Assembly (NCBI GenBank): GCA_012026655.1
Contig: JAAILG010001201.1
Span: 1 to 64,000, forward strand
Source: Hydrolagus affinis
Lineage: Eukaryota
DNA length: 64,000 nt
Reading direction: 5' to 3'
Shown here: positions 1 through 64,000 of the stretch, one piece after another
Position numbering within the stretch: the first letter of the stretch is position 1
Layout of the letters: every line of letters starts with the position of its first letter
The notes under the pieces: model-generated
The model's database searches: none
Seen by the model: the letters and a program-made list of their open reading frames with translations, nothing else
Told to the model about the DNA's origin: nothing
Made by a program: the position numbers and the translations under genes

Positions 1-245
1 AGGGGGAGAGTAAAGTGGTTAAATAGGGCGGGGCAAGGCCGTGTAAGGCCTTGAAGGTGAGGACGAGGATCTTGAACTCGATCCTCTGGAGAATGGGGAG
101 CCAGTGGAGACGGGCGAGGGTGGGGGTTATATGGTCGTGGAGGCGGGTGCGGGATAATACACGGGCTGCAGTTTTGGATGACCTGCAGCCTGTGAATGGA
201 GGAACTGGGGAGGCCGACGAGGAGAGAGTTACCATAGTCGAGCCT
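1..245 (-). mobile_element. L2-clade LINE ORF2 C-terminal fragment (frameshifted)
   Basis: Minus strand reads RLDYGNSLLVGLPSSSIHRLQVIQN, then after a frameshift AARVLSRTRLHDHITPTLARLHWLPILQRIEFKILVLTFKALHGLAPPYL. This is the typical L2 post-RT region. Confidence 0.9.
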
Positions 246-548
246 TAGCTCAGTGGTTACAGCACTCGACTTACAAGAGACCTGGATTTGATTGCCAGCA
301 GGTCAGAGCGAAACCTTGGGCAAGTTTCCTTACTCCACACACCTGATAATAATCACTCAAGAAAAAAATAATAAATTGGTCACTTCAATCCACGACTGTT
401 TGTGAGACACTGCTGTGTGCAATTGGCTGCCGCAATTCACCCGCAAATATACAGTCAATTAACTTTACAGTATATCCTGTGAAGTGCTTTGAGATGTTTA
501 GAAGATGTGAAAAGTACTAAATCAAATACAGGATTATTATTATTATTA
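246..548 (+). mobile_element. tRNA-derived SINE (main family of this window)
   Basis: A-box TAGCTCAGTGG, B-box-like GGATTTGATT, shared body (ttgggcaagtttccttactccacac...aattggctgcc), L2-like 3' end and (TTA)n tail. More than 10 related copies occur in the window. Confidence 0.88.
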
Positions 549-2391
549 CCCAATCGCCAAACACACACAAAGCTAGCATGGGGCATTATTAGATAGCAAT
601 CAGAAATGGGACCCTGGTTGTCTTTATCCAAAGAATTGTTACATCCCCAAAAAGTTGCTAAACTACTTGGGATAATTATCCGGAATCCTAATTATTAGTA
701 CTGAACTGCATACTATTCCTATTTTCCATTTTTTGACAGAACGTAAAACGATTTACTACAATCACTGTTGTTAAAAACAATGTATATTGATTTGAATTTA
801 GTAAAGTATTGGCAATTTTAAAAATCTGAACATTTACGAAAAATACATTAAAAGAAACATATAATAGTATTCAGAATTCTTATTTTCCCTCACATAAAGT
901 GGGTAATGATCTGAAGCGAGTGATTTACAATGGCTTTTTCTTTGAAGGAGAAAAATAATATAAGAGCGAGTATTCACAGTGTAAATTACTTCAACCATCT
1001 ACATAATATCAAAACATTGACTAAACATCTCCTGCTGGCTATAGTTATAGTGTTCTTAACCTCCAAGAGATCCATTGTAAAAATGTGAGTAAATGGTGTA
1101 TTGGAGAGTATCTCTGAAGAGAAATATAGAATTTGCCTTTGGACTTATCTGAAAGTTGAACCTGAGGTAACTTTGATGGAAAATAAGAAACAGGTGAGTC
1201 CACAACAGCTTTCAGCTGGTATTGATTTTTTTTCTAAACTTGAATGTTCTTTGGATTAATTTATGCCATTTAGGCAGCTCCTCAGCCCAAGTGAAGGCAT
1301 GGAATTGTGAGGCGCAAGGTCAGCAACAGTGCTTATCCCAAGGATATCATTTACCAGCTAACGTTAAATATGGGCAAACCACAATTAATCTTTGTAATGG
1401 TCATTAATTATGATAATTGAGGACATCTGCATGTGATTCCTGTAAGTTTTCCCTGTAAAGGATGAGTGTTCCTGATGCCTTGAGTGTGTTCCTCTTGTGT
1501 AGGACTTTTGTGAATTGTGCCAAAAATTTCAAGGAACTTTAGGAAAGCATCAGTTGATGAGACTGAAAAGGACCTAATGCAGTGTTTCTCAAGACTGGTA
1601 AGTGCTCAAAGCCATTTCACTCACCCCTTTCCTCTCCACACCCTCAAAGTCTTCCTAACTAAGCATAGGAAACAAGTAGGTTTCTTGAGCCTTCAGTTTG
1701 TTGATCCAGATCAGGTTCTCTAGCCTAATTAGGATATAAAGTCAAGCTTAAGCTCTGAGAAGACTAATAGTGTCCTTCTTCAACACCAGTGAATTCTGAG
1801 TATTTCTATGTAGAGTAATATTTAATTCATTGGTTTATCATTACTGCATTGGTAACTGGTTGATTTATGTATCTACAAAACCTCTGCAAAACCTTATGCT
1901 TTGAGGACAAAAGCTAAGTTTATTCATGCTGGCCAGGACCACTCAGGACTATGTGAAATGTGAATAAATGACTGCATGTAAGAAAGCAGAAAATTTCTAT
2001 TTCAGCCCTCCAATTTGCTACGAAGGAAGTTGGATACGTGTACTTATGGTTAAATTTAATGTACAGTACTTTACTTGTTACCATGTCATGATACTTTTAA
2101 GATTTTTGTTAGTTTTTGTCAAATTTGCAGATTCTCCATTAGATGTCTTTGATATATTGCTTGAGAAAAACACTACCGAATATAGAAAATTAACACTAAA
2201 GTATATAAGGGGGTATTTTAATACTTGAGCTGCAATTGCTCTTATTTTTAAGTGCAAAAATTTGCAAGGGAAAGAGAAGCTGGTGGCTGATCCCGATAGT
2301 GAGATTGCCATTACCAGCCTGCGGGTCTCCCTCATGTGCCCTGTTAGTTTCAGTCTCCATTCTTCACTGGTTGCTAACTGACTCCTGGAAC

Positions 2392-2720
2392 AAGAAGCCT
2401 TGTAGCTCAGTGGTTAGAGCACTCACCTTGCAAACGAGAAACTTGGGTTCAATTCCAGGCATGGGTGAAACCTTGGGCAATTTTCCTTACTCCACACGCC
2501 TGATAATAACCCTCAAAATAGAAACAATAATAAATTGGTCATTTCAATCCACAACTGTTTGTGCAACACTGCTGTGCACAATTGGGTGCCCCGTTTCACC
2601 CTCATATTTACAGTCCATTCACTATATTGTATCACAGTATATGCTGTGAAGCGCTTTGTAACGTCTAGGAGACGTGAAAAGCACTATAACAAATGCAATT
2701 GGATGATTATTATTATTATT
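2392..2720 (+). mobile_element. tRNA-derived SINE, full length
   Basis: TGTAGCTCAGTGGTTAGAGCA A-box, GGTTCAATTCC B-box, family body, (TTA)n tail. Confidence 0.9.
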
Positions 2721-5289
2721 CGTGTTTTAAATTTAATGCTAAAGATAAAAAGAGCAGTCTTCCTTATTCTTACTTCTTGCACACATTAATGCTTCATAGC
2801 TTTCTAAAGATCCCTTTGTGGAAATCGAAGAGTTGTACTTCTGTAGCTTTTAGGGTAGAATATACCACAGATGCAGCTTTCAGATAGTGGTTCTTTATCT
2901 TCAAAACAATGTGCTTTCCATCAAGCCACAAATTGACCACTCTGGTGTTCAAATTCAAACCTCCAATTCCTGATCACAATGGAGTTGTTCTTTGTGAAAT
3001 GGAAGGAGTCCTGGGTGTACAGAGCAGGTCAATTACCATGACAATTTCAATGTCAAGACTTCAGTTACATAGGATGAAATGGAAAGAACTCCTTCATTTC
3101 GAGAGAGTTTTTTCAGGAATCTCCAACTGCTACTCCTTCACTGCAGTACGCTGCTGAATAAAAAGTTTGTTCAGTCGTGGGACAGTTGTCTTCTACACCA
3201 GAAGGATAGCAGATATCCGTAAATACTGCTGAACCATGATTGTATCAAACAAGATAATGTGATCATGTATGAAGCAGAATGATGTGAAGATGTTACTCAA
3301 ACATCTCTGGATATTCCTCGGGCTTTTGAAGAAAAATTCTTAAATTCTAATTCAATGAAAAGTAAGTCTCAACATCTTCTGCCTTGTTTCAATCTCAGAT
3401 ATAACATTTAATAAGAGTATTGTAGTATGATCCTAAAACCATATTCATGTGATTAGCATGCAATGTGATATTAATATGATATGATCCTCATATTAAGTGA
3501 TGGTTCTCATTATTAGTTGTTTCTATTCAAATGTGCATTTTCACTTATACTTTTGATTTTCTACACTAGGCTTTTACTGATCTGTTACATTAAAGTAGCT
3601 TTTACTCTGTTAAAAATATTGCATTGTTGAATTTACAAATGGATAAATTTCTCTATTAATGTTTCTGCACTTAATCAGTGCAGAATTGACAAACATTGTA
3701 ATGCTCTCCACAATCTTAATCAGTTTGTTTCATTGTCAATGTATTTCCAATACATTGGTAGAAAGTTTTGCTTTTCTGGAACCAAAGATATTCCCCTGAA
3801 CAAAATAAATCACTCTCTACCTTCTGAAACAAAGCACAATTCAAACACAGAATGTCCAAATGCTCCGAATGTTCCATTATAAGAAAGTGTTTTCTGAAAT
3901 TCATTCAAGTCTACATACTTTGGATAGGCATTTAGGTATTCAAGTAATTAATGCAGTCATGTGTCAATTAATCAAAGGATATAGATGCTCACTTCAATAG
4001 TTTGAAAGTATTCGGTGTGGGTGGACCTCTGACAGGGCTGCATTATGCTGTGGAACCAATATGGGTCATGGACTAGAGAAGATAGGACATGTCTTTGTGC
4101 ATTCATTGTTCCATTTCATCAATTGTTGAAGGTTGTTCTTCATTTGGTTTTCAGTTTGGAATTATTAGAACTAATTGGTCCCCGATAAATGATTTGGATT
4201 GGATTGTTCAAATAGCTTCTGTGTTTCTCGTTTTCTCTTACTGGTCACCTCTAAACACCTTCATACAGTATTAGAAATGTTTATTATTGATTGTTTGCGT
4301 GTGTTCTGATTACTTTTGTGCTGTTGATCCTCAGCAATGGGAAATGACAGATGGGTATCCATATGTTCTTTCTCTACCAGAGTAATGTTTTGACAAAGGA
4401 CTTCCTCACAAAAGTTTTTCTCTTTATTTCTCCATCCTCTGTCCCTTCAGCCCCTGTTCCCACATTATCTTCCTTTAGCCATGAGAGTGAGATGGTGCTG
4501 TCTGCATAACATCCAAAGAGAGTATCAGTCCCACTTCTTGAACAATCTATCAGGATGCGCACTTAATGATTGCAATAAAGGAATTCCATCCAGACAAGTT
4601 TCTCTTCACTCCAGATGACTGGACTAAATTGGGCTACAATGAGCTCAAATGCTAATTGAAGGCCCAGAATGTCACTTTAAACATTTTGCTGTTTATCGTT
4701 TTCACCAATGGAAACACAATTGATAAATCTTCCCACCACTACTACCAAGGGACTCAAATCTTATCTGTTCAGGGATGAGGTCAAATTAATGTAACCACTT
4801 TCAAATGTACTCAGATCAGTGTTAAATAGGAAATGTAGCTGATGTATTGCAGATGTCTTTTTCAAAAGCATCCCTTGACTAAGCAAACTTAACAAAATGA
4901 GTATGAAATGAATACCATTCAGAACTTTCCTTTTTCAAGTTATACTATTTGTGGGATAAGAAATCCCAAAGTAAGTCGTTGATCACAGAATGCATATTTA
5001 GCATCTTGTTATGCACCTAACGAATGTCGATTCTGAAAAAATTGGGAAAATCAAGAATGCTTATATTGTCCAAATCTATGTTGTAATATTACGATTGAAT
5101 TATATGCTCCTTTATCCAAATAAATTATAACTACTTTGAACTAATAAATAAAGGCTGCTGAAGGATTGTGCCATAAACTATGCACTTCTTTCTGTAGATT
5201 GGTATAATGTGTTTTATCAGCATTTTGGTTATTATAAATAAAGGAACTTCCTTTGTTTAGCAATCTGTTCAATTTTCTTCTGTTTGTTC

Positions 5290-6210
5290 TTCACCTGATC
5301 AAAGTAGAAAAACACCATAACTGATTAATTGCCTTGCAGCATAATCCTCTTGCTGTATTTGACACATATTTCACAAAGACAAAAGGATGCTTTTTATCTT
5401 GCATTGTGAGTGTGGGCGCAATGTGCAGAATTCAAGTCTATGAGAGACTGGCAGTCCCAGCAGGAATTGCCACTGCATTGCAACCTTTAAGGCTTTCATT
5501 GTGACAAACACATCTGTAACTTCTGCACAGTTTGCGAACATTTATGCATACGTGGGAGGTGTGGAAAGACAGAGAGCATTGTGAAAAGTACTGCCTTTTT
5601 ACGTACCACATTTGCATTTTACAAACAACATTAAAGTGGTAATACCCAAGCTTGTATTTTAAATTTAAAGTTTAGTTTATTGACTGACTGCTATTTTTAG
5701 ATCATACAGTTTAAGATTGTGATCTGTCGATGCTTATGGCCAGTAGGCCAAAGAAGAAATCAAAAGGAAAATTTGGGAAAGAAAATAGTCAAGCAAAAGA
5801 TGAATGCAAATCATAGATAAGTAATTTAGTCAAATAATGTAACCAAAAGAGACCATATTATATTGATGCGAAGAAAGTAATGGAGTGGAACAGTTGTATA
5901 AATCTGAGTTTTTGAGTTCTCTTTTCATGTGATTACTAAAGCTGTTTGAGACCTGTTACTGATGAAGTTTATCACTGGTTCAGAATTGTGCTGCCTGAAG
6001 CGAGTTTGTATTTATTGTGCGCCTACAAAGTTCAGACAGGATTTCAGTTGCCCTTCGGTTTCCCCCACACAGCAACTATGTGCATTTCTTATATCTGATG
6101 AGGCACACTAAATTCCTACTTGTGCGGGAGTGAGCAGTATTGATTATGAATTTGTTCCTGTGGCGTGCTCTCATGCTATTTAGGAGAGATATGTGGGTGC
6201 ATACCTTTTA
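5290..6210. promoter_or_regulatory. Candidate distal EGR2 enhancer (EGR + Sox motif cluster)
   Basis: Repeat-free block with EGR-like sites GTGTGGGCG (5410-5418), ACGTGGGAG (5550-5558), CCCCCACAC (~6062) and ATGTGGGTG (~6191). Sox-type sites CATTGTG x3 (5402, 5497, 5577) and CACAAAG (5372). Confidence 0.45.
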
Positions 6211-6807
6211 CTGCTTCAAGTCTAGAGAGAAATGTGAGCTGAGCTCCATTTACAAGAGTAATTGTAAAAATATTTTAACATCCTCATAATGCCAGTTATT
6301 TTGTTTTAATCATCACTTTATTCAGCAATTGGCAGAGCTTCAATTAAATTCCATCTCTGTGGCAGCAGCCTAATTAAATCCACATCGGTACAAACATTCA
6401 GACACCTTGATGTTCCTATAAGGGGTTCCCCATTATCTGTGCCTGACTTGTATTTCTAATCGACAGGGTCAATTTGGCTCCATCAAAATGCTGTCACATA
6501 AATGGGCTTAAAGTTATTCTCCAATGAACACTGTAATGAAACATGTTGGAGGTGCTGGCAGATGTACAGGCTTCTTTCAGACAAAAGATTGTGAATAGCT
6601 GCAAATGAGCTGTTCCACTTTGCAAAGTTATTACCAAATCTGGGTTATGCATCAGCTGAGCTAAAATCAATATGGAGTTTGGGGTCTGATTTATGGTATT
6701 TTTTAATGGGATTCCTTAATAATCAATCTGAGCTATGCAAACAGTAACTTACATTGGAAGTGCCTCAATCTGTCTGAGATCTCTACTCTGATGAAATCAG
6801 GTGTGAA

Positions 6808-7407
6808 CCTGGCTTAATTGGTAGCACTCTCGCTTCTTAAAAGTTTGTGGGTTCAAACCCTAGATTGTGACTTAAAACTCATCGTCTAGACCAGTGGTGG
6901 CCAACCTATTTGGCCGCTTTGGCCGCAACTGCACATGTACAACAGAACAACAAATGATCTGTTGTACATGTGCAGTTGTCCAGACAAGTCAATGCTGTAT
7001 TTTCAGTAGCTACCGAGCCATGATACCCATGGCATGGCCATAAATAAAGGAAAAATTATTTAGTTGGCCGACTGAAACAGTTAACCACCACTGGTCCTGA
7101 TTGAATGCTGGGTGGACACTGAATGTTATGAGGAACTGTTCTTCAGGTGCGAATTTAAACTAAGGTTCCATCTGCCTGTTGAGATGAATCTAAAAGATCC
7201 TATGACACTGTTCAAAAAGGGAATTTATTCCAATGTCCTGGCCAACAATCTCCCGAAATAAAGGATTAGTCATTTGTCTTATGACTATAGGATGTTGCCA
7301 TGTGCAAAGTGACTGCTGCTTTTGCCTACAATTACAATCATTTACTTTACAGTAAAATCCTGTGAAGCGCTTGGTGACATTTTGATGTGAACGGTGCTGT
7401 GTCAAAT
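6808..7407 (+). mobile_element. Old Deu-domain-like SINE (SacSINE1/AmnSINE-like), interrupted by a hAT MITE
   Basis: tRNA-like head TGGCTTAATTGGTAGCAC...GGGTTCAAACCC, central aaagatcctatgacactgttc...tgtcctggccaaca block, and a 3' tail shared with the young SINE. Confidence 0.65.
6892..7093. mobile_element. Non-autonomous hAT (Charlie-like) MITE
   Basis: TIRs CAGTGGTGGCCAAC / GTTAACCACCACTG (12/14 match). Left flank GTCTAGAC fits the NTCTAGAN target; right flank GTCCTGAT matches 5/8. Confidence 0.75.
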
Positions 7408-7463
7408 TATAAACTACTTCCGCGGGTGGATGGAAATTCTATTCAATATTTTTATATACTGTA

Positions 7464-7796
7464 CAGTAAAACCGCAAATCCAACATTCCAAAAGCCGGCA
7501 ACTCCCTAAAAGCAGCAAGATTTCAAAATACAACATTATTAGATTTTTTTTTCCGATGTCCAGCTAATCTCCTGAAGTTTGGAACAGCTGCTTGTAGTTC
7601 CCTGTGTGGCCGTTCTGTCATCCGGCGCTGTGGTTGGAGCTCGGGCATTATTTGGCTTCTGTGCTATGTTTAAGCACACGCGGTATATGGGGCAGGGCTT
7701 CCCCAGCCATTTCTAGGTAGGTTCATAAACACCGACAAACTCTGAAATCCGGGAGGTGAGCGGGCCCAACCATACCGGATTATCATGGTTTTACTG
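7464..7796. mobile_element. Tc1/mariner (Tigger/pogo-like) MITE
   Basis: TIRs CAGTAAAACC / GGTTTTACTG with TA on the left flank. The subterminal sequence matches the 11991-12314 element in opposite orientation. Confidence 0.7.
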
Positions 7797-8312
7797 TGTA
7801 TATAATATATAACCTTTGGGTAAAATAAAGTATAAATATAATCACCCCACAGTTTGCAAGCATAATGATGGGGACATTTAATCGGAAACCAAGTTCCTCA
7901 GGATTGAACTAAAATGCTGCCTGCCATTCTCGATTATTGCATGGACAGGTGTGAGGATAGGAGAGGGTTGGGAAAAGGAAAAATGTTATACATTAAGAAA
8001 GGCCTGCACCAAGATACTTGTATATCTGAATAAGCCTGACTCTGAACAACAGTGGATAGCCATGAACCATTTGTTATGTGATCTCTGTTTAGTGTCCTTT
8101 CAATCTTTCTCTTCACCCCATCTCCATATGTGATCTAGTTTCTTTAAAAAGCCAAAATCATATGAGGCCACAATATGATCGACCTTCTTCCAATTGTGGG
8201 GACCTGGGACCAACTAGTAAAACGAATGTTTTTCCACTGACTTGAGGAACAAAGCTGGGAAAGAAAACATCCCAAATAAAAGGGGAAAAAGTGCTAATGA
8301 TCAACATGTATT

Positions 8313-8555
8313 ACAACAACAACAACAACAAAATTACATTTGAAGAGCGCCTTTCACATCGGGAGGACGTCCCAAAGCATTGAACAGTCAGGGGTCAGGG
8401 GTGTTTAGGGGATGAGTGGGGGTTCAGTGTTAGAATGAAGGAGAGCAGAGAGGTAGGAGGGAGGCACGGTCAAAAAGTGGGGCGGTTTTGAGACTGGCCT
8501 TAAAGTAGGCAAGGGAGGAGCAAGGCGAAGGGATTGTGGGATGGAGTTCTAAAGT
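8313..8555 (-). mobile_element. L2 LINE 3' end
   Basis: (CAA)n tail followed by aaattacatttg..agcgcctttcacatcgggaggacgtcccaa, a motif recurring many times in the window. Confidence 0.75.
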
Positions 8556-8796
8556 GAGACTTGTCTGTCACATGCTAACACAAATGGAAGAATTCATACC
8601 CATAATTGCTGTGAGCTTGATTGTAAGTGATGCTTTCCTCTGAGTCAGAAGTTTGTGGGTCCAAGCTCCATGTAAGGATGTAAGATCATAATTGATACTT
8701 CAGGGTAGTGATGGGGGAGGATTATGATTGTGAAACTGCAAGGATTATTGTTATTATAGATTATAAATCTTTCTGTCTACCTGTTATATGGGAATT

Positions 8797-9107
8797 AATA
8801 ATAATCCTTGCATTTGATGTAGTGCTTTTCACATTTCTAGACGTCTCAAAGCACTTCACAGAATATACTATAAAATGAATTAACTGTATATTTGTGAGCA
8901 AAATGTGGCAGCCAGTTGCGCACAGCAGTGTCCCACAAACAATTGTGGATTGAAATGACCAATTTTATTATTGTGGTTTTTTTTGAGGGATTATTATGAG
9001 TGTGGAGTAAGGAAACTTGCCCAAGGTTTCGCCCTGACCTGCCTGGATTCGAAACACAGGTCTCACACTTGTAAGCTAGTGCTCTAACCACTGAGCTACA
9101 GGACTCC
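8797..9107 (-). mobile_element. tRNA-derived SINE, full length
   Basis: Reverse complement of the family, ending ...gctctaaccactgagctacaggactcc. Confidence 0.9.
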
Positions 9108-9110
9108 ACC

Positions 9111-9370
9111 ACGAGATGTCTCAAAGCGCTTCATAGGATATACTGTAAAGTGGATTGAGTGTGTACAGTGGAGTAAAACGTGGCAGCAAATTGCACCATC
9201 AATGTCCCACAAACAGCCATGGAGTGAGTGACCAATGTTATTTGGGGGATTTTTGGCTAGGATACCTGGAGAATCTCCCTTCTAATTATGAATAGTGCCA
9301 TCCATGGGATCTTTAGCATCCACTAAAAAAGACAGATGGGAGTTCAATTTACCATTTTATCTGAAGGATG
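9111..9370 (-). mobile_element. Older Deu-domain-like SINE fragment
   Basis: Shared 3' tail plus the aatagtgccat..gggatcttt central block on the reverse strand. Confidence 0.6.
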
Positions 9371-9655
9371 AAAATAGAACAATACAAGTATATTGAATGT
9401 TTAGTATTCAATATACCGGTATTGAATGTTTAGTATCACACAGTATTCAGTCTATGACATACATAGTCTCTCCCTTGCTCTAGTTTTCCTGTAAATTGAA
9501 TCTCTCAGACTGTGAAGTTTGGGAAGGGCTGAGTACTTAACTGATGCAATGTCACATTGGTAATGCTGGAAGGGAAATGGAATTCTTGAATGTAGTATTC
9601 ATTGTTCCTTCGATTTCACAAGATTTTCCCCAGTCATAGATCTATTAATCAATGT

Positions 9656-10125
9656 AATAATAATAATAATCCTTGCATTTGAAATAACGCTTTTCACCCC
9701 AAAGTGCTTCACAGAATATACTGTAAATATACAGAATATAACTGTAAATTTGTGGGCGAATCGCGGCAGCCAATTATGCACAGCAGTGTTCTACAAACAG
9801 TCATGGATTGAAATTACCAATTTTATTATTGTGGGGCAAAACACAAAATACTACAGATGCTGGGAATCTGAAACAAAAACAAAAGTTGCTGGGGAAACTC
9901 AGCAGGTCAGGCAGCATCCATGGAGAAAGGAAAAAGAGTCAACGTTTCAGGTCTACAACCCTTCGTCAGAAGGGTTCTTCGTTCTGACGAAGGGTTGTAG
10001 ACCCGAAACATTGACTCTTTTTCCTGTCTCCATGAATGCTGCCTGACTTGCTGAGTTTCCCCAGCAACTTTTGCTTTTGTTTATTATTGTGAGGGTTTTT
10101 TTTGGACGGATTATTATTAGGCATG
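9656..10125 (-). mobile_element. tRNA-SINE family copy, 5'-truncated and split by an insertion
   Basis: The family body runs to ttttattattgtg (9833) and resumes at 10080-10125 (ggattattattaggcatg). Confidence 0.8.
9834..10079. mobile_element. Inverted-repeat Penelope-like retroelement remnant with hammerhead-like cores
   Basis: Arms 9871-9971 and 9982-10082 are inverted with 6 mismatches in ~101 bp. Each has CTGACGA-stem-GAAA. The insertion is flanked by a TTTATTATTGTG duplication (9822-9833, 10080-10091). Confidence 0.75.
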
Positions 10126-10317
10126 TAAATGAATGATGCAGTATTGCCAGGGTTGACAATGTGTAGATCAGCAGCAGCAACAGCATATATTAATACAATC
10201 AGTAGCAAGTCCTAAAATGTAATAGTATGGAATGGTATGTGAAACACACCTAGTCACAAACCTTAGTGTCTGGAGAGTTATTGTTCAGAAAATTTCAAAA
10301 ACAAACTTCTTATTATA

Positions 10318-10495
10318 CAGTGAAGTCCTGATAATCCGATCCTGTCTTGAGTTGTCACTACCGCTTAAATCACCATGCTGTCAATATCACCATAACATTT
10401 ATTTATGTATTTATACATATGCCTAACTCACCAATCTGGATAACTCATCATTGAGTCCTTTTTCCTTGAATCGACAATTTATCAGCAGTTTACTG
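10318..10495. mobile_element. Degenerate Tc1/mariner-type MITE
   Basis: TA|CAGTGAAGTCCTGATAA ... TTATCAGCAGTTTACTG|TA, imperfect TIRs with TA flanks. Confidence 0.5.
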
Positions 10496-11124
10496 TAATT
10501 AATTAATAATCCTAAATCAATATATAGATTGTATCGTTTGACAATGTAAGGATTGAAGCATTCACTTCGTAATATTCAGATGTAAGTTAAGTTCTGTGTT
10601 GTATTTAAATGTTAGTGTAAATTTAGATGTTATACCAATTTAAAAGAGGTGCATTAGTTTTTAATCCTAAATACAAGGTGAGGAAACCCAACAACAAATC
10701 TTAATCTACAGCAAGAATGCTATCTGATGAATGAGTAATACTGCAATATTGGTATGGGAATTTACACAACTGTTTCTTGGCCATTTGCCCAGTATATGGA
10801 AAGATGTGTGGGGCATAGTGTCTGTAATGGAGGAAGAACAAAATCGAAAAAACGTGGGAGAACAGCCACTGTCATCTCTATGTTTAAACACGCCTACAAT
10901 GCAACAGTTCAAACATGTATAGCGATCAGCAATGATTCTGTTTCAGCATTAATTCCTGTAGGTACAGTGCGTATTCCAATAGATGGGTAAATTCCATTCT
11001 GCCCACAACAGTGACTGGTAATGGAAGGAAGAAGAATCTGATAGAAGACCAGTCATTTTACAGTACACTGATTCATATGTGAACATCACAAGTGTGAATC
11101 ACAATAATCATATGTATATAATAC

Positions 11125-11480
11125 TACTTGCATTTGATACATTGCCTCTAATGTTGCCAAGTTGTTTGCTGTAAGGTGTATTGACTGCATATTTGAAAGT
11201 AAATGTGCAAGCCATTTAGGTACAGCAATTATACTATAAGCAACAAAGTGAATAATCAATTTATCTGGACGATTGTTGCACAGGGCATCAGGAGAAATTC
11301 TCTTCTCTTTTGAAATTGTATCAGGGATCCTTATTGTTCACCTGAACAGGAAAACAGGATCTTGGTTTAACATCTTAAACATAAGATGACACTTCTGCCA
11401 ATGCCTTGTCTGTGAGATCAAAGTTCTGATATGGGGCTTGAACCCACAACCTTATAATCCAGATGCAAGAGTGTGACTGA
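11125..11480 (-). mobile_element. Old Deu-domain-like SINE, degenerate
   Basis: cttgcatttgata tail, gggatcctt..ttcacctgaacagg central block, and ggggcttgaacccacaacc (B-box on the reverse strand). Confidence 0.6.
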
Positions 11481-11845
11481 TTTTAAACCAGGTCAACTTC
11501 TCATACTATATATATATATATATATATAGACACTCATACACACACTTCATCCTTTGCACTTTGAATACTACAGCTTATTGTCTTTACACATCCCTTCACT
11601 TTGACATTATTCTGCTACATGTAGGCTACACCCTTAAGTAGTTGATTACTAGCCAAATGTATTCTGCACCAGTGATGTATTATTGTCATAATATAATGAC
11701 ATATGGTGATATGTGAATTCTATCCATTAGGGTAATCAAACAACAAATCTATTGTGATAAATCAACATAACATTTTAAGAACCGCTAGATAATGAGAACT
11801 ATTTTTATCTTAGTCAAATGTCCAGTAAAACTATTAATGTAAAAC

Positions 11846-11990
11846 TCAATCCACAACTGTTTGTGCACAATTGGCTGTCGCATTTCACCCACAAACATAC
11901 AGTCAATTAACTCTACATATTGTGTGAAGCATTCTGCGATGTCTAGAAGTTGTGAGAAGCACTATATCAAATGCAAGAATTATTATTATA
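11846..11990 (+). mobile_element. SINE 3' half
   Basis: caatccacaactgtttgtg...atcaaatgcaagaattattatta. Confidence 0.8.
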
Positions 11991-12314
11991 TGGGTGGAAC
12001 GTCAATAATCTGACACGGTTGGGACCAAGCCAACTCCCGGATTTTGGAGTTTGCCGGTATTTAGAATCCTATCCTGGCCTAAAATTGCGTGACTTTACCA
12101 ATGTTGTTTTATTTACCTGATATAGTTTTCATGTGTTATTTAACATGATTTATGGGTATAAATATATGAAGAAATAAGTGTTAAAAAAAAATGTAATTGT
12201 ACGGTTTTAGAATTTTTTTTACCTACGACAGGGCTAGCGTAACATGACCATAGGATCATGACCGGTTTTAGGGAGAGCCCGCTTTCAGATTGCCGGATTA
12301 TCAATGTTCTACTG
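11991..12314. mobile_element. Tc1/mariner (Tigger/pogo-like) MITE
   Basis: The right end GCCGGATTATCAATGTTCTACTG|TA mirrors the degenerate left end GTGGAACGTCAATAATCTGAC. Related to 7464-7796. Confidence 0.65.
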
Positions 12315-15009
12315 TACCTGTACTGCATTATTATAATGACATTTTGCAGTTGCAACTACCATTGCATCACCAGGGTCTTTGCAGCCTTTACAAGATTATA
12401 AAAAAGGATGGAATGAAGAAAGTCCTTCAGCTCATTTGATCTTCTAATTTTAATGCGTTCAGTGTAAACTGCATGGGAAATCTGATGTTTTGATAAATCT
12501 TTGACTAAAAAATATTAATTGAAATAAAATCTGTCTTAAATGTCCTATCATGATCTAATTGACAAAGTACAGTGCTGCTCTCATGAATTGGACAATGATA
12601 TTAATTGGCTCAAAAAGACGACTCATAAGATCCTTTTGGGGGTTTTAGATCTAATGACTCCTGTGAAGGAAGAGTGAGTAATTGTGACTGTATATACAGC
12701 ATCGCTCTGTTTCCTTGCCTTTACTGTGGAAACATCACATGGTGGAAGAATGAGAAGAGTGGAACTTTGCAGGTGCTGCCCCATTCTCTTACTCACCATC
12801 TAGATGCACTCCCACATGATTAGCTAGGCCCTCACAGGCTCTATGCTTGTGGGTTTGTCCAGAGGAAGTGGTCTAACTTCCACCCTTGTGTTCAGTAATT
12901 GCAAAAACTATTTTTAAACATTGCACTGAAATAATACAACAGGTTATTTCTTTCCTTGATGTGAATCTATGAGGCTTTGAGTCATTATTTAGCTCTAGTG
13001 TCAACTATTTGTGAAAAAACAAAGGTAAACTGATATGATATGATCTAACAGAGCAGCATTCTAGTTTATATAATACTATAGCATTATAGTATGCTCAGTG
13101 TAGAACTTGCTGAGTAGCCCTCAATGACTATTCATAATATTATTTTGTGGGGCTGTAGGTGATCTTTCCTTGCCCTCCCCCCACCCACCCCACCTCACCA
13201 CCACTCAATACCCACACACAAAATATTGCAGGAAGACAAGAGTTCTGGGAAGAGGTGAACAGTGGTGTGATTACAGGCCTGAGGATGTGTCAGTACAAGA
13301 CACAATTCAAAATTACTTAATTAAATATAAAAATTACAGCTTTTTTTGTTGTGCCAAATAATACAAAGCACAACTGTATTTGCAGAATGTTAACCCTGCT
13401 ATGAGCAAATGTAAATAAGGTTAGTCACTTTTATTACTATGTTAATGATATGCTAGTGCATAATATCATTGTGCACAGGTGGGTGCCCAGTGCCTTTTTT
13501 ATTGCAGAAAGTGGCAATTCTAGTATGTTAGTCCAACATTATATACCTAGGCCACCAACAGTACTTTGCGGCTGGTAACACAGCTACACTAGAAGGACCA
13601 AAGCAGAGTTACCCAGGCCTTGTAGTGGAACACCCAGTTAGTTGGGTGATTAAAATCGACCTACATCCTCTCTTGCTAGAGTAATAGTGAGTAACCTAAA
13701 AACGGATGAGAAGCAATAAAAAACACTAAATGGAGGGATGGGATATGTATTATACTGGCTCTCTGATTGGACTAAAGTAATTTTTGTCTCGCTCTGTCCA
13801 GTGGACATTTCAAGCAGGAATACACACAGAAACTGGCTACACAGCTACAGTAGAAGGAATGTCAATCTCTGAGAACCACTTTAGCTCATTTTTCTTAATG
13901 GATCTTTAACGCAATATATATCTAAAAAGAATAGACCAATTCAAAGAAGGGGTTAATGCTGAATATCACTGAAATTGTTGGTATATATAAATCAGCAATC
14001 AGCACTTACAGCATATCAAGCCCTGAAAATGCATTGATTCCAGCCTGCTCTCTTGGGAAGTTAATGAGTTAAAATTTCAGTATTACTATCTATTCAAACT
14101 GGTTATGTACAGTTGGATTGGGATCAGAGTTGCTGCCACATGAGTACAGTGGCATTGCCGAGCTCGTGTGGGAAGCAGGCAGGAACAACATCAACGATTT
14201 ACATTTCTATAGCACCTTTCACATCAGGAATACATCTCAAAGCCCTTCACGCATAGACTAGTGCAACTTCTACTTCATCGTTAATGCACTCTCACTTGTG
14301 ACTGAGTGGATTTGAGTAGGGGCAATAGATGAGGTCATCTTTAAATCACACTTTCACCTTTTTATTGTGTGTATTATTAATAAATATAAACGGCATGAAT
14401 ATGAAACACACTGTGGTTGCCAGAGTAACACTGTTGAAAGAAAGTTATAGATTAACCAGCCTTTGAGTCGGTGGGATAGTTTTGTAGCTATATCAGCACT
14501 CTGGTACCTACTGCTGGGATAGTGGTGGTTTCAGTTTCATGTTAAAGGCTCCAATGATGTATCTCATGTGTCAGAAGGTATAAATGAATGGATATCCAGT
14601 CAACACTCAGACCACATCACACTCACAAACAATTGTGTCGTAATGTACTGAGTAGATGGTTTCTTTCAGAAATGCTTTTGATGTTGCTCTCTGGAACTCC
14701 ATCCTGGAATCTCTCGTACCCACTCCCTCTCTGCCAATATATTATGGTTCATTCCATCAGGATCCCTGGATAATTAATCAGGTGTAGGAACCTTGGTCAA
14801 CGTTCCCAACATCTTTCTGGCACAAGAATTCTAAGGCTAATTTGTATCCATCACCTACATATCCTGGCAAGGTAAACTAACTCAATGCAGTTCAGGGACT
14901 GAGCCTTGGGTCGTTATTATGTATGTTTTAATTCCAGTCTGCAGCACCAATCTTTGGTAATGTGTGCTTTATAATCGAGGGAATATATTTGTGGCTGACA
15001 TCACCAAAG

Positions 15010-15371
15010 AAGGGTTGCCACCTGTCTGCTTTTTAGCAGGCCCGGTCATTTTTTGCACTGCTTTTTGCCGGTAAAAAGCATTAATGTGCCGATTTTTTTT
15101 TAATAGTGATTATACTGTACCGGGATTCATGCGTTCCTCTCTTTTCCTCACCATACATTGTTTTTACCAAGATTACCAACTCCACTCTCACCACCATTGC
15201 AGGTCACGCTTCTACCAAGATGGCTGCCCTGTCCTCTTGCCTCACCACCATTACAGATCATTGTTTTAGCAAGATGCCCGTCACCTCCTCCCCTACCAGA
15301 CAAAGCACTGCCTTTATCAAGATGGCCGCCCTTTCCACCCACCAACATTGCAAACAATGGGGGCAACCCTA
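15010..15371. mobile_element. Non-autonomous hAT (Blackjack-like) element with internal tandem repeats
   Basis: TIRs AGGGTTGCC / GGCAACCCT. The 8-bp flanks CACCAAAG / TACCAAAC match 6/8. About four degenerate ~45-55 bp internal units. Confidence 0.65.
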
Positions 15372-18300
15372 TACCAAACACACATTGTGTAAACTACCTG
15401 GGTTTTCAGCCTACTCATCTGCTTGGTACAACACCTACCCACTATGCTATTCAATAGCTTTTATTTTGTGTTTCTCCTATTTCCCCCCACCTCCCTCCCC
15501 TCCACTCTGCTCTGTGGCTCTTAATTTCTCTCTTTTTTAATTGTTCTGTCTTTTTTTGTTTCCCTCACTTCCTCTTCTTTTCATTGTTGACTTTTTTTGC
15601 CACCCAAGAATTTTTGCCTTTTCCATGAACTCCAAAAATTCCCCTTTATCATATAACTCCTTTTCCAATAACATCAAATTCATACACTTATGAATGTCTT
15701 AAACCTCTGATTTTAAATAGTTTCCAGTCCAATCCTGTAGTTTCCAGTCACTGGGACATAGATAAAGGAAGGAACATGATGTTTGTCTTGTAGAACAGTA
15801 CTATGTGTTAGAATTGTTTTGCGGTGTGTGTATGTGTGTGTGGTGGGTGTGGGGGGGCAGGGGGTTTAAGTAGATTGTGTTCATGTGAATCTTGAATAAT
15901 TGAAATTCTTTATTTTATTATCCATTATCAACATTGTTCGTGTTCCACTTTAGATTTTTCTATTTACACAGTATTCAATATGATATTTGTTTGACACAGC
16001 AGCTTGTGTTCAATTCCTTTTTTGAAATGACACTCACATTCGTGCTGTACATATTACTTCTGCTAGTGTTATGTTTTGAGGTCATCTCCCAATGACAGCT
16101 GTGGCCTTTCTTCAGTCGCATTATGTATCCAATAATTATCAGTGGCCGAAACACTTATTAAGTGAGCCCCACCTGCTGGACACGTATCTCTATTGCACCT
16201 GTCAAATGACATTCTTAAAAGCAAAGATTATTTATTTTTAAGGAAAAATCCTTCTTAGCTCGGGTGACTGATGAGACACGGAAAAAGAACTAATAATAAT
16301 TATTTGCCTGTTTTCCAGATTATTTTAAACACTTAAATTTATTTTTGGACATAGCGTACCTCCAAAGGTTCTGTCTGATCTGAAATTCATAGTGCACCAT
16401 GCTTCCTATTGCATTCATAATTCCCGTTCAATTCATAAGTCCAGTGACATGGAACAATGCATCCATATTTCCCAATAGGATTGAGTAATGAATATAATAA
16501 TGTGTTATAATATAATTGCTGGACTTCTAGTATGGGAGCAGATATCTAAGAGGATGGCAAAACTTTGAATGATGTGTATATTGATCAATAACACATTCAC
16601 TCTAATATTTACTCTCCCAGATACACCAAAACAATATCCAAATAATGTATTTTAAAATGTTCTGCCAATGTTTGGACAATGGAGGGGTAGTCGTCACGAA
16701 TAAAGATCGCAGGAATGATTCCCAAATTAGATGGGAGCATACTAACTTCCACTGAATACTTTGCTTGAGCTGGAGTTTGTCTCAGAGATCCAAAAGGACT
16801 GATAACAACAAAACACAACAAAATTACATTTGTGTAGCACCTTTCACATTGGGAAGACGTCCCATGGTACTGGAAAGATGAAGGTCTATAATTTTTGCTT
16901 GAAGCTAGTTTTCAATGCAATTGGCTTGACGGACAGTTGTTCCTGTTGAGGTGTATTTATAAGTAACAAACTGTTTTTTGGCTTCTGGACCACTACTATA
17001 CCAAACTTGTTTGGACTGACATGTTGTTTGACAATAAAGCTGAAAGTAGAAATAGTGAGGGTCATATTCGGTGCTGTTTTTTTTCTTTCGGATGCATTAT
17101 GAAAGAGATTTAAATAATATCTCAAGTCCTTTGAGATTTTTGAAAGCAGTTTAAAATACACACACACTGTTGCGAACATGAGTCGCTTATTTATACTGAA
17201 TTCGATGGTTTACAAAATGGAAATCTGGTTTTATATATATGTATGAAATTTTATTTTTTATAGAATTAGCTTTACACAAAATAATTTTTCACTTGTGATA
17301 ACAAGAAATTTGTCTACAATGTGAAACCAAAATATAATATTCTGAGGACTGATTGACCTTGGTTACTTGTAACCAAGAATACTGTGGGAATGGTAAAATG
17401 GAAACCATGGATACAGGTGAATAAAAAACAGATGACTGCTTCTTGTTTGCATTTGTTATGACCAGATGTATATGTGTACTTAAGTAGAAGAACAACTTAT
17501 AAATTACAGTTTAAGATGATCTACATCTTCATAAAATTCACAGTGGCATCTTAGCAAAATAATGGAAATGTCAAAATAGAAGTACTGTATGTTGGTATGA
17601 ACCTACCTCATATGGATAAGCAGTAAAATAATGAGTTCTCGCAATATTGGATCTGCCAAACTAAGACTTTGCTTGTTGCCATATTTCAAAAGAATGACAA
17701 GAGTAAATATGTGTTATTTATAGCTTCCATAGAAAGATGTTAACATGACAGTATCTAGCAGTCCCTTCTTTTCTGCCAAGTGAAGACAAATATGATTTGA
17801 TCTCAGCTGGCACAGAATCAGGCTACGCTTAGCTTCTCCATAAAATGTTGATTTCATCTACATTGGGCTAAGTGCTGTATTTAGCATTAACTATATAATT
17901 ATCATCAAGCTTAGCTTGCAAAACAACTTTCTGTATAGCCAGTGGGTTACAGATAATATGTGAAGACTTTTTTTGACATAATAGATTTTCAGCAGGAGTG
18001 GCACAGTATTTTATGATGCTGTATTTATTATTAGGTATCCATAAAAATTTGTAGCTACTGGTAATTTAAAATCTTGTATTAGCTAACATTGATTTACCAG
18101 TTAAAGCAGGGCACCATCTAGGGGCTTGAAGGCACGTGTGGTTGCACGTCAGAGCTAGTTTGCATATGGAAGAAAGACAATTGTGAAACCACAACAGAAA
18201 CCAATGGTCTGTCTGTGTTCACCCATTACATCTTGGCAGAAAGTGAATTTTCCAGTTTATCTTGACAGTTATGGGCTGATACAATCCAAGATTACCAGCT

Positions 18301-19489
18301 GTTAGAGTAAGTGATTCTTTGGATGTGAATGATTATTTGAATGCTCTCAGGATAAATCCTTTATATTCATGTAAAACAGAAACAAATATTTCACACATGT
18401 GCATTCCACTGCATCTGGTATTCCAGAACTAATTTTAGATGTGCTGATTGCTTGAATAGAGCAGTGTGTCCTCACAATTCTTTCAGTTATAGTAAATAAA
18501 CTCTTTTGACACTCATGATCTGCTGCAGTTCACAAGTGCCAGTTGGATATCCTTTGCATTATGTTGACATTCCCATAATACTGATTATTTTATTTTTACT
18601 GTTTTATGTGTACTATTACTCCTGCTTTTTTAAGTTCCATAATATGAATTGCATTCTCAAAATTGTCTCTCAATTACCACATCCTACAAGGCATACTCTG
18701 GGCTTTACATTTCAAACCTTACAGATACCGGTGATGCACTTCTGTCCGTGTCCAACTAAAGGCCATTGATCAAAGGCCTTTGATATTTAAGGTCACATAT
18801 TGACTTAAAAAAGGCAATAAATCCTTAAAATATCCCTTTTGATATACCATTACTTACTACCCCTTGTGAACGTTCTAACACAGTGCCAGTATTTGTGAAC
18901 CCCTGCTGGTGAAGATTAATGTAAGCAGGATGTGTGTTATGACTTATCAATGACATAGGAGTAGAAGGGTGATAATGTTACTTACAGGTTTCCAGGATTC
19001 AGGTCACATTTTTAAATCACAGCATTTTGATGTGGGCTCTGACATTAAAGTTACATTAAATCCAACATTCAGACTCCCACTGACATCACAGAACAATGAC
19101 AGGCAATGGAAAAATAGTCAAATATTATCTTCTTCTGGCACCAGTGTGTTGCTTTTGCTATAGGCTTGCACTGACCATAATACTAGTATCACTTCCCATG
19201 AAAGTCGAATTAGAGAAAATATCTACAGCATAGCACAATCACAAATCACATGCATTGAGTAGAGGTCTCTGCTTCTTAAAGGAAGGTGGGGAAATAAAAA
19301 GAAGCAGAGGTAGTGGTGCTGGTGGTGTTCCTTCACACTCTTCTCCTTTCATCACTGATTAGAGAACAACACTGTTCTCAATAGGAACAGGTGACACCTC
19401 TATTGATGTGAAGCCCCAGATTTATTTATGGAGTACAAAGTAGATCTGGAAATAGGAGAAAGAGGAAAAAAACAATCTTTACATTTGAG

Positions 19490-19770
19490 ATAATAATCCC
19501 TGCGTTTGATTTATCAGGGTGTGGAGACATCTCAATGTGCTTCATAGGATATACTATAAAGTGTATTGACTATGTATTTTGTGGATGCAACTAGTTGCGC
19601 ACAGCAATGTCCTACACACAGCCATGGAATTAAATTTTTTTATTTGTGGGAATGTTGCCCAGGACAATGGAAGAAACTCCCTACTCTTTTCAAATATTGC
19701 CACGGGTTCATTAACATAAACCTGAAGGCAAGTGGGACTTAGGTTTAACGTCTCACATGAAGGACAAGAC
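19490..19770 (-). mobile_element. Older Deu-domain-like SINE fragment
   Basis: taataatccctgcgtttg tail and ggaatgttgcccaggaca...ggtttaacgtctca central block. Confidence 0.65.
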
Positions 19771-21675
19771 CACAGAGCCATTCATGGTGGGAGGACATTT
19801 TGAACCACTTCACTGGACTCACCATTAAGCACAATTAATTTTATTTGGTAGGCAAAGTTTATGTCATTAAAATCACGGCAGGCAGAGAAATACCTGTTAT
19901 TATTATATAAACAAAAATGGTGATGATGTGTGTGCCAATCAGAAGGATTCATAAAAAATCAACTTCTGATGTTCTTCAACCTAACTCGGCTCTAATTTGC
20001 TATATGGCTGCTTGTGTGACAATGCCGTGTGCACAAGAAGTTGTCGCATTTGCCTACGAAAGAAACAGTCACTACATTTTACAATCTTTCCTGTGAAGCG
20101 ATTTGAGACATTGCCCTGATTTGAAATACACTGTACCAGATGTAAGGATTATTGTTGTAATTCATTACTCGTTTTGTTCTTCTGTTGCCCATCCATGTTA
20201 TAGTTTCACTTCTATGTTGTACATCTTGTAGACATTACTGTACATTTAATTACAGGAGAGGAAGTGGGTCTCACCCAATCACAAGTAGAATACAAAGCTG
20301 CCACCATTGAGTCACCCATCAATCTCTCTGATTAACCAATCAGAAAAACCTTCCACAATGGCAGTGTACTCTGAATGGCTAAAAGACCTTTTACCACAGT
20401 AAATTTACAACACATTCAGCACCACATCAAAGCAACAAGATGCAGGAAGGAACTGGTGCAGGAAATGTTGAATTAGCAGAAGAAGAAAAGGAAAATATAG
20501 GAACTGAGACACGAGAGAGAGAAAAAAACAACAAAGAGACCACTCAAACTATTGAAAGATTTTAAGGTCTTAAGAAAAATCAATGACAAATGTTCCAAGT
20601 CTACCTTCCACATTATGTTGTCAACCTCACCACCAGCATTGAGCAGGGCATTATAGTGCATTGTTTTCCAGTACAGTATTAAATGTAATGTCAATCTTAG
20701 ATTCTTTTTAAAAAAAAGTATGAATCTTTCGTATGAGAGGAATGACATCATGAATCAGAGTGAATTGTTATCACAGGAACATATCTTTGAGGTCTGTGGC
20801 CTGAGCACAAGAACCGCGTGTTGACGAGCACTTCTGCCTAGGGTTATGTTTTAAACGGTATCTCAAAAAAAATGTATCTTCCATTCAGTCGAATCTGTTT
20901 CTTCCATTCAGGTAAATATTTTGAGAGGTAATGAATTCACATTAATTTGATACAGACCTTGTGGCTGTAAATTGCACGAGCACTAACTTTAAATTCTTAG
21001 TTCCCTAAATAATTTGTTACTATCTGACTGGAGTACTAATTATTTGTAGTCTACATTGGTTCCAGTTCTATCCTCCCCATTATTCTGTCTCATACCCAAT
21101 GGTGTCCGTGTATGGATTTCAGGTGAGGATAAGATCATTTTTGGCACCTGCAAGTTGAAAGCCTGCCCCAACACTAACAGGTCTGGAACAGAAAATCAAC
21201 AATGAATTTTGCAAAGTGCCTTAGGGTGACTGACGCATGAAATTATCCCCCGACAAGGGGTCCACGCCTTTCAGAAAGGTGTGGAGGCGGCATGGAATGT
21301 CAACCTAAATAAATTTGGCAAGGAGAAAACTGTAAAAATTTGATTGATATCTTAGCACTTTACAATGAATTTTCAATTATTTGGGGGCAGTATAGAATCA
21401 ACGGGTTTTCATCAAGATATCAAATTACTCCATTTTTTCCACTTTTAATTTAATCAAGTAAAACAAGAATAAAAAGAATAAAATCAGGGGATGAGATCAG
21501 TGATGTGATAATGGAATATGTATCCCTCCTCTTTACCAGCCAATCAGAATAGACTACATCCTGGCTTCAATGTCAAGTTGGCTCTAACCATTAATTTAAA
21601 GGCAAGCTTTCTTGATGACCTCTAATGTGGATTAGGTCTTGATCATATTGCCATACCATGTGTATTTAACAGAGA

Positions 21676-21972
21676 AATAATAATAATCATAATCCTTGCA
21701 TTTGATAGAATGTTTCTCACATCTTATTGATGTCTCAAAGCGCTTCATAGAATATACTGTAAAGTGAATTGACTGTATATTTGTGGGTGAAACGTGACAG
21801 CCAATTCCGCACAGCAGTGTCCCACAAACAATCATAGATTGAAAACGACTAATATTTATTATTGTGTTTTTTTGGGGGGGATTGATTATTATTAGGCGTG
21901 TGGAGTAAGGAAACTTGCTCAAGGTTTTGCTCTGATCTGTCTGGATTCGAACACGGGTCTCACGCTTGTAAG
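21676..21972 (-). mobile_element. tRNA-derived SINE
   Basis: Reverse family copy with B-box (ggattcgaac), truncated before the A-box. Confidence 0.88.
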
Positions 21973-22002
21973 AAATGGTTGTTTCACAAATTTATTAGAA
22001 TA

Positions 22003-22290
22003 AATAATAATCCTTACATTTGATATAGCGCTTTTCACATTCTAGACATCTCAGAGTACATTATAAAGTAAATTGTATATTTGTGGGTGAAACATGGCAG
22101 TCAATTGCGCACAGCAGTGTCCCACAAAGAGTTGTAGATTGAGTGACCAATTTATTCTTATTTTTTCTTGAGGGATTATTATCAGGCATGTGGAGTAAGG
22201 AAACTTTCCCAAGGTTTCACCCTGCCGGGAATCAAATCCGGGTCTCGTGTTTTCAAGGCGAGTGCTCTAACCACTGAGCTACAGGACTCC
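22003..22290 (-). mobile_element. tRNA-derived SINE, full length
   Basis: Reverse family copy ending gctctaaccactgagctacaggactcc. Confidence 0.9.
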
Positions 22291-23909
22291 TCAGTATTGG
22301 GTGGGGTAGGATCAAGTATAATCCTTCCGTACTGGTGTAAGAATATAACTTTGGAGAAAGTTAATCTTTAAATTCAAATTACTTCCAAATCCAAGACTCG
22401 AGCGACCTTCGCTCTAAATTGAGGACTTTTGCGACTTTATCAAAGAGGCAAAAACTACCTTTGTCTTTTTTCTTAAAACATAAAAAAAAATTGGGAAAAA
22501 GAGAAAAGGCAAGTTACATGAAAGTGCTACAGATCAAAGAGAAGTCCTCAACACAGAGGGATCTTTATTAGACAGAGGTCGCATTCACATCGTCAGACTC
22601 TGGGTGACTTATCAAAGTGGTGATCTGAATAAGTAGTATTGTCAACTCTCAACTGCAGCCACAGCTGTGGTCCAAGGTTTTGTAGATATCCATCCATTGG
22701 ATTTTTGTATTTATCTGGGGGATAAGTTAGAGAGTAGCCAACGCCAAACAATCTGCCTTTCTCAATATAGCTAATGAAAGACGTAATGGATTTTCGTGTG
22801 CAGTAAAATCCCACATCAGTCCAGTTGAGTTGAAACTTGCAGCAGAGGAAGTCTGTGGGCGGCTGGGCTGTAAAGTGGAGAGAGCGCGTCACTGCAACAC
22901 GTGGAAACATTGTCAGTTTCTCACCAGAAATGGAGAATTTTACGTTTCTTCTGATAATAAGACTTTCCACTCCTTTGGGATAAGTAGTTGGTAAATAATC
23001 GGGGTGGTGGTGGTGGTGGGGGGGGGGCGGGGTTAAATGACTTTTAAGATCTGATCTGTTGATTTGTTTATATATACTGTATTATAATAATATATATTTT
23101 TAAAATATTTTTTTTAAAAGGGTACACTTCAGATCGTTTAATAAGTAATTCATGCAAATTGAAACGAAGCCATAAACTTATCCAAGTGTCAAGTCTAAAA
23201 TGATAAGTGATCTAGCCATCGCTTAACTTTTGATCTCTTTCGGTCCCTTTTCAACTTTTTTTTTGGGTGGGAGTGGGGAGGGAGTCAGAAAACAAATGTT
23301 CTTCGCATTTTACTGAACATCATACGTGAGTTGTGTAATTTGACTTGATAGATTGCTAAATCTGTGCCTTGGCTGCCTTGGAGGTAAACACACCCAGAAG
23401 AACAATTGCTTTGGTCACACATTTTTTTTGAAAATATATATATATTCCCCTCCCCCCCACCCCACCAACACCCCCCACCCCCCAAAAAAGAATGATGTGG
23501 CAATCTTTCTCAGAACGATGTGATGTGTACAGTGTGTGTGTGTGTGTGGGGGTGGGGGGGTGAAAGTTAATAAGTTAATTGAATGGAGAAAGTCTAAATA
23601 ACTCATCAGATTTTCAGTGAACTCACTGGATTACAAAGAAACAAGTTTCCTTATTGCCTGATCAGGCTGCCTGAAACACTGTATACACAGGCAAGATCTT
23701 TCACAGATTTTCTTGTGTGTTTTTTCTAGCCTGGTGTCTTGAGTGGTGCCTTTGCACTGCCTGCAGTGACATCTACAGTGAATGCCATTTCAGTTAAGCG
23801 GTTTTTTGATAGTATATTTAGATTCTAACGTGACAGTGGTTAGAGAGGCATTCTACTGAGTTCTAGAGGGGAAAAAATGCGAGAGGAACCAACTACAAAT
23901 CACTTTCGT

Positions 23910-23970
23910 TCACTCTCTCACTCTCCCTATCTGTCTCTCTCTCTTTCTCTCTCTCTCTCTCACACACACA
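23910..23970. repeat. (CT)n(CA)n microsatellite
   Basis: Seen directly. Confidence 0.9.
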
Positions 23971-26199
23971 GCGCAAACTGTAGACTATATTGCGATTGTT
24001 TCTCAGTATCTATCCGATTATCCTTAACTCGGCCCCCTTGTCTTTCTTCCTTTCTAGTGTTACAGTTAACAGGATCCAAAGCAGCACAAACGTGCTCATT
24101 ACCAATGACTGCCTAGAAATATTGAGCATCAAATAGGGCCCAACACAAGTGTTCTCAATGTTTCAAATATTAATTATGTTTTATTCGACTTGTGAAGGCC
24201 CTGTTGTGTTATTGAGAACATCTGGTGGGTGCCAGATTCAATTGGAAACACTATTTCCAGTTTTCCCATTTGGTAAATACTGTAGTTACTTTGCCTCTTT
24301 TTAATTTTACTCGCTGTCACTTGTTATTTTCTGGCATGTTCTGCTCCTAGACTCTTCGACCTGCCACTGCTTGGAAGATAGTAACTAGGCTACACAATGT
24401 TCTTCAGCCTGTAAGTAGGCCATATGGGAATTCTTCATGTGGAGGGAGTATTATCACTGCAATCATGTGTCTCACAATTCAACCTGTTGAGATTTGTTTC
24501 CTTTACAAACAGCTGGGGTTCCCAACTCAACTAGGATTGCTATTTGAGCATCTTGAGGCTGCTGAAGCAAGGAATTTGCCCATTTACTTTCAAGGACAGA
24601 ACGCAAGGATCAGAGGCAACTGGGAAGACCAGCTGTTCCACACCATTTCTGACTACAAACTCTCCCTGATTTATAGATGCCAACTACTTTACTAGCCACG
24701 TGAACTGAGCTGATAGCTCCATGCACCCAGGACCAGAAAAAGTTGTGGTGAACAGTATTTAGCTCCTTTGCTCGGTGCCAGGAGGAGGTAGCAAGACGAC
24801 ATGATGTGGAGACGATAATGCTGACTTACTTATGAGTACAGTGCTTCCAATGACCAAGCCATTCTTGGAATGTAAAATAAATAGCTTAGTCAACTCATGG
24901 CTGCCAGTAAAAACATTGGAATTTGCCTGTGTGTTACTTCATATTCCCAGGAATTTTTTTTACTCACTTTTTGCTTGTAACCAATTACTATTTCGGCCAT
25001 CTATGATTTTTTTTTGCCTTACAGATGCTGCTGCCTCAACACGTTTTCTTCTCTCGGCTTCTAACCGATTGAACAGCAGAAGTTCACAAAAAATGAAACC
25101 CTCTTTTCTTCCTCCACCACAATGCTCTATACAAGCTTTAATAGGCTTCTCCTTTATAAATGTGATTTATTGAAAAAAAGCATTTGAATATAACAGGGCG
25201 AGGCAGTGCCCTTGGCCAACTATTCAGTTGAAGGCTGCCAGCTTCCTGCAGCAGAATTCAAGGTGTGGGAAGAGTGTGAAACAGCAAGCACATATAGAAT
25301 ATTATCACTGTCACTCTTATTTAAAATATCCTATTTTATTTTAATTGGCCTCATTCTTTAATTTTTTTTCCCATTTATATATGATTCTTATATGGAAGGC
25401 GCTATATAAGTGCAATTTTGTTATTATTTTGTTTGGCCTTTTTCTTCTCTCTTTTTCATCTTTTTGACACCTTTAATTTGCCTGTCATGCGGGACGTGGT
25501 CTCGGAGCGCTTCACAATAACGAAGCCCAAGGCCGAGCTAGGGGGAGGGGGATGGTAACCTTAGGTTCAGTCGAACAGAAAGCTCTTATTAAAGTTTGTG
25601 CTGTAAACACACACAGGAAAGCAAAATGTTCACTAATCCCAGAAGAAGTGTAAAGATTATGTCAACGGTGACCAACCTTTCTGGTTGAATATTTCTTCAT
25701 ATATGGCTGCGCCATCATAGCTACTGGAAACAAGGCATTGATTTGGAATGGACTTACCTGGACAGGTATGAATGTTCAGCGGGCTGCTTTGTGATTGCCC
25801 CAGAGGCCATAGGTTGGCCTCCACTGGAGAATTTCAATGTTATATGAGCTACCAGGACTAACCAGAAAAAATAAGCTTCTTACAAATAGATATCTCAAAG
25901 GAACCTTATAGGGAGCAATACTATTGAGGAGAGTTAATAGACTGACCTATTTTACCTTAAGAGTTAAATTTCTATTAGGTACCTGGGTCAGATGGGATTC
26001 ACGTTAGAATCCTCAAGGAAATTAGAGAAAACAGGCAAGACGTTCGTATCTGTATTTAATTTTAAGGGACATTAAGATGTCCTTATTACGGAATTAGTTT
26101 CAATTAAAAAAACACAAAAAAGTAAAAGATGTTTAGGTGGGACACAATATGTTATAAGGATACAGAGAAAGCAAAGCAGAAAAACACATCCAGATATAT

Positions 26200-26515
26200 C
26201 AATACAATACAAAATTACATTTTTTAAAGTGCATTTCACATTGGGCTGACATCTCAAGGTCCTGAACAGTCAGGAATTAGGGATTAGGACTCAAGCACAG
26301 AATTATGAGGGTGGAAGGCAGAGAGGGTAGTAGGGTGGCCAAAGGCATGGTCGAAGAGGAGGACCTTGAGGTTTGCCTTGAAGGAGGCAAAAGAGGAAGC
26401 AAAGGAAATATGGGATGGAATTCCAGAAGGTAGGTGCAGAGAGACTAAAGATCCAACAGCCGATGGTGGAATAGGCCGGGTGGAAGACATAACTCCCTGC
26501 TGAGTGGAGGCAAGT
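26200..26515 (-). mobile_element. L2 LINE 3' fragment
   Basis: L2 tail motif. The minus-strand translation includes SFASFKANLKVLLFDHAFG, which is L2 ORF2 terminus-like. Confidence 0.75.
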
Positions 26516-26519
26516 AGAA

Positions 26520-26680
26520 TAGGATTACGGATTCAGGGTTTAAAGGGCAATTATACAGCAGACACCAGAAATATTTATTTACAAAGGCGGTAGTCCAGAG
26601 CTGGAACAGGTTACCAGCAAGGATAGTTGAGATTTGGACAATGGATCCATTTAAAGAAATGGCTTAATGTTGTAATTGGA
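26520..26680 (+). mobile_element. CR1 LINE ORF2 C-terminal remnant
   Basis: Translates KYLFTKAVVQSWNRLPARIVEIWTMDPFKE, matching the CR1 FFxxRVVxxWNxLP..FK motif. Confidence 0.7.
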
Positions 26681-29600
26681 AGATGTTTGCATGATTGTTC
26701 AGGACACTGAGAAAAACTCGCTTCTCTATTCAAACAGTGCTATGGGATTTTAAAATCCTCCTAGAAAGTCGGATGGGATTTTGGTTTATAACATATCATC
26801 CGCAGGATAGTACCTATACATGCTCATGTAACAAACCTCCAGCATTGGAATGTAAACCTAGACTATAAGATAGGTCTTGATTGGAGATTCAAATCCGCAG
26901 GTCCCAGAAGAGAATCCTTTGAAACTCTGTTTGCCACTCTTCCCTACTCAACACTGAATTTGTCATCCGCTTTTTTATTATAAGGACAGTGTTCAACGGA
27001 AGATAATTTACCATTTATTTCCACGAGTCATAACCTTTAAAAGATCCATGGGTGCAACCGTCTATTGGATATATGATGTCTTAGATAATGTCTTTTGGAA
27101 ATTAAATTAATAATCTTTAACCTCTAGTTTAGATAACCTACTGAATGAATTGAGGCAGATTAGTAAGGTTTAATGTGTTGCTGCTGAAACTATACTAACC
27201 AGTTTTGCTGTACAGATGGTATCATATCTATCATTCTCCAGGTTCACAACTTGTTTCTTGTCCAACTTTCAGATAATATTTACTATATTTCAACCCTGTG
27301 CAGTGTTGGTGTTTATGGAGTTTCCTTCCAACAAAATCTCTTGCTTGTTTACTCTCATTTCTTTATGGATTCCATTTGACCCAGCTGACTTGCAGATATT
27401 TAACCCATAGCAGTGCTAACATGAGTTTACTTGTCGAGGCACGCTCTTAATCCATGCCTTGTGATGCAAATACTCTTTCATCAGCAGTTATTCCTGTTTT
27501 AATATGTTTTATCTTGTCAGAGTTTTTTTTTTTAACTCGTATCCCCAGTCATCACTCAGCTCCACCGGTTTTCCCTTCCCCAGCAAATTGAATTGAAAAT
27601 TACTTTCAAATTCCTCCACCTACCTCTACAACCGAGTCATTGCTTCTGCTCAGCAACAAATCCTCCCCACGTGAAAGGTGCTATGTAAATTATTTTCTTA
27701 GTTGTACTGGTCATATCTTTGTCATTCAATGGTCTAAACAATTAGAGCTGATCACAACTAATCATATGAACAGAACTGGTATTGATTTCACTGCTTATCA
27801 CTTGAGCAGTTTTATCAAATTATCACGTCATGTGGCCTATGAAATATCAGTGTGGATATGTTACTTCACTTCAGAGGAAAATCACTTTGTTTGGTGTAAC
27901 AATCACTTTTGCCGTGAAATGAATAAATAATAGTAATAATTGTAGCATTTGTTACAGCGCCTTATCACATTGTTGACATGTCTCAAAGTGCTTCACAGAA
28001 ACATAATATATTGTTAAAGTAAATTGACTGTATATTTTGTGGGCGAAATGTTTTTTGGTGAAAAATATATGGAAAAAAATAAAGGATTTATTAAGCAGTG
28101 ACAAATTGATACATTTGTGATCCACATTTGTGACAATCAATTTGGAACTCATCAACCAACCTCCACCTAAGCTAATGAGTAACACTGATTTAGAGTGTCC
28201 AATGGACACTGAATCAAGTGTGTGAAAGTGTTGCACTCTGTTTAAAGAGCGTTTCTGTACCTTGACATTTTTGGTTCACGAGTTGCCTGTCAGGGATCAC
28301 CGGCACTGAGACAGGGACCGTATCTGGAACAGTTGGGAGGGTTTTCAGTGCTGCTGGTGGGATTTTAACGCTTTTTATTTATTTGACATACGGTAGTTTG
28401 TCATATCACATTTGACTGGGTTACACCACTCCACTACCCCATGGCAATCGTGTAGAAATACAGTAGAGATCTTAGGCCGCAGTTCCCCATGGCAACAATG
28501 CCCTTTGAAAGATGGTTATTTTCACAATCATTTACATCATCAAACTGTGTTCTGTTTTCTAAACAGTATTGCTTCAGTGTTTGCTAATAAATAACACAAC
28601 TACATTAAAAAGGGAACAGCTGAAGAATAAACCCTATTTCTGCACTCTTTAATTTATTCCTGAAAGTTTAGAATATGTGTCCAGGGAAGCCCAGTGTGAA
28701 ACTATAAACAACAACAACAATTACATTGATAGAGCACCTTTTACGTCGGGCATAAGGTGAAGAACAAGACATATTGTTTGGCTGTCATCAAGGCAACAGT
28801 TATCTGCACGTAGTTTCTACTTCAACCCTCTTGTTGAAACAGTAGATGTACAATATCACACCCGTTTCCAGTTTTCTACCTGTTTCAATGCGTTTTTCAC
28901 CGAGAACCATATTGAGAGATTGACCTTCGGAAAGTAAAAGCATTCTCTCTCCTCTCTCTCTCACCACCCCCACCCCTCACTCCACCACCCCCCTAAACCC
29001 ATTCATGGCGGATGTCTTTGTGGCTATTTCCTAAATGTCCCCTAGTGTTTTATTTATCTAAATATTTTCCATATGGAGGGAAATTATAACCCATGTACAG
29101 TTCTGGTCTGAAATGTCAACCCCCTCTTCTTGCTTGCATAGAATTACTCAACCCACGGAGGAAAGTTAAATAAGAAAAGCTGCAGATTTTTTTTTAATTT
29201 CTCTGAGAAGCACAAACTTCTCTTTGCACTAACGAGAGCTTATTGAAAAAACTCAACCCCAATCCAGGTCCCATTACCTGGAAGCCTATTTTTCCCCCCC
29301 CCAAATGAGGATTTGTTAGCAATGGCCAATTGATAACTTGCGTCAGGTTAACTTCAGAGCTCGCTGGTTCAGTGGTCTGTGGCGGTGGTTTTGAGCTCAT
29401 TTTTATTTTATTTGAAAGTGACATTATTTTATTTTAAGTTCCCATTGCTTCAGCTTATCAAAATGAACTAATAGGTGGTGGATATGTACGGCGGTACACC
29501 TCTTCGAAGTGAAGCGGGTAAGTTGCTATCTTGAGAGAATCAGTGTGTGTGTGTGTGTGTTGTTTTTAGAAAAAAGAAAAAGTGTGTTGGAAATCCCAGA

Positions 29601-30069
29601 GGTCGGAAATTCTCAAGCGTTGGTTTCCACTGGTTGTTCAGAACACTGAAGGTGTCAGACCGATGGGGGGCGCCGGGCCGAGCGTGTAACGAAAGAGGAA
29701 GAGGATACTGTCTGTGTGTTATATATATATATATGAAAGAGAATGAAAGAGAAGGGAAAATGGAAACATAGAGAGGAAAATGTAAAACTCAGAAATACAT
29801 AGGAGCAAAAGAGAATATCCAGAAGAAGCAAAAGGAATTAGGAGAGAAAACTAGAGGGTTCAAATCAATCAGAGGCATTTGGAGAAAGCACAGAGGGAAG
29901 AAAGATCACAGAGAGTGAGCATGAAAGAGAGAATACGAGAGGTTAGACTTGGTGAAAGAGGGGGAGGGGGGAGTGAACACAGAGAGGGTGAAAAGGTGAA
30001 TGCAGGGGTGAAGGACTTTCCAGAGTGAGGGAGTATTGGGGCTAAAAGGAGAGAAATGCATCTGACAGT

Positions 30070-30377
30070 GGAGCTCTGCGATTCAGCGGTTAGAGCACTC
30101 GCCTTACAAGCAAGATCCCTGGATTCGATTCCTGGCAGGGCGAGACCCTGGGCAAGTTTCATTTCCCCCGCACGCCTGATAATAATCCCTGAAAAAAAAA
30201 TGCTAATTTGGTCACTCAATCCACGCCTGTTTGTAGGACACTGCTGTGCGCAATTGGCTGCAGCGTTTCACCCACAAATGTGCGCCCAAATCACTTTACG
30301 GTATATTCTGTGGAGCGCGCTTTGAGGCACCTAGGAGATGTGAAAAGCATCATAACAAATGCGAGGATTATTATTAT
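30070..30377 (+). mobile_element. tRNA-derived SINE, full length, CpG-rich copy
   Basis: Family head, body and (TTA)n tail. Confidence 0.88.
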
Positions 30378-31441
30378 AAGTTTCTAAGAGAAAGTTGGAG
30401 TGGAAGAAGATTGTATAGTCGGGCCTATACAGCCTCTATGGATGTACAATTCTGGTACAGATAAATGTTTACTTGCTTAAAATTCTTAGCTGAACATAAT
30501 CATTTATCCTGAGAGACAGTTTTAGTCAAGTGAGCCATTCATTTATGTAGCTCTATTTTTTTATTGTAATATGTTATTTCCCGCCGTGAAAGGTGCCATA
30601 TAGATATAATGTTGTTGTTGTTGTGGTAGTGGTGGTGGTGATCTGGGAGATTGAGAAACCTTGGGAGGAAAATGCCAGTGTGTGTGAGTGTACTCCTCGC
30701 AATCCGCTGTGTGACTTTACTTGACAAAAACAGGTCGACCAAAGAGTTGTCCACAATGAACTTTCCTCACAAAACCACATCATTCATTACAATGTAATAC
30801 GACTGGAATAATTAAGGAAAGTTCCAGGTTTTGTTTCATTCTTTTTTAAAAAAAAAAGTGCATGAATTATCTCAGGTGCTTTCCCACGGTGAGCAGGTGA
30901 GTGAGTCTTGGTGAAGTGGTTGGAACTCCAGGTCGTCGCCCTCAATGAGGAAAACACTGTACAAAGTGTATATAATAACTTGCTATTATTGGCGAGTTTT
31001 CCCAGTTGTAAACCCGCCTGTCTAACACCTAACTAGCCAGGCTGCTGTGGGTATCATTTCAAGTCATCTTTTTGGGGATTGACACACTGTGGCCTCAACG
31101 TTGAATCACAATGTTGATGTCAAGCTTTCCGAGGGGGAGGCGAGTTTCGTAGTAGCTCTTTTTATAATCTAACTATATATACACACACATACATACACAC
31201 ACACACACAAAGCTTTTGAGTTTTCAAGCAGGTTCCTGATCTGCGGTTTCTGTAGCTGGTTTTATTTTCTCGATGCGTCTTTTCTCTCTCTCTCTCTTTC
31301 TCTTCATTTCTAACCTTTCAGATCTTTCTTTCCAACCCTGTGCAGCTGGTGGGTCGGGTGGAGTCGGGTCGGCTCGTTTTTTCGTGAGTTTCCGTCGCGG
31401 TATATATATATAAATATTTTTTTGCTCTGTATTTTTTTTTG

Positions 31442-31545
31442 CCGGAATCTGTTCCAAATATGGAAACACCAAGGCGGGGCCAGCCTGTCGCTCTCACCGG
31501 ATCCTCTCACCATACATGGCCAGACAGGCCATTTACCGGAATTCC
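31442..31545 (+). promoter_or_regulatory. Distal serum response element cluster of EGR2 (Ets + CArG)
   Basis: CCGGAA (31442) next to a perfect CArG CCAAATATGG (31454-31463). CCGGAT (31497) next to CArG-like CCATACATGG (31510-31519). A further CCGGAA at ~31536. Confidence 0.8.
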
Positions 31546-31892
31546 TCGTGTGCGCTCCCCGTTCTGGGGGAGGTGGGGGAGCGGGGAGGGGTGGGAAGGA
31601 AAGTAGAAGAAGAAATAAATAACCTATCCACACACACACACACATACACTGATCCTCTCATGCAAAAGATGCCACTGTCAGCCTTTCCTTCATTGCAAAG
31701 TTATTTTTTTTAAATAATAAAACATATAGTATTCTCTCTACCTCTCTCTCTCTCTCTCCCTCGTTAAGTGTCTTGATGGCAGCAGTGGGAGGGGAGAGAG
31801 AGGGAGAGGGAGGGATACTCTGGGCTCCATTGAAGAAATCTGATGTGCAACGCGTCACCCCCAACCAGTCACCTCCCTTTTCCTCTCTCAGT

Positions 31893-31941
31893 CCATGTAT
31901 GGTCTCTTACGTCACGGGGTATTCAGTGGGCTGGGATAAAT
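31893..31941 (+). promoter_or_regulatory. EGR2 proximal promoter: CArG-like, CRE, TATA-like
   Basis: CCATGTATGG (31893-31902), TTACGTCA (31907-31914), GATAAAT (31935-31941). Same order as the mammalian Krox20 proximal promoter as I recall it. Confidence 0.8.
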
Positions 31942-32318
31942 GGTAAGTAAACGTCTGCGTGAGAGAGAGTGAGAGGTGCCATTGATAATCACACACACAC
32001 AGAGAGAGGGAGAGAGCAGGCAAGGCACAGGCAGAGATAGAGAGAGGGAGACAGACAGAGAGAGACACACACACACACACACACAGAGAGAAAGGCAATA
32101 GGGACCCTGCGCTTCTCAGCCTCAAGCTAAACATCGGCTACATCACGACTGAGGCAAAGAGATCGTGTAATTAACCACACGTCCCGGCAGCAATAATTAC
32201 ACTACCACCTCGCTTTCTATCTATCTATCTGTGTATATATATATATATATACACATATATAGGTAGATAGATAGATAGATAAAGTGGGGGGCAAACTTTC
32301 TATTCGGACAGTCGACAA

Positions 32319-32484
32319 ATGATGACGGCGAAAACTCTGGAGAAAATCCCGGTGTCTCTCGGAAGTTTCATTCACCAGCTCCCAGACGGCGGCATGTACT
32401 CGGTGGACGACATAACTCAAGTGCCCCCGTCTGTCGCTATTTTCTCTAATCCGGAGTTAGGACTGTACGAGCAGATGCCAACAG
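32319..32484 (+). CDS. EGR2: EGR2/Krox20 coding exon 1
   Basis: MMTAKTLEKIPVSLGSFIHQLPDGGMYSVDD resembles the EGR2 N-terminus ([21 protein letters not shown]). Donor CAG|GTAAGG after 32484; 166 nt, phase 1. Confidence 0.95.
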
Positions 32485-32948
32485 GTAAGGACCACCTGTC
32501 AGTGAGCATCACTGGCTTGACTCCTTCTCGGTTGCGTATAGTTTTGGTTGTCAGATAAGACAGTACATACATCTAGATGATCGTAATGGACGGGACAGGA
32601 CAGGGCAGAGGTGAATATTTAACCCGCTTGATGTTTTAGCCGGCGATCTGTTTAAAGAGTGTCTATGTCTGAAGACTGGGTGTGAGAAAGCTTCCCTTGA
32701 CTTCATTACCTCGGTGTCCAGTTCTACAATGACAGTACAGCACAGTGACTACTGACTAGTCTTCACTGTACGCGGGTCCCTGTCTCTGCCCCTGTGAGTT
32801 TTCTTTTCCAAAAGAAAGTGCAGTTCACAGCGACTTTGTGCAGTCAGTATTGGTGAAAAATCACAGTATCGTTCACCTCCGGGTTTACAGTGTGTGTGTG
32901 TGCTCGTGCTCTAGGTGTCAGTCACTTTGTAGGAATGATTCTTGTTAA

Positions 32949-34250
<1,302 letters not shown>

Positions 34251-34409
34251 AACACAAAACACTCACTGACACTACCAGCAGCAAGGCAAATACTCTCACT
34301 GGACCCGCCAAGTATTTATGACACGCTGTGTCCAAGTCTCTTACAAGTTGTGTGTTTACATAGCTCTGTTTCCTCATCCTCTTCTTAAAAGATTCATGTC
34401 CCATCGTTT

Positions 34410-34517
34410 TCTCCCCCTCTCTCCCCCTCTCCTCCACCCCCCCCCCTCCCCCCTCCCCCCCTCTCCCCCCCCCCCTCCCTCCCTCCTTCCCTCCCTCTCT
34501 CTCCCCCTCTCTCTCTA
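34410..34517. repeat. Polypyrimidine (C/T) low-complexity tract in EGR2 3' UTR
   Basis: About 100 nt of almost pure C/T with long C runs. Confidence 0.9.
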
Positions 34518-35471
34518 CTAAGGAAGCTTTTAAGATCTCTGGGGGAAATAAATCGAGTTGTTCTGGTTAGGTTTCAGACGTTTACAGTAAAAAGGGGAAT
34601 GTTTTTTTTTTAAAAAGCGAACGATTAACATATTCTGAATACTGTACAGTATATAGTATTGATGCTTTAAACGTCGAATTACGTGTGTGTTTTATTTTGG
34701 TCTTTCGAAAAACTCCCTGTTCGTGGAGTAGTTTTCATGACTGTAAAGCAGACTTTGGACACTTGCTTGAATATTTTGATTGTTATTTAAAGTACTGAAA
34801 TGAACACAGAAGAATGGGGTTGAGATGGCATAAGGTTGAAAGTGTTGATATTAGTTTATATTATACACCATCGGTAACGAATGTTTTGTAAACTTCACAA
34901 CAGAATGTGAAACTGAACGTGTGTTGCAGTTTGAAAGGTCAAAAACTTATTGGGCACTTTTGGTTTTCAAGGTCGCTAATATTTTCAGAAGTATGTGATA
35001 AATTATATAGAGTGTTTTTTTTAAATTCTATAAAATAACCAGTAATAGGCTTCATTCTGCTGAAGTCGGGATAATCTAGGATGTATACAGAGAACTTACA
35101 CCAGACAGTTTCAAAACATTTCACATTTGAATCCCTTTTCCTCTTGATCAGTTGTTGTGAAACTCGGAACGAGGGTATGGGTAGAGAAACTGGATTTGAT
35201 CCGAGTTTGTTGAAATGAAACGCTATCTAGTGTTTGTGGTTTAAATCGCAGATGGATCTTTACACAGCAATTTTGCATTGAAACAGTGCATGATAGCGTT
35301 TTGCTGGTTTCGATGCCTTGAGTCTTGTGGACGATTCTAATATGTCTACATATGAATGAATACCTGGCCTTATGGACTGACACTTGCAAATGTGAAAAAC
35401 GCCAATAACCTTTACAAACTGGTGGTCCTGTTTGTCTCCCGACGATTAATCTGGAGATTTTAATTAAAAAA

Positions 35472-35477
35472 AATAAA
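35472..35477 (+). terminator. Candidate EGR2 polyadenylation signal
   Basis: AATAAA followed by T/GT-rich sequence. The true 3' end could lie further downstream (~35740). Confidence 0.35.
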
Positions 35478-38400
35478 CTATTTTTGTATGCGTTTTGTGC
35501 TAAACGCTCTGAAGTGTTTTAAATTTGTAGCAAAGCTCTGGTTGTAAACAATGTGAATAATTCTTATGTTGCTGAAGCTGACATGCAATTGTTTGCTCGG
35601 AATACTTGTTCGATTCAGAATGGTTTAATGTACTGGTGTAAAACCACTAACTGGGATCACATGGGACTAATGAGTCTCCGCAAGATGTATTGTTTTATGG
35701 TTACATTGATGTAAATATAATTTTACAAAATATATACAATTCTTTGTGTGGCTTTTTTTTAAATTTGAAATGGTTCATCACTTATCCAGGTAGACGAATA
35801 TATCAAATGCATCCGACTGCAGCGAAGATGAAATCGATAGGAAGTTCCTGAAAGTTTTCCTGTGTTAGTTAAGTTAGTGAACTCTACCTGGGTTCTTGGT
35901 GATACTGGGTAGATTTGTTGCTTGTTTATCAATGGGGACAGGATCCCTCCTCACCAGGAGGTTTCCAAAGCCTGGTGTGTGGATTGAGTGCAAGTGTTAT
36001 TTAGTGTTTCAGGCGTGGTGCCGCTTTCCCACGCATTTAACTACAACATTGGTATTGACCCAGTGGGTAAATGTATCTTCAAAGATATGAAGCGGAATCT
36101 CGGTTACAATGCACTACTGGGAGGATTTTAAAAAAAAAATGATATGCAACAAAAAAATCTCCGGGTGCGAAAGAAAACTCCGGAGTTTCCCTTGAGATGT
36201 TAGTAAAGTTTATCTGATGTCTAATGAAAGACATTAGGAGAATGTGATACTGGTGTGTTTCATGTGTGATAGTGTATGTAATGTGAAGGTGCGAGCGCCC
36301 ATCAGCAACGTGGAAGAGGCAATGTCTCCTTTATTCTATTTTATGTTAAAATACGAATGAAATCGTATTGTTTATTGCAGTCTTGATTTCTCATTGACAT
36401 ATAAACCCAGACCTATGTTGATGTATTGCTATAAACAGGCAAGTAAATGAACATCCAATTTACTCTAATCTATCTTACCTTATTAGCCCTGGACCCACGC
36501 ATTTTGTTCGCCGAATAACACAGTAATGATGTACCTGTTTGCAGTATAGATTATGTTGGGAGATCACAGGCAAAATCTGTGCCTTGGTAACCCGTGTCTG
36601 CATTAAACGATGCCCATTGAGTATTTGATATAAGATCAAGCCCAAAATATAACTTTTTTTTAACAAAAAATACTTAAAAGTCAAAACTCACCTATTATTT
36701 CGGGGGCAGTACACCCTTTACAGTAACAGCTCCACAGCTCACGTCTGGTCAATTTGAAGTTGCCATAAATAGTTATCAGTTTCAGATCTCAGATAAATCA
36801 GTTTTTTTTCTCTAAATGTGTTCGCTGGTGGTTTCGAAGGCTGTTCTCAAAAAGATTAACACTTGTAACGTGACAGCTACATCAGAGGGGAATCCCGATT
36901 GGTGTGGTTTTAATGAGAGCCACGCTGTGAGTGTAAAATGGGCTGAGTTTTGGGGGAAATGTATCATGTGTTTGCTGTGAATTTCATTTCCCGATTTTAA
37001 AAGAAAATAATCAGTCTCCATTCTAGATGAAAGGCCCAACTACACTGTCAACATGGAGTGAGTGAGTGAGTGCGCGCTTTTTGTTTAAACAAAAAAAAAG
37101 GGAAACGTGGCAATCGGCGCCCCCCGACAATACACAGTGTCTGTATCAATGGCAGGAGCTGGGAGCTGAGCAGAGGTGACTTTCTGCCGCAAGTTTAACT
37201 CAAGGAAATGGTGATCCACCGCAGAGATAGGCGAGGAGTCCACTGTAAAAAAGTTGTTTCCATTTTGCTTCGGTCGCAGTTATTTTGTCGGGATGAAAGT
37301 AAGAAAAAGTGAGGAAGGGGGAGGGCGGGGGTTCAAAGTGTTTTTTTTTGTTGTTGTTTTGCCAAGGCATTCTTCATATCATTTCAATGTTGTGGGCACT
37401 GCTGAGAATCCCCTTCGATGTTTTCATGTCAATGAACTAAGAGCCTTTCCTCGTATGCGACAGGCGCACTGGGTTGGTGTGTGTAACGTTCCTGAGGAAT
37501 ACCTGAGGTTTCGGGTCAGAATAGTATTGTATTGTCTGGTGGAGTGAATTGTGTTTATGATGGGGGTCCAGACAAGGTGATATACAATGGCTGATACCTG
37601 AACAGGTCCACATTGCGCACGGTTGTGGGGTAAACAGTGTATTGCTGGAGTGAAGGAAAAACTGAGAATGAAAACAGCAATTTTGAAAGCATTCATCTCA
37701 AAGTCTCTTCGAGAGATTGATAATAAGGGCAAGGCGGTAGTGGCAGATCAGGCTTATTTCTGGTGGTCTCATAAACAGAATCAAACTTGGGATGGATTTC
37801 ATTTTCAGCAGATGCTAATTCAGGACATTTTCACGGACTTTCACCCCCAGGAGAAAGCCCCAGGAATCAAACTTGCGCTGGCGGGTAGTTAGCGCCCCAT
37901 TCTCCCATTAATCCATAAACTAACCCATTCGCATAAATTAGTTATGAAACAAAATATAGACGATACGTCTATCAACTCCACCTTTTTCCCCCCATATAGG
38001 GATGAAACAAGAGGATGAAATACTGTGTTTCCTGACAACTGTGATTTGATTTTTTATTTGGCTTCGGACGGACGTAGTTACTTTGTCAAAATGAAAGTAA
38101 TAAAAATGAAAGTGCAAATGCGATACATAAAACGATATATTCCTTTGGAAAATGTTTTTTTTTGTAAGTAATACACTCGAATAGGGTGAGAATTTATTGA
38201 AACAAATTCATTCGAAACGTTGAAATGAATTTCCAGAGAATATATTTATTAAAATTGGCGACACCCCCTCCCGACAAAAAAAACATTAAGTGACAATACA
38301 AAATTAGATTTGTATAGCGCCTTTCAAGTCGGGAGGACATCCCAAGGCGCTGGACATGTTGGGTGCTTAGTATTTCAACAGAGTTCAAGAACACACAGAA

Positions 38401-40932
38401 TGTAATCTTTTGTGAGATTAAACAATCGCAATACTGTAGAATTACATTTATACCAACGGTAAGTACATAGTCCATTAAAATGCTTCGGGGTTACCCCACA
38501 CTATACAATCACCCTGAGTGAGAAGAAAATGAATATTTCACAGTTCAACAATGTTGTAGGAGTTTGTAGTAATTTCAAACCATTACTTCAGCAATAAGTT
38601 GGCTGCAATCATGCTGGGGAATTTTGCCTGCAATTAGCACAGACACAGATAGCAGAATAAGTAGAACAGTAACAACCACAAGTCAATAACCCGCCTAGAA
38701 ATAAACACTCTGATATCGGCAGGTTCTTACTGAGATACCAGAAATTATTGATTAGTTGCATTGTATTTATATCATTGCTTCCGACAGACTTTGTTGCTGA
38801 AGTGCAAGAATAAGAGTTTCAGTTGCTCTCCAGCCTGCAAATCTACATCTTCCGTGCACCAATAAAGTCATTGTTTAAGTAGGATTTACATTTAAATAGC
38901 GCATTTCACATTGGGGGGGAGGGGAGGGCGGCTCAAAAGGCTTATGAAGGATCGGAAAGTGAAGTTTTACTATTACAGTAGATATACAGAACCTTTTTTT
39001 TGGCCCACAAAATACACAATCAATCCACTTTACAGTGGATCGTGTGAAGCGCTTTAAAATGTCCCAACAATGTGATTAGGTGCTATATCAAACACAAGTA
39101 TTATTATTATTTTACTTCATAGATTAGAATATATTCTTAATTATTAAACAAGTAAAATGTGATTTGTATCATAAGAAATTGCAATAACGATGCACCGTGG
39201 TGCTCCTACAGTGGCAGTGTGGATTAGTACCTTATTAGCCATACAGTGAATTCCAGATCTCAGCTTTATAATCAGAATTGTGTCAGAAAGGGCTCAGGTC
39301 CTACTTCACAGAAACCTGATGGGATAAATCTGTCCAGTCCAACGTATATTTTAATGGCACATTCCAAGTAGAATTGGCAGAACCACAGTGAATGGGTTGG
39401 TTGATGGTATGAAAAGACCTAGAAAGACCAGAGAAAATAAAATGGGTTAGAAAAACTTCAATAGATTCAGAGAAATAAAGACAAGTAAGAGCTTTTTTTT
39501 AAAAAAAGGAACCGACCAACTACTTATTAAGACAGGGTTCTTGGAGGTGTCTGCTACTTAATCATTTACACATCTCTTCTGATGCTATCTACTTGAAGAT
39601 GGGGGAAAAAAAAGAAAATGGCCAATTTGGGAAAAGGATTTACGCTGAAAATTTCCTTCACCATTTTCCTAAGGCAGTCAAACAAGGTGCAGGTGTGATT
39701 TTGAGTTGACTCGTTGTTATTCTTAGGTGGTCTTCATGTTTCTATTGCATAGAACAGATACTATGAAGGTGCAGTCCAATTCATGGTTTCTGGTCAACTT
39801 GAATTGTAATCAGTTATCCTTCTTTAATCTACTTTAATTGACATTCATACGCTTCAAAAGTCGGTAGGTACCCTTGGATGGACCTGTACCCTGCACGGCA
39901 TAGTATCCATTAGTTATTTGAACTAAAAACCATCAAGGAATAATTGTTTTAAAGTAACTTTAAAATCTACCTATCCATATATATGTGAATACATTCCTGT
40001 CCACTCAAGAGAAAAGTATTTTAAAACTCACTCCTGCCAATTGCCCTCAAGGGTTACAATTCTTTCATTCTGATCAACTATGCAACACTAAACTATTTAG
40101 TGCTACATTTAGTTATATTTAGTGTTACATAGTTGATCGGAATGAAAGAAATTTATATAAATCTTATAAAGCACTTTGAGAGATCATCCCAACTTGGAAT
40201 GCACTATTATCATTGCCAGTATTATTTATTATTTAAATGAATGCAGCATGTATTACCAATTTAAGTACTCAAGTAGTGGGAAAATGTAGAGTTTGTGGGC
40301 TGAGGCCTGAGTTGAGCTCAAGAAAAAAATAGCCCTCAATTAAATTGAACAGATAGCTAATTTAGCTATTTTGCAGCAAAATAAATTGTTTAAGCTACAG
40401 TATTTCAAATTATAAAATCTGGAAAAGAAATTGAACATAAGGCTAAGTTTTTGTCTGGTAGATATTAGCAATTCTAACTTAAGAGCGAATTGCCTTCACA
40501 TTAATTGCAGCAAAAAGATTTTATTACATCGAAGTCGTAACTGCATTCAAACCTGTCTTCAATAAACACTCATGGAACTGGGCAAAAGTGGCCTTTATAA
40601 ATGGTGGCTTCTGAGTAAGTGATGCAAACCAGACTCTTGTTAACAGGGGATGGTTGCTGAATGGAGGTGCTTCCTTCCAACAGAGTTGACTGTAACGTGT
40701 TAAGTTTAGAAAAAAAACTCAACTGGCCATTTTAAACTTTGAAATCTGTATTAATAAATCCAGAAACTGCACAACACATCAAGCAGTAACTATTCTGATT
40801 GATTCAATACCATGTCTCTTCCCAGAATGCCAGCTCCTAAGTTCTGTTCAATATCTTAGCCAAAACTTTTTACTTGTTCACCTTGTCTTCACCAGCACTT
40901 TTTATCCTTCCTCTCTTGTCTTCTGTGATAAT

Positions 40933-41025
40933 TTCTGATGAAGGGTCAAACAAGAAATATTAACTATTTCTCCTTTACATTGACCAAATGCAGAATTCTA
41001 GCATTTCTTATTTTTTTTTATTTGA
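40933..41025 (+). mobile_element. Degenerate single copy of the Penelope-like/hammerhead repeat
   Basis: ttCTGATGAagggtcaaacaaGAAAtattaactatttctc...agcatttc resembles the 9982-10082 arm. Confidence 0.5.
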
Positions 41026-41719
41026 TTTTTTACAGACAATTAAGATGATCAAATTTAAACTACACTGGCTGGCCTGAATGTCTCATTAATAAGGCTGAAA
41101 TGACTGTTTGCCCGGCCGGCAACTAAAATTAATGTGTCTACTATATTTGTAAAACATAAATAAATGAGTTCCAATAAGTAAAGTTCAGAATGTACTTATG
41201 TCTGCAGCTTGTATTTATCAAATCTTTCCCTTTCATAAGATTCTTACCTATAATGCACTACTAAATTATAGCCATAAACAAGAATTGTGGGGGAGAGAAT
41301 TTAATTATTGTAATCGCAGAATATTACAATAGAATGTTTGTTTCATATAAAAAGTATAATTGTGCAGCGGCATTGAACAATGATTTATTTAACAAATTTG
41401 GATATGTATTTGAATATAGTCAATCAATTGTTACCCATAACTCTCGATACATTGCATGTAACTAGATTGCCAAATGAATACCAAGCCATATTTATTTGAG
41501 CATAAAACAATGCAACTGACTAAAATGTATAAAAATCACACGACTTTAAATAGCAGTGTGGTCTATTGATTGCAATTAAAATGTTTAAACTGCTGATGGA
41601 CCTGGCATACATAAAGCTGATCACAATTAAAAAAAAACCTGTTGAGATTAATCTTTAATATAGCACATCAGGATTTCCACTGGTGGACAGGTGACACCAC
41701 CAACTGTAAGCTTGCCTTG

Positions 41720-41960
41720 GGACTGTCCTGGTGATATAGTGGATAGGGGCACACTTTATGGAGCAGGAACTTCCAGGTTGAAATCTTGGCATTGATATGT
41801 TTGCTGATCTCAGCCAGGCGTATATGGCAGGTTAAATTCAGTTCAGCTTTTCCAGGGTTAGGCTGGTGAAAGCCAGTCAGGGTTTCTGCTACCGATGTCT
41901 CTACAGCACCCTCTACTGATTACATGGTTTTGTGGCAGTTGGATAGCAAGAGGTCCCATA
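41720..41960 (+). mobile_element. Ancient tRNA-derived SINE-like repeat (second family)
   Basis: tRNA-like head (tatagtgg...caggttgaaatc) and gctgatctcagc...gggtta block shared with 55590-55775. Confidence 0.5.
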
Positions 41961-42199
41961 CCTATCCAAAGTGTATTTACTAACAGTAAAGATTTATTTT
42001 ACCTACATCTCAAATTTATTGGCTAGAATTTAACCCATGGCTTCAATCTGTGTGCAATAATTTTTTTCCTGCTACTGGCAGTGAAGATGCTGGCTGGGAT
42101 TCATTTGCACTGCATTTACTGATTGTATACAAAAGTTTATTTAACCATTATTTTCAAAACTTTGATGTTAGATTTATGCCTTATTTAACAATTACATCA

Positions 42200-42551
42200 A
42201 CTTGTCATCTCCCCTGCTCAGCAACCTGCTCCATGATCCCCACCCAGCTCACCCAACCATTGTCGGTCAGGCCTTCAGCCTCTCTGCCCCACCCTTTGGA
42301 AATCCATCCAGTCCTTTTGACCCGTCCTCTCCCCTACCTCCTTCAAGATACATCTCAAGACCTTCCTCATCGACCACACCTTTGGCCACCTTCCTACCTC
42401 TACCCTCCCTGCCCTTAACCCCTCCAAGTACTAACTGCCTGCTTGGGTCCAAGTCTCTGGTCGTCCAGTGCCTTGGGGCATCCCCCAACATGTGCCTTGG
42501 GGCATCCCCCAACATGAAAGGTCCTGTGTGAATATAATTTGTTGTTGTTGT
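42200..42551 (+). mobile_element. L2 LINE 3' end with internal tandem duplication
   Basis: L2-like ORF2 end, duplicated gtgccttggggcatcccccaacat unit, (TTG)n tail. Confidence 0.8.
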
Positions 42552-44109
42552 GTAAACTAATCTGAAACAGGTTTGCCTCATTTTGCATCATGAGTTTACA
42601 TAAATCTTCATTGGTGTTATGCACAGGCATTGATTCAGAGCTATGTATACAGTTCAGGAGTTTATATTAAGAGCTAATAGAAACTTGTGATATGCAGAGC
42701 CTTTTACCTAATCTCATATAAACTTCATTGAATTCACATGCAATCTTTTATGATTTTTCTCTATTGCGAGTAATTGACCATATTTATTTACCTTCATATT
42801 GGAAAGTTTACACTTCCTTTGGAGTAATTTGTTTGTTGATGCTTACGATTTCTGGCTACATACCTGCCTGAGTACCAAACATAACGCAAAGTCTTCAAAA
42901 TGTAACTGGCATATTTCTGGAACAATTTTATTCACACAATAAAATTTAAAGTTACTTAATATCTGTTAGATCTGACAAGAAAGATCAGCTGGGTATCTAC
43001 AAACCAGCCTACATGGTCATTTGGGATACGTGCCATTTTGTGGGTACCCTAAAAATAATTAGTAGCTACTTTTAAAATAGGTCTTATGCTAAACTTTTGT
43101 AATCTATTTACATGGATATTAATTATATTATACATTGCTGCTTTGCAATTATGCCAGTATCCACATTGGCCTTACTAATTTTTTTTTTACTAACTTGTTC
43201 AAATGTATAAAAACAATCCTTACGTTTGATATAATACCTCATCAAATCTTCAAGATGTCTCAAAGTGCTTCACAGGATATTCTATAAAGTGAACTGTATA
43301 TTTTGTGGGCAAAATGTGTCAGGGCAGTGTCCCAAAGTCATGGATTGAGTGACATTATTATTAATCTTTTTGAAGTGATTATTACCCCTGGAAATGTGAT
43401 GCGCTAATCGACTAACAAATGGGTTCTTACTTATTGTTATGTAAATAGAGGCATGTGCAGTCAGGAAATTTGCCTAACGCTTCTCCGTGTGGGAATGGAG
43501 GTAACCAACTGTTAACTTCCATGTGACCAAGGCACTGATGTCCAATAAGTTGCAAAACATCTACATTACAAAATTTATTAGCTAGATACAATACTCCTGT
43601 ACTCACAGGAGTAATAGGAATTTTAGGATATTCTAGACTTTTTTGAATTCATTCTAAATTTATGAATGCGTTTGATGTAGCCATTGCATTTGATGAGTGG
43701 TCATCATCCACTATGCACAAATTGGCTCCTGTGTTCGGCTACAAATAATTACTGTACAGAAATCACTGAAGTGCTTTGAGTCATTTCGACAACCAATGCA
43801 AGATTGTAGCACTATTCTAAAGTGAACCCAATTCAGATTCAGTCGATGTTTACAAATGATTTAAATTGCAAACTAAAAATGTCAAATATGATAACTAGTT
43901 ATGTCTTTCTATTTGTAACATGCCCAGTGCCTTGGGATTCCCTCCTGATGGAAAGGAGCTTTACAAATATAATGTGTTGTTGAGATTGAGATTAATTACC
44001 CCCCAAAAAAAGCCTTTCTGGGCACAGGTTAAATAGCAAAAGTAAAAAATATACTGCATTAGTATTCTGTCACACTAGGAAAACAATATGCATGCTTTCA
44101 TTTTAACAT

Positions 44110-44115
44110 TTTATT
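44110..44115 (-). terminator. Candidate ADO polyadenylation signal
   Basis: TTTATT on + (AATAAA on -), ~450 nt past the ADO stop. Confidence 0.4.
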
Positions 44116-44562
44116 ATGAAATATAATTGATAAAATGAAACATACATTTGAATAAATTTACTTTGGCTTAATAGACGTTGTAAAGTTTGGGTTAAAAACA
44201 AAATAGCAGCATTTTAAATGATTAGGTAGTGCCCAAATCTCATAAATACTGGAATATTTGCGATTGGATTCTCAATAAGTGCTAAACCACAGTGAACACA
44301 TCAGTACTGGAAATAAAAGGAAATTTCTCCCAATGGAATAAATCTACTTTATACCGTATGAATAAATAGTTTTGTTTAATCGCACATTTTGCATCCGCTT
44401 GAAACCAAACATCCAGAGTCCAGTAAATGGCCGTTTACTCCGGTACATTCAAAATTTCTGAATCGGATAAGATACTAATGGTAAACACATCTGCAGGAGC
44501 GTCTACCCCGACTACATGCAGAAACAGAAAACATTACATTACGATGTTCTTGCCCACGTTTC

Positions 44563-45321
44563 TCAGAGGGACACCGGGGGACCAGGGTAAGGCTCGGCAT
44601 CGCACCAGAAGTCGACAGGTTGCGGCACCTCCAGCAGCCAAACTTGGTGTGGCTGCCGCGCTGCTTCGCCCCCGTTCCCGGACACCTCCAGGACCTGGTA
44701 ATAGTGGCAGTCCCTCCCTTCAGCAGAGCAGTAAGGAGGCGCCAAAACGTCCAGGAAAGCGGCGGGCCCGTCCACGGCCTTGATCTCATGCAAGTTGTCC
44801 CGGTCGGGGCTCAGCACGCAGGTTCCGCTGGCCTCGCTGTACTCATGGCTGGAGCGCAGCACCGAGCCGCTGAGCGCCTCCCGCTGGCTCTGCAGGAGCG
44901 GGGGGCTGAACTCCACGCCGCCGGCCGCCGCCTCGCCTTTCTCCAGCCGGTCGAAGCACTGGATCTGCACTTTGCCGTAGATGACTTTGAGTAGGCCGTG
45001 CATACCCGGGTGGTCGTGCAGCGGGATGCAGGTGCCGCCGTCCAGCAGGAAGACCCCCATGCTGAAGCTCTCGGTCTCGGAGATGTGCATGTATGTGACC
45101 GGAGGGCGGCGCCGCCGCTGGCGGGGGGTGACGGACGGAGAGTCGGTGCCCCTCCTGGGCAGGATGTTCAGGTCCTCGGACCGCACCTCCCCCAGGAGGA
45201 TCTTCAGTTTGCTCAGGTTCTCGTGGAAGGTCACTCGGTCCACCAGAGAAACCGATTTGAACGTGGTGAAGGCCTGGTTGGCCACCTTCTGGATCAGAGA
45301 GGCCATGTTGTCCAGAGGCAT
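44563..45321 (-). CDS. ADO: 2-aminoethanethiol (cysteamine) dioxygenase, intronless
   Basis: Starts MPLDNMASLIQKVANQA (human MPRDNMASLIQRIARQA). Has cupin motifs PVTYMHI, PLHDHPGMHG, NLHEI, FLDVLAPPY and RDCHYY, and C-terminal EPYPGP. 252 aa; ATG at 45321. Confidence 0.96.
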   Translation of the reverse strand: MPLDNMASLIQKVANQAFTTFKSVSLVDRVTFHENLSKLKILLGEVRSEDLNILPRRGTDSPSVTPRQRRRRPPVTYMHISETESFSMGVFLLDGGTCIPLHDHPGMHGLLKVIYGKVQIQCFDRLEKGEAAAGGVEFSPPLLQSQREALSGSVLRSSHEYSEASGTCVLSPDRDNLHEIKAVDGPAAFLDVLAPPYCSAEGRDCHYYQVLEVSGNGGEAARQPHQVWLLEVPQPVDFWCDAEPYPGPPVSL

Positions 45322-45631
45322 CGTCCGCCTCCTCTCAACCAACCAACCAACCAACCAACACACACACTAACAACAAGAGCAACGCAACCCAAGGACACCC
45401 ACCCACACCCCCACCCACACACTCACATACAGCAACTCAGCACCCAGCTCATGGCGTTATTACTGTCTCGGGATAGAGGAGTAAGGGGGCGGGCTGTGGG
45501 TGGGTGAGTGTGTGTAACGATACCGAATTCCCACCCCCTCTCCACACTCCCCACCCCCTCGATCGTGCGAGCTCATTCACTATCCTCCTCTCCGCACGTC
45601 CGCAGCTTGGCTCTCCGCCGCTTGCCTCCAC

Positions 45632-45734
45632 GCAATGCCGCGTGGGATTTGTAGTCCCTCCCCCTCGGTGGCGGCTCCTGAGGAGCGTGAGCGGAGACCC
45701 GGAGGGGGAACTACAAGTACCAGCATGCCGTGCG
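45632..45734. promoter_or_regulatory. ADO CpG-island promoter with two opposite ZNF143/THAP11-type motifs
   Basis: Minus strand GACTACAAATCCCACGCGGCATTGC (45632-45656). Plus strand AACTACAAGTACCAGCATGCCGTGCG (45709-45734). Confidence 0.75.
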
Positions 45735-48700
45735 CGCTCTCCTCGCTCTTCTCATTACTTTATGAGATCAAAGCTCATTGAGAAAGATGGAACAGCTCTT
45801 GCCTTTGGGCTAGGGTTATACACAAAGGAGCATCATTAGCCAGTGTTGCAACCGCCTGACACGTACATGTAATCCCAGCATCTGTTAGTGCCTGTTATGG
45901 GGAGAAGCCTTTTCACATTATTTTTGGCCAGCTCCAAAAAGTCCATCGCAATGCTAAAGAGAATCCAAATCAAACTGAGGATTCAATCATTTCACCCACA
46001 CGTGGGAATTCCAGAGATGCATCCTATTTGCCTAGTTTCAAAAAGTATTCGTCAGAGATTGGCGATCATACGGTTATTATTATTATTAAAAGCCAATGTT
46101 TGGAGATCACAGAACATGTGTTGGGATACTACTGGAGCTTAACCGGCTAAAACCACATGGCTTGGCATTGAGAGCACTGTTTTCCCACTGCTTGTCCAAT
46201 AAAATTCACCCAACATGTTGGGTCTTTGGCTTGTATGGTTAACAGGAGCTGAGTGGGATGATTTCCTGACCCCATGCTGATAGTGTAGGCAAAGATGCAA
46301 CCATTTGCGCAAAGCAAGGTTTCTCAGAAATAGCTCCAAAATGTGTAATCAATTTAGCTGGATAATTGCTGGCCATAATACCGTACTAGGAGAAATGCTT
46401 AATTTCCATCCCAATGGAAAGAAAATACCAGTGGCTAAAATCAAACAAATCATTGGATTACAACGTTTTATATCAAATTTGGCATTTTTAGATTAAACAT
46501 TTATTTAATGTTTTATTTTAGAATCGCACCTTTTTATTCCTTTATGTCAGAAAATCTATAGCTAGTTTATGAAGGGTGGATAATACCTAGTAAATAGATT
46601 ATACATATTGGGAAGCGTGCAAATTTATTCTACAATTGAGCTACATACAATATGTAGCCTGTCACGTGAATCCTAATAAACAAATAAGCATTGTATTCAT
46701 TTTGTTTATACTATTATATTTTGCTTATACTATTATATAATAGAATTAAAAAACAAGATATTCCCAAGTTAAAAGATACAAAATTGGTCCCATTGAGAAA
46801 ATGATTCTTATCATCAAATGCAAATCAAACGTGAGATGGCAAAAACCCAAACATAAACAGGAACCAAACAATTTTTAAAAATTAAATCAAACGAATGAGA
46901 AATGTGATTGAAGTGGCTTTCCCTTCACCAAAGAAGAAGGGGCCTTCACCTGATTCGGTGAACCCCATGTTGTATATTAATAAAGATATTTTACAAATTC
47001 AGATAAATTGAGAAGTCTAAGTAATTGAAAGAAGTTTGGCGGAAGAGAGTAGAAGAAGGTTGCACAGAAAGAGGCAGAATAGTGGAAATCTTTAGAAATT
47101 TATTTTTAAAATGGAAGACTGAATCCTCTATTATCACCTGAAGTTGATGAAATCAAATACAAAAGAAAAGTTAGCTGTACATAAACTGTTGGAATGAGAC
47201 CGAGAGAGAAACCACAATTTTGACTTTTGACTTTTCCGTTCACTGGCCAATGCCAACCTTACAAATGAGCTGGGTGCTATAGAAAAGCCAAAATGGGTCT
47301 GAGGCAATTCACAAAAGAACAAAAACAGTATCTGCTATAGCAATAAGGCTCCGGTTGACCTCAAGCAGAGTGACATTGAGCGAGCATTCCATGGATACTC
47401 CATTGCCTATGCTCTGGGAGCGAACACACTGTGCTTATTTGAACAGGATGGTAGTTAGGAGAGTAAGAAGATAGTGTCATATACTCCAACCTCATTTTAA
47501 GCTGGTAGCATTCCTTTGAGTGAATGCACTCTGAACTTTCAATGTAATTCAAAACATAGAGGGAAGTGTTTTTTGACAAGTATGATTGTTTTGAAAAGCT
47601 TTTCCTAGATTATTCTTATAAGAAATTGCACTTAATTTTATTGCAACCATGCAATAAAAACCCAATAGCTATATCTCCAGGGAATGTTGTATTCTTCTAA
47701 CTACAAGTGCACAATTACTACACATAATAAAATCCTTTGAAGCTCTTTGCAAGGTCTCCATGATGTGATACGGGGCTTTATCAAATGTGTGGATTATTAT
47801 TACTGTATTTGCTGCTATATTAATAAGATGTACTTTATTCACAGACACAAGCTTAATAATCACATGAAAAACTTCCTTAATGGCAGTATTATGTATCATA
47901 TTGCATCTCGATGTATCATTCTCAGAGCTTTGAGTTTACACCTGGAGCCTACCAGATCTCCTTGGCCTCAGGTCATACAGCCGAAGGGATGTATGACTGG
48001 AAGCCAAAGACTTCAAAATAGTTTCAAACTGAGTTGCCATCTGGCTGCTATTCTACACCTAATTCAAGTGGTATTGGCTGAGGCTGGAAAGAGGTCCATA
48101 TGTGTCAACTTGGTAACTTAATAAAGTTAAGAAGAAATTGTGATTGCAAGTGGTTTGGGGAATTTAAAAAAAATCTGTGCCATTTACAGTGATACTCTGT
48201 CTAGCTGGAGTGGTCTGGTCTGGGTTGTGGCAAAGCCAATCGTTTTGAGCTCTGCCCACATCTACTGGTACAATATTATATTCAGTTTTTAATAATTGCT
48301 GTAGATTTAGAATGTGATGACCAACCACAAAGCTGTACAATTGCAAGAAGCACAATGGTTGACCTTTCCAGCCTCTTCCAGTAGTTGTATTGACTTTTTT
48401 TTAAGGGAGTTGCACAACTGCAGAAAACACTTAGAAAAGGCCAATATGTAGAGTCAGTTTATGATTTGGGGGATTGTTAACCATGGAAGTACAGGTCAGA
48501 AATGGAAGCCTGTTGAAACCTAGCCTTCCACATAACTGTTGATAAATGTCTCTCAGCGCAGTGGTTATGGAGTTGATAAGTTGATGCTGATGTTTCTTCT
48601 TCAGTATTTAGGGAAAATCTGTTTTACTTTTCATGTTCGGCTGTCATGTTAATTTCCTGAAGATGCCACTTTTCAGTATGCAGCTTCTTTCCTAAAGAAG

Positions 48701-51700
48701 GGCAGATTGTAGAGGCAGTTGTCAGCTACGTCAGACAATAACAACAAAATTACATTTGTATAGTGCCTTTCATAACCACATCCTTCACCTAGAAACGTGA
48801 CTTTTTAATATGAAACACACCCTGCTGTAATGTAAAGGTTGTGTTAACTAAATGTAATGTATGAATTACGGATGCTTTTAATTATGCAATGAATACCAAG
48901 TATTCCTGCATTGCAGTTAATCATACAATGGAACCAGTATTCTTTTTCATAGGTTAATTACATAAGCAAAAGTACTTGTCATTTACATGTAGGCATACTC
49001 TTATTGTGGCAATGTGTCCACTCCCCTATGCAACTGAAGCGTGCTTCACACTCTCTTTTTATACACTGTATTCATATACTGGTGTAGAGATTCTCAGTCT
49101 CTGGATAAAAAAAATAGTTTCACTTGTACAGTATTGATTGAGGCTCTCAGTGTATTTAGCAGTGTATTGAACAAATAGATACTTTCAAACTGATAGTCTT
49201 CGCGAAGTTATATGAATTCATATTTACAGCTATTCTTCTGTTTTCATAGTGGTTTGATTGTAGAAGAAAAATGTACATTAAACCAACAAATGTTACAAAA
49301 TCTGCAGTTTAATTGTGAAAATGTATTGTTTCAAATTGTTTTTGTTGCTAAAAAAAACAATGAATAGTTGTCATTCACCATGAAAAGAGTTTGGTTAGTT
49401 GTAGACACATAACTTAAATAAGCTATGTTGTTTTGGAAACATGTTGCTATGTTGCTTTGCATTTAAAAATGGAAATCCCTGACGAAAATTCAAACTGCGG
49501 TGGACAGAATATTTGTTTCAGCACACTACCCTCAAGTGGCCAGTATTTCATCCATTTTACCGTAGGCTGCCCCAAGAGCTGAACCCTTTCTAAAGAAAAT
49601 CATCAAAAAAAATAAAAGCCTTTTGAGATCAGCGGGGAAGGGATTTTTAGAGGGTAACTTTGCATTGTTTCAAAACATTTTTCCAATGAATAATGATGAT
49701 AGCAACTGGAATGCCCAACTTACAAATGTGAATACCTCATCTAATAAAAGCAGTATACATATCAGAACCATGCAATATTACATGAATACTGTATATTCAT
49801 CCCTATGGACTCAAGCAACCCTGAAGCAACACATAAACGGTTGTATTAAGTATCAAGCAGTATTGAATAGCAATATAGACAAATATTCTGTTTGCTTTGT
49901 TTGTTGCTGCCTCACACTCTTTTGACATTGTGAATGATAAATCAATTGACAACCTTTATCCAGATTTATCAAGGTACTTATCACTGAAATATTACCAGAT
50001 TGGATGGCCTCCTTGCGTTTGAGTGGCTTGCTGATTAAACATGTCTAGCTGCCTTATTTCCTTTTTTAGTTCACCAGGCATGCTGGATAGCAGCAAAGCC
50101 CTTATAGGAGAATAACCTTTTGATATATCAAAAGCTTACTGACTGGAATGTGCAATATGGGTATACAAAGCTGCTATTTTGAGATCCTTTGCCCAACACT
50201 ATAAACGTGTACTTCTCTGTCAAAATAAACCTGAATAGCAATAACAAAACAACTCAATATCATGACTAACGTCTTAAGATGAGGGTATAAACTGAACATT
50301 ATAAAGCTGTGGATCCTTTATTAAGGACAGTCGATGGATTGGTCTATTTTCCTTCATCTTTTTGAAACGCCAATTGTTTCTGGCATTCAATAAAAATTAA
50401 AAGGATTTACTGTTACAATTCCTTAAACAACCTAGTTTTTTTTAATATATAACCATCTTTTGTTGTTTGTAAATGTGAAACAGTAGTTAGGCTAATGGTA
50501 CTTACGGGCTTTTTCTGACAGTTTTGGAAATAAAATACATTTACATCCAAATTCATTTGAGTTTTCTTCTGCTTTATGTTTCCGTAGCTCAGGCTGCTAA
50601 AATTTGAAATACTTTCACGTTCTGCTATTTATTAGTATGTAGAACAGAAACAGGAGTTCAGCAGATTTAAATGCTATATGTACAATTTGTGATTGTTCAA
50701 AGGAATTCATGAATAATAGACTGAGCCAGGATATTGCATAAAAATGCAATACATTTATATACTGCACAAGACTGGCAGGGACAAGTTTCCTTTTTATCCG
50801 TTAGCCAAGCATTTACATGGGTACACTATATTAACACTGTAAATGCTTGGAAATATAGTATACTGGATTTTCATCTGCCTATCAAAAATGGTCTGTTCAA
50901 CATATTTCACAGCCCAGAACATCAAGGTCTCTTCCCAACTAAATTGGAACTCCATCTTATTGGGAATGGCACCAGTCAGGCCACTGACTCATTTGAAAAT
51001 GAGGATGACTCTAATCTCAAACTCACAAATATACAAATCTCATTATTAAGATCAAATAAGCCAGCCTAGTAATGAGTTTTTACTGTATGTTGGAGTTTGT
51101 TGAAGAAAGCCCATTATTTCAGTCCACGGGGGATGCTGCACTCCAAACATTGTTCTTTTTGTCAGAACTTTCTGTTCATTCAAATGGTTTTAAAAACATG
51201 AGAAAGTACGTATACAGCAAGAGAAATAGGAACACCAAACCTTTTCTTTCCAATGAAATATGCATAATTTCACTGCAACGTACCAAACCTAAATAAACAT
51301 CCTCAGGCTGGGTGATAAGAACTTCACTGTCATGACAAAATAAGCTAGTTTGAAGCTCATTAATCGTTTCAATGTTTTTGTTTATTGAGTCTTAATTTTG
51401 AATAATTCAATACCCGCAAGCAGCTATAATTTTAAAAAATCTGTATAAAGGCAGTTTGTGATTTAACACCCACAATCTGCTTGTTAGTTAAGGGTTATAC
51501 GTGTTTTCCTTATAGGGTTAAGAGTTGAATTTTTTTGTTTCAATGAACTTAGGAAAGAACATGTTCACTAATCCTACTGATGACCTTTTTCACTGGAAGC
51601 ACTTGTAAGATAGATAGACAGTTGCCTCCAAATACTTGAATAGAACCTCTCCTTAGGAAGTTGATGTGGGTGAAGTCACTGGATTGTACTTACTCAATAG

Positions 51701-51847
51701 AAAGAATGGTATTAAAGCGCCTAATACCATTTTCATGTTCATTTTCATGTTCTATACATTTTCATTTTTGTATCTGCTTTTTAATCTACCAGACTATAAA
51801 CTCATCCATTTAGCCTAATTGAAATGTCTACAAACTTCACAGATTTT

Positions 51848-52050
51848 AACAACAACAACATAATTACACTTGTATAGCGCTTTTCATGGCGGGAGGACAT
51901 CCCAAGGCGCTGGACAATCACTGTGTCAGACCCGAGCTGGGGACGGGGTGGGGAGGGGAAGGAAGGGGGCGATTAGGAGTTGCTGATGGGACCATCGAAG
52001 AGGAGAGTTTTGAGGTGGGACTTGAAGGAGGCCAGGGAGGGGGCGAGGCA
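51848..52050 (-). mobile_element. L2 LINE 3' end
   Basis: (CAA)n followed by ttgtatagcgcttttcatggcgggaggacatcccaaggcgctgg. Confidence 0.75.
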
Positions 52051-54694
52051 AGTTTTAAGAGCATGAAACTGGACACCGGGCTATGTAGCTGAAGGAATCG
52101 TACTTTAGAACATCTAAATTGCTAAATTTTATGGTGATAGAGTAGAAAAAGATTTATTCAATGGGACTTTTATCTACACAATTATTTGCAAAGTAATTCA
52201 GAAAACTGGCTTACAATTTATTTGGTGTCATAGTTGTTGATCCGGTTACATATCCAGTCATCCATTGAATGACTCAGCCATTGAATATCTGATGCATAAG
52301 AAAAGTTCAAAGGTGTCTAAAATAGACAACTGTTTATAGTGATAGTATGTGGCTGCGATTGAGTTAAAAATATCTATATCCAGAAATGGAACCGATGTTG
52401 ATTTACATCAGGTCAACAGAATCTCCTGCTTACATGACTGAGTCAATGACTGATGTCAGGATATCCTCTCATAGACAGGAAACAGTTTAAAAGTTTGTAT
52501 AGTAAAAGTGAAAAGGAAGAACACTGCCCTGAAAGTTCTCTTTCTCCCACGTAATCATGGTTTCCTTTTAAATATCAATATTTCAAGATGTCGTGGAACC
52601 TGATTATGTAAATCAAAATTTTAACTATAATAAACATAGTAATTAAGCATCTATACAGTGTTTTCAGGTTTTTATAATCCTGTTTTCAATCATATTCAGG
52701 CACTGATAGTAGTATAATATCTTGAAATGTTATTGCAGCATTTAATTCATTATGATTCAATTTAACCAGTTGCTAAAAACAAGGTACTCAGCATGTCATC
52801 ACACGAGTTCTCCTTTGGGAGAACACCTGCTCAGTCACTTTATCTTATAAATGATTACTTGCCTGATACAGTATTATTGTACTATGATTTTGCTTTAAGG
52901 CCTTCAGCACTCTGAAGCCAAAATATTTAAATGTTGTGCATGTTGAGGCTTGGGAAGTAGCTTATTGATTAACCAATATAGTGAAGCTTACCCATTATCA
53001 TATCATTTTGTGTCAAAGTATATTTTCGGTAAAATTCCAAAGCTGTGCAACTTTTTCCATTTGTTTTACTGAGTCTGTAGTTATTTCATTACCAAACCCA
53101 CTATATGCAGAATTTTTCATGTTATCAGATCTCATTTTATCTTTGAGGGTGATTTTCCTGATTCAAAGACGACATTGCTGGGTTCACAAGCTGCAGAACC
53201 TAATCACTCAACATGACACTTCTTCTTCCTAGTCTCACCAACAAGATAGTAATCTTTTACTCAGTGCTTTATTATAAAGTACAATATTGGACTGACAGTC
53301 ACCTGTTTCTTGAGTGTTTTTAGGTGACAACAAAAAAACTGTACAAGCTGATTTTGTTTTACATTTTATTTTTACAATTTACATATAGCTGGAGTTGGAA
53401 GAGCATCATTGGTTAGTAGAGTTACCTTTATTGAGTGACATGAGATACCTGGGGATGCATTCTGCACATATGCTGTAATTTGAAAATGTATCATTCAAAA
53501 CGTTCAAACAGCATAGAAACAGGACTTGTGGACTATTTAGACCGAGTGTGGTTGTCAACACTCCTGATGCAGTGGTGCTACTCCTTCTATTATGTATGTA
53601 GAAGAACTCTACTCCCACCACCATGAATAAAACAATAAGAATAGGGTAAACATTAGTGAAGAACAGCAATTTTGCGGTACATCCTGAATGCTTTGGGGCT
53701 TCAGGAGTTAATTCTTTCACTATTGTCCTAAAATGCAATTTAGCTGACAAGTTTACTTCTGCAAAGTTGCTATTTCAGGAGCCTGAATGACTAATATAAT
53801 ATTGTGAAAGGATATTTGTTATAGAATAAACAAAAATTTCAAACATTCTATTCACTTCAGAATTTGGCTCAGACCCAAGAACACATTTACGAGAGGGTAA
53901 CTGTTTGCAGAGTGTTGACTAGAGATGTTTTGAAGCAGCTCTATAATAGTTCCTACAGCTGTTAGCAGTTCATGGAATAATGGTAACATTATTTATCACT
54001 ATTTAAATGTGGATGACTTACATTTCAGAGAAGTCAGACTCAGAGAATGTCAGGATTTTTCTGAAACATTTCCAATGAGGTCTGCAATAAACTGTGAAAT
54101 AATTTCTTTTCATTGGCAAAATTAGCATGCAATGCATTATTTTGCTGTAATTACTTATGGTTCTTTATAAAGGTTTTCTTTGTGCAAGTGTAAGTACAGC
54201 TATGTACTGTTTTGGTATTGTAATCTGGATTCTTCTAAACTGTTCTTGTTTTGGTCCACAGTGAAATTCAGCCTGGTGAGCTTGAACATTGTCGATGCAA
54301 TTTTCTTAAGTCAAACTATGTCAAAAATGCTGAAGTAATACAAATTCATAGGACAGTTGAGTGATAAAGGACTTGAATGTCCTAAAGAAGATGGTGAGTG
54401 ACACACAAAGGTACAAATATTTGTCCTTCACATTTAGCCATTATATTGCTTAAAATGTTTAACTTGTTACGGTTGTTTCCCAAGTAATTTTATCAGGATG
54501 AAGCTAGATTGGATCGTGAAGATGTAGGTTAAACAAATGTAGTCCTTTAGAACATATCAAATTGTTTTCTGCATCAGATTTACTGGTTTTCATGTCTATA
54601 ACTTACTACTGCAGAATTATAAAATCACTTTATCAAGAAATGAAACGCTTCATTTGTGGAGTATCAAAGTCTGTGTTTTTATATGCCAACACAA

Positions 54695-54940
54695 TAATAA
54701 TCTGTGCATTTGATATTGTGCCTTTAATGTCAAAACATCTCAAAGTTTTTTTTTACAGGTAATTGTTGTCAAGTGCAGTGATGTGTGTATTTGTGGGCAG
54801 ATGCAGCAGCTAATTTGTGCAGAGCTATATCCCACAAATAATCATGAAGTGAATGATGAATTTATCTGGAGGAATGTTGTCCAGAACAGTGTGAGAAACT
54901 CCTTCACATTTCAGATAGTGTCATGGGATTTTTACCATCC
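54695..54940 (-). mobile_element. Older Deu-domain-like SINE fragment
   Basis: aataataatctgtgcatttgata tail and atagtgtcatgggatttttac central block. Confidence 0.6.
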
Positions 54941-55589
54941 CTATAATGTCTGTTTCAGCTGTAGAACTCAAACCTCTAAAATGCTGATTTAGAGGATGCG
55001 GGATTATGAACCAACCCAAGTGAACATGAGTGACAGACACCAACATGCTGTGTGGAATGCTATCCCTATAGAAATTCTAAATTGCTTGTCTTAACTACAA
55101 TAACAAACAAATAAATAAGGAAAAACACAGCACAACACAAAGGTCAGCCATCTTTGCTTCAGGTTAACAAATGTATCAAGTAGCAGTGTACTATTAGCGC
55201 CTTGGGACGTCCTCCCGACTTGAGAGGCACTCTATAAATGTAATCTGGTTGCTGTTTGTTGTTGTTACCTTCAATACCTGCCTGCTTACAAGATTGGGTA
55301 TAACACAGCATAACAGATTTCCATCATCTGGTCAAGGAAACAGAACTAGAATCTCCTTTCTCATATACGATCCTATACAATCCGATAATCGAATCCAACT
55401 TCCTGCCCCACACTCTGCAACGTAGTTTCTCTTCAGATAGTTATCTAATTTCCTTTCAAATGTTTTATGTATGAATAAAATGCAGAATGGTAAACTATCC
55501 ACAGCCTTCAGTACATTGTTCTCATTGCCAATAATCTGTAGCAAATCAGTAAATCCAGCTGGAGGGGAGTCAGATGATATCAGTGTAGA

Positions 55590-55775
55590 TGGGAGCCAGA
55601 CCAGAAAATTCTCAGGTTTGGTTCCTAGTTTGTGCTGAGTTAGCTGATCTCAGCTGGAACTCCACAATTGACGTCAGTACCTCTCTGGGTTAAGGGAGAA
55701 GAAAATAGGTTTTTGCTGGAAAGTGTGTGAATATGGAGATTGGATGAGAATGGGAACATGCTCAGCTGTAATACC
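55590..55775 (+). mobile_element. Ancient SINE-like repeat (same family as 41720-41960)
   Basis: gtgctgagttagctgatctcagc...ctgggttaaggga block. Confidence 0.5.
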
Positions 55776-56746
55776 CTATGGATCCATAGATTCCTGACAT
55801 TCACTGTGTGGACTCACATGTGACGAATAGACACTTAGGGTGAAATAGCAAAGGTAGACGCTAACAATTGAGCTGTATCTTCTCCAAAGAGATACATGGA
55901 ATTGTTTAAGGAGATTAGAGGAAAAGATTGAGGAATAAAAATAAGTTGAATTGATTAACAAATATCAATGTATAAGAAAAAAAACTGCTGGCTGGATGGT
56001 TTACTGGATTGAAGATACTTTTGATTTTCACTGTGTACTGCTGCCACTTCTGCTAAATAATAATGCTCATTGCTGGATTGTAAAATATTTGACTACATCT
56101 ATGATCATTGCTAAAAATAATCAGACGCTTGACTTCTGTAAGTTATTTAGCTTAACTATGACCCTCTATTGTAGAAAATGCAAGCTTTACATTAGAGATT
56201 AGGGAAACTATGGTATAGCAAACAGGAGGGGTTGATAAGATCAAGAAGTGGGTTGCTTAAAAGGAGGGGCTCTGCCGAGTGTTTGACATTAACTCACTCC
56301 CAACGCCAGAGCCCCTGGAACACCACGAAATGAGGTTCTAATCTCTCACAAAAAAGAAAGCTCAGCAGGATAACAGAGGTGTTTCAAGATGTCAAGAAGA
56401 CTGCATAGAGATTATACTCAAGCCCTGTGCTTGCAGAGACGATGGAGGAGAGACTCCCACCATGGGATCCTAATACCTAATCTTAGAGGATTTCTATTTA
56501 ATTTTAAACCAGTGCCCTCTGGGTCTCTTGTCATTGATTAAGTGAAATAGCTTACTTTTACCTTCATCAAGGTTTTGCATCATTTAAAAGTGTTTAAATA
56601 TCATGTATGCAGAACCCAAGAAAATATTTACCGTATGAAGTCTTTGACATACATTTTCAAGCCCTCTACAGGGTAACCAAAATGTCATGATATCTACCCT
56701 ATTACCTAGAAGAAACCAAAATATCACAATTTCGTTAAGACTTATT

Positions 56747-57099
56747 GAATCCTGTAGTGCAGTGGTTAGAGCACTTGAGGCGTGGTTTTGATTCCCGGCA
56801 GGGCGAAACATTGGGCAAGTTTCTTTACTCCACACACTCATTTTTTTCTGAGCAATAAATAGGAACTCAGTTGGCTAGTCAATTGGCTGATCGCTTTTCT
56901 GGCGATAATAATCCCTGAAAAAAAGAATAATTGGTCACTGAATCCACAACTGTTTGTGGGACACTGCTGTGCGCAATTGGCTGCCACATTTTGCCCACAA
57001 ATGTACAGTCAATTTACTTTACAGTATATTTTATGAAGTGCTTTGAGACATCTAATAGTTGTGATAAGTGCTGTATCAAATGCAAGAATTATTATTATT
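56747..57099 (+). mobile_element. tRNA-derived SINE with ~65 bp internal insertion
   Basis: Family head, body and tail, with extra sequence at ~56840-56903. Confidence 0.88.
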
Positions 57100-57769
57100 T
57101 AAGGCCTTAACATGACTTTTGGGTCCCCCTGTATTTTCCCCTTGCTATACATTTACCTCTTGCTTTTTGCAAGTTGCATTTCAGGCTTTTAAATAGACTT
57201 ATTTTAAGTTGTTGGAAAGAAATTATTGGTTTTCATAACATGTTCAACATGATAATTATCATGTAATTCCCCCCTCCCCTATCTCTTAGTTGCACTGTGA
57301 GGCAAAGTGTACTGATAGTAATATAGATAACTGTGTAGGGAAAAATTCAAGAATCACAGTAGGGCAATAAATCATGAGAAATCTGTAAGTTTTCTCAGTC
57401 TCAGCAGAGTAACTTACTGCACAAGTAAGCTAACCTTTCCGTAAGTCTAACCTTTCCATTTCCCACATTAACCATCCTTATTAGCCCTTTGAGATTGGAA
57501 ATGTGTGTTGAATTATGGACAGTTTTATCCTTACACCCCTGGGGACTGAGATATGACTGTTCAAAATATAGGATCCTTGTAGAATTCAGAAAGGAAACAG
57601 TTGTTCATTCCATTAGTCATGCCTGGAGTCAAATCCAGGCCCATTGGTGAAAAGTCAAGATCTTTAACCATTGTGTTATTCAGTTTCCTTGACTGATTAG
57701 ATTTTCGAAAAAAATGTATCACGTTGTTTATGCACATATAATTTGGATTGTTTTTGACTTGCGCTTGAC

Positions 57770-58033
57770 CTGGAAATCCATCCCACAGTCCCTTTTCCTA
57801 GCTCTGTTACTTGCCTCCTTCCAAGCCCATCTCAAGACTCTCCTTCCACTTTGACCACACTTTTGGTCACCACCCTGTAGCTCAGTGGTTAGAGCATTCA
57901 TTTTACAAGCGAAAGACCTGGGTTTGATTCCTAGCAGGGCGAAATCATGGTCAAGTTTCCTTACTCCACATGTCTGATAATAATGCTTTAAGAAAAGAGA
58001 ACAAAAATAATAAATTGGTCACTTCAATCCACA
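57770..58033 (+). mobile_element. L2 fragment fused to SINE 5' half
   Basis: L2-like ctggaaatccatccc...catctcaagactctcc up to ~57873, then cctgtagctcagtggttagagca. Confidence 0.75.
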
Positions 58034-59330
58034 TAAAGTTGGTACTGATTTCTCCTACCACAGGGACATGATCAAATAAGAGGAATTTGCAGTGTATCAG
58101 TTATTGGACTTGATTTGCTTTTCATTAGTGCGATCAAAAGTGTGCATATAGAGAAAGTAAAAGATAGCTTTTATTTTAATACCCACTTTAGTGTCTTCCA
58201 ATAGTACTTAGTCATTTACTGTAGCACTATGCACTGTACAGTGTCACTTTTTAAAAAATATATAAAAACACGTTTTTCGACAAGTTATCAAAAGACATGT
58301 TTCTTTTACTTGAAAGCTTTTCACACTTGACTTGTAAAGCGAAACTCTATTTTTACGGTTTTAAAAATTGTCACCTTTCATTCATCAATCATGTCACAAA
58401 AGATATTGATTCACAGAGTTTACACCTTGTATATTTGTTGTTTGTTTGAAATTTGAAGCGAGCACAGTAAGATATTCTGTGGTTTGTAAACATGAACACA
58501 ATTAATACATTTGATCAGTCAAGAAAATGGAAGATGGACATGTCTTGAGATTCAGGTTTATGCTGAGCTCGATAGAAAGTAATTGCATGTCACTTTTCAC
58601 CAAGGTTGAGAAGTTGTGCTTTCTTTTTAATGCTAAGTAGCTTAATTGGTATGATAATTTCCCCTTGTAGCTGGGAACTGTCCCTGTCGCCTGAGTTAAA
58701 GTTCCTGAAGGTAGTTAGACATCAAGGATGGGACAGTGTGGAGAAGGGGCCCCTCAGGGGGTTTCTGCCTTTGTAATAAAAATGATTTATGAGACAGGAA
58801 CTCTGTTAGAAGCTGAGGAGTACATGACAGAGAGGATAATATGGGAGAAAACATCGTCTTCAAAACTGAGACTGATGGTGTTGTCCTGTCTGACTCTTAT
58901 TGTTATTTACGACGGCTGAAATGAGCCTTCTTACGAACAACTTCATTTAATGGCAGATTACATATGCTAAGATACAGTTTCCTCAGTGGTAGCTTTCCAT
59001 CTATGAGTCAGTTGTTGATGAGAATTAAGGGACTCATTGTGGGTTTGGCATTAATTTGGTTAGATTCCTTGTGTTTCCTAGATTTCATTGAGATGCAAGC
59101 AAGCACTATTTCTAACTCTGAATCAGCTTTTAAAAGTTAAAAAAATTATGAGCACAGTCAGAAATATTCACAATGTAATGAAGCTCACCAAGGTTGATTT
59201 ATTGTATACCATCAAACTATTAAATATGTGCAACAGACTTGTCAAATCCTTAATACTGTTAATTGAATCATTTAATATAGAAGTAGATGCATAGCTGGTT
59301 ATGAAAGTGACTGAGGTTTATAAAGATTGT

Positions 59331-59650
59331 GGAGCTCCTGTAGCTCAGTGGTTGGATCACTTGCCTTGCAAGCGTGAGACCTGTGGTCGAATCCAGGCAG
59401 ATCAGGGCGAAACCTTGGGCAAGTTTCCTTATTCCACAGGCCTAATAATAATCCGTCCAAAAAAACCACAATAATAAAAATTGGTCATTTTCAATCCACG
59501 TCTGTTTGTGGGACAATGTTGTGCGCAATTGGATGTCGCATTCGCCCACAAATATACAGTCAATTCACTTTACAATATATTCCGTGAAGGGCTTTGGACA
59601 TTGATAAGATGTGAAAAGCTCAAATGCAACGATTATTATATTATTATTAT
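59331..59650 (+). mobile_element. tRNA-derived SINE, full length
   Basis: ggagctcctgtagctcagtgg head, family body, (TTA)n tail. Confidence 0.9.
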
Positions 59651-59975
59651 AACAACAATAATGTTACATTTAAAGTTGGGGTGACGTCCCAAGGTGCAGG
59701 ACTATCAGGGATTTGCACTCAAGCTGGGATCGGAATCAAGAGCGGTGGAAGGCAAGAGTGGCGGAGCTGGGAGGATGATCAAAAGCACAGGCAAAAAGCA
59801 CATGTCTTAAGACATGCCTTGAAGGAGTCAAAGGAGCGGGCAAGGTGATGGGACTCCAGGATGGAGTTCTAGAGGGTGTGGCAGAAAGGTTAAAGGCTCG
59901 ACCACCAATGGTGGGGAGGGCCGGGTGGGGCATATGGAGCAGGCCACTGCCTGCCGAGCAGATGGAGCGGCAGGT
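59651..59975 (-). mobile_element. L2 LINE 3' fragment
   Basis: Tail motif. The minus-strand translation PTIGGRAFNLSA resembles L2 GxRAFSxxAP. Confidence 0.75.
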
Positions 59976-62900
59976 TGGTAAGATGTCTCAAAGCACTTCA
60001 CAAGATATATTGTACAAATGGATTGACTTTGTATTTTGTGAGCGACATGCGGCATTCATGGAATTAGTGGCCAATTTTTTTAAATAGTTTATATTATGGT
60101 GATATCTGCGGAAGATAACATACAGGAAATTGTATTACATTATATAATGATAGATTGGTATCATGGATGTTATTATTTGATTGTCTTTGGAGTGATGTGG
60201 AGAATTCTGAAAGTTCTGTTTTACTTGTGGTTATTGACATCCCTCAAGAGATCAAATTAGAGGCATATTTATAGCAAAATAAATTGAGCTTTTTATCTTG
60301 ATATGAGCCCACATAATAGGATGATTTTTTTGTTCATGCTTTCTTTTGTTTTTAAGACTGTAGGCATCATCCTTAAACTAAACTGACATATAAATCACTC
60401 GGAGATTCTACCCGGCGTGGAGGGCGCTATATACAAGTTGTTGTGTTACTAAAGAGAATAACACAAATGCTTCAGTTATCCATTCAGACATTAGCTCACA
60501 TGGGTTAGAACATGATTGATCTCCAGGTCTTATTGATGGGCCAGATAGGTTGCTGAACATTAACAAAGTAAACTTGTGTGTTCAGAGCCAGTTCAGTTCC
60601 AGGAAGACCCTGCTCAGCTTTGCTTTTCTTTGTTTACTTTTACAGTGTTTATTCTGTTCAAAACCACCAAATGCAAATTGTATCTGGGTCAGGGAGTTAG
60701 TTTAATATTAATGAAGATGCCGTATCAAGTTAGAGACTGAATATTGTTCAGAAAGGTTGCAGTGAATGCCAAATATTTGGAAGATTTTTAAAAATGAAAT
60801 GAATTCCATGAATAATGAAATGATAATGCTTAGAAACATTGAGGATTTTTTTAATCTTGTAGAAAAGTTTTCTGATTCTTTTTGTGAGTTATCATTAGGT
60901 TAAAGAAAAACATGACTAATAATAATCTCACTCAAACTTGTAATTCAAATTATGGAAAATAGTTTGGAGCATGATAATTTTGTTTTAGTTCCATCAGATT
61001 TGTGGTCAGATTTCATAAGACTGAATTTCAAGTACAAACATGAGTTGAGTGATATAAACCATGAAACTTTACTGAAATTGATCAACCCACTGAGTTTCTT
61101 TCCAGACATTGCAGTGCTGCCATGGTAGGTGCTGAATGAAAAACAATCACTTCCCGACAAGCAGGGTGGGAGATCGGAGGGTGAGTCAGGTTGCATTGAT
61201 ACACTGGTGCAACTTTCAGTTCTGAGCATAGTGAGAAAATCCTCGCTGTGGTTTCATGATTGGACCGAAGAACACAATGGAGAAAATAAATCAAGTAATA
61301 GATTAAAAATAACTTTAAAACCATTTGAGAGCTGTGCAAGGAAGAATCATGTAACATGGACTTTTCTGCACAGAATAAGAACATTGAATTGGTCATATTG
61401 CGTTCATTTTTAATAAATATTTTCCTGTTGCATAGTTCAATCAGATGCAGAAATATTTAATTTTTTAAACTCCTTTCATTGGCCTATGTGTGTGTTTTGG
61501 TTAAACATATGGAACAAATGGGCTAATGTTTAAATCTGGATGGAACTGTCCTTTTATCTCAATGTCTTTTATCTCAATGTCTAAAACATTTTACTTTTCA
61601 TGTTGATGAATAGGGATTTGTTGGGAAAGAATGACCACGAGAACAACCACTTCAGTCATAATTCTACACACGGGCTCACCATGGTTTAATTTGGTGGTTT
61701 GTCTTTTCTAAACAATATAGATTGAGATCGAAGACGCAACACTTAGCAAGATTGGAAGAAACAATTCACATTAACTCTTTATAGGCAACTACTGGTGAAT
61801 ACATTGAATGTATTTGTAGACAACTATAACCAAGGAGAAATTGTCTTCTCTTATGTAGCATCATAAGGTCTTCAGTAGTCACATGGATAGAACAGGACAG
61901 GATTTTGGTTTAACAATTTATTCAAAAGACTGTATTTCTAACTGTGCAGTGCAACCTCAAACTGAACTGAAGTGTCAGACTACACAAGAAGCTCAGGTTC
62001 TGATATCAACATTTTGATCTAAAAGCAGGAATGTTACCAACAAATCCAATTTCTGTACAATAACCTACTGCATTTTTTAGATTTCGGTGCTGCAATGCTT
62101 CTTCCGTAAAGCACGGTCATTCATTTATTTCAATTTACTAGAATAATAAACATGTTTACAGTAGGAGAAGAATGCAAGGGGCATGATCCAGATCTTAAAA
62201 TGAGGAGACATCCAGATGATCCAGATGTAAGATATAATCTATTTCTTTAGATTAGTGCAAGCAGAAGAAGAAGAGGTGGATGTTGAATTGAAAGTACCAA
62301 TTGAGATAAGAGATTAGAACCCTTGTCCCCACAGAGAAGGGGATATTTGGAGCATAATCTGTTCACGGGAAACTGTTCTTAACATATCTTTGAGGAAGCT
62401 TCTATTCAGAAAGATTTTTAGCTCAACCAAATTGGAATATTGCCTGATAGATCTAGTTTATTTGTTGCCAGTGCTTGCAACACAGGTTGTTATATCTTGT
62501 GCCTACATTGGACCTTTAGTATAATACCACTAAGCACTGTGCAATATAAAAGTGGAATTGAACTGTAGTTTGGGGCTAAAGTGCCCTCTCATGGTAGTTA
62601 TTATAGCCCCTGGATAACACACAAGCCTATGGTAGCATAATTCTGTCTAGTTTCTAAGACAAATTTTCTAAAACAATGATAAAATCTTACGTTTTTGATG
62701 TACAGTATAAATAATCAACCTTCTTAATGGGAGTTATACCCTTGAGAGAATACTCTGCAGTCATTGCTCCAATTAATACATCTTTAAAAAAATTATATTG
62801 GTTGTTCTAGGTGTTTGAATACGTCAGTCTCTAGCAATCTGTGTACAGTATTTAGTTAACTGTTCATTCAAAGGAACTTTGTTTGAATTAATGCGTAAAT

Positions 62901-64000
62901 ACAAAAATTGTAATGGTTCTGAATCACTGTAATTAGTGATCACTTACACTGTAAATTTAGCAACACGTTGATATTAGAGGATTATATTCAGTTCTATTCT
63001 TGTCTGCAGTAATAACAGATGTAAGGGAAAGTAGAAAGTAATAGAAAACAAATATAAAATTAAAAAAACCCAAATCAGCAAAATTCTGGCTAAGCTGTGT
63101 ATCGGAACTCAGCTGGACTTGCAAAACCATAACAAAGGAGGGTGGTAACTTAAAAATTTAAGTCGTATCCTTGTAGACAGATGTTTTTTCAAATCAATTC
63201 AACTGGGGACAGGGTCGGAACAGGAAAATAAAAGAGACCGGATAGGCTGTAATAAAATGCCCTATAGAACAAAATGATTCTGACCTTTGGGTTAGAAGTT
63301 GTGTGATGTCCAGCTGATACTTACTTCTACCAGATATAACTTTTACACTTCAGAAACATTAGTGTGATCTGATATCTGCAATAGAGTTGTTGACCACTCC
63401 AAGTGTTGGTTGTGCATGTTTTTTTCACTTGGATTCTTCAACTTTGTTTGTATAAATTCTGGTTTGTTTCAGTATGGCTTTGTTCCAGTTCCGAATCATT
63501 AATTGAAACAACTTGTTTTTATTCTTTGTAGACAATTCGTGAAAACCACTTGCACATGTATTTACTTCCTTGGGAAATCGCTTTTAGCTTTCAAGCTTTT
63601 TTGATCTGTGCCTCGAATTTAAAATGTTCAAATTTATATGGTGAAATAAAATGCTAACATTCACATTAACATTCCACAATCTTAGATCAATGCACTGCTA
63701 TAAATTCACATTCTCGCTAATCCTCTAAGACTTGCTTTACATTTTGGAGATGAGATTCAATGTTTCTTTGGCTATTGTGTACCGTTCTTTCACCTTCACA
63801 CTTTAACGTTAAGCTTACAGACAATGATCCCATATGGTTTCAAACCAAAGACTGCTTGGGACTAAGATTTATTTTAAATAACCGTGGTTATGTATTAGGC
63901 AGTTCTCGTCAGGATCACTTAGTGGATTTGCTCATAGTCGTGAAACGTTCCAAATCATGGGGAGAATATGGAGAATTCTGTTGTCAATCTTGAAGGAAGT

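Follow-up and report, generated by a model that had tools for sequence, protein, structure and literature searches.

In the genome of Hydrolagus affinis, one SINE copy is interrupted by a palindrome whose two arms each carry a hammerhead-type motif, raising the question of whether such an inverted dimer moves as a unit or is built anew at each insertion. We analyzed the locus within a window of 64,000 nucleotides (the whole stretch of DNA under study, positions 1 to 64,000 of contig JAAILG010001201.1, assembly GCA_012026655.1) and compared it with related copies in the 1.11-Gb genome. Our preferred reading, to which we assign a probability of roughly 0.8, is that the insert is a 5′-truncated insertion of a Penelope-like element (PLE), consisting of two head-to-head copies of its terminal repeat (pLTR) that were likely reverse-transcribed separately from two cut target strands and joined, and that it is probably inert.

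The insert and its target site

Alignment bears out the layout given in an initial annotation made from the sequence alone, namely a ~245 bp insertion splitting a SINE, a 12-bp flanking duplication, and ~101-bp inverted arms with six mismatches and a 10-nt spacer. Each arm (9871-9971 and 9982-10082) is 101 nt long, and the two are 94% complementary and 10 nt apart. The duplication is exact over 12 nt (9822-9833 and 10080-10091) and extends to 15 nt with one mismatch (9822-9836 and 10080-10094). Flanks joined across the insertion site align to all three sibling SINE copies tested, with 3-4 extra nucleotides. The insert probably spans 9837-10079 with a 15-nt target-site duplication (TSD), because most related copies begin at the base matching 9837. 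The two arms proposed stand, but the unit is asymmetric: the left arm alone has ~34 extra nucleotides (9837-9870) that were overlooked earlier. In the features below, q positions count from the tail end of a longer copy, L181, with the first C of the core at q133 and the predicted cut at q105/104.

9655-9833, − strand: host SINE fragment, left part (blastn to sibling copies within the window)
9822-9836, unstranded: left TSD, within the host SINE (12 nt exact, 15 with one mismatch)
9837-9870, − strand: PLE 'tail', a ~34-nt 3′ extension of the left arm only (inverted arms start at q29-q54 in 50/54; 35-mer matches; PMC8557442)
9837-9971, − strand: tailed pLTR arm, − being the element sense strand; 5′-truncated at q135, with two bases left ahead of the CUGA core
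9941-9969, − strand: candidate minimal hammerhead core, ACGU intact, predicted cut between 9941 and 9940 (by motif)
9972-9981, unstranded: copy-specific junction (sequence; local hairpins; between-copy variation)
9982-10082, + strand: inverted tailless pLTR arm, its final 3 nt overlapping the right TSD
9984-10012, + strand: candidate minimal hammerhead core, 5-bp stem II and 3-bp stem I (by motif)
10080-10094, unstranded: right TSD, pairing with the left TSD at 9822-9836
10092-10126, − strand: host SINE fragment, right part (blastn to siblings; rejoined-flank alignment)
241-549, 2393-2732, 8792-9107, 21676-21972: host SINE copies in the window, first four
21992-22293, 30068-30377, 56760-57100, 59328-59652: host SINE copies in the window, other four

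The hairpin of both arms folds at −182.8 kcal/mol (z −23.4; 0/200 shuffles fold equally well), which agrees with the ~100 bp of double-stranded RNA anticipated for it. Within the spacer, 9972-9976 complements 9957-9961, and we infer that the junction 9972-9981 comprises short fold-back additions from the arm ends. The boundary between arm and tail (9877-9872, − strand; also in L181) is a pyrimidine-rich stretch ending in CAG that resembles a splice acceptor on the sense strand.

Eight or more other copies of the ~300-bp host SINE are spread through the window (72-86% identical); one sibling (8796-9107) has a sub-threshold tRNA-like head at 9034-9105 on the − strand in an Rfam scan. Elsewhere in the window are an EGR-type zinc-finger exon at 32949-34250 (+ strand; PF11928 plus three C2H2 fingers), which we take to be EGR2-like, and a PCO_ADO gene at 44563-45366 (− strand). 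The EGR exon has the insert on its 5′ side, ~23 kb away.

Hammerhead-type cores at the locus and in the family

Both arms contain CUGAnGA, GAAA and UH core elements with an extra base before stem II, at the positions first reported (+ 9984-10008; − 9969-9941), and by motif this is the minimal type I hammerhead layout with a palindromic ACGU that had been described, intact on the − arm and ACAU on the + arm. On the + strand CUGACGA occupies 9984-9990 and GAAA 10005-10008, and a CpG change at 10010, the G-to-A change already noticed in stem III, breaks the palindrome from ACGU to ACAU. In the − core stem II closes with a G·U pair after a CpG change at 9949, and stem I is just 2 bp because junction sequence replaced its 5′ strand; with 3 bp in the + core, stem I is short in both arms, as first noted. 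Two of the six arm mismatches are CpG changes inside the cores.

Searching 8000-12000 with Rfam models, as had been advised, gave no hammerhead match up to E=10; its hits (miRNA, tRNA and others) all fell below threshold, and the ribozyme is therefore called by motif and by comparison. The miRNA hits reflect the hairpin, and all are far below gathering scores. Single arms folded alone adopted no hammerhead fold, and their z-scores (−0.3 to −1.4) are not unusual.

Across the family, the core together with ACGU is kept in 30/81 arms spanning the core, and core positions are kept no better than the flanks (0.95 versus 0.96-0.98 in 150 family arms). A generic core pattern had 123 matches against 96 for the control; it is therefore no evidence by itself and served only to sample older subfamilies. 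For stem covariation, 20 of 30 loci with this pattern were aligned with the two window arms, leaving out seven apparently unrelated matches, L193 and L199 (which have longer cores) and L203. In these 22 rows 85.4% of cells are paired, with seven double changes (2/500 shuffles as high). A single G-C to A-U swap, which was probably inherited once, makes up five of the seven, and the −1 slide likewise yields seven double changes, at 48% paired. Covariation support for the putative hammerhead stems is modest.

Cleavage at this locus is unlikely, because the predicted cores are on opposite strands, both are damaged, and the ~100-bp hairpin would bury them. Each transcript carries one sense core and therefore no in-cis dimer. 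The suggestion that activity may have been lost is supported, such loss being probable. Minimal PLE hammerheads are described as having low activity even as dimers (PMC4209133); for dimer cleavage see Lunse et al., as cited in PMC6765202, and for further background PMC6155905.

A different repeat, at L202:1501-1532 and L212:1501-1532 (both − strand), carries a CUGAGGA...GAAACGUC motif unrelated to the insert's pLTR. It is possibly a second hammerhead-like family, or chance.

The parent Penelope-like element

Walking outward from a longer copy identified the insert arm, on sequence grounds, as the pLTR of a ~3-kb PLE in this genome encoding a reverse transcriptase (RT) and a GIY-YIG nuclease. 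In one of the loci so reached, L181, the arm (q1-140) lies ~290 nt 3′ of the ORF end and a partial pLTR, a 75-nt remnant at q3072-3146, lies 5′ of the ORF; the two are ~3.07 kb apart and bound a frameshifted element of ~3.07 kb. A PLE origin had been proposed at first, with a check for arms adjoining RT/GIY-YIG ORFs elsewhere in the genome; L181 supports the former and is an instance of the latter. In L181/L121, L087 and L125 the terminal repeat accompanies one ORF that encodes RT and, at its C-terminus, GIY-YIG; the copy in the window has no ORF. Tail or pLTR lies directly 5′ of the ORF in 21/30 N-terminal loci.

Translations of the parent ORF reveal an RT with YIDD, a CX4CxxC linker and a GIY-YIG/CCHH nuclease; Pfam returned RVT_1 (E 1.4e-6) and GIY-YIG (E 0.0028), both below cut-off. 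The parent protein has 2208 homologues at E<=1e-20, with named shark and ray proteins 58-64% identical, which points to a cartilaginous fish as the probable host, and a PDB sequence search with the RT piece gave 0 hits. The CX2-5CxxC linker, the CCHH in the nuclease and the DKG motif are all visible in the translations. Motifs defining the Neptune clade are given in PMC8557442, where the linker is common to Neptune and Nematis; by motif the parent is Neptune-like, or possibly a Nematis element.

In four contigs (L218, L220, L221 and L235) the same host flank follows the upstream pLTR, and they therefore represent one insertion later duplicated with its flank.

Family census

Searching the genome with the insert gave 3627 first-look candidates, of which the 40 scored were full-length units at 89-100% identity; 39 of these 40, all but the window's own, are the closest full units, at 89-94%. 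The tail-derived 35-mer 9840-9874 has 1189 exact genome matches and the family core pattern 1031, with 0 for the control in each case. Since the scored-unit search preselects hits of the same length, we also took a tail-anchored sample, namely the first 100 of the 1189 exact matches with one duplicate dropped, leaving 99. It covers the largest contigs (C1-C703), and as it demands an exact 35-mer it is confined to the young subfamily.

Among these 99 insertions, 45 have a single arm and 54 an inverted arm of variable length. The inverted arm starts at q29-54 in 50/54 and thus lacks the tail. Both arms end at q133-146, like the window's unit, in only 10/99. A TSD of at least 10 nt was found in 63/99 by a search run without a shuffled control, in which matches under about 8 nt may be chance. 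Of the 30 closest units, 25 have their own TSD of at least 11 nt, and 22 of the 26 junctions parsed are distinct, none occurring more than twice (two parses look faulty). In the 50 typical inverted copies the length of one arm does not correlate with that of the other (Spearman rho 0.23, p 0.11): the inverted arm extends 5′ by more than 10 nt beyond its partner in 21, the tailed arm does so in 14, and the two are within 10 nt in 15. Both arms of a copy fall in the end peak in 9/50, against 8.2 expected if independent. The arms of one copy agree at 250/313 polymorphic cells (0.80, versus 0.60 +/- 0.03 shuffled; 0/2000), specifically at 156/174 in non-CpG columns and 94/139 in CpG columns; neither the left nor the right arm has variants of its own.

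As junctions differ, arm lengths are uncorrelated and arms share subfamily variants, the dimer was likely built at insertion: the palindrome would be remade each time from one source element, its arms then decaying separately. The notion of a non-autonomous unit moving as an inverted dimer is not supported, given the varied junctions, the uncorrelated lengths, the lack of side-specific variants and the 45/99 single-arm insertions. The structure does recur with its own TSDs, as was to be checked, yet it does not appear to move as a unit; the alternative originally posed, a family unit or a one-off, misses a third case in which the parent's insertion mechanism rebuilds the structure repeatedly. 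A separate observation concerns L064, where two insertions, G000:C283:53327 (+) and C283:61745 (−), face opposite ways at a distance of 8.4 kb and match exactly over their first 300 bases, either a recent inverted duplication or an assembly artefact.

Arm ends cluster at the 5′ edge of the ribozyme

Arms end preferentially just beyond the core. Ends fall at q130-141 in 46/99 tailed and 26/54 inverted arms, compared with 3/99 and 3/54 in the bin around the predicted cut site (q101-108); the per-nucleotide stop rate is 0.107 at q130-141 versus 0.005 in the cut-site bin and 0.003-0.02 elsewhere. With so few ends near the cut site, a cleavage product as template is rejected, and arm ends appear not to be set by the predicted ribozyme cleavage. 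The preference is also present in older subfamilies (by eye).

The same edge recurs next to ORF N-termini. Of 30 loci with the ORF N-terminus, 16 have a join from pLTR to N-terminus, and 9/16 (8 independent) leave from q137-141, keeping AG and having no GT donor. In L214, L219, L224, L227, L229, L230 and L241, mini partial tandems run directly from the ribozyme 5′ edge into the N-terminal region of the ORF, consistent with template jumps. Among 17 independent upstream pLTRs, five reach q130, of which three end at q136-139 and two extend past q141. In another organism, reads fall about fourfold across q138/139 (one sample, one study), and raw reads of one sample show no end pile-up, the library type not being expected to show one; in run X1 the loose ends of contigs lie at q136-137. 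A cap-derived G was not apparent, a G preceding the q137 A in just 4/18 (p 0.66).

There are possible explanations for this hot spot. The CCAGTT at the ribozyme's 5′ edge resembles an initiator. Internal promoters of PLEs (PMC2377424) and an Inr-like PLE motif (PMC3846280) have been described. A template RNA whose 5′ end lies at q133-140 is the simplest reading, at about even odds, with the lack of a cap-derived G counting against it. A splice acceptor, an idea prompted by a D. virilis intron ending at helix I (PMC4209133), is disfavoured because the joins keep AG and lack a GT donor and no shared exon follows the ends (by eye).

Alternative explanations

Several other readings of the locus and of the hot spot can be set against these data. 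The inverted dimer could itself be a non-autonomous element, transcribed and re-inserted whole by the parent's protein. The 40 units scored are nearly full length at 89-100% identity, 25/30 have a TSD of their own, and in a rotifer PLE pLTRs are capable of acting in trans (PMC3846280). However, those hits were preselected for the same length, and the mere 10/99 of the tail-anchored sample with both arms ending at q133-146, the diversity of junctions and the lack of arm-specific alleles weigh against it; we regard this reading as largely refuted and very improbable. Another possibility, put forward for rotifer PLEs with an antisense template in the Discussion of PMC3846280, is that one arm arose by self-primed fold-back copying of its partner. 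Short fold-back additions at the window junction and at others, and subfamily variants common to both arms, fit such copying, although each arm often has pLTR sequence absent from the other (inverted longer in 21/50, tailed in 14/50) with uncorrelated lengths, and a single fold-back would require extra trimming in most copies. We consider it improbable, if less so than the dimer element.

The hot spot could also arise without any start site, if local structure or a bound protein makes RT stall or detach at q133-140 of a longer RNA, or if templates are short solo pLTRs. Consistent with this, ends are spread over ~8 nt with no cap-G, 16/99 tailed arms pass q141, and the stop rate rises already at q109-129, inside the ribozyme. 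Against it, the main stop lies just past the ribozyme stems, after RT has traversed them, template jumps depart from the same bases, and the edge is found in older subfamilies and in the reads and contigs of other organisms; we hold this explanation quite possible, if short of an even bet. The least credible proposal is that the locus is a selected functional RNA, whether active ribozyme, miRNA or siRNA hairpin. Its hairpin is very stable and another organism's poly(A) RNA contains the family, strand-switch joints included, but the damage to both cores, CpG changes among it, the single sense core per transcript, the absence of preferential core conservation and the weak miRNA scores all speak against function.

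Proposed origin and comparison with known systems

Our preferred reading of a truncated two-armed PLE insertion has a firm part: the arms are pLTRs of an RT and GIY-YIG element, the tail is one-sided with the other arm beginning ~35 nt in, and each copy has its own TSD and junction. The two-strand scheme is modelled on PAc, a green anole PLE of the Poseidon clade, whose protein cuts both strands in vitro and extends each of them, and whose RT starts internally at two sites bracketing the tail, ribozyme cleavage being dispensable (PMC11167929). By analogy, the element protein would nick both target strands 10-16 nt apart. From one 3′-OH, RT would start at the tail end (q1), and from the other at ~q35, using RNA of the same source element, and both cDNAs would extend to about q133-140. 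The two free cDNA ends would then be joined with small deletions or fold-back additions, as at 9972-9981. Several points count against this scheme: two-strand priming is known in vitro from an element of another clade than the insert's presumed one; the ends are spread over q133-140 and not on one base; no cap-derived G was apparent; two of the 17 independent upstream pLTRs go beyond q141; and the closest full units do recur. Fold-back copying or gene conversion could likewise account for variants common to both arms. The insert family, known here from sequence, differs from PAc in its CX4CxxC linker, which is absent from Penelope/Poseidon (PMC8557442).

The head-to-head layout is already published, and the insert is an ordinary, heavily shortened PLE copy. 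Like EN+ PLE insertion units (Pen2a_Av in PMC3846280; PMC8557442), it combines head-to-head pLTRs, a one-armed tail, a TSD, a pLTR hammerhead and strong 5′ truncation, although it is truncated to the extreme with no ORF left. The one-sided tail is 30-40 bp in PLE insertions (PMC8557442, Fig. 2 legend), and other EN+ PLE traits are present as well, namely pLTRs in tandem around the ORF, an inverted 5′-truncated copy and a variable TSD (12-15 nt here). What sets the family apart from those units is that its arms share a sharp preferred 5′ end at the ribozyme edge, a preference not found in passages of PMC3846280 and PMC8557442. A literature search covering few subscription journals returned no paper on the insert's PLE family or on the 5′-edge hot spot.

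Metazoan PLE hammerheads (PMC4209133) resemble the predicted cores in having a long helix II, a short helix I, an extra base before helix II and a palindromic 15.2-16.2. A remark on Schistosoma in that paper credits opposite-strand pairs '~100-700 bp apart' to truncated PLEs, whereas just ~15 nt separate the cores of the insert. Non-LTR retrozymes of animals (bioRxiv 10.64898/2026.07.22.740005) are likewise protein-free and PLE-derived with type I hammerheads, but form head-to-tail arrays in which two or more ribozymes lie on the same strand; the insert, arranged head to head with a single core on each strand, is rejected as a retrozyme.

Implications

By itself the locus matters little, being one among more than 1000 decaying stumps. 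The family statistics have some bearing on the mechanism of PLE insertion. Drawn from the genome of a species with PLEs of a second clade, they favour independent synthesis of the arms, and they also support the view that ribozyme cleavage does not define template ends. More tentatively, and in our view less likely than not, the 5′ edge of the hammerhead may be the 5′ end of the element RNA, with a ~135-nt 'strong-stop'-like cDNA made per nicked strand by RT starting at the upstream repeat's two tail sites. If true, this would account at once for the prevalence of ribozyme-long stumps among genomic copies, for the palindromic form of about half, and for the departure of template jumps from that base. 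Should the stump carry an internal promoter of its own, solo pLTRs could also be mobilised again as a SINE that depends on the PLE. The sole part of wider value is the end pattern of the family, which points to a testable RNA 5′ end at the ribozyme edge.
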